Shown one piece after another: positions 1-64,000 of a stretch of DNA of 64,000 nucleotides. A model generated the notes under the pieces. It was not told where the DNA came from, made no database searches, and saw nothing but the letters and a program-made list of their open reading frames with translations. The DNA comes from Octopus vulgaris (Eukaryota). Location: the NCBI GenBank assembly GCA_951406725.2, contig OX597828.1, positions 57,970,001 through 58,034,000 of the forward strand, read 5' to 3'. A program made the translations under genes and the position numbers. How positions within the stretch are numbered: position 1 is the first letter of the stretch; every line of letters starts with the position of its first letter.

Positions 1-200
<200 letters not shown>

Positions 201-683
201 GAGAGAAGGAGAGAGAGAGAAAGGAAGAAAGAAAGAGGTAAAGAGAAAGAGAGAGGAGAGGGAAAGAGAAAGAAGGATAAAAAGCTTAAGATGGAAGTAA
301 TAATAATCTAAAAGGAAATAAAAAATCTAACTTGCCATTGTGATGACTTTACAATGTACTGTAACGGTTACATTAAACCGAATAATAAGTCTTATAAAGG
401 TAGTATTTTGCGATATAATCCGGTATTCAGATTACAAGTATCAGCTAAAATTGCTAGGGTATTGTTCTCAACATTAGACATTTTCCTAAATCTATTAGAT
501 ACAATAAATTTTTTAGTAGAGATATAGTATTTTCTACAGTTCTATATTTAAAAGATGAGGAATTGTGTACATTATTTACAATTGACGGATATTTGTCCTC
601 CTCTTGTTTGTTGCTAACACAACGCTTCAGCTGATATACATTCCAGCCTTCATCAGGTGTCTTGAGGTTCGAAATTTTCCCAA

Positions 684-729
684 GACACCTGATGAAGGCT
701 GGAGAGTATATCAGCCGAAACGTTGTGTT
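684..729 (+). ncRNA. Minimal type I hammerhead ribozyme, family 1 (PLE-type)
   Basis: GACAC-CUGAUGA-A-GGCUG..CAGCC-GAAA-CG-UU-GUGUU. An inverted, mutated copy lies at 616-661. Confidence 0.75.
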
Positions 730-1430
730 AACCACAAACAAGATGAGGATAAATATCCATCAATTGTAAATGATGTAAATAAAGTAGTCTTTTCTAGTTT
801 AGGCACAAGGCCTGAAATTTTGGGGGAAGGGGCCAGTCGATTAGATCTACCCCAGTACGCAACTGGTACTTAATTTATCGACCCCGAAATGATGAAAGGC
901 AAGGTCGAACTCGGTGTAATTTGAACTCAGAACGTAAATACAGACGAAGTACCGCTAAGCATTTTGCTCGGTGTGCTAACGTTTCTAATTTCTTTACTGC
1001 CTACAAGGGGCTAAACCTAGAGGGGACAAACAAAGACAGACAAAGTGATTAAGTGGATTACATCGACCCCCAGTGCGTAACTGGTACTTGATTTATCAAC
1101 CCGGAAAGGATGAAAGGCAAGGTCGACTCAGAACGTAAATACAGACGAAATACCTATTTCTTTACTATCCACAAGGGGCTAAACATATAAAGGACAAACA
1201 AAGACAGACAAACGGATTAAGTCGATTATATCGACTCCAGTGCGTAACTGGTACTTATTTAAGTGTTCATGTAGCAACATGGAGAGAAGACAAAGAGACA
1301 AGATGAAACTAGTAAAATATTACTGGATAATTCCAGATCCCGGATTTCTGACTTTGCATTTAGGAATGCTTTGCCTCATCAGTGGAATACACACAGAAAA
1401 TATATGTATTTATGTTTCTTTCTGTGTGTA

Positions 1431-1487
1431 TTCCACTGATGAGGCAAAGCATTCCTAAATGCAAAGCCAGAAATCCGGGATCTGGAA
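1431..1487 (+). ncRNA. Type I hammerhead in a 300-bp palindrome (mirror copy 1331-1387, minus strand)
   Basis: UUCCA-CUGAUGA-GGC..GCAUU/AAUGC..GCC-A-GAAA-UCCGGGA-UC-UGGAA. Confidence 0.78.
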
Positions 1488-1734
1488 TTATCCAGTAATA
1501 TTTTACTAGTTTCATCTTGTCTCTTTGTCTTCTCTCCATGTTGCTATATGAACACTTAAGGTGGTTTTAGAGTCAAATTATGGCTGCTATTTTCAGTATG
1601 GTGGTATCTCGTAGATACCCTAATTTATAATTTTAATAATTATTACCTCTGGAACGTATTTTTTCCATGCTGACCACTTGATAGGATCGCTATTTTATTT
1701 TAAATTAATGATCTTATCCTTATTTATATAAATT

Positions 1735-1819
<85 letters not shown>

Positions 1820-2411
1820 TTATTTATCAAATTTCTGTATACACTGATTTCGAACCTTTCCTTTTTCTGTGATTGAGCTGGTAAAAATAGCAGTCAAATA
1901 CAATTATTTAATCAACCTACGTCCTGAAAATTTTTTAGCTTATACTAATGTTAGAATTCATTATACTCAAAAGTAAATTTCTACTTGATTTGATTACGTA
2001 CTGTCAGAAGCTTTTATTAATATAGAATTCAATAAAAAATTTTATTAGAAAAGATGGGATATTTTGTTACAATTTTCGCATTTGAAGACGTTCTGTCTAC
2101 GAGATAGTACTTCATTAGTTTTTATGTTTTCGATGTTAGGAGTGATGCATGACCAGAATGAGAGTAAGTGTTGCGAAGACTCTCAAGAAAGTCTTCTCGG
2201 TACACTCTGCATGTTAGTAGAACATCATTGAGATAAGTGATGGGAGGCAGGAGGCCTAATTGAATGTCAGCATTGCAGATATTTGTACTGTAGTGCGCCA
2301 TCTCCAACATTTGATTCTCAGAAGAGATGAACTATGTTAAAGCGCCAACTTTCACTGTCCAGGAATCGAAACTAGAATCTTACACCCTAAACATTAAGCT
2401 ATGAACCACGG

Positions 2412-2459
<48 letters not shown>

Positions 2460-2789
2460 TCAAATATATAGTTTTAGTACCTATCTTTACTCATGATCAC
2501 GAATGTTAGGTAATGATCGAAAGTGTACGAACATGAATACAATCGCCCAAAATGGGATTCCTCCGAAGGATCTTCTCATTTCATACCGTTTACATGGCGT
2601 ATATATTCCCCAACTAGACGGGACGCCGGTCAGTCTCAGCATCACTCATATTTGCCAGCTGAGTGGACTGGGGCAACGTGAAATGAAGTGTTTTGCTCAA
2701 GAACACAAGCGTCACCCGGTCCAGAAATCGAAACCACAATCTGACGATCATGAGTCCAACATCCTAACCACTAAGCTACATACCTCCAC

Positions 2790-3010
2790 CAAAGGATCTC
2801 TGGTGTAACGATACTCGAGAAGCTGCATAGTTTGGAGATTAGAAAGTCTCTGCAGGTTGAGCCGCTACTTCGTATTGGGTGGTCACAACTCCGGTACGAT
2901 GGACCCATGATCAGAATGTCGCGGGAAAGAATCAACCAGCAGAAGAGCATGGATAGACCAAGAAAGAGATGGTTGCACAATATTTATAGGAGGAGGAGGG
3001 AGTGCTTGAC
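2790..3010 (+). mobile_element. RTE-type LINE C-terminal remnant
   Basis: EIRKSLQVEPLL...QLRYDGPMIRMSRERI...RPRKRW resembles the RTE pattern LRWFGHV.RM...GRPRKRW. Confidence 0.6.
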
Positions 3011-5447
3011 TGGTACTTAATTTATCGAACCCAAAACTTAGGTCATTACACATTTCATCAATGTCGATTCGCCAAACGTTAATGTCTATGGTGATATATA
3101 TTTCTTTACTACCCACAAGGGGCTAAACACAGAGGGGATAAACAAGGACAGACAAACGGATTAAGTCGATTACATCGGCCCCAGTGTGTAACTGGTACTT
3201 AATTTATCGACCCCGAAAGAATGAAAGGCAAAGTCGACCTCAGTGAAATTTGAACTCAGAACGTAACGACAGACAAAATTCTGTTAAGCATTTTGTTCGG
3301 CATGCTTAAGATTCTGTCGCCGCCTTAAAGGAGGAAGCGTACGAACTGGCCTGCAGAATGCAGTTATAGTCCAGTATGTTGTCAGTTCCAGTCACGTCAA
3401 GTCCGACTTTGCTTTCCATCTACCCAGAGTTGGTTTAAAGAATCTCATTGGTATACCTTGTGTAACATTCCCCCAAAACTTCGGTGGTATGGGCCACTGT
3501 TAGGAAGTTCTGGCTCTATATATTTGAATTCAAATCTCTTTCTCGCTTTCTTTCTTTCTCTCTTTCTCTTCAACTTCTCTCTTTCTTTCTCCCTCTCCTT
3601 TTCTCTTTTTCTCTCTCTTCCGTTTTACTAACCTATACCGATTCTAACTGAGCATTAATTTCTAGTTGTAGCAAGTTGTTGCACTCGTTCATTCTCACAA
3701 AAAAAAAATTCTATGGACAGTATCTCTATTTCTAGGAAGAAAAATTGTCGTTGTGGAATATTAGAACCCCGGCCGCTCATTCTTAAGCATTTATCGTTGT
3801 TTACCTTCCAGGAGTTTGTCACTCACATACGTCAATGAGCTAAAGTCATCGTAACTCTGACTACCCTATGCTTTTCTATATCAGGAAAAACATATCCAGT
3901 TTATTTTTCTTTCTTCGAGACAACAGGGAGTTATTTGAAAAGAATTTGCAACAGAATCGTAAACATATTTTAGAAGTTGTCATACCTCTAGAGTGCAAAA
4001 TAGAATTATATTGAATTCAACTGCTGGCATCACTTAACCATTCAAACTTTTCTTTGCATCTCAGACAGAGAGTCTGCACATACAATTGCGTTTGTAACCC
4101 CTGACAGACATCTGCTTTTGAAAACAAACAATTTTTACGACAAACATTATAAATTTTTTATAGATAGCGAAGAAAGAGCGTAAAGCAAAATTCCTTTTGT
4201 ATTTACAGAAAACAGGCTGTGACAAGAGTAAACATCGGAAACTTCTAAATTAGGTTTCTGATCAGTTTATGTATAAATCAACTTGAAAAAAAGAAAATGA
4301 AACAACCTATCATTAAAATCTAAATTAAAAATTCAACGTACTTTGTAAAGGTTAATAATTACAATGTTAGATTGAAAATGAAATTTTAATTTAAAAGATC
4401 TACTCTTTTGCTGTTTTTCTCTTTTACTTGTTTCAGTCATTTGACTGCGGACATGCTGGAGCACCACATTTAGTCGTCGAGCAAATTGGCCCCAAGACTT
4501 ATTCTTTGTAAACCTAGTAGTTATTCTATCGGTCTCTTTTGCCGAACCGCTAAGTTACGGGGACGTAAACACACCAGCATCGGTTGTCAAGTGATGTTGG
4601 GGGGGGGGACAAACGCAGACACACAAACATATACACACAGACATACATACATACATACATATATATATATATAAATTTACTTGGAGAAAGGAAAGAAACG
4701 AAACGAAACGACGCGAGGGCGCTCAGTCATACAATAATTTAATAAATAAAATAGATGCATACATACATACATATATGTACGTACCTACATCTACATGTAT
4801 AATATATACATGCATATATAAATATATATATATATGTGAGTACAGGACACCACAAATAGACGTAGAACTCAACGAGAAACGAAAACATAAAAACAAGGGA
4901 ACGGCCTTTTTTTAACAACGAAAAAACAGAACACAAGACAAACAACACAAGGAACATTCCTCTTCATCAGCTGTCCCCGGTTCGACTCCATGCGTGTTTC
5001 GAAGGTAAGGACAGAGCACGCCCCCGGACCGGTCCTTCCTGCAAGGAAATTAAATAAAATTCCTTTACAGAGGGGTAAAAACAAGGAATGAAAAAAAATG
5101 TGACAAGAACAGGACGTAAAAGCAATACAAATAAAAATACGAATACAAAATAAAAATACAAATATAAAAAATATATATATATACATATGCATATATACGA
5201 CGGGCTTCTTTCAGTTTCCGCCTACCAAATCCACTGACAAGGCTTTGGTCGGCCCGATGCTATAGTAGAAGACACTTGCCCAAGGTGCCACGCAGTGGGA
5301 CTGAACCCGGAACCATGTGGTTGGGAAGCAAGCTACTTACCACACAGCCACTCTTATAATTTGTAGCAAGTTGACGATTACCGGGTAAGAAATGTACAAA
5401 GAGATAATCCCGAGAGGAGACAGTTTGTGAGAACGAATTAAACTTCC

Positions 5448-5635
5448 GGCGGTGTATATTTCATTTGTCACTGTTATTTATGACAACCCTAACCCTAAAA
5501 CCCTAACCCTGAAACTCTAACCCTAACCCTAACTCTAAAACCCTAACCCTAAAACCCTAATCCTAAAGCTAAAACCAGTACAAACGGACAAACGTTGTCA
5601 TAAATAACAGTGACAAACGAAAAATGCACCACCGA
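5448..5635. repeat. Degenerate (CCCTAA)n tract enclosed by ~40-bp inverted repeats
   Basis: tttgtcactgttattttatgacaac [aaccct]n ... gttgtcataaataacagtgacaaa. Confidence 0.8.
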
Positions 5636-6137
5636 TAGTTGTTGACAAACAACAGCAGTAATTTTATTCAGCTGAATACACGGCATTGATTGGTTGAAAT
5701 TACCGAAATACTATAACTTTAACGTGAAATAACTTCGTAAATATGTTTTTCTCAAGAATGCTCAGAGCAAAAGATGTTTTATACGACACATTCTACCAGT
5801 GACCGCAACTTGAAAGTGTATAGTCATAAAAAATTGTTTTTTAAATCTGCAGGTCAAAAGGTAAAGATCCGACCTCTATTTTTTACACAAATTCTTATGT
5901 TCCCCGGTACAAAATTTATGAGTGTATTTTAGTGTGTGTTATGGGCATGCATGCGTGTGTTTATGTTATTAAATAAACGCAGCATGAACTTTCTTATAAT
6001 GATATCAATTTATAAAATGAAATTATTTTTATCCGTGCCTTATCGATCTTTCAGCCATTGGACGGTTTTCAATTTCAATACAGTTAACTGAATTTAATGT
6101 GGGATTTTCTTATTATATAACTTATTTTATATATAAC

Positions 6138-6177
<40 letters not shown>

Positions 6178-7462
6178 TATTTTTTCCTACATAAACACAC
6201 GCATGCATGGTTTTCATTTTTTGTCTTTTTGTTTGTTTGCTTGCTTTTTGTTTTTGTTGTTTTCTTTTTGATAGGCGATATAATTCACTGCAGATCAAGT
6301 TTTCATGTAGAATATCGGGAGAAAATCAAACTAACTAGAGCTTATGATATCTCACAAGATGTGCTATTGTTGTTGTTGCTGTGGTGGGGAGGGGGTTATT
6401 GTCGTGGTTGTTTTTGTAGTTGTCATGGTTTTTTGTTGTTGTTCTCGTATTTGTTGTTGTTGTTCGTATCATTTCCAATCAGTTCTGACTGAACATCCAT
6501 GTTTTTGCTTTTGTTTTTTATACTTTTTTCTTTTCTTTTTTGTTTTTTTGCTTTGTCTTGTTTTTCTTTTAATACATCATAGGCTACATTGTCTGGTAGA
6601 TCCCAATTTATTTAATACAGTATGGTGTAGCAGCATAGTTTTGGTTGTTATTTCTAGAAGGCCGACCAGCTACTAGAAGCTTCCAAATGACACAGCTGTA
6701 CAAGCTAATGAAATGCTTGTGAAACGCATTAAAAATACACATAGGAATTTTACACCAGGGCACATAAGGAGTTTGAGTGAAAAATAAAGATAATTTAACA
6801 TTAGGCTAAACTCCCTAGAATAATAAGCTGTACAAGCTTGTGAAATCCTTTATAATACATATTTTTCTTATAATAGTGAACCTCACTATTATCGAGTCAG
6901 CCTGCAGCCTCATTTTAAAGCTGGATGCAATGGAGTTTTGATAATTAAGTTATGTCGTAAGATCCGACAGTAGACTATCAATAGTTAATCATTAGCTGAT
7001 AATCTGGCTTTCAAAGGCAGGATACGTTACATAATACTGTCAACTACACAAATGTCCAAGCAAAGGGTTGGACAGTCACAGCTAGACTGCATTTGATTGT
7101 ACATTGGTTGGATTATGGATTAATCAACACGATATACATTGCTATACACATAAAGCGTAGATTCTAAGCTTGAAAGCCAAGCAATTCCTAACTTTATTAT
7201 ATTCTAAACTTATTTTTTTTCTCAATGAAGTATTAAATTTAAGCTGTTTGTTATACGATATAAAAAAATGTCAATTTCATAATCTAAAACATCCTTTAAA
7301 AACTTATAAAACGGTCGAGTTATCTTACACGTTCTGCCATATTATAGGATCAGATAATCGCTCTTCTGCGAGTATATCCTATTACAGTCGCCATGATAGA
7401 TCGTTAGCCACTACACACATTTTTTATCTCCTTGTTTCTCTCCTTGTTTTTTTTTCTGTGTC

Positions 7463-7500
7463 CCTCTCTGTAGAAGAGCGTAGGCTCGAAACGTAAAAGA
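7463..7500 (+). ncRNA. Variant minimal hammerhead-like motif (CUGUAGA core)
   Basis: CUGUAGA-A-GAGC-GUAG-GCUC-GAAACGUA. A same-family element at 23701-23736 (minus) has CUUU-CUGUGGA...GAAACGUU-AAAG. Confidence 0.5.
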
Positions 7501-7587
7501 CTTTTTCTATTCCTGAGCGTTATACTAAAACATCTGTTTGTTTTGTACACCACCAGTCTTCGTCTTTCGTTTTTTTTCGTAAACTCT

Positions 7588-7621
<34 letters not shown>

Positions 7622-8320
7622 CTGTCAATTTTGTAAAAATTCATGTAAATAATCTAAACTTAGAAAAGAAATTTGGATAATAATCGTACTGAAGTAATTT
7701 TCACAAGTTATTTTGATAGGAATTTTGGATGATGAATACCACTTAATCCGTTTTTACATTGATGGTTTGAGATCTTGTGTGAATTTTCAATTTCCTGTAA
7801 GATGTTATTATTCACCAAACGTAATATATTATTGTTTTTTTATGCGAACATTCATATTTTGAACTATAGAGATTGAATACGGATTTTGAAAATGCCAATA
7901 TAAACATATCTTCAGGCTTACCCGCATCTAACAGGTTACAACACGAGGTATTCATTAATTCCTGCACAGCAGTAAACAGACGAACTCTGGGATATACTCA
8001 CACACATATACAAATACACATACACAAGCACACATATACTCCAGTACGCACACAAACACGAACACACACGCGCGCACGTACACAAACACAGACACACAAA
8101 CACATGCATACACACGGAAAATCATATACGCCCACGCTCGTACAAATAAACATGTACAAGAATGGGGGAAACCACGATATATTCTGTTTTAAAATGTATG
8201 CATAAAGGTCGTTTCTTAGAGTTTTATATAGAATCACATCTTACTTCCTCTCTTACTCTTTCTCATCCTCTGCCTATAAATCTTCCAAACACACAGAAAC
8301 ACACGAACGCGCGCTTTTAA

Positions 8321-8396
<76 letters not shown>

Positions 8397-8630
8397 GTTT
8401 CTTTATTGGCCACACAGGGCTGCACACAGATGGGACAAGTTACAAGGTAGAGCTTTTCTTTTGGTGGATGAAAAAAACAAAAAACAAAAGAAACAAAAAA
8501 GGGGGTGGCGTAGGTTTTCGATCAAGAGGGATCGTAAAAGGGAAGAAAAGAACAAAAATAAATAAATAAAATAAAATAAAAATAAAAATAAAAAAAGAAA
8601 AGGAAAAGGAACAAAAGAAAAGAGAAATGA

Positions 8631-8695
<65 letters not shown>

Positions 8696-9926
8696 CAGAC
8701 AGATTGTTTAAAGGTTTTAGACAATTGGTTTAAAACCCACAAATTAGGCTAATACACATTTCATCAATGTCGATTCGCAAAACGTTAATGTCTGTGGTGA
8801 TATAACCATAATGCAGATGTATATGTGTATGTACAAATAGAGAGATAGAAAGGGAGAGAAAGAGAGAGAGAGAATTCCTCTGGTGTCGCTGAGAATTCGA
8901 TCTGGTGTCGCTGAGCAACTAATATTTTTGGGCAACACAAAATGACCTGTCATGACTTTAAGTCGCATGGAGGCTGATCAAACTGTTTCAGAAAATGCAT
9001 GTAACTCCTTCTAAATGTGTTGAGTGCTCTTTTCTTTTCTTTGCCCACTGATTCGTATGTGTGTGTGTGTTTGATATAGATACACACACACACATATATA
9101 TATATATGTGTGTGTGCGTGTGTGTGTGTGTAGAAGGTTGAAAAGGAACATTCGAGTTGATATGTATAAGGAAAATAAGACAAATTTTATCATGAAGAAC
9201 ATTTTAATGCCGGTTTCAGTCTTTGCAACATTTTCAACTTAAGAGTAAGGCATGAAAACTAATTAAATTGTGTAAAAATTTAATGAAACGTTTTTTAAAA
9301 AATATTTCCATAGTTTTTCAAATGCAAAAACATTTTCCTTTTTTCTTTCTCTCTCTCTCTCTCTCTTTCACTCTTGTGAGGACTTGGTAGCAGATAATAG
9401 CAGTCCTAATATTTGATATGAGTTCTTGGTTTTGATTGTTTAAGCAGCAGTAGTAGCTGACGAAGGAGGCGGCGAAGCAGAAGAAGAGGAGGAGGAAGAA
9501 GGAGGAGAAGAAGAAAAATGGTCAAGTGACCTAAAGGTGGGCCATTGTGGTTGTAATAGTAGTGACTAGAATTGTTCTGAATAAATTCATGAGTAGTGAC
9601 TGTTCTGAACATATCGTTTTTAATATGTGCGTGAGCATTATTCTGAGGCCCTTTCAACGTTTTACGATGAAAAACAACTTCACATGTGCTTCAAAGAACC
9701 CAATATATGTATTAACATGACTGCAATAAATAGGCCAAACCAAAAAAACACTCTACATCAAAGGATGGCGTTACATAAATACCAGATCAAAATTCGGGAA
9801 TACAGAAAAACAGCATTCAGCCAACACATCGACATTCGTGCCACTAACAAACAACCCAGTTTCAGAAATGTTCCCGTCTATAAATTCAGGGGCGATGCAA
9901 CCTGTAGTCAGCGCATATATATATAT

Positions 9927-9972
<46 letters not shown>

Positions 9973-10214
9973 AACCTGTAGTCAACCTTATATATATATA
10001 TATATATATACATATAATGAATAAGACAGAGTCAACAAAAAGGAGTACGATTAGATAGTTATTTCATAGATATGTGTGTATAAGGTAACCACAAAGTTAA
10101 TATTCGTTGGGCTAATATTACATCCGAATATAGAGGATAATTCTAAGGTGTATCTTAAAACAGGCAAATAATAACAGAGTGATGATATAAATATCCAATC
10201 TAAGTTCACTTATC

Positions 10215-10505
10215 TATTAGGTTGGCAACTAACTTCGCGCCGTTTTTTTTTTAACTTTAATTTTTTAAAAGGTTTAATAAAACATAACAGCTAATTAATC
10301 AATAACGCATTCACCCTTGTTGTTTACAACTTCTTCCCAGCGTTCAACAAGACTTTCAACACCTCGTTGGTAGAAATCACCCGATTTCGACTCAAAAAAT
10401 TGATCCAGTCAAGCTCACAATTCTGCATCAGTATTGAACGAAACTCCGCGCATAGCATTTGAAAGAGTTGGAAATCCGTTGGCGCCAAATCAGGAGAATA
10501 TGGCA
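10215..10505 (-). mobile_element. Mariner transposon 3' remnant
   Basis: PYSPDLAPTDFQLF motif on the minus strand; TIR-like tattaggttggcaactaa at 10215. Confidence 0.8.
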
Positions 10506-10507
10506 CT

Positions 10508-10895
10508 GTGGTAACACTGCGCAAATATCTCCTCCGGGTAAAACCACTAATAGAAGAGAATATGACCAAAGACTGCGTGTACTCCATCCCATGCAGCTGT
10601 GGTAGGTTATACAAAGGCGAAACATATCACACACACACCCTCAAAATAAGGGTAGACGAGCATCGCAAAGCTGTGACACGGGGAAATATTGATAAATCGG
10701 GTATAACTGATCATGTATGGAAAAATGCGGGATGAAGTTAAAATAATAGAGAGAGAACACCACTGGAAAATGCAAAAGCTAAAAGAAACAGCGCCTATGC
10801 TAGGACACAATAACCTCCTAAGCAAACCGAGCGCAGATATGAGTAGCATATGGGAACCGGTATTAAGGAAGGATAGGAAAATATTAGATTTATAA
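10508..10895 (+). mobile_element. Penelope-like retroelement GIY-YIG endonuclease fragment (frameshifted)
   Basis: DCVYSIPCSCGRLYKGET...LKIRVDEHRK...SGITDHVW, then VKIIEREHHWKMQKLKET. Matches the PLE pattern VYxIxCxxCxxxYIGET..L..R..EH. A hammerhead follows at 11015. Confidence 0.85.
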
Positions 10896-11014
10896 CCCCT
10901 AAAATTCACACCATAAAGGCCCACGGGCATATGGTGTAGTGGCTATTAACCCTAAGATTCCGAGTTCAATACCAGTGACCTGAATAATAATAATTACCTT
11001 CGAAATTTCCCCAA

Positions 11015-11060
11015 GACACCTGATGAAGGCTAGAGGATATATCAACCGAAACGTTGTGTT
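11015..11060 (+). ncRNA. Hammerhead family 1 downstream of the Penelope endonuclease
   Basis: GACAC-CUGAUGA-AGGCUA..CAACC-GAAACGUU-GUGUU; stem II partly mutated. Confidence 0.65.
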
Positions 11061-11227
11061 AACAACAAACAAGATGAGGACAAAGATTCTGCCAGCTTAC
11101 CATCTTTAGAAAGGCAAAGTTGACCGCGGTGGAATTTGAACCCAGAACGTAATAAATCGGATAGATGCAGCTAAGTATACCGTCCGACTTGCTAGCGTCT
11201 CGGCCAGCTCACAGCATTGATGTGTGT

Positions 11228-11269
<42 letters not shown>

Positions 11270-12735
11270 AATGCCAAACAAAAAAACAATCGTGCTGTAG
11301 AATTTACTTATGATCATTGTATAAATAGAATAAAAAGATGCTGAATGGTATGTAAATATGATGCTAGTTACTCTCTAAGTGGCCATTTGATGATAAATCA
11401 TTCGGTTATACACAAAAAAAATATAAGTGAAAAACAAAACAGTATTAATTGAACATAATTTTGAAAAACCCAAATGAAACTGTGTTGAAATGGTGTATTA
11501 TTTAGAAGTGTCTGCATATTAAAAAGAATATTTTAAATGCTGCCCAATATCACCGGTTTGAACGGAAATGGCGTCAGTTGTTGAAGAAACGAAACGGAAA
11601 GTCTACACAGACGAAAATAGAAAATGGATTATTTTAATAAAGACGTGTATGTGTGTATACACCCACGCGTGTAGGTATGCGTGTGTGCTCGTGTATGTTT
11701 AATGCATGTATTATATTTGTTAGAATAATTCATTTTTCATATTTGAGTTTGCAGACTTTCAGTTTTGCTTCTCAAGTAATCGACGCCATTCGCAACCAGA
11801 CAGATAATATCGTGAATCGTTCGAAAACCATTCCTCGAATTCATTGGCTCTTCCCAATAATAAACCATTTCAATTCAGTTTAATTTGTATTTCTTAACAT
11901 GAACTTCAATTAATATTCTTTTGTTTTTCACATATGTTGTACTTTTTTAATCTACCGAATTCTATCAAATTAATTCTTATCTTCAAATGGCTACCTAAAC
12001 AGTAAATCGTGTGTGTTTGTATGTTTGTAAGTCGACAAAAGGCAGAAAAAGATACTCGACATATTTCTACTTTCTTCGCCCTTATTCACGCCTAGCCAGG
12101 CTCATGGGCCCGGTTTCCTGGTTTCTGTGGCGTATTTGTTCTCCCCAGCTGGATGGGACGCCAGTCCATCGCAGCGTTACTCAAGAAACAGGAAGAGAGA
12201 GTGAGAGAAAGTTGTGGCGAAAGAGAACAACAGGGGTCGCCAACACCCCCTGCCGAAGCCTCGTGGAGCTTTTAGGTGTTTTCTCTCAATAAACACACAC
12301 AACGCCCGGTCTAGGAATCGAAACCGCGATCTTCCGACCGCGAGTCCGCTGCCCTAATCACTGGACCATTGCGTCTTCACACTCGACATATTTACTAGGA
12401 GTTATTTATATTATTATTTAAAACAATTTGATTCGGCTTCATGCGACTTAAAGTTTCCTAGGCTTCTAACATAAGCCTGACTTGCTCAGGCTTAAAACAC
12501 CGAATAGAGAAACACGGGTATCAAGATGGCTACTGGAGAAATAGGCTGCTATTGGTCCAATATATTGTGTTTTCCGATTAAGCTGTTTCTCCTTTGTGTG
12601 CACATCACTGGTTGTACATGCTCAGCAAGACTATCCAAACATTATACATATATATACTTCAGTTCTATATTTAAGAGATGAGGAATTATGTATATTATTT
12701 ACATTTGACGGATACGTGTCATCTTGTTTGTTGTT

Positions 12736-12781
12736 AACACAACGTTTCGCTTGATATACCCTCCAGCCTTCATCAGGTGTC
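12736..12781 (-). ncRNA. Hammerhead family 1
   Basis: Reverse complement reads GACAC-CUGAUGA-AGGCUG...GAAACGUU-GUGUU. Confidence 0.65.
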
Positions 12782-12859
12782 TTGGGGAAATTTCGAACCT
12801 GGGTTCTCATTCCTAAGGTATTTTTCGATATTACTTATTATTATTATTATTATTATTAT

Positions 12860-13381
12860 TGAGTGAGAGAGCAGTTCATGCCATCAAAGTGACACTGGGG
12901 TAAAATATACGAAGCCCAATATACCCATCAAGGCTACCCGTCTGATAAGGGTACACCAGGCACATGCATCACAACCATATGTGCGCGACATGGTGATCTC
13001 ATATCAAGATAAACAGCACATGACATTGCAGGTTGGGCCCAGTTAGAATTTTCTTCAGGTTGAGTAGCCCATCCCGCTCAAGCGGTCCCTGAATAAGGGT
13101 TGTTTAAGGATGTTGAAAGAACCACCCATGTTTCCAGAGGTGAATTATTGAAACCCCAAAGAATCCCTCTCAACACATGGCTATGATGCTCCCCCACTAC
13201 TTCTGCTCGTGATCAGAGATGCACATATCGTCAGCCACTAAGGGACATGCTCAACAGGTTAAGGTCAAACAACTGACAAGCAAATCTGTGGTATTGAGCA
13301 GAATATTTGCTGTAACTCATCTTTTATACCAAGACAAAACAATGTTCATGATAACACCTCCAATCAGTTAAGATCAGAAGC

Positions 13382-13385
<4 letters not shown>
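12860..13385 (+). mobile_element. ~520-bp interspersed repeat inserted in (TTA)n; second copy inverted at 31446-31945
   Basis: The two copies are near-identical reverse complements, both embedded in TAA/TTA repeats. Confidence 0.8.
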
Positions 13386-13416
<31 letters not shown>

Positions 13417-13667
13417 TCACTGCCTGGAATCGAACTCGGAATCTTGAGGTTAGTAGCCTGTGCTCTTAACCACTACGCCATATGCCTGTGGGCATATAGC
13501 ATAATGGCTAACAGCGTGGGCTACTAACCCCAAGCCCTTCAGGCAATGTCGATTTAATAGAAGGGATGAGCTAATTGTGCGGCCCGAACATTTGATCACT
13601 ATAAGCACATAATTTGTGGAGGTCGTTCGGCAAAAGGTGAACTTCCTTGGGTCTTTCCTTTTTCTAT

Positions 13668-13702
13668 GTTTCTGAAGAAGAGCTCCGCTCGAAACGTTAA
13701 AT
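13668..13702 (+). ncRNA. Minimal hammerhead
   Basis: GUUU-CUGAAGA-A-GAGC-UCC-GCUC-GAAACGUU-AAAU. Confidence 0.65.
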
Positions 13703-13800
13703 CCTCCTTCTTTCTTTCCTTTCCTGAGCGTCCAATAACGCTATACTTGTTCCACGTCCTCACGTTGTTGTGTTTTCTTTTTTGTTTTCATGTTTGGATT

Positions 13801-13864
<64 letters not shown>

Positions 13865-14472
13865 GTGCAGAAGAATTACAATATGTGATAATATTCTTTC
13901 ACACTCTCTCACTTCAGGAATATCCTTGCATGTAAAGCTTGCGGAAATCTTTTACAAAACTTTCACTGCACACTATTATCATACACTTTCTCTGTTTTAC
14001 ATCACCATCGTACAGACTGCTGGAAATGTAACTCATTAGTATTGTTGTAAATGCTAGTCACAGATAACTTCTATTTGGCTATCTACATAAATATTATTGA
14101 AACAATATTTTTTAAAAATATACGCAGCTAAAAATCATACCTCACCATAGCTATTCAGGCAACACATATGAATACAGTGTTTTCACCTATTGTGGATCAA
14201 GAGAGATAAGAAATGTGCTTTGCTGGAAGCACATTAATATTTTATAGAAGACTGAATTATGACCTTTCTTTCTTACCCTCATCGCATTCATCTATGAACT
14301 GCTGCTTCTCATAAACACACGCACGCACACACACACAGGTATATACTCCTACGCCTAAGAAATACAATTATGCATAAAAACTCTAATATTCCCAGTTAGA
14401 ATTTATGAGTGATGTGTCTGTGTGTTTGTGTTTTCTCTCTTACAATTTGAATAGAAAACTGGAGACCAACGT

Positions 14473-14531
<59 letters not shown>

Positions 14532-15779
14532 TGTAGTAGTAGTAGTAGTAGTCGTAGTCTGCTAACAATCCCACAAACCATGTAGCTTTGATTCTAAATT
14601 GAGCTAATATCAGTTCACTTCATGTTTTCCGTGATTTCCGACTATATTCCAATAGTTCAAGTTGTGGTAGACGCTGTCGGTTTCTACTTATTCTCCACAC
14701 ATTACGTGGAGCCGAAGCCCTTACCAACAATCCAACGTTTCTTTTAGAAACATATTCTAGTACTTTCCAGTGCGAGATGTTTCAGCTGTTGTTGATGGTT
14801 TTGTTGTTTATTATCGTTATGTTTTTGCCGTTGCTTTAATTTGTTTCTTACAAATAGATTCCCGGTAACACGTTGTCCTTGAGCAAGACAATTTACTTCA
14901 TGTCACTCCAGTCCACTTATTTGATAAAAATGACCAGTACCTGTATTTCAAAGGGTCACCCTTGTCACATTCTATTTCTTTATTACCCACAAGGGGCTAA
15001 ACATAGAGGGGACAAACAAGGACAGACAAACGGATTAAGTCGATTACATCAACTCCAGTGCGTAAATGGTACTTAATTTATCGACCCCGAAAAGATGAAA
15101 GGCAAAGTCGACCTCGGCGGAATTTGAACTCAGAACGTAACGGCAGACGAAATACGGCTGCGCATTTCGCCCGGCGTACTAACGTTTCTGCCAGCTCGCC
15201 TTGTCACATTCTGTGTCATGCTGAATCTCCCTGGGAACTACTTTAAGGGCACACGTGTCTGTGGCGTGCTCAACCACTTGCTCATTAATTTCACGAGCAT
15301 TCATTTTTGTTGTCACAGTTTTTGACATTTTGAAATTAAGTGAAAATTTTCAAACTTGTTATGAAAATGTAATTTTTCACGCAGAATCGGATTTTGTTAT
15401 TCACTTGTTCCATAGAAATTTTAGGAAAATTCTATAGCGGTTTAAATCTCGATAACTTTTACCTAATCAGCAAACAGGATTTAGAAGCTGACATTTTGTG
15501 CGTGAGAGCTGTCTTTCACAAGATTACGACGACAAACTTGTAAGAAGTTTTGAAGATTTAATAAGTTTTAATGAATAAAGTCATGTGAAATGTTGGAACA
15601 CGCATGTAAAGAATATGAAAACGGAAAATCTTCAAGGAATTTTCTTTGTGTGAAAAATTACAGTATAATCTGTAGGTTAAATTACCAAAAAAAGAACGCA
15701 TTTCAGTTCATGTAAACAATAAATATTTTGTAGTGAAAATTCAGACACAAAAATTATAACCATCAATTTCAGAAACGTG

Positions 15780-16358
15780 CGAGTAGGCCTTTGAATAATC
15801 AAAGAAAATTATAGTTCCTGGAAGAAACGACTGACGTATACATTCTTCTAGAGAGTCGTAATTCCGATAACACACCTCGTAAAGAAAAGCATATCTGGTC
15901 TCGCGACACATACCTCCGAAATACCCATTGCTCAGGTAACAAACGTCCTTCCTTGGTTGTATTTACGTCTTGAGAAGACTGTTTTGTCTACCTGGAAAAT
16001 TTCCTAGGATCACCTACCTGAACATTATTGCGGATCAGGTCCTCTGCACATATTTTATAAACATTGCTGTAATCAACAGCTTTTCAATGTTTCATCCCCG
16101 ATTCTTCAACATTAAACCGGACTTAAATCAATTCTTGGATCCATGAGTAAATGAGAAAAAGCAGTTCAATTCTAAAAGGAAGGGGACCACCATCCAACCA
16201 TGCATTTTTTTTTTGACAGACACACACTTGTATCCTTTTCGGAGGCACCACCAGTAAATTTTCTCGCGAAGCATCTTATTCATATTGTGTATTTTTGTAC
16301 AATTTTCTCTTAGTGATAAGACCCTTCTCTTGCAATTAAGAAATGGCATCCTCCTCAA
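15780..16358 (-). mobile_element. Merlin (IS1016/ISXO2-like) transposase remnant
   Basis: Minus-strand fragments ICAEDLIRNNVQVGDPRKIFQVDKTVFSRRKYNQGR...PEQWVF resemble the Merlin motif IGGPG..VEIDE..F.KRKYNRGR...QWVFGG. Upstream WWCLRKGYKCVSVKK is a zinc-ribbon-like remnant. Confidence 0.72.
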
Positions 16359-17269
16359 AAACTGATGGCCCTTTGCAAAAATTTGACACCATATTGATTG
16401 TGGTGTGTGTGTGTGTGTTAATATGTAATAATAAAAGTTTATTGTGTTTTGTTATGCACGTGATAACCCGGTCCGAGAAAAAACTGCCTTACGTGGAACC
16501 GGTCCGTGAAAAAATTGTCTTACATGTAACCGGTCCATGGCGCAAATGAGGTTGCGAATCGCTGCTTTTGAAAATTCAGTGTTGTTAAATAATGGAAGAA
16601 ACTGTTCTGATAATTCTTTTACTATTTTCCCTTTTGAAAATAATTTCATTTCCTCTTTGTTTCAATTTGTTGCTATAAAATAGAATCTTACAAGATTTCG
16701 TTTCCTGGATTTGATGACATCTAATACTACATCTAAACCACAATAAATTTGGCATTAAAAATTCATTACCCCCAAAGTTATCCTATAATTATTTCTTGAC
16801 TCTGAACATTTTCTGACATTTTCATATTGTAATTTTGTGATTTATTTTTTTATTTTTTTTATTTTGCCAAAACTAATTAGTTCGACGTATTATCATGAAA
16901 GCCATTCCACTCCGATAACTCATAAATCCAAGCATTGCTTGGTCTGGTTCAGTTGCTGCCCATTAAATATGGAGCTAAATGCACATTCAGTTTCTGCACT
17001 AAAGACACTTTGATACTCAAAAAGAATATTCAAATCTAATTCATTAATATATATTGTATAATATATATATATATAATAATAATAATAAATATTAGGGAAT
17101 AAATCCAAATTTACAGGGAAAAATCAGATTTAGGATTGAATCCAATTTTATAGTAAAATATTATATAATATTAATTAGAGACAAAACCACTATTTTGCAA
17201 ATCAAAGAAAGAAAGACTTAATCCAATACATAAAAAAATTTTAATATAAAGTAAATAAAATTAAATTCG

Positions 17270-17315
17270 CCACTACAATTGTTTCATGTCTCTTCAAAGG
17301 ACATTCATCGGGTGG
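17270..17315 (-). ncRNA. Hammerhead with one core substitution, in a 300-bp palindrome
   Basis: CCAC-CCGAUGA-AUGUC..GACAU-GAAA-CAAUUG-UA-GUGG. Confidence 0.7.
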
Positions 17316-17449
17316 ATTTCAGATCTTTGAAGAGACATGAAACAATTGTAGTGGCGAATTTAATTTTATTTACTTTATATTAAAATTTTTTTATGTATTG
17401 GATTAAGTCTTTCTTTGTTTGATTTGCAAAATAGTGGTTTTGTCTCTAA

Positions 17450-17512
<63 letters not shown>

Positions 17513-20500
17513 AAGTAAATGTAAGGATAAGCAAGTATATATATTGAGAGAGTAATAATGATCTATCCTGCTATGTGTCAAGATATAACAGGGAAAATGG
17601 CATCATCATAGGAACCAAAATCTTCGAAGCTACCAGAAAGGAAAAGGAAGAAATTGAACAACAGGAGAGAAAGGCTCGACAAAATCAACCTTGTTCTTTA
17701 CCAACATTACCATTCAGTCAATATCATTGATTCTTCTGTGCATGAAATGGTCTACAAAGTCACTAACGCTATCAACCATAAACGAAGCGTTCAGCAAAGA
17801 AGAAACTAAATTCTTGGATACGAAATAAAGCTAACGATAACGACAAATCACTAATAACTAATCTAAGAGAATAATTTACTTAATCTAAATCCCGGTTAAA
17901 TTGAAAGAGCAAGACCTCCTCGAATGCACCAATAGGCTTTGTTGTGTCGATAAGAAGCTGGTTTTCCAATCATATGGTCTCGGGTCCCATTTCCCGTTAT
18001 TTTGGGCAAATGTCTTCTACCGTAGCCCCGGGTCGACTGAAGCCTTGTGAGTAGATCTGCTAGATGGAAACTGAAAGAAGCTCGTTTATGGTGATAGCGT
18101 TAGTGACTTTGTAGACCATTTCATGCACAGAAGAATCAATGATATTGTCTGAATGGTAATGTTGGTAAAGAACAAGGTTGATTTTGTCGAGCCTTTCTCT
18201 CCTGTTGTTCAATTTCTTTCTGGTAGCTTTGAAGATTTTGGTTCCTATGATGATGGATCACCGCATCTTGGTACGGTCTCAGACTTATGTTTCAAATTAT
18301 TTAGGCTATGTTCAGTGGCTTTTAGTATTCTTTTGAGTTGGTCTTTCTATCTTCGAAGAAGCCATCTCCGTGGTTCTTTCCTTGAAGTGAGCTCGCTGAA
18401 TAAGACTTGGTGCAGGAACTTTGACTCTTCCATTTTTGCAACATATGCTGACCATTGAAGAGTGTTTCGTGATCAGCGATTCGATGCTTTGATAGTTGGC
18501 TCTTTCCAGAACTTTCTTGTATAATTCTATATCTAAAAGATATGGAAATTTAATTTCTCATTTTAAAGATATCCAAATTTGAATAACTAAATTTGTGAAT
18601 ATTGTAAATATCCAAATTTGTGTAATATTACATTCATGGTAGTACATGAAAATAGATTTAAAATAATAGAAATATATTTATAAAATTTATTAGCAACGAA
18701 GCACGAACAGAAGATCTCCGACGTCTGTCGCTGAGAATCCCTGCTCCGCCACTGGTTCGGAATAATTAAATGACTGCAAGATCACAATCCCAATAATGTC
18801 ATTCTCATGGTTTCGTAAAATTAAATAACAGCAACTCGGTTTTTCTTTCTATTGGACTAAAAATATGGGAAAAGATAGAGCGCTTTATTTACAGCTGAGA
18901 AGCTACGTTTAAGTTAAGTTCATAAGTGCCAAAAAGGTATTCGTCACTAAACTGGTCGTTTGTATTTGAAGAATTTAGACTTGCGGGGTTTAGGTTAGAG
19001 CTGCTTTTCATGGATGAATCATTTAGTCATCTTAGTCATCACTCGGGTATTCATTCGATCGACCATCTTTGTTTTGATTTTTTTTTTAAGTAACTCTAAC
19101 AATACCAACAACAACGATCATAAAGATGCCAGCGGGAAAAGCTGCTACTAGTGGTCATCTGATCTGCTGAAAATAGCAGCTAAATATCCTAAAGACTATA
19201 ATCAAGCGTCTTAGATAAGAAATACATTGAGAAATGTAATAAGAGGTACATTATATCTAAAGAAAACTAATAAATGGCCGTGGTTGGAATTCTTTTCAGT
19301 ATAAGTTTGTTCAATCAGAACCGACTTAGGAATAAATAAAAACGATCAAAAGAGTTATATTATTTTGACAAGCACAAATGCATAAACGATGCTACACGTA
19401 TTTTTAGCTGTTTGTTTTTATTTGTCAAAACGACACCAGCAGATTGTTTTTCCCTGATCCGTATTTCTTGATTTATGCACCTCTAGCTAACTTTTTTTCT
19501 TTTAGAAATGTATTTGATTTGGTTTTATTTGTAATAAGGTGAAAGTTTGTATTGTAAATTGTGTAATCTTGCGGCAACACTGGGATTCATTGTTAACATG
19601 CAGGCTTTAAGAGCATGCAACTAATTATAGCAGTTACAGACGAACTGACGAACATCGGCCAATAAAATCATTAATCATACAGATGGCATATGAAACAGTA
19701 TTGATCGGTTGGTTGGTTCGCTTTTTGTAAGAACTGGTGAAAGCTCACGAGAGAGAACAACGAGCCAATGCAAAATATCACTAAGCAGTTTGATCGACCT
19801 GCTAAAAACACCAGCCAAATCTACTTTAAATCATATCCTGCTGTCTTATAAAACAAACGGTCACGTTGGTTAACGTCGTCGTAAATACACTGCGTGGGGT
19901 TAAATAACAGCTGAGGAAAGTAATTAGTTACGATCATGGATAACACAATCTGTTGCAATGTGGCTATTTCTGCCACGAGTTCAATCAGAAGAGAGAAATA
20001 CAACTTTAATTGCATATTTGATGGAAGAGACTATTTCTAAATGCTTCTAATTATCTATTGTCTTTAAGGCAGTAATTAATAAGCATAAGCGGAGAATTAA
20101 GTACACTGACATTTCAGTTCCGCACAAATGGTTGGCACTTTGATTAATCGTGTATACCGCAGTCGGAATCCTGTCAAATTGTGGATATCGCAGAATGTAA
20201 CTTTTGCCGATGGTAAATATTACAAAATAGAATTGATGACGGTTTAGAAACTGTCAAAGTTTCTCTGTGGGTTTCAATTAATGATGTGGTAAAGAAAAAC
20301 TGTAAACACCTAATCCAACGAGATAACTTTTATAAAGCTCCATACACCAGCTCACAATGTCAAATCTCTCAGCAAAATCTCTATCTTTAAAATGAGAAAT
20401 CAAATTTGTTGTATCTTGAGAGTTTGTTGATACTAATGATAGCCATCTTATGCTTCACCTGACTGATTATTCTGCAGCACGAATCTATTCAACAACAATA

Positions 20501-21677
20501 CCAACGATAATTGTCTTTAAACAAAATAAGGACACGAGGCAACCTCGTCACCTTTAATTTTAAAATATCTCTCATACCAAACACGACAACAATGCCAATA
20601 TTTCCAATTTCCCAGTTAGTGAACAAGTGTTTAGCTATAATTTCATGACAAAAAAATTAAGATATGATGCTGTTCTATCGCAAGTAACATTCCCACGTAA
20701 TCTGGTACTTATTTCCAAAAGTTAGATAACTCAGGTATATATAATTGATCGCATTGAACATACAGTCAGCATTTCTACTATAGAGGACTTGAACTAAAAG
20801 TCGACCAGCTGGTATCAATAAAGACGAACTTACCACATTTATAACATTCATCAGAGGATAAAGTCCATGATGAATTCCAATAAGAATGGATAGGGCAAAA
20901 TGTATAGTTATCTGTATGTCTGAGGTACTGAACATGTAGGTTCTTCATAAGGTATTCGATCTGCTAACCGTATGATACGAATTTATTGAACGCTGGCAAT
21001 TTCTGAACACTGCATTTGATAGTCGATCTCTGACTATTTCTATCAAATAATCAAACTCGAGATAATTGTCTTTATTTTTGATAATGGAACGCAAGTCTGA
21101 AATAACATCCAACAGAGCAGTCTTAATTAACAAACACTCTGTGAAAGAAAACATCTTTCCTGATTCCTACAATAGTAAGTATATTAAAAGCCATCTCTGC
21201 GTATTAGTTTACCTATATTTAGTTTAATGCTCTATTCCTGGTTTATTTTTACATTAACGAACACAAAGAGTCTTAAGCAATTTCTTTATTCATAAGGTGG
21301 TCAAGATAATTGCTTTCCTCAGACAAATTCGATCTATCTTTGCCAAATGAAAACAACGAACGTTATAAATTACTTGAATGGTTTATGCCAAAATATGACA
21401 TCGTATTTTGTTGTAGATAAAACTTTACCTGCACTTGGTATTTAAGTATGAAGAAAAGAAATTTGTTCCTAAAATATATGTATGCGCTCGCGTGTGCGTG
21501 TGTGTGCATGAGTGTGTATATATATATGCTCAGACACACATATATACATACCTATATGTATGTAAACATATTTATACACAGCTGTATTTATGTTAAGAGA
21601 AATGTTGACGACAGCTTTATAGCTTGTTTTATTATTATGCATATTTTTATATATTTTTCACTTATTTTAAATGACAG

Positions 21678-21851
21678 GAGACCCCAATGGTTATATCTGA
21701 CTCGGATCATAATGTTGCCTTCCAAGCTGTAAAATTCCAGCTGAGCGGAAATAACAGTGAATTATTTGACATTAATTCTGTCTCTGGAGAAATCACAGTA
21801 AACACACCTGGTTCTATTGACTGTGAAACACGTCCTCATTTCAATTTAACA
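21678..21851 (+). CDS. Cadherin exon A (internal, 174 nt, phase 0->0, GC donor)
   Basis: Acceptor gacag|GAG. Translates ETPMVISDSDHN...FDINSVSGEITV...IDCETRPHFNLT (cadherin DxD, F.I...SG.I, DxE motifs). Donor ACA|gcaagt. Same length as paralogous exon E. Confidence 0.88.
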
Positions 21852-22135
21852 GCAAGTATATTTTTATTTTAATTGTAGTGGTTTAACGTATTTGATTATT
21901 TAACTTCACTTCTGAAAGAAAAGATTCCATCGTAAAAAACAGAACTTGGTGTAGTCTATAAATATAATAGTTATTGCTATCATTATCATCATCATTATCA
22001 TAACCATCATCATTATCATTCGCAGTGTTTGCTTCTTCTTGACACAGATTCATAAAGGAAGTGGTTTTGATGACTGCATCGACTGCGATCCATAAAATAT
22101 GCTGTCTGCCACAAAGGACTGAAAGACAAAATACG

Positions 22136-22215
<80 letters not shown>

Positions 22216-23146
22216 CAATGGTTTCAAATTTTGCCACAAGGGCAGTGGGGGTAGGGGATAGTCGATTACATTGACGTCAGTGTTTCACTGGTACTTAATT
22301 TATCGACCTCCGAAAGGATGAAAGGCGAAGTATGTATATATATATATATACACGGAGAGCTTCTTTAGTTTCTTATTTCTTTATTGCCCACAAGGAGCTA
22401 AACAATAGCTAAACATTCTATTATACAGGAAGATGTATTAATTCACTAAGCAAGTTTTAGGGAAGGGATTTGACGATTACATCGACCCTATTGATCCACT
22501 GGTACTTAATTTATCGATCCCGAAAGGATGAAAGGCAAAGTCGACCTCGGCGGAATTTGAACTCAGAACGTAGCGGCAGACGAAATACCACTAAGCATTT
22601 CGCCCGTCGTGCTAACGTTTTTGCCAGCTCGCCGCCTTCAGTTCTTTTCACCAAATCCACTCACAAGGTTTTGATAGGCCCCAGGCTAGAGTAAAAGACA
22701 CTTACCCATGGTGTCACGGAGTGGGACTGAACTCAGAACTGTGTGGTTGGAAAATCCTCACCATACAGTTAAAAACAAAAAAAAAATTTTTGTGCTTTTT
22801 TTGTTAATTTTTTTTAACAAAAATGGCACAATTTTGATCATTTTTTTTTTCTTTTAATCTGTGGAATTCTTTGTCTACACAAGACAATACACTCTTTACC
22901 ACCCACACAACCAGGCGGGTTTCTCCTCTTCTGGATCTGCTGATTTTTCCAATAGATTTATTACTAAATTACTGTGCATATGTACATACAGTATTCGTAC
23001 AAGTATATATGAAGGCGTGTACGTACCCATGCCAACATAATCTGTCATGTAATGATAGCAATGATTTTATCTAAACACTACTAGTAGAAAATTACTTTCC
23101 TGATTTCCTTCTGCAGTTTCTATTCTCATATCATTATTATCCTTAC

Positions 23147-23207
<61 letters not shown>

Positions 23208-23571
23208 ACTATTAGTAATAGTAGTAGTATTTTAGCCCTTAATTTCCCTTTTCTTATTTTATCTATTTTGTTGAGTTTTATTTTTTTGCTTTTACATTTT
23301 TTGCTTCTCTAATTTCCTAATTACCTTAATAATAAAGCGAAATAATTTAATTCTATTTATTAAGACGTGTCTTGCAAATCTCAACATGCAAAGAACAGGA
23401 AGTCTGTATATTTTTTAATATTCTAACTCCAGTGGCAAATTGGCTTAAAAATGGTTAATTAATTGCACAATGTTGCAAGAAGCTCATATTAGCAATATAT
23501 GCGTGAGAGGATATGAATGTGTATGTATGCATACATGTAGTTGTCTGTGTACATATGTTATATAATTTCTG

Positions 23572-23612
<41 letters not shown>

Positions 23613-24353
23613 GGGAGAATTCACAAAAAGATAAAAAATGAAGACAGGTGGTGTAGACAACAAACAGATGTATTAGTATAACGCTCGGAAGTGTAAAAGT
23701 CTTTAACGTTTCGAGCTTACGCACTTCCACAGAAAGGAACACAGAAAGAAACAAGGAGAGAAAATAATGAATGTGTAGTGGCTAGTGATCTATGCATATA
23801 CTCGCATGCACATCCTCCATCCACACACACATACATATATGATAGATAGATAGATTGTGCCTGTATACATATATATGTGTGTATATATATATATTTATAT
23901 ATCTAATGAAGGATAAAATTTTTTTCGAAAAAAATATATTCCTTTTCAAAAAAAATTTTATCAATGGTCAGCATATCAAAAAATACTTTTAAAGGTTAAA
24001 TCTATAAACAATTCATAATTAAGGGCAAACGAAAAAATTTCTAATGCCAGATATGCCGAAAAATTGGACATATTGTCCATTAACCATATAATTTTTTCAC
24101 AATATGCACGCTACTCGAAAATGTGCACGCTACTCACAATATGCACGCTACTTTCGAGTAGCGTGCATATTGTGAAAAAATTATATGGTTAATGGACAAT
24201 ATGTCCAATTTTTCGGCATATCTGGCATTAGAAATTTCTTCATTTGTCCTTAATTATGAATTATATATTTATATATTTATTTATATATATATTTATATAT
24301 ATTTATATATATATACATATGTATATATATATATATATTGTAAACATATATAC

Positions 24354-24393
<40 letters not shown>

Positions 24394-25251
24394 AAAGAAA
24401 GCTACCATCGATCACTGATTTGCAAGAAGCAAAATAGCTGAGCTAGTTGTAAAACCTCAAGAAGAGATCAAAGTAGAGACTATATTAAGAAGTTGAGTCA
24501 GCTGCCACATCATAGTGGCTGTTCTATGTTAGTACTATTTTAATCCCAGGCAGATTATCCGCCAGTCGGTTATCGGTGCGTCTCTGCACCCTTTATACGC
24601 AATATATATTGTTAGCAAGGGGAGCGAACCCCTACTAGTAGTACCATGGAACGGCCACTTAGATGTGGCGACCGACTTTACTTTTTAGTATAGTTACTGC
24701 TCTGATCTCGTCTTCAGATTTTACAACTAGCTATTTTTCTCGTTGAAATCATTGACTGATAGTCGCTTTGTTTACAATATATTATTTACTGAAACGTACT
24801 CTGGCTTTCGCTCTGAGGATGAGGATCCAAATAACTCGAAACTGAGTCATTTTCCCAATCTCGTTACCTGCTAGAGGGTGGTAGGGGTTCGCTTTGCCTG
24901 CTGACAATATATATTCTGTACAAAGGGTGCAGAGTTGCACCGATAACCAGTTGGCAGATAATCTGCCAGGGTGTAGACGCGTAGTAACATGGAACAGCCA
25001 CTTTGATGTAGCGACTGGTTTTACTTTATATATATATATAATTATATATGTATATCTATTTATATACATATATGCACATACAAATAAACCTGAATATATA
25101 TATATTTTTTTTTTCACTTGTGGTTGTGTGTTAATATATATATATATATAGATAGATAGATAGATATACATAATACATATATACATACATATATATATAT
25201 ATAAAATATATATAAATATATACATATATATATACATATATATATGCATAC

Positions 25252-25304
<53 letters not shown>

Positions 25305-25543
25305 CAAAAATGTATGTACATATATAAATACAAATATATATACATATATACATACACACATATATAATTATACATATATATATATATACATATATATATA
25401 CATATATATATATATCGTGAAGTATATTTGCCATTTCAATATATTTGCGATGTGTTACCGCTACTGTATATAACACACTTTGATATTTATCATTGTCATA
25501 TATATATAAATATATATATACACACATATATATATATATATAC

Positions 25544-25640
<97 letters not shown>

Positions 25641-25750
25641 GAAACAGACTGAGAGATTGTTTGGAGTTTTATTTTCCCTTTCAATTTGCTTTTTCTATTC
25701 TATTATACAGGAAGATGTATTAATTCACTAATTTTTCACTTGTTTTATAG

Positions 25751-26003
25751 ATTATTTCATATAATGTGGTTGAACCTCAGCTTAAAACCCAAGCGTCTTT
25801 AATTATTAACGTGACAGATGTTAATGATAACGCTCCCGTGTTCAAGGGACGGATGGAATTCTACTCACATCCTTCTGCACCTGTTAATTCAACGCTGGGG
25901 AAAGTTGCTGCAAAAGATAATGATTATTCGTCAATTAATAATCAAATCGACTACTTTTTACTGAACGGAAGTTTTGATAAGTTTACCGTCGATAAAAAGT
26001 CAG
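25751..26003 (+). CDS. Cadherin exon B (253 nt, phase 0->1)
   Basis: ttttatag|ATT ... TCAG|gtaact. IISYNV...INVTDVNDNAPVF...VAAKDND...DKFTVDKKSG, with a canonical DxNDNxPxF. Confidence 0.93.
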
Positions 26004-29000
26004 GTAACTTCTTTTCATATCTTATAAACAGTTGGTAAATTAGGTTGATTCTTCACGAAGAACAGTTCTCAGTATTTTGGGTCTCTTACAGGGAATAACG
26101 GACTTCTTTGTATTATGGGCATAAGGCCTGAAATTTGGGCGGTAATGGGTTACAGAGAATAATGGACTCCTTTTTATTATGAGCAAAAGGCCTGAAATTT
26201 TGGGGTTAGAGGGCCACCACAGTACTTGGCTCGTACATTTTTCATCGAATTTCTTTTATTTCCTATTTTAGGAATTTTATTCATACCAGCCTTTGACTTT
26301 TTTCTGTCCAAAAGAATCTTCAACCCACAATTTACATACTATTATTTACAGCATTTTGCGCTTCTCTTTCAGTTCTCTTGAAAGCTTATGAATTATCATT
26401 GCGTTTAAAATCTATAAATCCTAAAATTATCTTTAATGAATAATCTAAGAAACATTTTTCTGGATTGTTCTAATTCGTATTAAAATTTCATCATTAACTC
26501 TGTCAAATCACAGTAACACTGGACTTTCTAGACATTTTGGTTCTTTTGTGTAATACTTCTAACTATAAAATTTTGTTACTTCTGCTTATGACTTACTTTA
26601 GCTACGGATACATTTTGTATTTTTTTAGTAATAACGGATGTTTTTCAGAGGAATTAAGAAGCCGTCGCACACAAATACTTTTCAATGTTGTTGTCTTAAA
26701 AATTGATATCAACAAATGTAAATTTAACGTTGTACATGAATTTTACATAAATACGTTGATATGATGCGCTGAATGAAGTAGGAAAATATCCCAAATTGAA
26801 CGAAACTTCCCTCTTAATTCCACCATCATCAACCTCTGAACATTACTGCATTCAGTCTTCAGTCTCGGAGCACCGGTTACTCGGTTTCCATGGCGTATAA
26901 GTAACCGACATCATAACATTCTTTCTGAACGGGAAGACTATCCATCGTAGGTTTACTCATTTACATGGACTGGGTTATTGTGAAATGAAGTATTTTACTC
27001 AAGAGCACAACACAACATCCGGTTAGTGAAATGAAACCATGATCTTCCGATCGTCTGTGCAATACCTATTTCTTCACTACCCACAAGAGGCTAAACACAG
27101 AGGGGACAAACACGGACAGACACACGGATTAAGTCGATTATATCGACCCCAGTGCGTAACAGGTACTTAATTTATCAACCCCGAAAAGATGAAAGGCAAA
27201 GTCGACCTCGGCGGAATTTGAACTCAGAACGAGAAGGCAGACGAAATACGACTACGCATTTCACACGGCGCGCTAAAGTTTCTGCCAGCTCGCCGCCTGT
27301 GCAATACCGCTAATCACTAAGCCAAGTAGTTCTTGTTTTTTTTCCACATTTATCGCTCTTTATTAGAGAGAAAAAAAACAAAGACTTAGCTTTGTGAGCG
27401 ACTCTAAAAGAATTGGGAAGATAATATCAAGAAATGTTAGAATTAATCTCCCAAATTTAAATTAACTGCTTGGAGAAAAATTTAAAGCCTGTGTGCAGAC
27501 TGCGATAACTATGAACATGTTTCAGCCTATTAGATACTGTGTGGTCTCTTCAAGCCTGCATGATCAATTGACAATGAAATTCAGATAAAGACAATTTTAC
27601 AACATACTCCTAACGTCATTTTGGATCCCGGCTTTTTGCATTCTATTATTTCTTTTGCTATAGACTCTATTTTCCTCTGACGAAGTAAACATTAGTCTTA
27701 GAACGTCCACTATTGCTCTTCTGTATTCTCCTATTTTATCTGTTCCGATAGTTCTGTTCGATGAACATCGAGACTTACAGATTTTGTTTCTCTCATATTT
27801 GTTCTGCTTGCTTTTTCCTTGGGAAGTTAACAGTGTTTTCAGCTTATGTCCCATTATATTGTGTACACAACTTCTCTAATGTAAAAAACACGAAATGCCA
27901 TTGACTTCGAGTTTATTTGTAACCTTGCAACTGAACATTTTATAGCAAATATATTCTCTATGCTGATAGCAACAACCTTTAAATTGCAAAAACATGTTTT
28001 ATGCGGAATTGTGTGAAGATAACATCTGTTCTCACTTCTAATGCAATATTTCTGTAAATATGAATGTATAGTTAAGATGATTGTATTTAAAGACAACTGG
28101 TAATTTGCATGAAACACATTAAGTGGATTGTGCAGAGGAGAAGTAAATAATGTATGAAATAGATTCAACCAAGCTTCTTTATTCGACTGCCGCATTGTGA
28201 ATTGATCCGTGAAAATGTTTTAATCTTCTTACACTCTGTCGAAGAGTTAATTTGGCCGAGTGAATATAGTATAGGAATACCTATTTCTTTACTACCCACA
28301 AGGGGCTAAACACAGAGGAGACAAACAAGGACAGACAGGCGGATTAGGTCGATTATATCGACCCCATTGCGTAACTGGTACTTAAGACGGCGAGCTGGGA
28401 GAGACGTTAGCACGCCGGGCGAAATGCGTAGCCGTATTTCGTCTGCCTTCTCGTTCTGAGTTCAAATTCCGCCGAGGTCGACTTTGCCTTTCATCCTTTC
28501 GGGGTTGATTAAATAAGTACCAGTTACGCACTGGGGTCGATATAATCGACTTCATCTGCTTGTCTGTCCTCGTTTGTCCCCTCTGTGTTTTGCCCCTTGT
28601 GGGTAGTAAAGAAATAGGTACTTAATTTATCGACCCGGAAAGGATGAAAGGCAAAGTCGACCTCGGCGGAATTTGAACTCAGAACGTAGCGGTAGACGAA
28701 ATACCGCTAAGTATTTCGCCCGGCGTGCTAACGTTTCTGCCAGCTCGCCGCCTTGATTAGTTAATATATTAACGCTTTCCTGATAACACCCACACATTGC
28801 TTTAGCCAAGTATTGTTCGGAGTTGGAAATTCCAAAATGTTCCCTGGGAAACTTTTTGTGTCTTCCTAAAATTTATCTGAAATTTAAGTTATTACTTTGT
28901 CTTTTGCCTGATGTTTAAAATTTGATTCCACTTCATTCTCGATTCCAGTTTCATTTAGATATACTTTGTGTATATTGTACAAGTGTTTTATTAGAATACT

Positions 29001-29444
29001 GTGGCTCTTGTGAATGGCTGATCATTTTCTTTCGTTTATTTTGAAGATTAGTTCTGGCTCGCATGTCATTGATCCACCTTCATAAAAGATAAAGACTCTT
29101 CCTAAAGAGAAGAATTTGCTTACTTTGTAGGGGTGCACTCCAACTCACAGTTTTTAACTTTTCAATAACAGGATGTGTTCCGTTGAGTCACTTTCGTTCG
29201 TTTTTTTTTTTTTTTCTAATCAAAGAAGTTTGCTCTTTCCTCATCGACCTCTGTCTGGTTCTCATTTTCATAAGTTTATGGACTAGTGATACTAATGATG
29301 CCTTGGGTTTGTACTTCCTGGCTTGAACTGGCCTAGTAGTTTCGTATTAACTGTTGTTGTATGCTGTGGTGATTCTCTTTGTCTTCGCCGATTGTAGCCT
29401 AAGAAAATGTTTTGTGATTCCATAACACATTCCTGATAATAACG

Positions 29445-29890
29445 ACAGTGCTCCCACTGCGTGCGTCTCAAATAGCCTCTGACAGTCAAGTCCAACTCCT
29501 GGCCTTCCCGCGGCGAAACTGTTCCCACTGACAGGAGAAGGGGCAAAGGCGAGTCACTGGCGCCTTAAAACCAGTTGCTTCGGGTAGTTGGGACTCGATA
29601 GCCTTGACTGGCAGCCCAACTAGGAGAGGGAAACTCCATTTCAAACCTCCGCTGCCCTGCGGCAAGACCCCCTCATGGGGAAGGCTAAGGGAGTAAACCC
29701 CGACAGAAAATCCGGAGCTGGAGTCCCTAAGGCGGCCTGACACAACACGTCATCACCGGCAACTCCTGCGACGCATCTGGTACCAAGCTGTATCGACCCG
29801 TCGTGCCCTTGGAGCTACCAGCTGAGTGGAGAGGGGGGATCAAACTGCATGGGAAACAGCTGATCCCTCATACAAACCTGCCTAGGCCTT
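29445..29890 (+). mobile_element. GC-rich repeat resembling an RTE-type 5' UTR
   Basis: GC-rich island with ggagagggaaactc and ggagtaaacccc motifs. The 3' part is similar to 63080-63180. Family assignment is from recollection only. Confidence 0.45.
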
Positions 29891-31389
29891 GTAGCTCTCT
29901 CGATACGGACGGATGCCGACGACGACGAATCTCATTCGTCGAGTCACTGGATGTGTGTGGCCACGCCCTTGAACCGAGAGCCGTCATAAATTTTTGAATT
30001 TGTTCGTTTGAAATTTTTGTGCAGAAAATTTTTAGCTGAGCTTTAAGGTTTTCCTTTGAGCACCTTCGACATGACATCGTTATAATATTGTTTTGTATGT
30101 CCCCGAAGATCCTATCGTACTATATATATCGCCAAAAATTACATCTGCACTTAAAATATTGCACCACGAAGGTAATTACTAACCAGAGACCGAAATCATC
30201 ACTGATGTGTGAAGGTAACCTATGTGTTGCTCCTTCCCAAATACTGCGGGGCCAGTTTATAGGCAGGTGTATTGCGCACTATCTGATATATTCCCGCCTT
30301 GTCTATTTTAAAGATGTCACATTTAGTACTATATGCCTTCCGTGTTCCAGTGTAAAATTATTCAGTTATTACATCTTCCAGGATTGTTCTTAATTCGTGT
30401 TTGCTTTGGACAACTAAACCTGCTATGTACTCAGCGAGTGCGTTGCAAGTTTACTTCTCACGGTCCTCTATGATTAATTATGAAAGGCTGGCTCTAGTTC
30501 ACTAAATTTTGCCTGAGTTGTGATATTTCAGGTGTGGTGCAATATTTTCCAGTTGGACAAAACACTAAAATCGAACTGATCTGTGCATGCATGCTATTGC
30601 TATTGTTTTCCACAAGATTTCTATTCGTGTAAGTTAAATTATCTATATTTATTTTCACATATTGTATATAATCTATTACGGAGATGTACTTGCATAGCGA
30701 GTGACTTGATCTGAGATATTTTGCTGGAACGAAAACAACTGCAGCGTGGAAGGTGTCTATAAGCCATTTAAGAAACACACAAAAACCGTTAGATTCACTT
30801 CAACATTTAAATTTAATTTGTCAAAATATTTTCGTCGCTTTGAGACCGCGATCTGTTCACTGACAAAACTTATATAGATTATATAGTTATATAATCTATA
30901 TTTTGCGTTAAAAGTAAATACACTTTCTGCTCTTTTCCCCCGCTGACTTGTAAGTAAAAGATAAAGCTTCCTAGAAATAACATGCAAATATAATTCTTTC
31001 TTTCTCAAACGCTAAGAAGAGAGACTGCAACCAACAGGGAGTTCTCCGTTTGCGAGTGATTTGGTTGAAAATAAAAACTATTTCAACGAGCAAAATGTTC
31101 TTTTTCGGAGCGAGTTGTGAACATACATTCACATGTGTCTGCAGTGAATTACAACAACACCACCATCATCATCAACAACAACAGTAATGACAATAATCCT
31201 TTCTGGTATAGGCACAAGGCCTGAAATTTAGGCGGGGAGGGACTTGTCGATTACATCGACCCCAGTGTTTCACTGCTACTTAATTTATCGACCCCGAAAG
31301 GATGAAAGGTAAAAATCGGAGGAATTTGAATTCAGGACGTAAGGACGGACGAAATGCTGCTAAGATTTATGTCCGGCGTCTTAATGATG

Positions 31390-31444
<55 letters not shown>

Positions 31445-31949
31445 TCTCAAAATAATGTACATTGTTTTGTCTTGGTATAAAAGATGGGCTACAGCAAATA
31501 TTCTGCTCAATACCATAGATTTGCTTGTCAGTTGTTTGACCTTAACCAGTTGAGCATGTCCCTTAGTGGCTGACGATATGTGCATCTCTGATCACGAGGA
31601 GAAGTAGTGTGGGAGCATCATAGCCATGTGTTGAGAGGGATTCTTTGGGGTTTCAATAATTCACCTCTGGAAACATGGGTGGTTCTTTCAACATCCTTAA
31701 ACAACCCTTATTCAGGGACCGCTTGAGCGGGATGGGCTACTCAACCTGAAGAAAATTCTAACTGGGCCCCACCTGCAAGGTCATGTGCTGTTTATCTTGA
31801 TATGAGATCACCATGTCGCGCACATATGGTTGTGATGCATGTGCCTGGTGTGCCCTTATCAGACGGGTAGTCATGATGGGTATATTGGGCTTCGTATATT
31901 TTACCCTAGTGTCACTTTGATGGCATGAACTGCTCTCTCACTCAATAAT

Positions 31950-33650
31950 AATAATTGAATACTGAATTGATCGGAAGAAAACAAAGACTGATAAAAGTGA
32001 ACATCAGACGTGGAATATTCCAAGGGGACAGCTTGTCTTCATTGTTATTCATATTGGCTATGACGCCGCTCACTATGATACTACTACGGAAAGTTAAAAA
32101 AGCTTACGATTTGGGAAAAGGAAATGGTCAGATAAATCAACTCTTTTCTTGGATGATATAAAGGTTTAGGCGAAAAATGAGAAACAGCTTGAAAGCCTTG
32201 TACATACAACCCGCATTTTCTCAAATGATGGAGTTATGGAATTTAGGATTTTGAAAGTGAAACGAGGAAGATTTGAAGGAAGCCTGTGAAGTGTAATACC
32301 AAATAGGGAAACAATGAGTAAACAACGATAGTGAGAAAATTATTGCAGTCAAAGCTCTGAATTCAAAAAGTGTTATTGAAGCAATAAATTCAAGCGCAGT
32401 ACTCTTAATCAGTTATAGAGTTGAAATTATAGACTGGACCAAAAACGATATGAAGAAAGTTGACTGAAAAAATAGAAAGTTGTTGGCAATGTATGGAGCC
32501 TACCATCCGAAAGTTGATATCAACCGGTTGTACTTGAAGACAGACCAGGGTGGAAGAGGCTTAATAGCAATAGAAGAATGTGTACAGATGGGGAAAAATA
32601 GCATAGTAGAGTATTTACAGAGCAACACAGAAAAAAACTACTAAAGGCAGTAAATAAAGAAGAGGTGATGAAGCGCGTAGTATGAGAAAAGGACAAGAAG
32701 GAAGTACAAAGAGAGCAAGTCAGACAAATTGAAGAGAAACTTCTGCATGGCCAGTTTTGTAGAGCCACTGAAGATACATTCTCTCCATATATATTTTTCT
32801 CGATTTGCTTGTTTTTATCGCTTGATCTTGGCTGATTTTTTTAAAATTGCCCCTTTTTTAAAACCAAATTCAGGAATAAAATCCTGAATTTGGTTTTAAA
32901 AAAGGAGCAATTTTAAAAAAATCAGCCAAGATCAAGCGATAAAAACAAGCAAATCGAGAAAAATATATATGGAGAGAATGTATCAGAAAAATGTAGAGCC
33001 TGTGGAACTTGGAACGATATAGTGGAGCACATTTTGGTAGAATGTCCTAAGTTGGCACTAGAAGAATGTAAGAAATGGGGGCACGACCGGGTGGTAAAAG
33101 CTTTACACTGGAAACTGTGCCAGAAATGAGGATTTGAAGCTGGAAACACATGGTAAAATTATCGAATCGAAAGAGTACGGGAGACAAAAATGTAAGATTT
33201 TGTTGTACTTTCCTATTCAAACGGAGACGTTAAAAAATGATAGACCTGACATAACAATTATAGATAAGTAAAAGCGAAGTTGCTTACTAATCGATTCATC
33301 ATACCCGTTTGGATCGGAAAGAAAGAGGACGAAAAACAAAAAAATATACAATCTAAAAATTTGAAATAGGAAGAATTTAGAGTATGAGAACTGTAAAGGT
33401 CGCGCCTATAATAATTGATATGTTCGGAACAGTAAGCAAAGCTGTAGACAAGTAGCCGAAGTAGAGCGAAATAAAATGCCCTCTACAGCTCCTACAGAAA
33501 GTTGGTCTCTTAGGCACAGCAATGATTATTAAGAGGGTTCTAGGCACTTGAAAGACAGCTGAAACTTGTGGGTACCTAAGGTTACAGTTAGTAACTCGCT
33601 ACCCACGTAAATCCTACCAGGAATAAGACCGAACCTGAGTCAAACCAAAT
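31950..33650 (+). mobile_element. Decayed 5'-truncated R4/Dong-type non-LTR retrotransposon (RT, CCHC, restriction-like endonuclease)
   Basis: RRGIFQGDSLSSLLF; YHPKVDINRLYL...GGRGL; CRACG...EHILVECPKL...HDRV; RPDITII...LID; LQKVGLLGT. Many stops and frameshifts. Flanked by (TAA)n, the known Dong target. Confidence 0.85.
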
Positions 33651-33879
33651 AATAATAATAATAATGATTTCAAATTTTGGCACAAGGCCAGCAATTTCGA
33701 GGAAGTGGTAAGACAATTCCATCGACCCCAGTGTTCGACAGCCCCCTTTTTTTATCGACCCCGAAAGAATAAAAGACAAAGTCGACCTCGCTGGAATTTG
33801 AACTCAGAACGTAAAGACGGACGAAATGCGCTGAGCATTTTAACCGGTGTGCTAACGATTCTGCCATCTCATCACTTAA

Positions 33880-33897
33880 TAATAATAATAATAATAA

Positions 33898-33928
<31 letters not shown>

Positions 33929-34112
33929 AAGAAGAAGAAGAAGAAGAAGAAAAGAAGAAGAAGAAGAAATAGAAGAAGAAGAAGAAGAAGAAGAAGAAGA
34001 AGAAGAAGAAGAAATAGAAGAAGAAGAAGAAGAAGAAGAAGAAGAAGAAGAAGAAGAAGAAGAAGAAGAAGAAGAAGAAGAAGAAAAAGAAGAAGAAGAA
34101 GAAGAAGAAGAA
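33880..34112. repeat. (TAA)n/(GAA)n microsatellite
   Basis: Read directly; it produces the spurious poly-R/E ORF. Confidence 0.97.
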
Positions 34113-34378
34113 GTTTTTGGTCGTTATTTATAATATTTCGTTAGAGCACTGATTTTAGATCCGTATTATATTTCATAACTCCATTGGTTCTACGTTTCTT
34201 TCAATTTTATACTTTTAAAACTCTGAACTAAATAAATCTTCATTTCTTCTACTTTACTTCACTTACGTCTGTGGATAATAGCGATGGAAGCTCTGCCCAA
34301 TCCTCCTACTTATCCGTCAGTAAACTCAAAGAAACTCAAATAAATATGATTAATACAAAAATTGTCTGCCAGTTTTTC

Positions 34379-34418
<40 letters not shown>

Positions 34419-34560
34419 AAACATACACACATGCATACACACACATATATGTATATATACATACATACATACAAGTATATACATATATATGCATACATAT
34501 ACATACAGATATAAACATACATACATGTATATACATACTTACGCACATATATATATATAC

Positions 34561-34625
<65 letters not shown>

Positions 34626-34755
34626 ATGTTATATATATGTGTGTGCGTGTGATTCAGTTAATAGCGGTAAAGCATGCCAGTGTTATATACATATATATAT
34701 ATAAAAATAATAATAACATATATATATATAAAAATAAATCCTGGGGTCGATTTTC

Positions 34756-34800
<45 letters not shown>

Positions 34801-34985
34801 TTTTACTTATTTGTCATTTGGCTGTGGACATGCTGGAGTACTGCCTTTAGTCGAGAAAATCGACCTCAGGATTTATTTTTTGTAAGCCTAGTACTTATTC
34901 TATCGGTGCCTTTGCCGAACTGCTATTTTACGGGGACGTAAACACACCAGCATCGGTTGTCAAGCGATGTTGGGGGGAAATACAC

Positions 34986-35034
<49 letters not shown>

Positions 35035-35349
35035 ACAGGCTTCTTTCAGTTTCCGTCAACTAAATCCACTCACAAGGCTTTTGTCGGCCCGGGGCTATAG
35101 CAGAAGACACTTGCCCTAGATGCCGCGCAGTTGGACTGAACCCGGAACCATGTTGGTAAGCAAGCTACTTACCACACAGCCACTCCTGCACCTATGTATG
35201 TATGTAGGTATGTATGTATATGTATATATATATATATATACATACATACATACAAGTATATACATATATATGCATACATATACATACAGATATAAACATA
35301 CATACATGTATATACATACTTACGCACATATATATATATACATAAATAT

Positions 35350-35388
<39 letters not shown>

Positions 35389-36009
35389 ATGTTATATATA
35401 TGTGTGTGCGTGTGATTCAGTTAATAGCGGTAAAGCTGCCAGTGTTATATACATATATATATATAAAAATAATAATAACATATATATATATATAAATATA
35501 TATATATATATGTATGTATGTATTTATATGCGTGTGTGTGATGTGTGTGTATTATATATAATCAAGTTTTCAATAAAACGTACAATTGTTTAACTTTCTA
35601 AATCATACGGTGTTTGGCTGTTAAACTGAAATCTCCTTGAGGTGATTATCGCTAAACACCTGTTCTTACACATAAATAAATTATGCATTAAAATCGAACG
35701 AAACGACCGAGTTAATCGTTGTCTTACATCTCTTACATTTGTTCACCTTTCATAACATAGTCATTACATGATTCTATAAACTTGAATACTTGTACAAGTC
35801 AATGGACTGGATTTGCGCGAAACGTAATACGTTAGTCTCTGAAGTCATCGTCCGTACACACATTTGTACACACATTTGCTCATACAATGATACATCTCCT
35901 ATGTCGTCGTTAGACATGCTAGAAATAGCAGCGATATCCTTTCAAATTTAACCCCGTCATCTCAAAACTGTAAAGGACACATTGAAACATTGAATTATAT
36001 AGTTCTAGA

Positions 36010-36240
36010 TAGGGCGGCAGCTGGCAGAAACGTTAGCACGCCGGACGAAATGCTTTGCGGTATTTCGTCTGCCGTTACGTTCTGAGTTCAAATTATGCCG
36101 AGGTTGACTTTGCCTTTCATCCTTTCGGGGTCGATAAATTAAGTACCAGTTACGCACTGGGGTCGATGTAATCGACTTAATCAGTTTGTTTGTCCTTGTT
36201 TGTCCCCTCTGTGTTTGGCCCCCTGTGGGCAGTAAAGAAA
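36010..36240 (+). mobile_element. SINE family M (representative copy)
   Basis: ggcggcagctggcagaaacgttagc...gagttcaaatt...gcctttcatcctttcggggtcgataaattaagtaccag. Further copies at about 795-1260, 3100-3325, 14970-15200, 22210-22640, 27065-27300, 28280-28755, 31200-31385, 33665-33875, 63765-63918. Confidence 0.85.
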
Positions 36241-37388
36241 TATATATAGTTCGAGATCCAACATAGTCTGAAATAAAAGATATCATGCCTTTTATTTTCT
36301 GTCTGGTTATTTAGGCATGACCTTTATGTTAAAGAAATGCAATAAACATGTTTTCGTCACTTAAAGCCACACCACTCTTTTTGTACCTAATATTTATGCG
36401 GTTTTCACCATAAGATTCCGCTCACGGAGCTCTTTTACTTACACTTTACTTTTATAGTTTTCTTTAACAGTAGTTGCGTTACTTAATATGATTCCTCTCA
36501 TAAAGCTCTTTAATATACACATTACTTTTGTACGCCTTTCTTTAACAATAGCTGAGATATTTTCATTCTGGGAATTACCATTATTTCGGGACAACTTTTT
36601 TCTGTATCAAATATTTATTGATGCGGTTTTCACCATAAGATTCCTCTCTCAGAACTCTTTAATATTAACAGTACTTTTGTACATTATTCTTTAATAGTAG
36701 CTGAGATATTTTCATTGAAGGAGCTACTTATCGTTCTTTTGTTACTTAGACTCATAGAAATTTTTGTATAAAGTATTTTGATTCCTTTGCAATAGCAAGA
36801 ACTCCATCTTGCTCTTGCACCCCTCCTTCACTAATACCACAGATCCATAGGTCGGATTGTTTGACAATTCTAAACTGTTCACAATGGTTATTATCCTCAG
36901 CAATCTTCGTTCCAAATTGACATCTCAACTCAGCAAATACTCCGAAGATCAGAGCTAACCTGGAGCACAAAAAGAATTAAACAAAGCACAGATACGCACA
37001 CACATACGAACCAACGAGAAATCTTTTACATGGTGACTTGACCTGCTAAGAAAAATAACTATATCCCCCTCAAACCATCTCCCGTCTTAAATATAGGAAG
37101 AACACGTTAGATAATGTAGTCCTAGATACTTTAAATAAACGGGATGGTCACGGATGGAATACCTTTAATCCTAGATCTACTGGATGCGGGTTAACCAGGG
37201 AGTAAACGGACAACTACAACAACTACACTACTACATTCACACACACGTACATACACACCTCCCACATAGACACAAGCACGCATACATACACCAGCACACA
37301 CATACACACACGCATACAGCAACACACACACACACTCACACATCTGAAAACATTTAATCTAACAACCAATTTCTATTTTATTCTGCAG

Positions 37389-37676
37389 GAGAGATTCTAA
37401 TATCAGACGAACTCTCCAGAGAACCGCTTCGTGAAGAATACTCGTTGAATATTTTGGCTGAAGATTCTGGAAATCCTAAGAAAAGTAGCCAAGTTCAAGT
37501 AAAAATCAAAGTCCCTTTGAACAAGCCACCATCCCTTCCAAAAAGACATCAATTTGAAGTGGCCGAAAATGTGAGAATTGGCACCATTATTGGATCCATC
37601 GAAGCGGAAGACGAAGAAATAGAGACCGGAAGTGATTTTGGTAATAACTTCGAATATCGTCTGACCAGTGAAACAG
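37389..37676 (+). CDS. Cadherin exon C (288 nt, phase 1->1)
   Basis: ttctgcag|GA ... ACAG|gtaagg. GEILISDELSREPLREEYSLNILAEDSGNPKKSS...FEVAENVRIGTIIGSIEAEDEE (AxDxGxP and VxEN motifs). Confidence 0.92.
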
Positions 37677-37784
37677 GTAAGGTAACAGTCATGGTGTTAT
37701 TGTAATTTCGTGTCTTTGTTTCGGTTGTTGTTGCTGTTTAATCTTTGATTAGTCTTGGTTAAGTAGATTAATCATCAAAGAATA

Positions 37785-38190
37785 GGCGCGGGGGTGGCTG
37801 TGGGATAAGTAGCTTGCTTACCAACCACATGGTTCTGGGTTGAGTCCCACTGCGTGGCACCTTGGGCAAGTGTCTTCTGCTATAGCCTTGGGCCGACCAA
37901 AGCCTTGTGAGTGGATTTGGTAGACGGAAACTGAAAGAAGCCCGGCGTATATATGTTTATGCATATATATGTGTGTGTATTTGTATGTCTGTGTTTGATC
38001 CCCCCCACCATCGTTTGACAACCGATGCTGGCGTGTTCACATCCCCGTAACTTAGCGGTTCGACAAAAGAGACCGATAGAATAAGTTACTAGGCTTACAA
38101 AGAATAAGTCCTGGGGTCGATTTGCTCGACTAACGGTGGTACTCCAGCATGGCCGCAGTCAAATGACTGAAACAAGTAAAAGAGTAAAAT
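37785..38190 (+). mobile_element. tRNA-derived CORE-like SINE family C (representative copy)
   Basis: A/B-box-like gtggctgtgggataag...gggttgagtccc plus ccttgggcaagtg. Copies at about 4415-5355 (interrupted), 17935-18085, 34800-35190, 40025-40590, 43675-44080, 47500-47870, 61440-61790. Confidence 0.85.
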
Positions 38191-39063
38191 ACAAGACGAT
38201 CAGTTAATTATGATTTCATTCAACAGATCCCCCCCCCTCTCAGGTTCACACGCTTATTGCAGTGGTTCTTCAGTTTTAACTCCTGTAAAATAACTGACAA
38301 GGTTGGACCTGAAACCAGGTCATTCGCGACACCTTGAAAGCCAGGGACGTTTCAGCACTCCCCTCGTATACAACGGGGATCCACACAGTTTCTATCTACC
38401 AATTTCAATAGTAAGGCATTGATCAGGCTGGAGCTATAGTAGAAGATACTAGAAGTGCTACACATTGGGACTGAACCCGAAACCAAGTGGCTTCAAAGCG
38501 CGCTTCTTAACCACAAAGCCATACCTGTTGATTTTTTTTTTTTAGGGGTTTTTTTGCATTTGTTTATCTTCATTGTTATTATTACTGTTGCTTTTGAACT
38601 CATTTTTCTTATTTTAAAAAATGCTTTTTATTTCCAAGATTACAAACAAGTTTTTTTCTTTTTTTTTTGTGGCGACCTAACCGCTTATAAGCAACAACTT
38701 ATATAAAACATTTCAGTTTGTTATCACCACTGAGCTTTTGTTTATATTCCAGAGGTATTTTCGATTAAATTTCTGCAATAAACTTTCTTATCTCTTATAT
38801 ATTTTGTACTGAAAGACCAATATTTCAGAAAGTTACCAACAACTTATGTGTCTGTTTAGAATTTAGTATTCCCAACAGAAATGAAGCTTAGACTGTAATT
38901 GAGAACAGACGGAAAAAGTACTGAATAACTAATCACATACTATGTGTCACTAATTCCAGTGAAATGGTTGTACATATGCTGGGCCATACTATCAAGCATG
39001 TGTCTGTATACATATACACACACAGACATATATATGTATATGTATAATATATATAAATATATG

Positions 39064-39099
<36 letters not shown>

Positions 39100-39767
39100 T
39101 ACCTACATATATATGTATATGTACATGCATACATGGGTACAGGACATTCAAAAATGTTGAACACAATGAAAAACGAAAACATAAAGACAAAAGCATAGAA
39201 AACGAACTTTTTTTCGAACAAAGAAAAAAAACAAACTGAGGAACGAGACATGCAACATGAAGAATATCCCCCTTCATCAGTTGTCCCTGTTTCATCTACT
39301 CCGCGTTTTGAAGGCAAGGACAATACGCGACTTCGTTGAAACAGTCCTTCCCGTAAGGCAAATTAAATAAAATTTGGGATTTTTTGCGGAAGGTGAAAAT
39401 GGTAACAAGAACAGGGCAGTGAGAACAGGACAGTGAGAACAAACGGTGAGGGTTGTAAGTGAAGACGATAGTAAAATTATTATGAACGCGAGGAGGACGA
39501 GCTTATGTGTTGTCTTTAGGAAAGAAATGGACAAAAGATAGATTCCCTTTCGTCACGTGTCAGTGACGAGGGAGTGAAGGAAAGGGAAACTTGAAGAGGA
39601 GAGGAGAAGTATAGAGAAAGGTGGAAGAGAAAACCAGAAAGGATGAAGAACAAGAGGGGGAGAGTGATGTTCTTGTTACCATTTTCACCCTCTGCAAAAA
39701 ATGTATGTAAGTCTGTATGTATGTATGTATGTATGTATTTATGTATGTATGTATGTATTTATGTATG

Positions 39768-39798
<31 letters not shown>

Positions 39799-39819
39799 GT
39801 ATGTATGTATGTATGTATG

Positions 39820-39852
<33 letters not shown>

Positions 39853-40361
39853 CTATCTGTATGTATGTATGTATGTATGTATGTATGTATGTATGTATGT
39901 ATGTATGTATGTCTATCTGTCTGTATGTATGTACTCCATAAGACTACGTGAGAGGGTTATTTAAATTAGATTGGTAAGTTCAAGCTACTACTTTTCAATT
40001 CATTAATTTATGTTTGTGTTTATGACTGAGTGGCAGTGTGGTAAGAAGCTTGCTTCCCAACCACAGGGTTCTGGGTTCAGTCCCACTGCGCGGCACATGT
40101 GTCTGTGTTTGTTCACTCACCATATTGTCCTCATTGTTTGTTAATGTCTTTTGTGCCCCATTCGATGTATTAAAATGTTTAACCAACTCATTCGTTATAT
40201 ATGACCCCCAGATCATATTGTACTGCCCCCTCTGTGTACGTCTGTATAGATAGTAAAAAAAATGTCACCATCACTTGACAACCGATGTTGGTTTGTTTAG
40301 GTCCCCCGTAGCCTAGGAGTTCGGCAAAAGAGACTTATAGAATAAGTACTAGGCTTACAAA

Positions 40362-40432
<71 letters not shown>

Positions 40433-40614
40433 ACAGGCTTCTTTCAGTTTCCGTCTACTAAATCCACTCACAAGGCTTTTGTCGGCCCGAGGCTATAGTA
40501 GAAGACACTTGCCCTAGGTGCCGCGCAGTTGGACTGAACCCGGAATCATGTTGGTAAGCAAGCTACTTACCACACAGCCACTCCTGCACCTATGTATGCA
40601 TGTATGTATGTATG

Positions 40615-40680
<66 letters not shown>

Positions 40681-40684
<4 letters not shown>

Positions 40685-42412
40685 AAAGGGCTTAGTAAAA
40701 TAAATTACTTTGCCGCATACTGAACTCATTAGAAATAGCAGCTAAAAAACTTTTTTAAAGCTATTTCTAATACTTAAAGAAAATCTCTCTCATATAGTGC
40801 TTGCTTAACTCAACTCACGAAAGTTTGGGGTAAGGACATCAAAAAATCAAATGCAAAGGTTATTTGAGAACGTGCGTTTCAAGATTAGTCAACACGACAC
40901 TTCTATCATCAGCTCAGAAACTCCTTGGTTTGGATTCAAATCCAAACCAAGGAGTTTCTGAGCTGATGATAGAAGTGTCGTGTTGACTAATCTTGAAACG
41001 TACGTTCTCAAATAACCTTTGCATTTGATTTTTTGATGTCCTTACCCCCAAACTTTCGTGAGTTGAGTTAAGCAAGCACTATATGAGAGAGATTTTCTTT
41101 AAGTATTAGAAATAGCTTTAAAAAAGTTTTTTAGCTGCTATTTCTAATGAGTTCAGTATGCGGCAAAGTAATTTATTTTACTAAGCCCTTTTATATAATG
41201 TAATAATTTGAATTCGCCTTAAATGGTCCCTTTGCATACTGAACACTTGGTGAAATTGATTAATAATTAATTAATTTTACCCTCAATTGTTGAAATTATA
41301 ATTAATCTCCCTCTAATTAATGCTTCGGATTTTACCGAAATAAGCATAGTGTTTGATGATTTTAACCCACGCTGGTGGAAAGGGGAGAACAGAAATTCTT
41401 CGCTTGCATATTTGAGTTTGTTGGCACTGTTAGTTGCGAGCAGATCTTCGAAAGCGATGAGAAGCCGAAAAGGTATGCTCTTACTTTCAGTGTTTTCAAA
41501 TCCAAACCAAGGAGTTTCCGAGCTGATGATAGAAGTGTCGTGTTGACTAATCTTGAAACGTACGTTCTCAAATAACCTTTGCATTTGATTTTTTGATGTC
41601 CTTACCCCCAAACTTTCGTGAGTTGAGTTAAGCAAGCACTATATGAGAGAGATTTTCTTTAAGTATTAGAAATAGCTTTAAAAAAGTTTTTTAGCTGCTA
41701 TTTCTAATGAGTTCAGTATGCGGCAAAGTAATTTATTTTACTAAGCCCTTTTATATAATGTAATAATTTGAATTCGCCTTAAATGGTCCCTTTGCATACT
41801 GAACACTTGGTGAAATTGATTAATAATTAATTAATTTTACCCTCAATTGTTGAAATTATAATTAATCTCCCTCTAATTAATGCTTCGGATTTTACCGAAA
41901 TAAGCATAGTGTTTGATGATTTTAACCCACGCTGGTGGAAAGGGGAGAACAGAAATTCTTCGCTTGCATATTTGAGTTTGTTGGCACTGTTAGTTGCGAG
42001 CAGATCTTCGAAAGCGATGAGAAGCCGAAAAGGTATGCTCTTACTTTCAGTGTTTTCAAATCCAAACCAAGGAGTTTCCGAGCTGATGATAGAAGTGTCG
42101 TGTTGACTAATCTTGAAACGTACGTTCTCAAATAACCTTTGCATTTGATTTTTTGATGTCCTTACCCCCAAACTTTCGTGAGTTGAGTTAAGCAAGCACT
42201 ATATGAGAGAGATTTTCTTTAAGTATTAGAAATAGCTTTAAAAAAGTTTTTTAGCTGCTATTTCTAATGAGTTCAGTATGCGGCAAAGTAATTTATTTTA
42301 CTAAGCCCTTTTATATAATGTAATAATTTGAATTCGCCTTAAATGGTCCCTTTGCATACTGAACACTTGGTGAAATTGATTAATAATTAATTAATTTTAC
42401 CCTCAATTGTTG

Positions 42413-42420
<8 letters not shown>
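40681..42420 (+). mobile_element. Non-autonomous PLE-like element: about 255-bp inverted arm plus about 2.6 tandem copies of a 560-nt unit, inserted in (TA)n
   Basis: Identical ORFs recur at a 560-nt offset (41267/41827). 40681-40936 is the reverse complement of about 40940-41195. One hammerhead per unit. Confidence 0.85.
40959..41010 (+). ncRNA. Hammerhead in the 560-nt repeat (further copies 41519-41570 and 42079-42130; inverted copy 40865-40916)
   Basis: UGAG-CUGAUGA-UAGA...UCUU-GAAA-CGUACG-UU-CUCA. Confidence 0.75.
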
Positions 42421-42463
<43 letters not shown>

Positions 42464-42932
42464 ATGCGTGTGTGTGATGTTTGTGTATTATATATAATCA
42501 AGTTTTCAATAAAACGTACAATTGTTTAACTTTCTAAATCATACCGTGTTTGGCTGTTAAACTGAAATCTACTTGAGGTGATTATCGCTAAGCACCTGTT
42601 CTTAGACATAAATAAGTTATGCATTAAAATCGAACGAAACGACCGAGTCAATCGTTGTCTTACATCTCTTACATTTGTTCACCTTTCATAACATAGTCAT
42701 TACATGATTCTATAAACTTGAATACTTGTACAAGTCAATGGACTGGATTTTCGCGAAACGTAATACGTTAGTCTCTGAAGTCATCGTCCGTACACACATT
42801 TGTTCGACTAAAGGCAGTGTTTCAGCACCGCTGCAGTCAAATGACTGACACAATTAAAAGAATGTGTATATATATACTAAATGATTGATACGGAAGACAG
42901 GGTGTACTGAAAGATTTATTAAGCACAATACA

Positions 42933-42997
<65 letters not shown>

Positions 42998-43194
42998 ATA
43001 TATATGTATGTATGTATGTATACACACCGGAGTGAGCATATAAATTCGAAACAAGGTGGAAAAAATAGTATTCAAATACCAGAGGTAGAGTAATATGTTT
43101 TATTGAGAAGCAGCAAAAGTATCACAAAAACTGTCACGTTCCCGTTCGTCGGACAGTTTCTAAACAAAATTATCCGATGAGCGGGAACGTGAAA

Positions 43195-43271
<77 letters not shown>

Positions 43272-43823
43272 TATATGCATATATATATGCACATATATGT
43301 TTGTGTGTGTGTATATTTATATATATATGTGTGTGTGTATATGTATATATGTATATGTATAGATGTACATATATATGAGTGTGTGTCATAGCATTCCAAT
43401 CCTTCTACACTAGGTCACCATCTAACATAATGAATATAAAATGTTTGTATCAGACACCAGATTCCACTCTGAATCCATAATAAAGCATTTAACTCTAAAA
43501 TGTTCTGTCGGGTAAAATGTCAACAGCTCTACGTAGACGTGCAATTTCCAACATAACAACCTGCATCAGTAAAGAGTGGTTTTAACAGAATTTCAATTAG
43601 GTTCATATTCTGTGGTCTTCATTGCTAATAGAATAAACGTATAGACCATATTTTTTAGTTACGCTCCAGATATAGGCGCGGACGTTGCTGTGCGCTTAAA
43701 AAAACTTGCTTCCCAATCACATGGTTCTGAGTTCAGTCTCACTGCGCGGTACCTTGGGTAAGTGTCTTCTACTATAGCTCAGAACCTTGAGTGTATTGGT
43801 AGACGGAAACTGGAAGACATTCG

Positions 43824-43904
<81 letters not shown>

Positions 43905-44174
43905 TGTCTGTCTGTTTTTCTGTCTGTTTGTCACCCGCCACCGCTTGGCGACCAGTGTTGGCTTGTTTATGTCTCCGAAACTTAGTGGTTCAGCAAAATT
44001 AACTAATAGACTAAACCATTTCAAGTTGGTTGCCCCAGCATGGCCAGAGTTCAATGACAGAAACAATCAAAAGATAAAAGACATTGTTATGCTTAGAGAT
44101 GGTCATATTTTGCCAATTAAACACACACACTATATGGTTGGTCTTTGCTTCAGATTTTTGTTTGTTCCTTCTCA

Positions 44175-44460
44175 AGCCATGCCTGGCTCATAAGGGCCGG
44201 TTTCCCGCTTTCCTTGGCGTATAGGTTCCCCACCTGGACGGGACGCTGGTCCGTCGCAGGTGAACTGCAAGATGCAGGAGGAAAGAGTGAGAGAAAGTTG
44301 TGGCAAAAGAGTCAGCAGAAGTTCGCCATTACCTTCTGCCGGAGCCGCGTGGAGCTTAGGTGTTTCGCTCATAAATACACACATCGCCCGGTCTGAGATT
44401 CGAACCCGCGATCCGTCGACCGCAAGTCCTCTGCTCTAACCACTAGGCCATGTGCCTCCA
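44175..44460 (-). mobile_element. tRNA-derived SINE, third family (representative copy)
   Basis: Minus-strand head ggcacatggcctagtggttagagc...gggttcgaatc. Related copies at about 2570-2790, 12085-12380, 26865-27060, 62955-63060. Confidence 0.75.
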
Positions 44461-45638
44461 CTTGCTTCAGATTTTTAGTTATTCCATTCGTGTTATAATT
44501 TTTTGTTGACTCTCCATCTTCAATGACTCTCCATCTCTCGTGTCTCCTCTTGTTTTGCTAAGTGCATTTTCTTTTCTGTAGTGTGTATCTTTATCTGTGT
44601 ATGCGTCTGCGTCTTTATCTCTGAGTGTGTGCACGTGTGTGTGCACGTGTGTGTGCACGTGTGTGTGCACGTGTGTGTGCACGTGTGTGTGCACGTGTGT
44701 GTGCACGTGTATGCGCGTGCGTTTTGTCTGCGTGTATATGAGTGTGCTTACTACGCTGTTTGTACTCTTGTCTTTTATTTAGTTACCTTATTTTTTCGTT
44801 TATTTATTTATTTATTTATTTATTTATTTTATATCCTCCTTTTTGTTTTTCTTTCTCATTCCATTTTTAGTGTGCTTTGTGTGTGTATTGGTCTATGTAT
44901 TACTCTGTTTGTATACGTGTCTCTTTTCTTCTTCTCTCATTCTGTCTTTAGCCATCAGGTTACGTAGTGTGGTAAAGTGGAGGGTTGTTATTATTCCATT
45001 CATGTTTTTTGTTGAAGCTCTCTCTGTCTATTATTATGTGCGTGGCCTCTGTGATCTGTCTAAGTGTCGTGTCTGTTCTATGTGTTGAGAATATCTTAAC
45101 ATCTATGTCCTTAACCTAACCTCTGTGTTCTAATTATGTCGGTAGAGCACTGACGAGCTGCGTGTATTTAATTGGCAAACTATGACCACCCCCCAAGTAT
45201 AACACGATTTCACAGCAAGAATCTTGCAAAACAAATGCATAAACGTAATAAAAGATATTGTTCTACATTTTTCTCCCCTTCTTCAATCGGGAGAGACAAC
45301 CTATGCTTTTATATTTCTTTTTGTCATAGCCTAGGATTTAAACTCTGTCAAGAGCTTCTTGCTCTCGAAGGTCAATAAAATATCTAGCACCAATATATAT
45401 TGTGGACAAATAAATCAACTCTCTTAACTCACTTTCGCTTTCCTCACTAATTTACATTCCACATCCAAAACATCTTAGACAACGTGTTTGCAGAGCAGAA
45501 TTGTTAGATTATTTGGTAGAATAGCTTACGAGGTTAATTATGGTTCTCTGTGCTCTGCGTTTAATACCCGCTGAGACCAACTTTACCTTTCATCCTTTCG
45601 GGATCGATAAATACCAGTCTAGTACAAAAGTCGATTCT

Positions 45639-45822
<184 letters not shown>

Positions 45823-46056
45823 CAATTAAGGGTTTAGCAACGAATTGCCTCACCACACACCGAATTTAGAAATAGCAGTCAAAGAGTTATAGCTATTCTT
45901 TCTACTAAATTCGGTGTGTGGTGAGGCAATTCGTTGCTAAACCCTTAATTGCTTAGTATTACTTAAATTTTCCTCGAATGAGGCTTTTACATGCTGAAAT
46001 CTACTTGGTGTAATTAATAATTATTCCAAATTAATTAATTTCACCCTATATTGTTA

Positions 46057-46105
<49 letters not shown>

Positions 46106-46579
46106 CTTTCTCTCTCTCTCTCCTCCTCCTCCTCTCTCTGATGGAAATCAACTGTGATCAAACCTGAAGAAGAATTCGGCTTCGTATAGTTTAAACTGTC
46201 CAAGACACGCCTCGGGTTATGACGTCACCTCCTACGACTCGGAAATTAACATCCCAAGACAAACCAGTTCTTTATTTACCTGTTTTCCTTCAATAACTAA
46301 ATCTAAACATTTATAAGAGACATTTCATATAGTCTGGTTTGGGAGGGGATCGTGTGTCAGAAGAGAAACTTTCTATTACCAAAATATGTAGAAGTTCGTT
46401 GTGTGCGCCTAACTACTAATAAATAAACATTTTAATATTTCTGTTTCGTATTTCTCTTTTGTTTTTTATTTGGTCGTTTTTTGCTTTGCTCTGTTTCTTT
46501 TTTTGCTTTGTTTTTTATATTCCAAAAGTATTTTAGACTAATTTAAGAAACTTTCATATCTCTATATTTTGTATTGAAG

Positions 46580-46818
46580 GACCTTTTGTTATTGACAAGA
46601 TGAAAGGCGATTTGAAAACGCAGCAGATACTTGATGCCGAAACGGTCAATGAATACAAGTTTTTAGTAAGCGTAATAGACCGCGGAATCCCTCGATACAC
46701 AGTTACAACTTCTGTTCATGTTATTGTTAAAGATATCAATGATAATCCTCCACAATTCAGCTCTCCATTTGGGTATAAATCATATATTCTTGAAGGATTT
46801 GAAGGCGTTTTACCAATT
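46580..46818 (+). CDS. Cadherin exon D (239 nt, phase 1->0)
   Basis: attgaag|GA ... ATT|gtaagt. PFVIDKMKGDLKT...LDAE...VIDRGIP...VKDINDNPPQF...ILEG. Confidence 0.92.
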
Positions 46819-48278
46819 GTAAGTAAAAGTTCATGAAATGTTTTAAAATTTCATATTCTTCTCTGAGAATACCTCTATGTTTATAAGCGTATTATGTGTC
46901 GGTTTTCGTAATCTGAGTTTAAGCCTAGTTAGATGAGCAGGCAGAATTGTTACCGAGCAAAATGCTCAACCACATTTCTTTCGACATTTTATGTTCTGAA
47001 TTTAAATGCCACCGTGGTGGAGTTTGCTTTTTACCCTTTCGATCACCATAAAATAAGTATTAGTTGAGCACTAGAGTCGATACAGTTGGCTTCATCCTCT
47101 TTTCAAAATCGATGGCTTTGAGCCAAAATTTGAGTCATTTAATTCCAGTTCGTTTTTCGTCAGACTTATGACAAAGGCGTTCCAAACATAACAATCTCGA
47201 TTTATTTTGAGACAATGTATCCAAAATTGCAATATACCATATATCCTTTCTTTAAACTGATAATAAGTAGTTTGAAAGAAATTTTGTTATAACTGAAAAT
47301 AAAGGCTGAACAGAACACACGTGACTAGCTTGCCTCACATCCACGAACCAACCAAAACGCGTCTACGTCATGGCTCAGCTTATTATCTTTCCTTTGTTGA
47401 TGCGTGGATGCAAGGTCTGTTCTATAATGGCTTTTCTTCAGTTAGATGGATAGATAGATAGATATATAGATAATTAGATAGACATATATATATGTTCTCA
47501 TAGCTTGCTTACGAACCACATGGTTCTGGGTTCAGTCCCACTGCGTGGCACCTTGAGCAAGTGTCTTCTACTATAGCCCCGGGTCGACCAAAGCCTTGTG
47601 AGTGGATTTGGTAGACGGAAACTGAAAGAAGCCCGTCGTATATATATATGTATGTGTCTGTATATGTTTGTGTGTCTGTGTTTGCCCCCCCCCCCCACAA
47701 CATCGCTTGACAGCCGATGCTGGTGTGTTTACGTCTCCGTAACTTAGCGGTTCGGCAAAAGAGACCGATAGACTAAGTCTTACAAGGAATAAGTCCTGGG
47801 GTCGATTTGCTCGACTAAAGGCGGTGCTCCAGCATGGCCACAGTCAAATGACTAAAACAAGTAAAAGAGTAAAAAAAAAGTATGAATATTTAGTAGAGAA
47901 ACAACTGAATGACGTAGTAAACACATCCTCAAACATAAACACTCAGTAAGACCAAAACTTTGTGAACGAAGATACAGAACGCCTTGTTCGATTGTTGAGC
48001 ATCTCTGAGTCACTGCAACATGATCGTTCATACATTGACATCTCAATTTATTGCTGGTTTCTTACTCTTTTGTCTTTGTATCTGCATCCAATCCGTTATC
48101 TCGGTGTACAAAACATGTAGAAATATGTTGAATTGCATTTTTATCCAATATTTGCCAACGGGAAGCAAAACGAACATAAAGTAAATCAAAATTCCATTGC
48201 GTCAATGAATTACGACTATCATGATCGCACATCATCTAAAGGTAGATGCTTTCCTGTGACGAAATACAACAGTCATCA

Positions 48279-48924
48279 GTATATCCAGGTTCGAATCCAC
48301 CAAAATGCATTAAGAATGAATTTGCTGATTTCTATAAACAACATCCAGTATTCTTGTTAGATTCATTGATCCTGGGGAGCTTTTACTGAAGAGACATACA
48401 ATAAGGCCGAAACAGCGCAGTGTTTCAAAGTTTCCAGACGTATATCCAGGTTCGAATCCACCAAAATGCATTAAGAATGAATTTGCTGATTTCTATAAAC
48501 AACATCCAGTATTCTTGTTAGATTCATTGATCCTGGGGAGCTTTTACTGAAGAGACATACAATAAGGCCGAAACAGCGCAGTGTTTCAAAGTTTCCAGAC
48601 GTATATCCAGGTTCGAATCCACCAAAATGCATTAAGAATGAATTTGCTGATTTCTATAAACAACATCCAGTATTCTTGTTAGATTCATTGATCCTGGGGA
48701 GCTTTTACTGAAGAGACATACAATAAGGCCGAAACAGCGCAGTATTTCAAAGTTTCCAGACGTATATCCAGGTTCGAATCCACCAAAATGCATTAAGAAT
48801 GAATTTGCTGATTTCTATAAACAACATCCAGTATTCTTGTTAGATTCATTGATCCTGGGGAGCTTTTACTGAAGAGACATACAATAAGGTCGAAACAGCG
48901 CAGTGTTTCAAAGTTTCCAGACGT
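48279..48924 (+). repeat. Tandem array, 4 x 161 nt
   Basis: atatccaggttcgaatcc starts at 48281, 48442, 48603 and 48764; copies are nearly identical. Confidence 0.95.
48855..48920 (+). ncRNA. Type I hammerhead in the 161-nt tandem array (best copy; others start at 48372, 48533, 48694)
   Basis: CUGGGGAGCUUUUA-CUGAAGA-GAC..GUC-GAAA-CA GCGCAG UG-UU-UCAAAGUUUCCAG. Confidence 0.7.
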
Positions 48925-50761
48925 CAATGAATTGCGTGTGCTATAAGCACACATTGTCTAAAGGGAAATGTTTTCCGATGACATCAGCATAATCACGTTC
49001 GAATCTGCCAGAACGTGTTAAGAATGAATAGATAAATTGAAATAATAAAAATTTAATTGAATAATGATAATTGACAAAGTTGATGGTGTACTTGTTTAAG
49101 TGCATTACTGTTTTTAGTTATGTATTTCTAAATTCTGAGGTTGTATTCTACCTAACAAGAAAACAAGAACCGTGATTTTTTTCCTTCCTTTCATCTATAG
49201 ATAAAATGATTAAAATTATAAATTAGATTCAAATAAAAAAAAAATTATTTGAATAAAATGTATTCTTTACTGTGTATTTGGAACAATGTAACATAGCAAT
49301 TAAAATACAACGCTAAACCTGTTCAATGTTTTCTTGGTCTCTGCAGGATTTCTTTGCTAAATAACATTAGCATTTATCGAAATTAATTTAAATGCAATAA
49401 TTTTTCAATCGATTATCTACCAAACAAAACATATAGCTTCAACATTTTCTTTTAATTTTGTTGAAGAAATATTTTATTCAACTTTGAAACGAATGAAGAT
49501 TTTGCACTTTAAAAGAACTAACCCCGGATTTACTAGCTCATAAATGGAATTCAGAGCGTATACAGCAATACCACAGAAACGACAAGCCGTCAGCCAGCCA
49601 GCCTGATCGAAACATCAATGTGGATATCAATTTCTAGTCTGAGTATAATATATACGAACAAGTTGTTTGCAAGAAGCGTAGATTTTGTGATAACTGATCT
49701 GTGTAGGCCTAAGCTAACCACAGGTATGAAGATGGCCACGTTGCACCTGTAGATTCCCAATGCATTCCTCCCCTACTCATATCGAGGACCTTGACTTTTT
49801 CGGCTCCCTCCAAATACACATTGAAAACGACGTAAATAAATTTCACGTCCAATGAATCGCCCTGTAAAGAAAGTTCCAGATGTGGTTTGACAACTGATTG
49901 TATGGTCGATGTCTATCAGCCTATCATATGTACTCGACGATAACAATTCGCCCAATTTGCATTTGTAAGACTTAACCGAACAGAGACCGCGGTTTGATTA
50001 TCAAAATATGTATATTACGGGTCCCACGATAAACATTAAATTTTAAAATGTGAATGATGTCTTAATTCATTAGCAAATTGGCAATACAGACTGATATGCT
50101 ATGATTAGAAACCAAATTCAGACTTTCGAACTTTGCTCAAGAAGACACTTAATCTCCTCGCTGTTACTTTCAAACATACACATGCTACTAACGCATTCGT
50201 ATACATACCTACATACACAGATACATACATACACATAATGTTTTTATGCATATATAGTTTCATACAATTTAGATGAACAATAAACATGCGAGAGCAATAA
50301 AAATAGATCGCTTAACTAGGCACACGTTAAATTTCATTAGAAGAGAAATTTGATGGCCTAAAGTGACTCAGGGAATTACATTCTTTCATTTTCCAATGAA
50401 ATAAAACAGAGATATATCAAAGGACATTTCAAACTTTGAAAGACACAATAGACATTCGTCTTCACAATGCAATATTAAGTGTAAACATCCTACGGCCATT
50501 AATACGTCATTTAGTAACCACTGCTGACTGCATGTTTACGTATTCTGTGGAAAACAATTTTGCCTTCCGGAGCCCAACCTACTTAACATTTCTTACAAAG
50601 AAAATAATCGCACATATATGATGTAAATGAAGCGTAAGATACTGCTTGCCGAGAGCTTGCCTTTATTCTGTTTTGCTTTCAGAACAATACAATACGTCGA
50701 TCTGAAATGATTGAGTTCGTATTAATACTTTTGTCGTTGTTGTTTTTTTTATTACTTGCAG

Positions 50762-50935
50762 CAACCTGAACTTACTACATCAGATGCTGATATAATGGAA
50801 GAAAACCAAATAGTAACATATAGCCTAGAAGGAAGTGAAAGCGAGGGCTTTGTGATCGATTCTAGAACAGGTGATGTCTCTGTTAAACCTGGACATCATC
50901 TTGATTGTGAATATCGTAGTAGCTACTTACTAAAC
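50762..50935 (+). CDS. Cadherin exon E (174 nt, phase 0->0; paralogue of exon A)
   Basis: cttgcag|CAA ... AAC|gtaagt. QPELTTSDAD...FVIDSRTGDVSV...LDCEYRSSYLLN. Confidence 0.92.
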
Positions 50936-52151
50936 GTAAGTTTCTTTTTAACAATTATTTCAATTTTTTTCCAGTTAAGCTAATCGTTTAACGAAGCCCT
51001 TGTATAAAATCCTAAACGTTCCCTAAAACCTGGTTGACTTTTAAGGTTTAATACGTATGGTGGGTTTTGTAATATAGTTATCTTCATAGAGAAATATTCA
51101 ATATCATTTCCATTTATATTCTTATGTTAGATTTATGTTACTGAAAAGTAGACGGAATGTGGAATTTTTTCTCTTTCCACCCACTCCCCATATCTGTCAA
51201 TCTTTTCTGCCATACCAACCTGGAGAAGGCAACAGGAAAATGATCAGTCTATCTGTTCTTTTATATTCTGGAATGGAATAACAAATGCCAATACATTACC
51301 TGAGACTGAGTTAAACCATCTGCAGTGGTCCTCGCACTTACTAAGAAGCTTCTCTAGTCTAGATCTCCCTGGGTCGCAGAAAAGGCAAGGCCAGTTTGAG
51401 GGAGAAAACTAGCTGCAGGGGTTTCCATGTAAGTCAGTAATGCTAAACTCAAATGCCTTAGTGAATCCCAACTCCATTTGTTCGTTGACTCATTGTTCGT
51501 TTCATCTTCTCTTGCACACAAGCATTGTTTTTTGTTCTTTTTCGGTGGGGGGTAGGGTTGTTTTTTATATTGTGTTCTGGCGCCTGACCCACCGACCAGT
51601 AGTTTGCATGATTACCAGTAGTAAATCTTGTAATAAGTGAAAAGATGATATGACAGAGAGATATTACATGGAACTCGAGCCCACATAGGATAGATAAAGG
51701 GCTGTAAGAATATTGGGTGCATTGCTAGTACACAGTATTGATTTCAGTTTCAACTGCCAGTATAGCATTCAAAGAAAAAGACTTCTCCAAGGTGTCTTAC
51801 TCTCGACGCACATCATGAAGTTAAATTCTTCAGTGGTGACCTCCATAGGTTATGCAACTCACAATCCCTGTAGCTCCCAACTATGTTTTCTGTTATTTGG
51901 GGCTGCATTCGAATTAAGCTTTATTTTTTGTTTTCATTTATTTATTTGTATTATTTGTTTTGTTTATATTTTTGCTGTTTTTTCTTTTTAAAAATTTTGT
52001 TTCGATATATTTTTTTCCTGCCTCAAAGTTATGGATGATTGGAGTGCCCTTTTAATTATGAATTCCTCTACAGCAAATAGAAATGGTAACTTTTGTGTGT
52101 CGGTCAGGTAAATTGAAACCTGCAGGTAATAATGGGGGAAAACCAAATAGT

Positions 52152-53030
52152 TGCAGGTGGTATTAAAATGCACCCGGACTAGTTCTGTAGCGCGCAAACA
52201 GATGACGGCACATGGTTACGTGCGCAATGAGAGCTATCAGTGACCTTCATGAGACAGTGTACCGGGTGGTATTGCTGTGCTTACTTCGCAAGTTGTGAAA
52301 TTTGTGTTTTTGTGATCACGTGTATAATGTAGTCCCCGATTTTATTCATGGACAGGATGTTGAAACAAAAAGCCAACGTGAAATCTGTGTTAAACTTGGG
52401 AAGTCTGCTACAGAGAAGTTGAGTATGTTTCGGAAAGCTTATGGGGACGAGTCAATGTCTCCAGTGGCATGGGCGCTTCAAAAACGGATGAACCTCTCTG
52501 GAAGACGATGAGAGATCTGGATGATCTGCCACGAACGTCATCTCCGGAAATGTGGTATTGTGCATCGGGAATTCACCCTCTGTGCCAGACTATCAATTGA
52601 GAGTTCTACTGAGGCATTTTGAAGCATTTGAGGGACTGGGTCTGTGGAGCGCGAAGAATTGGTTTCTTCACGACGAAAAGGCACCCTGTCACCGAGTTCT
52701 CCTCACTCGTGAGTTTCTCGCAAATAACAACATGGTATCGCTTCCGCACTAGCCCTATACGCCAGACTTAGCACCTGCGGACTTCCCTTTCTTCCCAAGA
52801 TGAAAATGCAGTTCAAAGGTCGCCGTTTTAACACCACTGTCGAGATCAAGAATGAATTGCAGAAGGTCCTCGACTCGCTTACGGAAAACGACTTCCAGGC
52901 CGGATTCCAAAAGTGGCCGGAACGCTGGGACCGGGGACTATTTCGAAGGATATGATGTTAAAACTTAAAGTAAATAAGTTATTTTTCATTAAACATAACT
53001 AGTCCGGGAACTTTTTGATACCACCTTGTA
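52152..53030 (+). mobile_element. Internally deleted mariner element with both TIRs
   Basis: CVKLGKSATE...AYGDE; WFLHDEKAPCH...LPH.PYTPDLAPADF. Imperfect TIRs caggtggtattaaaatgcacccggactagtt / aactagtccgggaactttttgataccaccttgta. Confidence 0.9.
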
Positions 53031-53226
53031 TTCTGCTCACGAATATAACATACGTTGTGTTATAAATTTTAAACTGTTCACCTCGTTGTTAACAACACTT
53101 CGTCCTAACTTCAGCATTTCGTCTCTATTCTAAAGTTTTGAGATCCTATATTTTAATGAGATCACACTGCTGACAAAATTCGAGGAATTAGAAAAATAAA
53201 TCCTTTTATTTTATTCATACTTCTAG

Positions 53227-53470
53227 ATTACAGCTAAAAATAAAAGGCAAATGGCAACTAGCAGTTTGGAAATAACAGTTCAAGACTTAAATGATCATAC
53301 ACCAGAGTTTCTCGATGAATACGAATTCCATGTTGACCCCAAAACATCAGTTGGCAAAGTTATAGGCCAGGTTAATGCTGTTGATGGAGATCAGTCAGCA
53401 AAAAACAATCAATTTGGTTTCTTTCTTCAAAATGGCAGCTGGGACAAATTTTCAGTTGACACCCAAACAG
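53227..53470 (+). CDS. Cadherin exon F (244 nt, phase 0->1; paralogue of exon B)
   Basis: ttctag|ATT ... ACAG|gtaagt. ITAKNK...ITVQDLNDHTPEF...VNAVDGD...NNQFGFFLQNGSWDKFSVDTQTG. Confidence 0.93.
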
Positions 53471-53634
53471 GTAAGTTCAAATCTGTTACATTGTTTTGGG
53501 GGGTTTTTTTATTGTGTGTGTGTTCTTGGAGTCTTCGACGTTTTCTATCCGAAATTTACATGCTATCATTTATAGCTTAACATGTGCTTCGAAATCTACT
53601 GCTACTACTACTACACACACACACAAACGCAGCA

Positions 53635-53734
<100 letters not shown>

Positions 53735-53874
53735 CGAATGAGCGAACATTAGGTTAAAATACGTGTGTGATGTATTTCACTTCCTAACGGCAAATTGGTT
53801 ACTGTTACAGCGGAGAAAAAATTCTCGCTTTTTTACCAGTCACTAACATATTTTAACTAAACTACTAAAGTCCG

Positions 53875-53933
<59 letters not shown>

Positions 53934-54961
53934 TTTAAAAGATTTGTGACTATAGATCACATTTTGTATTAATGTTTTGTGATACCTATTGTTGTTGTCG
54001 TTTCCACTGCTGTTGTTCATAATCCCAATCGAGCAGAGTTAAAACATGGGACACAACTGGAAGAATAACTGTATATGCTGTTGTACGGATGGCTGCCAAG
54101 TTTTTAGTGTAAAAATTGTTGTCTTAAGATTTTAAGACAGAAACGTGTTCCTATTTTACAGACTGCATAGATTCTGTCAAGGGAGGATTGATTGCTGTGT
54201 CAGAAAATTGAAAAAACTACACGAAACCTCCCGTCTTGGCTCTTTAGCTCCATCACACTTTCTATTTATTGCAATTTTAAATGTGTTGGCTGAATTCTGT
54301 ATTGATATTATGTCAGTTTCGTAGTCCACTTTAGATCTCCACCTCATTCTTTCACAACAAAACAGCAGCCATGATTTCTGGTTTTCATTAGAAATGTTTC
54401 TCCTTTCAATTTAGTATTGGAGAAATAACCTAATGCAATAATATAACTAAAAGAAAATGGACATCAGCCAGCTTAAAATGTTTATGAAATAAATAAAAAA
54501 AATCGATAGATGCTTCAATAGTCCTCAAAATACATTTAACACTAATATTCTGTTTTTTCACTCGATGTCTCCTATCAAATACTCCGGCTTCCATTAATTT
54601 GTATTGAATGTATCTCCACACATCTCAAATATTATCACGTAATACTTTTTTGTGTGTGTGTGTTTTTAAGTCTTTTTGAAATACATTTTATATTCCTAAT
54701 ATTTAATAGCCTTAAATTTCTTTTCTTGGATAAAATTTGTGCGGATCATAAAGACAAAGAAAAGCAAATCGTATGGATGTGTGTATATGTGTGTGTGTAT
54801 AAACATATATGTATGAAAAGCATATATAGATATATACATATACATGTATGTATATATATGCATATATGTGTATATATATATATATGCACATGCATATATA
54901 TACATGTATGTACATATATATATATATATACATGTACATATATATTTCTGTGTGATTCATG

Positions 54962-55026
<65 letters not shown>

Positions 55027-55163
55027 GTGTATCCATTTACAAAATATATTTATGAAAACACACACATATATATACATGTATGTTTATATATATGTATTTA
55101 TATGCACATACATATATATGCATGTATGTATGTATATATACATATATATATGTGTGTACGTAT

Positions 55164-55204
<41 letters not shown>

Positions 55205-55210
55205 TGTATG

Positions 55211-55247
<37 letters not shown>

Positions 55248-56010
55248 TGCGTACGTTATTTGTGTGTGCGTGCGTACGTTGTATGTGTGTGTGTGTGTGT
55301 GATTACGTGAAACGATTTGTGACTATAGATCCTATATTCATTCATTTTCGGGGAAGCGAAAAACAATTTCTTCGCCATTGCTGCCATTTATTAAAAATAA
55401 CCGGAGAAAAAAACAAAAACAAAAGTTATACTAAGTAGTAGTTGTACCAAACATGAAGTATTGAAGAAAAGAGTAGAAGAGTGAATATTATTTCCCACAA
55501 GATAATAATTTATAAACTTTCAAATAAAGCAACTAGAAAACAAAACTCTGAGCTATTTTATTATTTGTTTCTAGTTCCTTTTGTTGTATTTTGTTACATG
55601 AAAAGAAATGTTTAAAAAATTAATAAAATGAAACACCGGCTATAAAAAAAAAAAGCAGTTTATAAGGATAGCTTTTGAAATCATTCTTTAAGCAGCTGTG
55701 TATATTCTCAAGGTAAAAATTGCCCATTGGAAGATTTTTAACGCAATTTTGTTGTCTCCTTTTAGAAACAATGTACTCTATTTAATATTTGTTGTGTGAT
55801 TTATTATTTGAAGTATTATTATTTTTAAAATTATTTATTATTAACATAGAAAGGGTCTGTTTTTCAAAAGTAATCTCCTGCTATTATCAGATTTCTTTGT
55901 TGAATTGTTTGCAATGAATTTTTTCACAGAAAATAATCTTTCACTATATTTTTTACTCTATAAAAAAAAAGTAAAAGACAGCTGTCGTTGATTTCAATCT
56001 CTCTCTCTCT

Positions 56011-56097
<87 letters not shown>

Positions 56098-56254
56098 GTG
56101 TAAGTTCTATACATTGAAGATACTGCTGTATTTTCATAAATATTTCAGATAACCATCAATAACAGACATTGCAAAATAAAGAAGTATTTTCAATGATAGC
56201 TTCTAGTAATAGTGAAAATGAAAGATAATTGCAAAACGAAGGGTATATACATAC

Positions 56255-56870
<616 letters not shown>

Positions 56871-57495
56871 TATGTAGAGACGGGTATGTTTTGTGGGTGT
56901 TCGTATGTGTCTAACTATATTGCCAAAACCATTTCCATGATTATTATAGTAATCATCTCTAAAAATAAATAATTTTCTCTCGTTGGGCCAGAATGATAAA
57001 GAGAATCCACTTTGTCAGAGGTTTTTACTTGTGGAAACGGTCGAGCGAAACGTTAAGAGGTGTCAAAAGTTCTAAATAGAAAGCTTAAAATAAGTAGAAA
57101 TGATATTGTTGGGCAATTTTGCAATGCAGAAGCAGCTGTTTTACACAAAAGGAGACTACAACTATCGTTAGTATAAAATTAAATCGATCTTTTTCAACAA
57201 AACAACCAGTATGTATAATTAATTTTGGTTTGGTAAAATATAACAAATAATTTTGAGAACTCAGCAATTCTACAATAACCAGTATAGATACTGCAGTTCG
57301 TTATGATTCTAGTGTATATTATTTACACTATTTACATTGTTTACATTATTTACATTCGACGGATATTTGTCCTCATCTTGTTTGTTGTATGTAAATGCAT
57401 ACGTACGTATGTATACATACGTACATACATACATAATACATACATACATAATACATACATACATACATACATACATACATACATACATACATACA

Positions 57496-57527
<32 letters not shown>

Positions 57528-57697
57528 CACTTAATAATTAGGGTTCAGCAAAGATTTTCCTTACCACATACCGAAGTTTAGAAATAGCAGCCAAAAAACG
57601 TTAGCTATTTCTTCTACTTTCAAAAGGGACTCCCAGAAAAACCAAAATACTTTAAAACAATCCACACAGGCAGAGAGGAAGAAGTAACGAAGATCAA

Positions 57698-57743
57698 GAC
57701 ACATGAAGAAGGCTGGAGGGTATATCAGCCGAAACGTTGTGTT
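57698..57743 (+). ncRNA. Hammerhead family 1, core mutated (AUGAAGA)
   Basis: GACAC-AUGAAGA-AGGCUG..CAGCC-GAAACGUU-GUGUU. Confidence 0.55.
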
Positions 57744-58854
57744 AACAACAAACAAGATGAGGACAAATATCCGTCGAATGTAAATAATGTAAATAATGTA
57801 CATCATTCCTCTTCTCTTAATTATAGAACTGTATGCGTCTAGTGTGTCAAGTTCTTAACCGATTTCAAGATATTTCACTCTGATTACTGGCATTGCTGAT
57901 ATCCAGTAGAAAGTTTTATAATCTTATTTACATTCCAAATAAATCTTTGCTTTCTGCTCTATCAATGTAACACCTTCATGTCAAATCCGCGAACACTGTC
58001 TACCGGCTAAAATAGTGTTTTACATCCTAAAACCATATGTAATCTCTATGACGTAAATTCTCTGTAAGTTCTGTCAGACAAGCAAGATGAGGGAGCTCTG
58101 TTGGATGATGGAAGGTCAATGAAGAGCAGCGAACAACACAACACGCAAATCAATAGAACGTACAGAGAAATTTCGGAAATGCTGACTCTACTCAAAACAA
58201 AGCGATGGCTGAAAAGTTAGGTATATCCCTGCCCAAAAGTCATGCACGTAAACAGACAACACAATAAAACGCAACGTGGGAAAATAGCTGCCATTAATTT
58301 CCTACTACAAGCGCGGAGCAGCTTTGTCATGGTAGTCAACTGGGGGCAATACAAAGATACATAGATAAAAAAATTGATTCATAGAGAAAGCTATATATAT
58401 ATATATATATATATAAATAAACAAAAAGGGTAGTAATATAGATTACTGCCAGTGGCCCAGCACAAAAGACGCATTAGTCATTAGACAAAATATCATTCAT
58501 ATAGAAAAATATTATTCATGTAGAAATACAATTAAAGGCTCCTAGATAAGGATGCCAAGACGAATTAGTCATTAGACAAAATATTATTCATATAGAAAAA
58601 TATTATTCATGAATAATATTTTGTCTAATGACTAATTCGTCTTTTGTGCTGGGCCACTGGTAGTAATCTATATTACTACCCTTTTTGTTTATATTCGCAT
58701 ATTACTTGATGGATTTATTCGTAAAATTTTTTCCCGGCATGCCCTATATCGCCGGCTATATTTTGCGTCTGCGCAGAGATTTGAAAAGTTAAGATCTGCT
58801 AGTTGTTGAGATCAGTACATGGTCTGACGCGTTGCGAATCTCGATTCAATTTAG

Positions 58855-58938
58855 GCGTCTCGCTGATGAAACCAGCCTTAGCAAACATATTCTGTGTTTT
58901 GCTAGAAAGAGGTAGAAACTGATATCAGTCCGAGATGT
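58855..58938 (+). ncRNA. Well-formed type I hammerhead with GUC cleavage site
   Basis: GCGUCUCG-CUGAUGA-A-ACC..UAGCAAA/UUUGCUA..GGU-A-GAAA-CUGAUAUCAG-UC-CGAGAUGU. Confidence 0.82.
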
Positions 58939-59032
58939 AAAGTTATCGGTAAATGTTTTTGATTTTCACTCTCGATAAATTTATCTCCTTTTTGTGTTCC
59001 CAGCACTTGGCATCCTTATCTAGGAGCCCTTA

Positions 59033-59085
<53 letters not shown>

Positions 59086-59229
59086 GAAATATTAAAATTA
59101 CTAAGTCTCTCTAAAGGAGATTACGGCAGCGTTACTAGAAATTAATAGTTATCGCCATACTAATATGGCAGTCTTATAAATATAAGACTAAAGCTTGAAA
59201 TCAGTAGCGACACCTGCAAGTCTGACTAC

Positions 59230-59273
59230 GCTGCATTGATAAGGGGCAACAACCCTGAAACGTCGTCTGTAGC
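59230..59273 (+). ncRNA. Degenerate hammerhead
   Basis: GCUGCA-UUGAUAA-GGGG..CCCU-GAAA-CGUCG-UC-UGUAGC; stems intact, two core transitions. Confidence 0.6.
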
Positions 59274-59748
59274 TGTCTGACTGGCAGGATGAAGCGGCTG
59301 ACCTCCCTTGTTCGAAGGTTTATAATGGACGCAGTTTGTGTGTCAAATAGCTAGCTTAAGGCGATGGCCTCATGAAGCTAATCAGCGACAGCTTTAGTCT
59401 TATATTTATAAGACTGCCATATTAGTATGGCGATAACTATTATATATATAAATATATATATATATATATGTAATATCGTCCGTTTTTCCGTCCTTGTTTT
59501 GTATACATTCGAAGCTTTCTTCCAAGGAATCTAATGCGCTTGGCTTAGATTTTCCTTTGGGGCTGGCCAGATTGGAGCAATCAAGATTAATCAGCCGTAA
59601 TTACGAGGATGATCCGGTTCTTGACTGAAGATTGAAGGCTTCGAATGTCCCGTCCGTGTTTTTCGTATCGTCTTCTAAATGTTTTGTGTTCTTGTCCCAG
59701 TTTGTATTTTTTTATACATATATATATAGCGACGTACGTACCCTCTCT

Positions 59749-59801
<53 letters not shown>

Positions 59802-60489
59802 TATTTACACACACACGCACACACGTACTATTTATTCAGAGAAACACTAAAGCAGGAAATGAATATAATTGAAATATGTATTGGAATGGCTTGTGGAATA
59901 TTAATATAATTCTATTTTTTAGCATCAAGTTGACTTGGAAAATTACTCTAATTGAAAAATAGTGTGTTTGGAACATGTACATGTATATAAAGCAATAACT
60001 AAACAATGCAAATTTCTAAAAGCACAAAAAATATGTGCCATAAAAATGACAAATCTGAGTTTGATAATTATACAAGAAAAACCTATAAATCTAAATTTTT
60101 GAAAATGTATTTGATTTGCTCTAAAATTAGAAGTAACACATATAAATATGCAAAATTTAGGTTAGTTAAAATATGTTTGTGTCTCAACTGTTAAAAGTCA
60201 AATTCACTGCAGTTACCGTATACAAAATATCTCTTTTATAGTAAAAAGTAATTTTCTCCACAGTAACTGCAATGAATTTGCATTTTAACTGTTGAAATCT
60301 GTTACAAACATATTTTGACGAAACTAAATTTTGTTTATGTCTAAACATATAATTATATTTTATATTTATGTATATAATTAAGTCTGCGAGCTGATAGAAT
60401 TGTTAGCATATTCGAAAAAATGCTTAGCGACACTTCTTTTATCGGTTTCTACTCAGAATTGCGGCTATGCTGGGGCACCGCCGTTCTGC

Positions 60490-61135
60490 TATACTGTTAT
60501 TATTGAGAGCTTCCTCTGATATGTGGCTTTTGGTGAATAAGGGAGTTTGATGTCACTGCTCTCATTTGCGCCCCCTGCCGTGATGTTACTTCATCTGGGA
60601 CTCTCGACAAGAAGGGATCCAGTTTTGTTTTGAAAACACCCACATCCACTTTGTGTAGGTCCCTCAGGCTCTTTCAGAGAATATTAAAATGATGTGGGCC
60701 CTTGAATCCCGAGCTGTTGCAGTAACTGGTCCTGAAACGTGACGGCAGTGCTGGGATCTTTGACACTGTGCAGTGGCGACCTGTTCTTGCATTTGTGTAG
60801 CTTTCAATGCCAAAATTTGGAACAATCTCAGATTTATATTACTGCATATCTCTCCCGCTTTCGCTCCAGGGAATAGCGTCTTTGTTGTTTCAGCCTTTAC
60901 CAGTAGCTGATCTGTTGCAATGAGATGATCTTCTTTGTGTAGCTTCGCCTGATTGATTCAAGGTCCGCTGTTAATTTTACACTGTGGGATGACCATAGCT
61001 GGGAGCAGTAATCCAGGCGACCGACTAAAGACGAATTCCTCCAGAGAACCATCATGATTTCCTTCTCTCTGATTCTGCAGGTTCTCAGAATCCATCCAGC
61101 CAGCCGTCTGCACTTTGTCGCCATCTTGATAATAT
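60490..61135 (-). mobile_element. CR1/L2-group LINE 3' RT remnant
   Basis: GWILRT...LDYCSQLWS...LESIRRSYTKKI...SYW.RL...YSLERKRERY. Confidence 0.8.
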
Positions 61136-61259
61136 AAGTGTGTGTGTTTTCAATGTGTACAAATAACACGGAAATTCCAGGCTTAAGTGAAATGTTTTTA
61201 TATAACATAGAGAAATTAAGAAATGGAATCAAACGCAGGTGTTATTCAAATCTTTATAC

Positions 61260-61342
61260 TTCCGACATATGTTTCGAAGAAAACATTGATATTATTCCGA
61301 ATGGAATAAAATGATGCAAAACAATGCAATCTCATCAGGGAA
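61260..61342 (-). ncRNA. Type I hammerhead with long stem II
   Basis: UUCC-CUGAUGA-GA..CAUUG..UAUUCCAUUCGGAAUA..CAAUG..UC-GAAA-CAUAUG-UC-GGAA. Confidence 0.75.
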
Positions 61343-61566
61343 AAAAAGAGAAACAAAACACATCAATAAGCCATTTTAACCGAATGTGATTACCACGAAT
61401 ATGATGAAGAGGAACTCTGACATGTTATTTTTAAAATAAGCCTAGTACTTATTCCATCGGTCTCATTTACCGAACCGCTAAGTTACGGAGACGTAAACAC
61501 ACCAGCATCGGTTGTCAAGCGATGTTTGGGGGGACAAACACAGACACACAAACATATACACACACG

Positions 61567-61625
<59 letters not shown>

Positions 61626-61788
61626 TACGACGGGCTTCTTTCAGTTTCCGTCAACCAAATCCACTGGCAAGGCTTTGGTCGGCTCGAGGCTATAGTAGAA
61701 GACACTTGCCCAAGGTGTCACGCAGTGGGAATGAACCCGGAACCGTGTGGTTGGTAAACAAGTTACTTACCACACAGCCACTCCTATG

Positions 61789-61869
<81 letters not shown>

Positions 61870-62827
61870 CATCTAAACGTCGTCAGCATAGCAATTATCC
61901 ATCCTAATCTGTTCAATGAGGGAGATTTCGATGCTATTTCTAGCGGTTCATATAAGTACCACCCAAGCACTGAAGACGTTGAAGTCTCCCACTGCTCTTT
62001 CTCGAAATGTGTGATAACATTCCCCATTTAGAAATCAATACTTAGAAACGTTAATCATACAAATACCTTCAGATAACTCCACACAAATGTTAAGTCGTAG
62101 GCGGAATCTTCAGAGATAGCAATTCAACGATAATTTAAACGTCCACCCGAATCGTCGAGTATTTATATTTCTCTTGTCTGACTTTAAGTGCTTTGTTTTC
62201 GTTTAGCTCGTTTCGTTGTTAAACTTTTATACTTTAAAGGATTGTTGTTTTCTTTTCTTATGCCTTTGGGCTTTTCTCCGGCTAAAACTAAAATTTCTAT
62301 TCATTAAATGTTATTCGCGTACGTCATTTAGTTCATACGCGACTGCTTTATCTCAACATATGCTTTTGGCGTATTTGAGTTATTTCCCTTACTACAATTT
62401 TGTTTATTTTCTATTTCTGTTCGTTTGCGTTTTCAAAAATATACAACTGCTTTGCCTTTCAAGTTTCAGTTAAATAACTTAAGAATTGTTGAACGAATCT
62501 GCACCAAATTTTCTGGTTCGCAAATGTTTTCGCGTGTTTGTTTATGTCATTGCCGTCTTGTTTACCGTTTCTTTGTTTTGCTTATCTAAGTTTAATTCTG
62601 CTGATGTTTAGATAAAATGCTAATAATAATTTCAGTTTTTGCGAGATAATTATGACTTCCATATATGAAGAAATATCAGTGTTTTATATATGTGAGTGTG
62701 TGTATATGTATGCATACTTACATACATACATAACGGAAAGTGTAATATATATTCTATGCATGTATATATATATATATATATATATACTTATATATATATA
62801 CTTATATAAACACATATGTATATAATT

Positions 62828-62861
<34 letters not shown>

Positions 62862-63411
62862 CATGCATATAAATTGAACACATATGTGTATATGTATAAG
62901 TGAATATATACATACATGCATATAATATATATTATATTTTCCGCTATATATGTACGTATAGTGATTAGAGCATCGGACTCACAATCATGAGATAGTGAGT
63001 TCGATTCCTGGACCGGGCTCTGTGCTGTGTTCAAGAGCAGGACACTTTATTTCACTCAGTTGTAGAAATGAGTAGCGACGTCACTGGTGCCAAGCTGAAT
63101 CGCCCTTTGCCTTTCCCTTGGGTAACATCGGTGGTGTAGAGAGGGGAGACTGGTATGCATGGGTGACCGCTGCTCTTCCATAAACAACCTTGCCCTGACT
63201 TGTGTTTCGGAGGGTAACATTCTAGGTGCAATCCGATGGTCATTGATGACCGAAGGGGGTCTTTCTTTCTTTCAAGTGTGTATGCGTGTATTCATCTCTA
63301 TGTGTGTTTGTGTGTGCATGAATGTATATTTCGTATTACATCCACATGTCTACATGTTTATGTATACACCCATGTATATGTAAATAAATATATACATATA
63401 TATAACGCATA

Positions 63412-63442
<31 letters not shown>

Positions 63443-63510
63443 TGCTTGTTTACACTTTTCGAGATCAGTGACTCAGATATATGTATTCACATCGAAGCCC
63501 GGTGGTTGTC

Positions 63511-63553
63511 GTGCGCTGATGACGGGTAAATACCCAGCAACCCGGGTCCGTGT
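63511..63553 (+). ncRNA. Hammerhead with GAAA->GCAA change
   Basis: GUGCG-CUGAUGA-C-GGGUA AA UACCC-A-GCAA-CCCGGG-UC-CGUGU. Confidence 0.62.
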
Positions 63554-63724
63554 GTGTCACGTCAGGTCGACGATGGGAAGGATGGCTTCCCTTTGCAAAT
63601 ACTGATAGGGCACAGAAAGTGTGTCAATAGCCAGCTGGAGAAGATGTTCTCCTGGGGTTACAAGCTACAGTAGCATCCACCCTTAGCGGTTAGCCACATT
63701 TAGATGGCAAATATACTTCACATA

Positions 63725-63768
<44 letters not shown>

Positions 63769-64000
63769 CTCCAGTGCCTAACTAGTACTTATTTAATCAA
63801 CCCCGAAAGAATGAAAGGCAAAGTCGACCTCGGCGGAATTTGAACTCGGAACGTAGCGGCAGACGAAATACCGCTAAGCATTTCGCCCGGCATGCTAGCG
63901 TTTCTGCCAGCTCGCCATCTGCTGCTGATGTTGATGATGATGATGATGATGATGATGATTATGATGATAATGATGATGATGATGATGATGATGATGAAGA

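What the first reader, a model, noticed from the sequence alone, without database searches (positions are those of the whole stretch)
40681..42420. 1.74-kb inverted + tandem ribozyme element with four hammerheads
Seen: an inverted ~255-bp arm followed by almost identical 560-nt units, bounded by (TA)n on both sides. The hammerheads have a palindromic ACGUACGU stem III, and no recognisable protein is encoded. Established: partial-tandem and inverted pLTR layouts are typical of PLE insertions. Inference: a young non-autonomous element whose tandem hammerheads could dimerise in cis and excise a 560-nt RNA, while the inverted arm would sequester the first hammerhead in dsRNA.
Basis: partly seen in the sequence, partly recalled or inferred. 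Interest (0 to 1): 0.7.

Follow-up and report, generated by a model that had tools for sequence, protein, structure and literature searches.

The report
Two-armed hammerhead retrozyme, Penelope-type ends
This is one young copy of an abundant, protein-free repeat that carries a predicted self-cutting RNA motif; the kind is known, but its insertions nearly always pair two different fixed ends, which suggests that a Penelope-type enzyme copies one RNA, likely a circle, into both cut DNA strands.

Summary
The structure is real: a 258-bp inverted arm joined head-to-head to 2.65 copies of a 560-bp unit, between (TA)n runs. Three hammerheads lie on + and one on -; only three have the palindromic stem III. 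The family is large (4,781 exact hits of one 27-mer) and young. A duplicate of both flanks in the same window lacks the element. Insertions end at only two fixed sites about 100 nt apart (A and B). Two-armed copies pair A with B in 35 of 38 position-ordered and 28 of 31 top-scoring loci, never B+B, and both arms carry the same haplotype. The hammerhead core is invariant across subfamilies while its loops vary. Best reading: a non-LTR retrozyme mobilised by a Penelope-like RT/endonuclease that primes from both nicked strands on one RNA. Cleavage, circular RNA and the partner enzyme are not shown; no autonomous element with these ends was found in 50 loci. The class, the one-sided 'tail' and two RT start sites are published, and this scan already noted the same pattern in other families of this genome. 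New member of a known kind.

The parts
40603..40684 (.). left (TA)n target microsatellite
   Evidence: sequence
40679..40936 (-). inverted arm, unit positions 199-457, outer end at fixed site B (outer boundary ambiguous within TA)
40869..40912 (-). hammerhead core in the arm; stem III variant ACGCACGU, not palindromic
40935..40936 (.). head-to-head junction, 2-nt overlap, near-register (unit positions 199/195)
40935..41300 (+). 5'-truncated unit 1 (unit positions 195-560)
40963..41006 (+). hammerhead 1 core (C3 to N17); predicted cut GUU/C at 41006/41007; predicted paired with the arm
41301..41860 (+). full unit 2 (560 bp)
41523..41566 (+). hammerhead 2 core; predicted cut at 41566/41567; private C at 41519 weakens stem I
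41567..42126 (+). predicted 560-nt monomer between hammerheads 2 and 3 (inferred; fold z-score -6.2 measured on the unit 1-2 monomer 41007-41566)
41861..42420 (+). full unit 3, outer end at fixed site A (...GTTGAAAT/TATA)
42083..42126 (+). hammerhead 3 core; predicted cut at 42126/42127; private C at 42079
42272..42412 (+). conserved structured end module (also 41152-41292 and 41712-41852); site B (about 42317-42322) lies in its TA-rich loop, site A just 3' of it; inferred RT-recruiting signal
42417..42465 (.). right (TA)n target microsatellite
34990..35867 (+). local duplicate of both flanks (93.6% and 97.2% identical) without the element: empty-site proxy

Best explanation
This is one recent insertion of a 560-bp non-coding repeat with a type I hammerhead motif in each unit, likely a non-LTR retrozyme pasted in by a Penelope-like RT/GIY-YIG enzyme. 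Shown: thousands of dispersed copies in (TA)n, head-to-head arms, two fixed outer ends (A and B, about 100 nt apart), A paired with B, one haplotype per insertion, conserved hammerhead core, conserved end module. Inferred mechanism: tandem copies are transcribed; hammerheads cut (probably as dimers through the palindromic stem III, perhaps protein-assisted) and release a monomer that is ligated into a circle; the enzyme binds the end module, nicks both strands of a (TA)n target, and primes reverse transcription at site A from one strand and at site B from the other on the same RNA; each cDNA may run round the circle more than once; the two cDNAs are joined by short microhomology (a minority perhaps by snap-back). 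Arrays can later grow by block duplication, which probably made unit 2 or 3 here.
For: Family size: 4,781 exact 27-mer hits, control 0; 98-100% identical top hits on many chromosomes. Ends: two-armed loci A+B 35 of 38, A+A 1, A+other 2, B+B 0 (1 more locus complex) among 56 position-ordered loci; A+B 28 of 31 among 40 top-scoring loci. After collapsing four loci that share one junction, 32 of 33 A/B-only loci are A+B, p=4e-9 against 0.5. One-armed loci use both ends (18 A, 8 B). One template: arm-to-arm mismatch 10 of 507 polymorphic cells within loci, 26.6% between loci (31 loci). Two independent primings: either arm may be longer (28 vs 21 of 49), and in 7 of 49 neither arm contains the other (one search lists 8; L112 is an end-offset artefact). 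More-than-unit template: 33 of 49 A arms and 36 of 49 B arms pass the hammerhead cut, with no pile-up of inner ends there (3 of 119, 2.3 expected). Hammerhead: C3-A6, G8, A9, G12-A15.1, U16.1 invariant in 25 distinct variants, N7 is U/C/A, N17 is U/A, loops II and III change length; 88% of cells paired vs 31-40% when slid. Module: 5 of 45 pairs with two-sided change, shared by other families (1,051 hits of a pattern that excludes this family). A young autonomous RT+GIY-YIG element in the same genome has the same habits: (TA)n, two 3' ends 40 nt apart, tail on one arm in 2 of 2 two-armed copies. Published: tail at one end (PMC8557442, PMC3846280), both-strand nicking and two internal RT starts (PMC11167929), circle model (PMC4209133, PMC7229834).
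Against: No cleavage, circle or confirmed RNA was observed (contigs only). Hammerhead covariation does not exceed shuffles (253 of 500); Rfam does not recognise it; the 10.1-11.1 pair is unpaired in 23 of 25 variants; the forced hammerhead fold is only -2.1 and -1.0 kcal/mol. In PMC11167929 uncleaved RNA was the main substrate and RT start sites did not differ between strands; in bioRxiv 10.64898/2026.07.22.740005 only 1 of 9 dimers cleaved. No autonomous element with this module at its end in 50 GIY-YIG loci nor among 30 module loci. 7 of 49 junctions, this one included, are in register (permutation mean 1.2, p=6e-5), which fits fold-back. Private variants repeat with 2- or 3-unit period in only part of some arrays (L038, L048, L054, L067), so long arrays are not pure RT products.
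Confidence: 0.62

Rival explanations
1. Same Penelope-type twin priming, but the template is an uncleaved linear read-through of an existing array; the hammerhead is weak or acts at another step and no circle is needed.
For: PMC11167929: hammerhead mutants did not affect insertion in vitro. Non-canonical 10.1-11.1 pair and weak fold. L059 shares two variants between arms in only some units, as a mixed multi-unit template would.
Against: The core is invariant across subfamilies 74-99% identical. Most source loci are short, and only 1 of 56 position-ordered loci has more than one strand switch, whereas read-through of two-armed sources should carry junctions along. Not decisive.
Confidence: 0.22
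2. One priming only: the inverted arm is made when the cDNA folds back or jumps onto itself and is copied to a TA-rich site that anneals to the target (self-priming, as proposed for rotifer Penelope in PMC3846280).
For: 7 of 49 junctions in register, including this locus; both arms share a haplotype; site B is TA-rich.
Against: 42 of 49 junctions are out of register; in 7 loci neither arm contains the other; B arm exceeds A arm in 21 of 49; a copied arm ending by microhomology should often end at A again, yet A+A is 1 of 69. It may account for a minority, possibly this copy.
Confidence: 0.1
3. Local satellite, recombination product or assembly artefact with a chance hammerhead-like motif.
For: No long read spans this locus in the runs served; some arrays show post-insertion block duplication.
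Against: The same fixed ends at 96 loci on many chromosomes; empty duplicate of the flanks; conserved core.
Confidence: 0.03

Closest known systems
Animal non-LTR retrozymes (Cervera and de la Pena 2020, PMC7229834, parts 2 and 4 of 6 plus passages read; Li, Clavereau and Pollet 2026, bioRxiv 10.64898/2026.07.22.740005, parts 1-3 of 5 read, supplements not seen)
   Same: ORF-less tandem repeats, a type I hammerhead in every unit, GC below 50%, dispersed multi-copy; Penelope-like elements proposed as mobilisers.
   Different: 560 bp exceeds the 150-450 bp of the 2020 paper (inside the 51-972 bp of the 2026 preprint); hammerhead lacks G10.1-C11.1; in the parts read neither paper describes fixed paired ends or inverted arms; circles and cleavage were shown there, not here; no homologous pLTR found here.
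Endonuclease-bearing Penelope-like elements (Craig et al. 2021, PMC8557442, passages; Arkhipova et al. 2013, PMC3846280, passages)
   Same: Partial tandems, inverted 5'-truncated copy, optional tail often at one end only, (TA)n preference; non-autonomous multicopy head-to-tail derivatives known in Chlamydomonas (MRC1).
   Different: No RT/EN ORF; tail about 100 nt rather than 30-40; the one-sided tail is close to a strict rule here.
Poseidon PAc of Anolis in vitro (Frangieh et al. 2024, PMC11167929, parts 1-2 of 4 read)
   Same: Both strands nicked in AT-rich DNA; two internal RT start sites downstream of the hammerhead define the tail; predicted dimer.
   Different: Start sites did not differ between strands in vitro, whereas genomic copies here pair A with B; sites are 195 and 294 nt past the cut.
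PLE hammerhead variants (Cervera and de la Pena 2014, PMC4209133, parts 1-2 of 4 read)
   Same: Type I, short helix I, long helix II with irregularities, small palindromic helix III suited to dimers.
   Different: Their highly conserved G10.1-C11.1 pair is replaced by U.U, A.A or A-U.

Membership tests
Animal non-LTR retrozyme | Tandem units of a few hundred bp with a type I hammerhead in at least two consecutive units | tested here: met
   560-bp period, cores at 40963, 41523, 42083; arrays of up to about 12 units elsewhere
Animal non-LTR retrozyme | No protein-coding capacity; GC below 50% | tested here: met
   longest frame 123 aa, three frames scanned without Pfam match at cut-off; GC about 0.33
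Animal non-LTR retrozyme | Conserved catalytic core in homologues | tested here: met
   core invariant in 25 distinct variants; 165 near-identical copies with one A13 change
Animal non-LTR retrozyme | Canonical helices (G10.1-C11.1, loop 1-2 contacts) as in coral retrozymes | tested here: not met
   10.1-11.1 unpaired in 23 of 25; no Rfam hammerhead hit; fits the looser variants allowed in PMC4209133 and the 2026 preprint only in part
Animal non-LTR retrozyme | Self-cleavage of the RNA | not testable with these tools
   needs in vitro transcription
Animal non-LTR retrozyme | Expressed as monomeric linear and circular RNA | tested here: inconclusive
   only contigs of runs guessed to be RNA; no raw reads
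Animal non-LTR retrozyme | Target-site duplication longer than 4 bp when present | tested here: inconclusive
   both ends lie in (TA)n, so a duplication cannot be read
Animal non-LTR retrozyme | No LTR, PBS or PPT | not tested
   no LTR layout is seen in any locus, but PBS and PPT were not searched
Penelope-like element (autonomous) | ORF with RT and GIY-YIG endonuclease | tested here: not met
   none in the element; tblastn hits near family copies are separate fragments
Penelope-type insertion | Partial tandem plus inverted 5'-truncated copy, tail at one end, microsatellite target | tested here: met
Non-autonomous derivative of a named PLE | End homologous to the pLTR of an autonomous PLE in the same genome | tested here: inconclusive
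   none in 50 loci taken from 148 scored of 6,136 GIY-YIG candidates

The most novel reading that the evidence does not exclude
A Penelope-type enzyme dimer loads on one small RNA circle through a shared 150-nt structured module and assigns one start site to each nicked DNA strand, so every two-armed insertion is a single twin-primed rolling-circle event; many unrelated non-coding families in this genome parasitise one enzyme through that module. This would explain the Penelope 'tail' asymmetry and give the missing insertion step of animal retrozymes.
Probability: 0.4. Interest if true: 0.72.

Novelty: new member of a known kind. Interest (0 to 1): 0.42.

Why it matters
How retrozymes get into the genome and why Penelope insertions have inverted arms with a tail on one side are both stated as open in the papers read (PMC7229834, PMC8557442, bioRxiv 10.64898/2026.07.22.740005). 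This family supplies thousands of copies with a near-strict end rule, a defined RNA module and a 560-nt template small enough to synthesise, so the twin-priming and circle models can be tested directly. The class itself is known, and other families in this genome were already reported by this scan with the same pattern.

Tried and rejected
Rfam: no hammerhead family matched; the E-value hits were miRNA-like hairpins caused by the inverted arm. RNA evidence: no RNA holder on record was listed; contigs of four runs guessed to be RNA cover the unit but cannot show strand, ends or circles; one 492-nt contig (X14) begins at 41567, the predicted cut, and wraps round the unit, but contig ends are not RNA ends, so I give it no weight. 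Long-read check: only short contigs, none bridging the (TA)n. Partner search: a Pfam accession recalled from memory was not in the library; GIY-YIG search gave several Penelope-like families whose 3' ends do not match by blastn or by a module profile; a contig loose end led to one 34-bp fragment. Linear cleaved monomer as template: rejected, no pile-up at the cut. Dimeric circles as the cause of 2-unit periodicity: rejected, alternation breaks within arms. RNA editing fixed in DNA: private substitutions show no A>G excess (12 of 131). Pairs of the module's outer helix in alignment A3 were imposed by my search pattern and are not counted as evidence; only pair 15-93 (6 two-sided changes) is partly independent. 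Literature searches for a published strict A+B rule in retrozymes found none; the library lacks most subscription journals, and supplements were not read. PMC13282606 (octopus repeat annotation, passages) does not mention ribozymes. PMC3138052 (passages) lists GUU among cleavable triplets; that it cuts more slowly than GUC is recalled, not from a call. PMC11875169 (passages) added nothing.

Full report
Observation. The sequence at 40679-42420 is as described, with small corrections. A 258-bp arm on the minus strand is joined with a 2-nt overlap to 1,486 bp of tandem sequence, 2.65 copies of a 560-bp unit. Units differ at one position, 40959. Three hammerhead cores are on + and one on -; the arm copy has lost the palindrome in stem III. 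There is no credible ORF. Cadherin-like exons on + flank the site (about 25.8, 37.4, 46.5 and 53.3 kb), so the element probably lies in an intron with three hammerheads in the sense of the host transcript (inferred; gene model not built). Window 34990-35867 duplicates both flanks at 94-97% identity and lacks the element, so it was probably inserted after that duplication.

Family. The unit gave 1,281 candidates in the genome, 40 scored, at 98-100% identity, and a 27-mer from it has 4,781 exact matches against 0 for the control. I examined the 40 top-scoring loci (biased to long young arrays) and all 56 loci that hold the first 100 listed matches of the 27-mer (ordered by position, so not chosen for shape). 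I number the unit so that 42420 is position 560.

End rule. Outer ends fall at 560 (site A) or about 457-469 (site B), followed in nearly all cases by (TA)n. Among position-ordered loci 38 are simple two-armed, 1 is complex and 17 one-armed; 35 of the 38 are A+B, 1 A+A, 2 A+other, none B+B. Among top-scoring loci 28 of 31 are A+B and 3 A+other. Four loci share one junction; collapsing them gives 32 of 33 A/B-only loci, p=4e-9 against an even chance. One-armed copies use either end (18 A, 8 B). A third, partly redundant set of 20 loci from a divergent subfamily gave 10 A+B of 14 two-armed rows, the other 4 having one poorly aligned end.

One template, two primings. At 24 polymorphic columns the two arms of a locus differ in 10 of 507 cells, against 26.6% between loci. 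This shows one source haplotype; it cannot tell one molecule from one source locus. In 49 A+B loci with clean junctions (the others were dropped for gaps over 7 nt, shared junctions or alignment drop-outs), either arm may be longer, and in 7 neither arm contains the other, so both must have been copied from RNA. However 7 of 49 junctions, this locus among them, are within 5 nt of register (permutation mean 1.2, p=6e-5), so fold-back may make a minority. Most arms run past the hammerhead cut and inner ends do not gather there, which excludes a cleaved linear monomer as the usual template and leaves a circle or an uncleaved multimer. Private variants recur with 2- or 3-unit period in only part of some arrays; I read this as later block duplication, and the C shared by units 2 and 3 here probably arose that way.

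Hammerhead. In 25 distinct variants from subfamilies down to about 74% identity, all catalytic positions are invariant; N7 and N17 vary within the allowed letters and loops II and III change length. Pairing is 88% against 31-40% for slid controls, but two-sided covariation is limited to one pair and does not beat shuffles. The 10.1-11.1 position is U.U or A.A in 23 of 25 and A-U in 2; Rfam does not score the motif. Monomer stem III has pairing probability under 0.1, the dimer duplex is -13.0 kcal/mol, as expected for the dimer-dependent PLE ribozymes of PMC4209133. Activity is therefore likely selected in the family but unproven, and may be reduced at this locus.

End module. Unit positions 408-560 are more conserved than the rest and fold into a multiloop with B in a TA-rich single strand and A just downstream; 5 of 45 pairs show two-sided change. 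A pattern that excludes this family found 1,051 matches in other families with other unit lengths (about 640 bp among them) and the same layout. I infer that the module, rather than the ribozyme, recruits the enzyme.

Partner. A GIY-YIG search found several Penelope-like families, including a very young one with an intact 781-aa RT+GIY-YIG frame, an upstream 479-aa frame, a CxxxxCxxC motif of the Neptune/Nematis type described in PMC8557442, a U3-A8 hammerhead, (TA)n targets and two 3' ends 40 nt apart. It shows that such machinery was recently active, but its end does not match this unit or the module; nor do the others among 50 loci. The partner is unidentified.

Comparison and verdict. It works like a Penelope-mobilised non-LTR retrozyme and meets the sequence criteria for that class, except the canonical helix II; cleavage and circles could not be tested. 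The class, its link to Penelope-like elements, the one-sided tail and two internal RT starts are published. I did not find the strict A+B pairing, shared haplotype or shared module in print. Earlier notes of this scan describe the same two-armed pattern in families of 356-590 bp in this genome; they are unchecked and not independent support, and a sequence look-up found no note on this unit. My first reading was written before I saw them. Verdict: new member of a known kind, interest 0.42.

Noticed in passing
window 45821-46061: A second, older two-armed insertion of about 240 bp from another family with the same end module: B-type end left, A-type end right, (TA)n on both sides.
   Followed up: partly
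window 57523-57620: One-armed B-type fragment of another module-bearing family.
   Followed up: partly
window 48279-48924: Four 161-bp units, 99% identical, three matching a loose hammerhead descriptor (CUGAAGA...GAAAC), with another core on the minus strand at 48279; possibly another small retrozyme-like insertion.
   Followed up: no
window 620-760, 11020, 12776, 57706: Fragments of an abundant repeat with a minimal hammerhead (CUGAUGA...GAAACGUU); the copy at 620-760 is head-to-head.
   Followed up: no
window 1340-1480: Head-to-head pair of CUGAUGA cores (1382 -, 1436 +) from a further repeat family.
   Followed up: no
L177-L194 (e.g. L188:781-5572): Very young autonomous Penelope-like family, 4.7-kb unit, 479-aa plus 781-aa frames, U3-A8 hammerhead, 40-nt tail, (TA)n targets; at least 16 copies with the open 781-aa frame fetched.
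   Followed up: partly
alignment A1, columns 16 and 47: The hammerhead 10.1-11.1 position switches from U.U to A.A between subfamilies and is Watson-Crick in only 2 of 25 variants; unexplained. Stems I and II also share an AGU/UAA internal loop (seen by eye).
   Followed up: partly
window 25751-26035, 37358-37702, 46537-46833, 53227-53577: Cadherin-repeat exons on +; the element seems intronic with sense hammerheads, which could cut the host pre-mRNA if active.
   Followed up: partly
L102, L105, L111, L130, L133: These loci share the same short A+B junction (482/328 in four; L133 has the same 482 A-arm start), suggesting one insertion later spread as part of another repeat.
   Followed up: no

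Follow-up and report, generated by a model that had tools for sequence, protein, structure and literature searches.

An array of hammerhead-bearing units in an octopus cadherin intron probably arose by local duplication within a decayed retrozyme-type repeat

Introduction

Is a tandem array with a hammerhead ribozyme in every unit a retrozyme, and does it release unit-length RNA? The question is raised by a 64,000-nt stretch of an Octopus vulgaris contig (hereafter, the window), in which 161-nt units with one hammerhead each stand head to tail within an intron. The initial annotation read this array as retrozyme-like, re-amplified from an older 239-nt monomer and potentially able to release linear or circular RNAs of unit length. 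According to the accessible parts of Cervera and de la Pena 2020 (PMC7229834), monomers of non-LTR retrozymes measure 350-390 bp in mussel and 330/350 bp in axolotl, and the available text of 10.64898/2026.07.22.740005 recognises an active retrozyme by a tandem repeat with a hammerhead in two consecutive units. Here, we examine the array, the repeat family from which it derives and its copy number among animals.

Results

Four hammerhead-bearing units in an intron of a cadherin-repeat gene

Pfam Cadherin was matched on the + strand in four of the six exon ORFs tested, with two of the matches above the curated cut-off. Run X16, which comes from a related organism and is RNA by guess, joins position 46818 to 50762 (GT..AG) and 50935 to 53227. 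The first of these joints, together with the matching donor and acceptor, places the array in sense within the intron (Table 1). Two same-species runs, also guessed to be RNA, have zero cover over 48328-48809, but the host exons are barely covered in them too. Run X16 displays some unexplained depth at 48810-49291.

Tandem Repeats Finder reported 4.0 copies of the 161-nt unit (38% GC) at 48279-48924 with 99% matches, and read depth also fits the four units described initially. There is no difference between units 1 and 2; unit position 129 is C in units 1-3 and T in unit 4, and position 144 is A in unit 3 alone (G elsewhere). As had been annotated, there is one core per unit in the cadherin sense: each unit carries, on the + strand, CUGAAGA (at 48386, 48547, 48708 and 48869), a 3-bp stem II, GAAA, a short stem III and an NUH triplet, so that the letters of a type I hammerhead core (CUGANGA, GAAA, NUH and an open stem I) are present in the array copies. 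The cleavage triplet is GUU in copies 1, 2 and 4 and AUU in copy 3, the commonest triplet in the family being GUC, and copies 1, 2 and 4 retain every core nucleotide.

The initial description of copy 4 as the only one with a perfect stem II and an extended stem I proved accurate: GAC/GUC is found there alone, copies 1-3 having an A-C mismatch in the middle of the 3-bp stem, and the 10-bp distal stem I pairing is likewise confined to copy 4. Two defects go beyond that description: the second pair of stem I, which is G-C in the family, is a U-C mismatch in all four copies, and a G>A change at 48744 in copy 3 costs stem III the pair that we take to be C15.2-G16.2 in hammerhead numbering. Copy 4 accordingly keeps 12 of the 13 core-flanking pairs, copies 1 and 2 keep 11 and copy 3 keeps 10, compared with 13 in the family consensus. 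The consecutive copies 1 and 2 have intact core letters, yet carry one mismatch each in stems I and II. For copies 1-3, the predicted fold includes an alternative distal helix, supplied by the beginning of the following unit.

No Rfam match at gathering level was found across the whole 64-kb window. The hammerhead model RF00163 reached 22.7 and 21.8 bits on two loci of the family, under its cut-off of 34, and the remaining matches at E-value level were microsatellite noise. With a model built from the family, copy 4, which was part of the training set, scored 92.5 bits versus 61-63.5 for the other copies.

Table 1. Positions of the array, the surrounding monomer and the host intron in the window
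Feature	Position	Strand	Remarks
Host intron (GT..AG), cadherin-repeat gene	46819-50761	+	Joint in run X16; donor and acceptor present in the window
Upstream partial monomer, phases 1-138	48186-48323	+	76% to consensus over 135 aligned nt; nhmmer E 2.4e-25
Array unit 1	48279-48439	+	Core 48386; stem II A-C and stem I U-C mismatches; predicted cut after 48424
Old 95-nt gap junction (phases 139-233 missing)	48320-48325	+	Alignment to consensus dimer; also in the X5 single-copy allele
New tandem junction	48428-48453 (again at 48589, 48750)	+	2-nt GT microhomology, read from the sequence
Array unit 2	48440-48600	+	Identical to unit 1; predicted cut after 48585
Array unit 3	48601-48761	+	Extra G>A at 48744 breaks stem III
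Array unit 4, ancestral-type	48762-48922	+	T at 48890, stem II intact; U-C 48867/48909; GUU 48905-48907
Downstream monomer, 3' remainder	48923-49035	+	91% to consensus over 110 aligned nt; ends at phase 144

The array lies within a copy of an old, dispersed 337-nt repeat

As had been noted, the sequences flanking the array are homologous but diverged, with an offset of 722 (71% identity over 75 nt ungapped, 67% over 122). The 239-nt monomer deduced from that offset, however, has to be replaced by a longer one. When 19 loci were aligned, homology, circularly permuted, extended past the limits of the proposed 239-nt unit on either side, and the period of the family is 337 nt, with 239 = 337 - 95 - 3 and the difference missing at the window locus only. 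The 337-nt monomer is non-coding, has 42% GC and contains one type I hammerhead, and thus agrees with the 150-450 bp and the GC content of less than 45% that characterise non-LTR retrozymes. With phases counted from the predicted cleavage site, the window copy comprises phases 1-138, a 95-nt jump to phase 234 and a continuation through the hammerhead to an end at phase 144, beyond which the DNA is AT-rich. This copy has drifted 9-24% from the consensus, and the final 45 nt of its upstream part (48279-48323) double as the beginning of array unit 1.

The 95 nt may have been deleted, or skipped when the template was switched during insertion. Such a switch may have taken place at a preferred 3' end; of 11 large same-strand phase jumps, the only two that end in a preferred cluster are both this locus, entered twice. 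The start at phase 1 may reflect a cleaved-RNA template or be a coincidence: 4 of 133 5' ends fall in phases 1-10 and 3 of 133 in phases 331-337.

Other genomic copies conserving the core, on which the initial annotation had made its retrozyme reading depend, do exist. A search of the same genome returned at least 56 matches (40 of 544 candidates scored), those outside the window being 67-87% identical (67-79% for the long ones), and 22 of 84 family hammerheads keep all core bases, although only 2 of the 84 also keep 11 flanking pairs. These dispersed matches bear out the proposed origin of the array in an older hammerhead-bearing repeat of retrozyme type. A 20-nt motif with up to 2 mismatches occurred 540 times in the genome versus 2 for the control; its presence in 18 of 86 sampled units gives roughly 2,600 units genome-wide, a rough figure for family copy number that rests on this motif count. 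The 33-nt consensus core had only 3 exact genome matches. The 86 arms longer than 150 nt are 73-87% identical to the consensus (median 82%), and the arm is longer than one unit in 42 of 79 loci.

The consensus hammerhead has all 13 of the core-flanking pairs tested, plus GUC, and the consensus as a circle is strongly self-paired (predicted -106 kcal/mol, z -5.2 versus 100 shuffles). Over 28 aligned hammerhead rows, 84% of cells are paired versus 28-47% when slid, and no covariation above shuffles was found in these rows, as expected under neutral decay from a structured ancestor; support for the fold therefore comes from the complementarity of the consensus and not from compensatory change. 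The core is better kept than the rest of the monomer (91% versus 83%, base-matched), which is partly an effect of how the loci were found. The 337-nt family is old and dispersed, and was likely once a non-LTR retrozyme that is now extinct. No description of it was found among the listed papers on octopus retrozymes or on hammerheads and Penelope elements in octopus.

Insertion geometry points to Penelope-type mobilisation

After removal of 15 same-place duplicates and 2 segmental duplicates from 96 loci, 79 remained, the window included. Arm pairs in these loci were back-to-back in 39 cases and convergent in none. The 3' ends of arms are concentrated at phases 131-160 (57 of 133) and 181-200 (42 of 133), forming clusters near phases 150 and 192, about 40 nt apart, whereas the 5' ends are scattered; by hand count, the two arms end in different clusters in 22 of the 39 pairs. 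The flanks at arm ends are AT-rich by eye. The window copy ends inside one of these preferred 3' clusters and has no inverted arm.

Among the features of Penelope-like elements (PLEs), the accessible parts of PMC8557442 name partial tandems, a 5'-truncated copy that is inverted and stands at the 5' end, and a tail of 30-40 bp on one side. A PLE protein cuts and extends both strands at AT-rich DNA and starts reverse transcription inside the RNA, according to excerpts of PMC11167929. By analogy, the 337-nt family was likely moved by Penelope-type machinery. No autonomous partner with shared sequence was found among the 100 of 169 flank ORFs that were scanned, so that the Penelope link is one of geometry; the sole reverse transcriptase match among these ORFs lies ~630 nt from an arm, and none of them is continuous with an arm.

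Copy number of the unit varies among animals

The tandem junction (up to 2 mismatches) has three matches in the genome, all within the array (control, 0). In run X5 (organism C), a single contig passes from 48278 to 48762 and is exactly 483 nt shorter, which means that this animal carries one copy. In run X6, a contig extends from the left flank to 48422 and is unbroken at 48308, where a loop would force a break, indicating one copy here as well. Runs X1 and X3, which stem from organism A but from two studies, each produced a 191-nt loop contig that contains the junction and has no differing letters. The depth ratio in X3, which may be the assembled individual, is 3.46, compared with 3.43 predicted for four copies with the observed variants; that in X1 is 1.64, compared with 1.62 predicted for two. 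In run X4 (organism B), contigs break at 48308 and 48895, the unit is covered about twice as deeply as the flanks and the stem II site is T; this run likely represents two copies, both with intact stem II, the junction being deduced from bin depth. The copy numbers of X1 and X4 were thus estimated from the depth and the breaks of contigs rather than from array-spanning reads. The resulting allelic series comprises one copy (X5, X6), about two (X1, X4; likely) and four (X3). Tandem copy number varies among individuals at this single locus, as in a minisatellite/VNTR.

The array is predicted to release little or no unit-length RNA

Constraining the fold to the hammerhead is predicted to cost least in the consensus (4.6 kcal/mol), followed by copy 4 (7.8), copies 1-2 (12.7) and copy 3 (18.2). 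Since the consensus hammerhead is not itself the predicted minimum-energy fold (P 6e-4), these figures rank the copies and cannot prove inactivity. As a circle, the 161-nt unit has no excess self-pairing (z +1.4, versus -5.2 for the 337-mer). Unit-length release requires two working ribozymes, and copies 1-3 each carry 2-3 broken core-flanking pairs; in these models, copy 4 would cleave weakly at most and unit-length RNA is unlikely.

A different outcome would follow if copies 1, 2 and 4, or both copies of the two-copy allele with its intact stems II, formed an accidental two-ribozyme cassette that cuts the cadherin pre-mRNA or the excised intron and frees a linear or circular 161-nt RNA in a copy-number-dependent manner. 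The whole core nucleotides of these copies, the sense position of the array in a transcribed intron, the alternative distal helix predicted for copies 1-3 and the likely pair of copies with T in stem II in X4 are all compatible with such a cassette, and GUU is among the cleavable NUH sites in the accessible text of PMC3138052. Against it stand the U-C mismatch beside the core in all copies, the A-C mismatch in stem II of copies 1-3 and the broken stem III of copy 3, fold costs of 7.8-18.2 kcal/mol versus 4.6 for the consensus, the lack of excess self-pairing and the fresh damaging changes that arose while the array expanded; moreover, eight of nine predicted retrozyme dimers of Xenopus were uncleaved in vitro, as reported in the available part of 10.64898/2026.07.22.740005. 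We therefore regard the cassette as improbable. That a fossil retrozyme has been re-minted by DNA duplication, as a shorter two-ribozyme cassette from which a 161-nt RNA, possibly circular, would be freed from the cadherin intron, appears on these predictions decidedly improbable.

The 161-nt unit was probably amplified as DNA

Among the 40 candidates scored, there was no close dispersed copy of the 161-nt unit, and the unit is devoid of phases 139-233, the region in which almost the whole of both preferred 3' end clusters lies. A young 560-nt hammerhead-like repeat in the window (40679-42420) served as a control: it has 204 genome matches, the full-length ones among the matches listed being 98-99% identical. 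This is the look of an RNA-mobilised unit, and the dissimilarity of the 161-mer to it argues against RNA mobilisation of the latter. A reading of the 161-nt unit as a new monomer of retrozyme type, amplified as rolling-circle cDNA and inserted as a multimer, is very improbable. Such a monomer would be expected to form near-identical tandem units with a hammerhead in each, as seen here, and both the GC content and the size, which is near the 150-450 bp of animal retrozymes given in accessible parts of PMC7229834, would suit it; but the old insertion continues without interruption on either side of the array, the orthologous locus has a single copy, neither an inverted arm nor a new end accompanies the unit, and the 3' end clusters are almost entirely missing from it. 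Least probable of all is an assembly artefact, since, although short near-perfect tandem arrays are prone to mis-assembly and no record spans the whole array, perfect junction contigs were obtained from two studies and the depth of X3 fits four copies with two variants.

The initial annotation was thus right that 161 nt were amplified later than the parent repeat, but the retrozyme-like route that it implied is not supported, given the unique junction, the single-copy orthologs and the absence of the putative start points of reverse transcription. The local duplication likely occurred by ordinary DNA slippage or unequal crossover.

Discussion

The locus is best explained, with a high degree of confidence, as a decayed 1.4-unit insertion of an old 337-nt hammerhead repeat, within which 161 nt were later duplicated locally, with little or no circular RNA predicted. 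In the proposed sequence of events, an ancestral 337-nt RNA would have cut itself by means of its type I hammerhead, and a Penelope-like reverse transcriptase/endonuclease would have copied it into AT-rich DNA from one of two internal points ~40 nt apart. The window copy lies in sense in the cadherin intron, lacks 95 nt and has drifted. Contig breaks and depth suggest that one copy then became two, with stem II intact, after which the upstream copy may have acquired T>C, followed by expansion to 3+1 and by G>A in copy 3. A 161-nt RNA is predicted to lack both of the start points required for re-insertion.

The 337-nt family resembles the metazoan non-LTR retrozymes of PMC7229834, as far as the accessible parts of that source go, in its non-coding monomer, type I hammerhead of canonical size, 42% GC, strong self-pairing as a predicted circle and dispersal as monomers to short tandems; its size, GC content and architecture also match the retrozymes described in the available text of 10.64898/2026.07.22.740005. 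Unlike those elements, it is old (median 82% to consensus) and is known here from DNA alone. The 161-nt array differs from non-LTR retrozymes in that it was duplicated locally as DNA and has a junction that does not belong to the family. With PLEs and their non-autonomous derivatives, as presented in excerpts of PMC8557442 and PMC11167929, the 337-nt family shares partial tandems and an inverted arm, 5'-truncated, that adjoins the 5' end, and with PLEs as covered there and in parts of Li, Clavereau and Pollet (10.64898/2026.07.22.740005) it shares two 3' ends ~40 nt apart, AT-rich ends and a hammerhead, but in contrast to PLEs it has no ORF. The array itself resembles a minisatellite/VNTR born in a transposon remnant, being confined to a single locus, with near-identical units, 2-nt microhomology, 1/2/4 copies and variants spread through adjacent units; how satellites are born when sequences duplicate in tandem and cross over unequally is discussed in the accessible part of 10.64898/2026.07.22.740005. 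It departs from an ordinary minisatellite/VNTR in that the duplicated 161-nt unit includes the whole hammerhead core.

Because the whole core lies inside the unit, the array passes screens for a tandem repeat plus hammerhead, and such screens could mis-score loci of this kind. The locus provides a documented case of an array with a hammerhead per unit that was born by local DNA duplication, the proof being the single-copy orthologs. The significance is modest. The 337-nt family adds an old member to the retrozymes. An old, apparently extinct family with Penelope-type scars suggests that this route of mobilisation is long-standing in the lineage. If the cassette reading were true, the 1/2/4-copy alleles would be a snapshot of the birth of a retrozyme monomer, followed by its silencing through stem mutations. 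The same alleles could show whether intronic hammerheads affect the host transcript.

Variation at the array locus

Comparison of the window with sequencing runs X4 (organism B), X5 (organism C) and X6 revealed that 45 nt at 48157-48201 are missing from both X5 and X6, and that one X4 haplotype is likely to lack the same segment. Where this segment is absent, the old insertion of the dispersed 337-nt hammerhead family is shortened by its initial 16 nt. The places where contigs of X4 and X6 end suggest that a variant segregates at core residue U16.1, or adjoining it, at position 48906 (equivalent 48423). Within the cadherin-gene intron, run X16, which comes from a related organism and is, by guess, RNA, reached a depth of 31-80 at 48810-49291; this signal may represent either intronic RNA or a different copy of the 337-nt family. 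Among the genomic loci of that family, the pairs L002/L005 and L060/L061 have near-identical arms and are apparently segmental duplicates.

Other repeats and hammerhead-like motifs

Additional features of the window are collected in the table. The SINE-like repeat is present in very high copy: in each of the four runs compared, its summed contig depth lies between hundreds of thousands and millions. The CUGANGA...GAAA motifs at 689, 11020 and 12776 represent a single family, which we take to resemble the pLTR ends of Penelope elements. By eye, an ORF fragment resembles the GIY-YIG endonuclease of a Penelope-like element; a Pfam search of this fragment returned no match at an E-value of 0.01.

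Hammerhead-like motifs and repeats in the window
Feature	Position	Strand	Basis
CUGANGA...GAAA motif	689	+	motif
CUGANGA...GAAA motif	11020	+	motif
CUGANGA...GAAA motif	12776	-	motif
CUGANGA...GAAA motif	13672	+	motif
CUGANGA...GAAA motif	24813	+	motif
CUGAUGA, short inverted duplication	1382	-	
CUGAUGA, short inverted duplication	1436	+	
ORF fragment	10463-10735	+	
Young repeat, 560-nt unit	40679-42420		
CUGAUGA, 560-nt repeat	40963, 41523, 42083	+	sequence motif
CUGAUGA, 560-nt repeat	40912	-	sequence motif
SINE-like repeat	47520-47875		

The young repeat, flanked on either side by TA microsatellite, comprises ~2.65 tandem 560-nt units and a 258-nt inverted arm. It has at least 204 genome matches, with 40 of 1317 candidates scored, and the full-length matches among those listed stand at 98-99%. 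Its hammerhead-like fold, assigned by eye, differs from the predicted minimum-energy fold. As a candidate for an active retrozyme, the 560-nt repeat is better placed than the 161-nt array.
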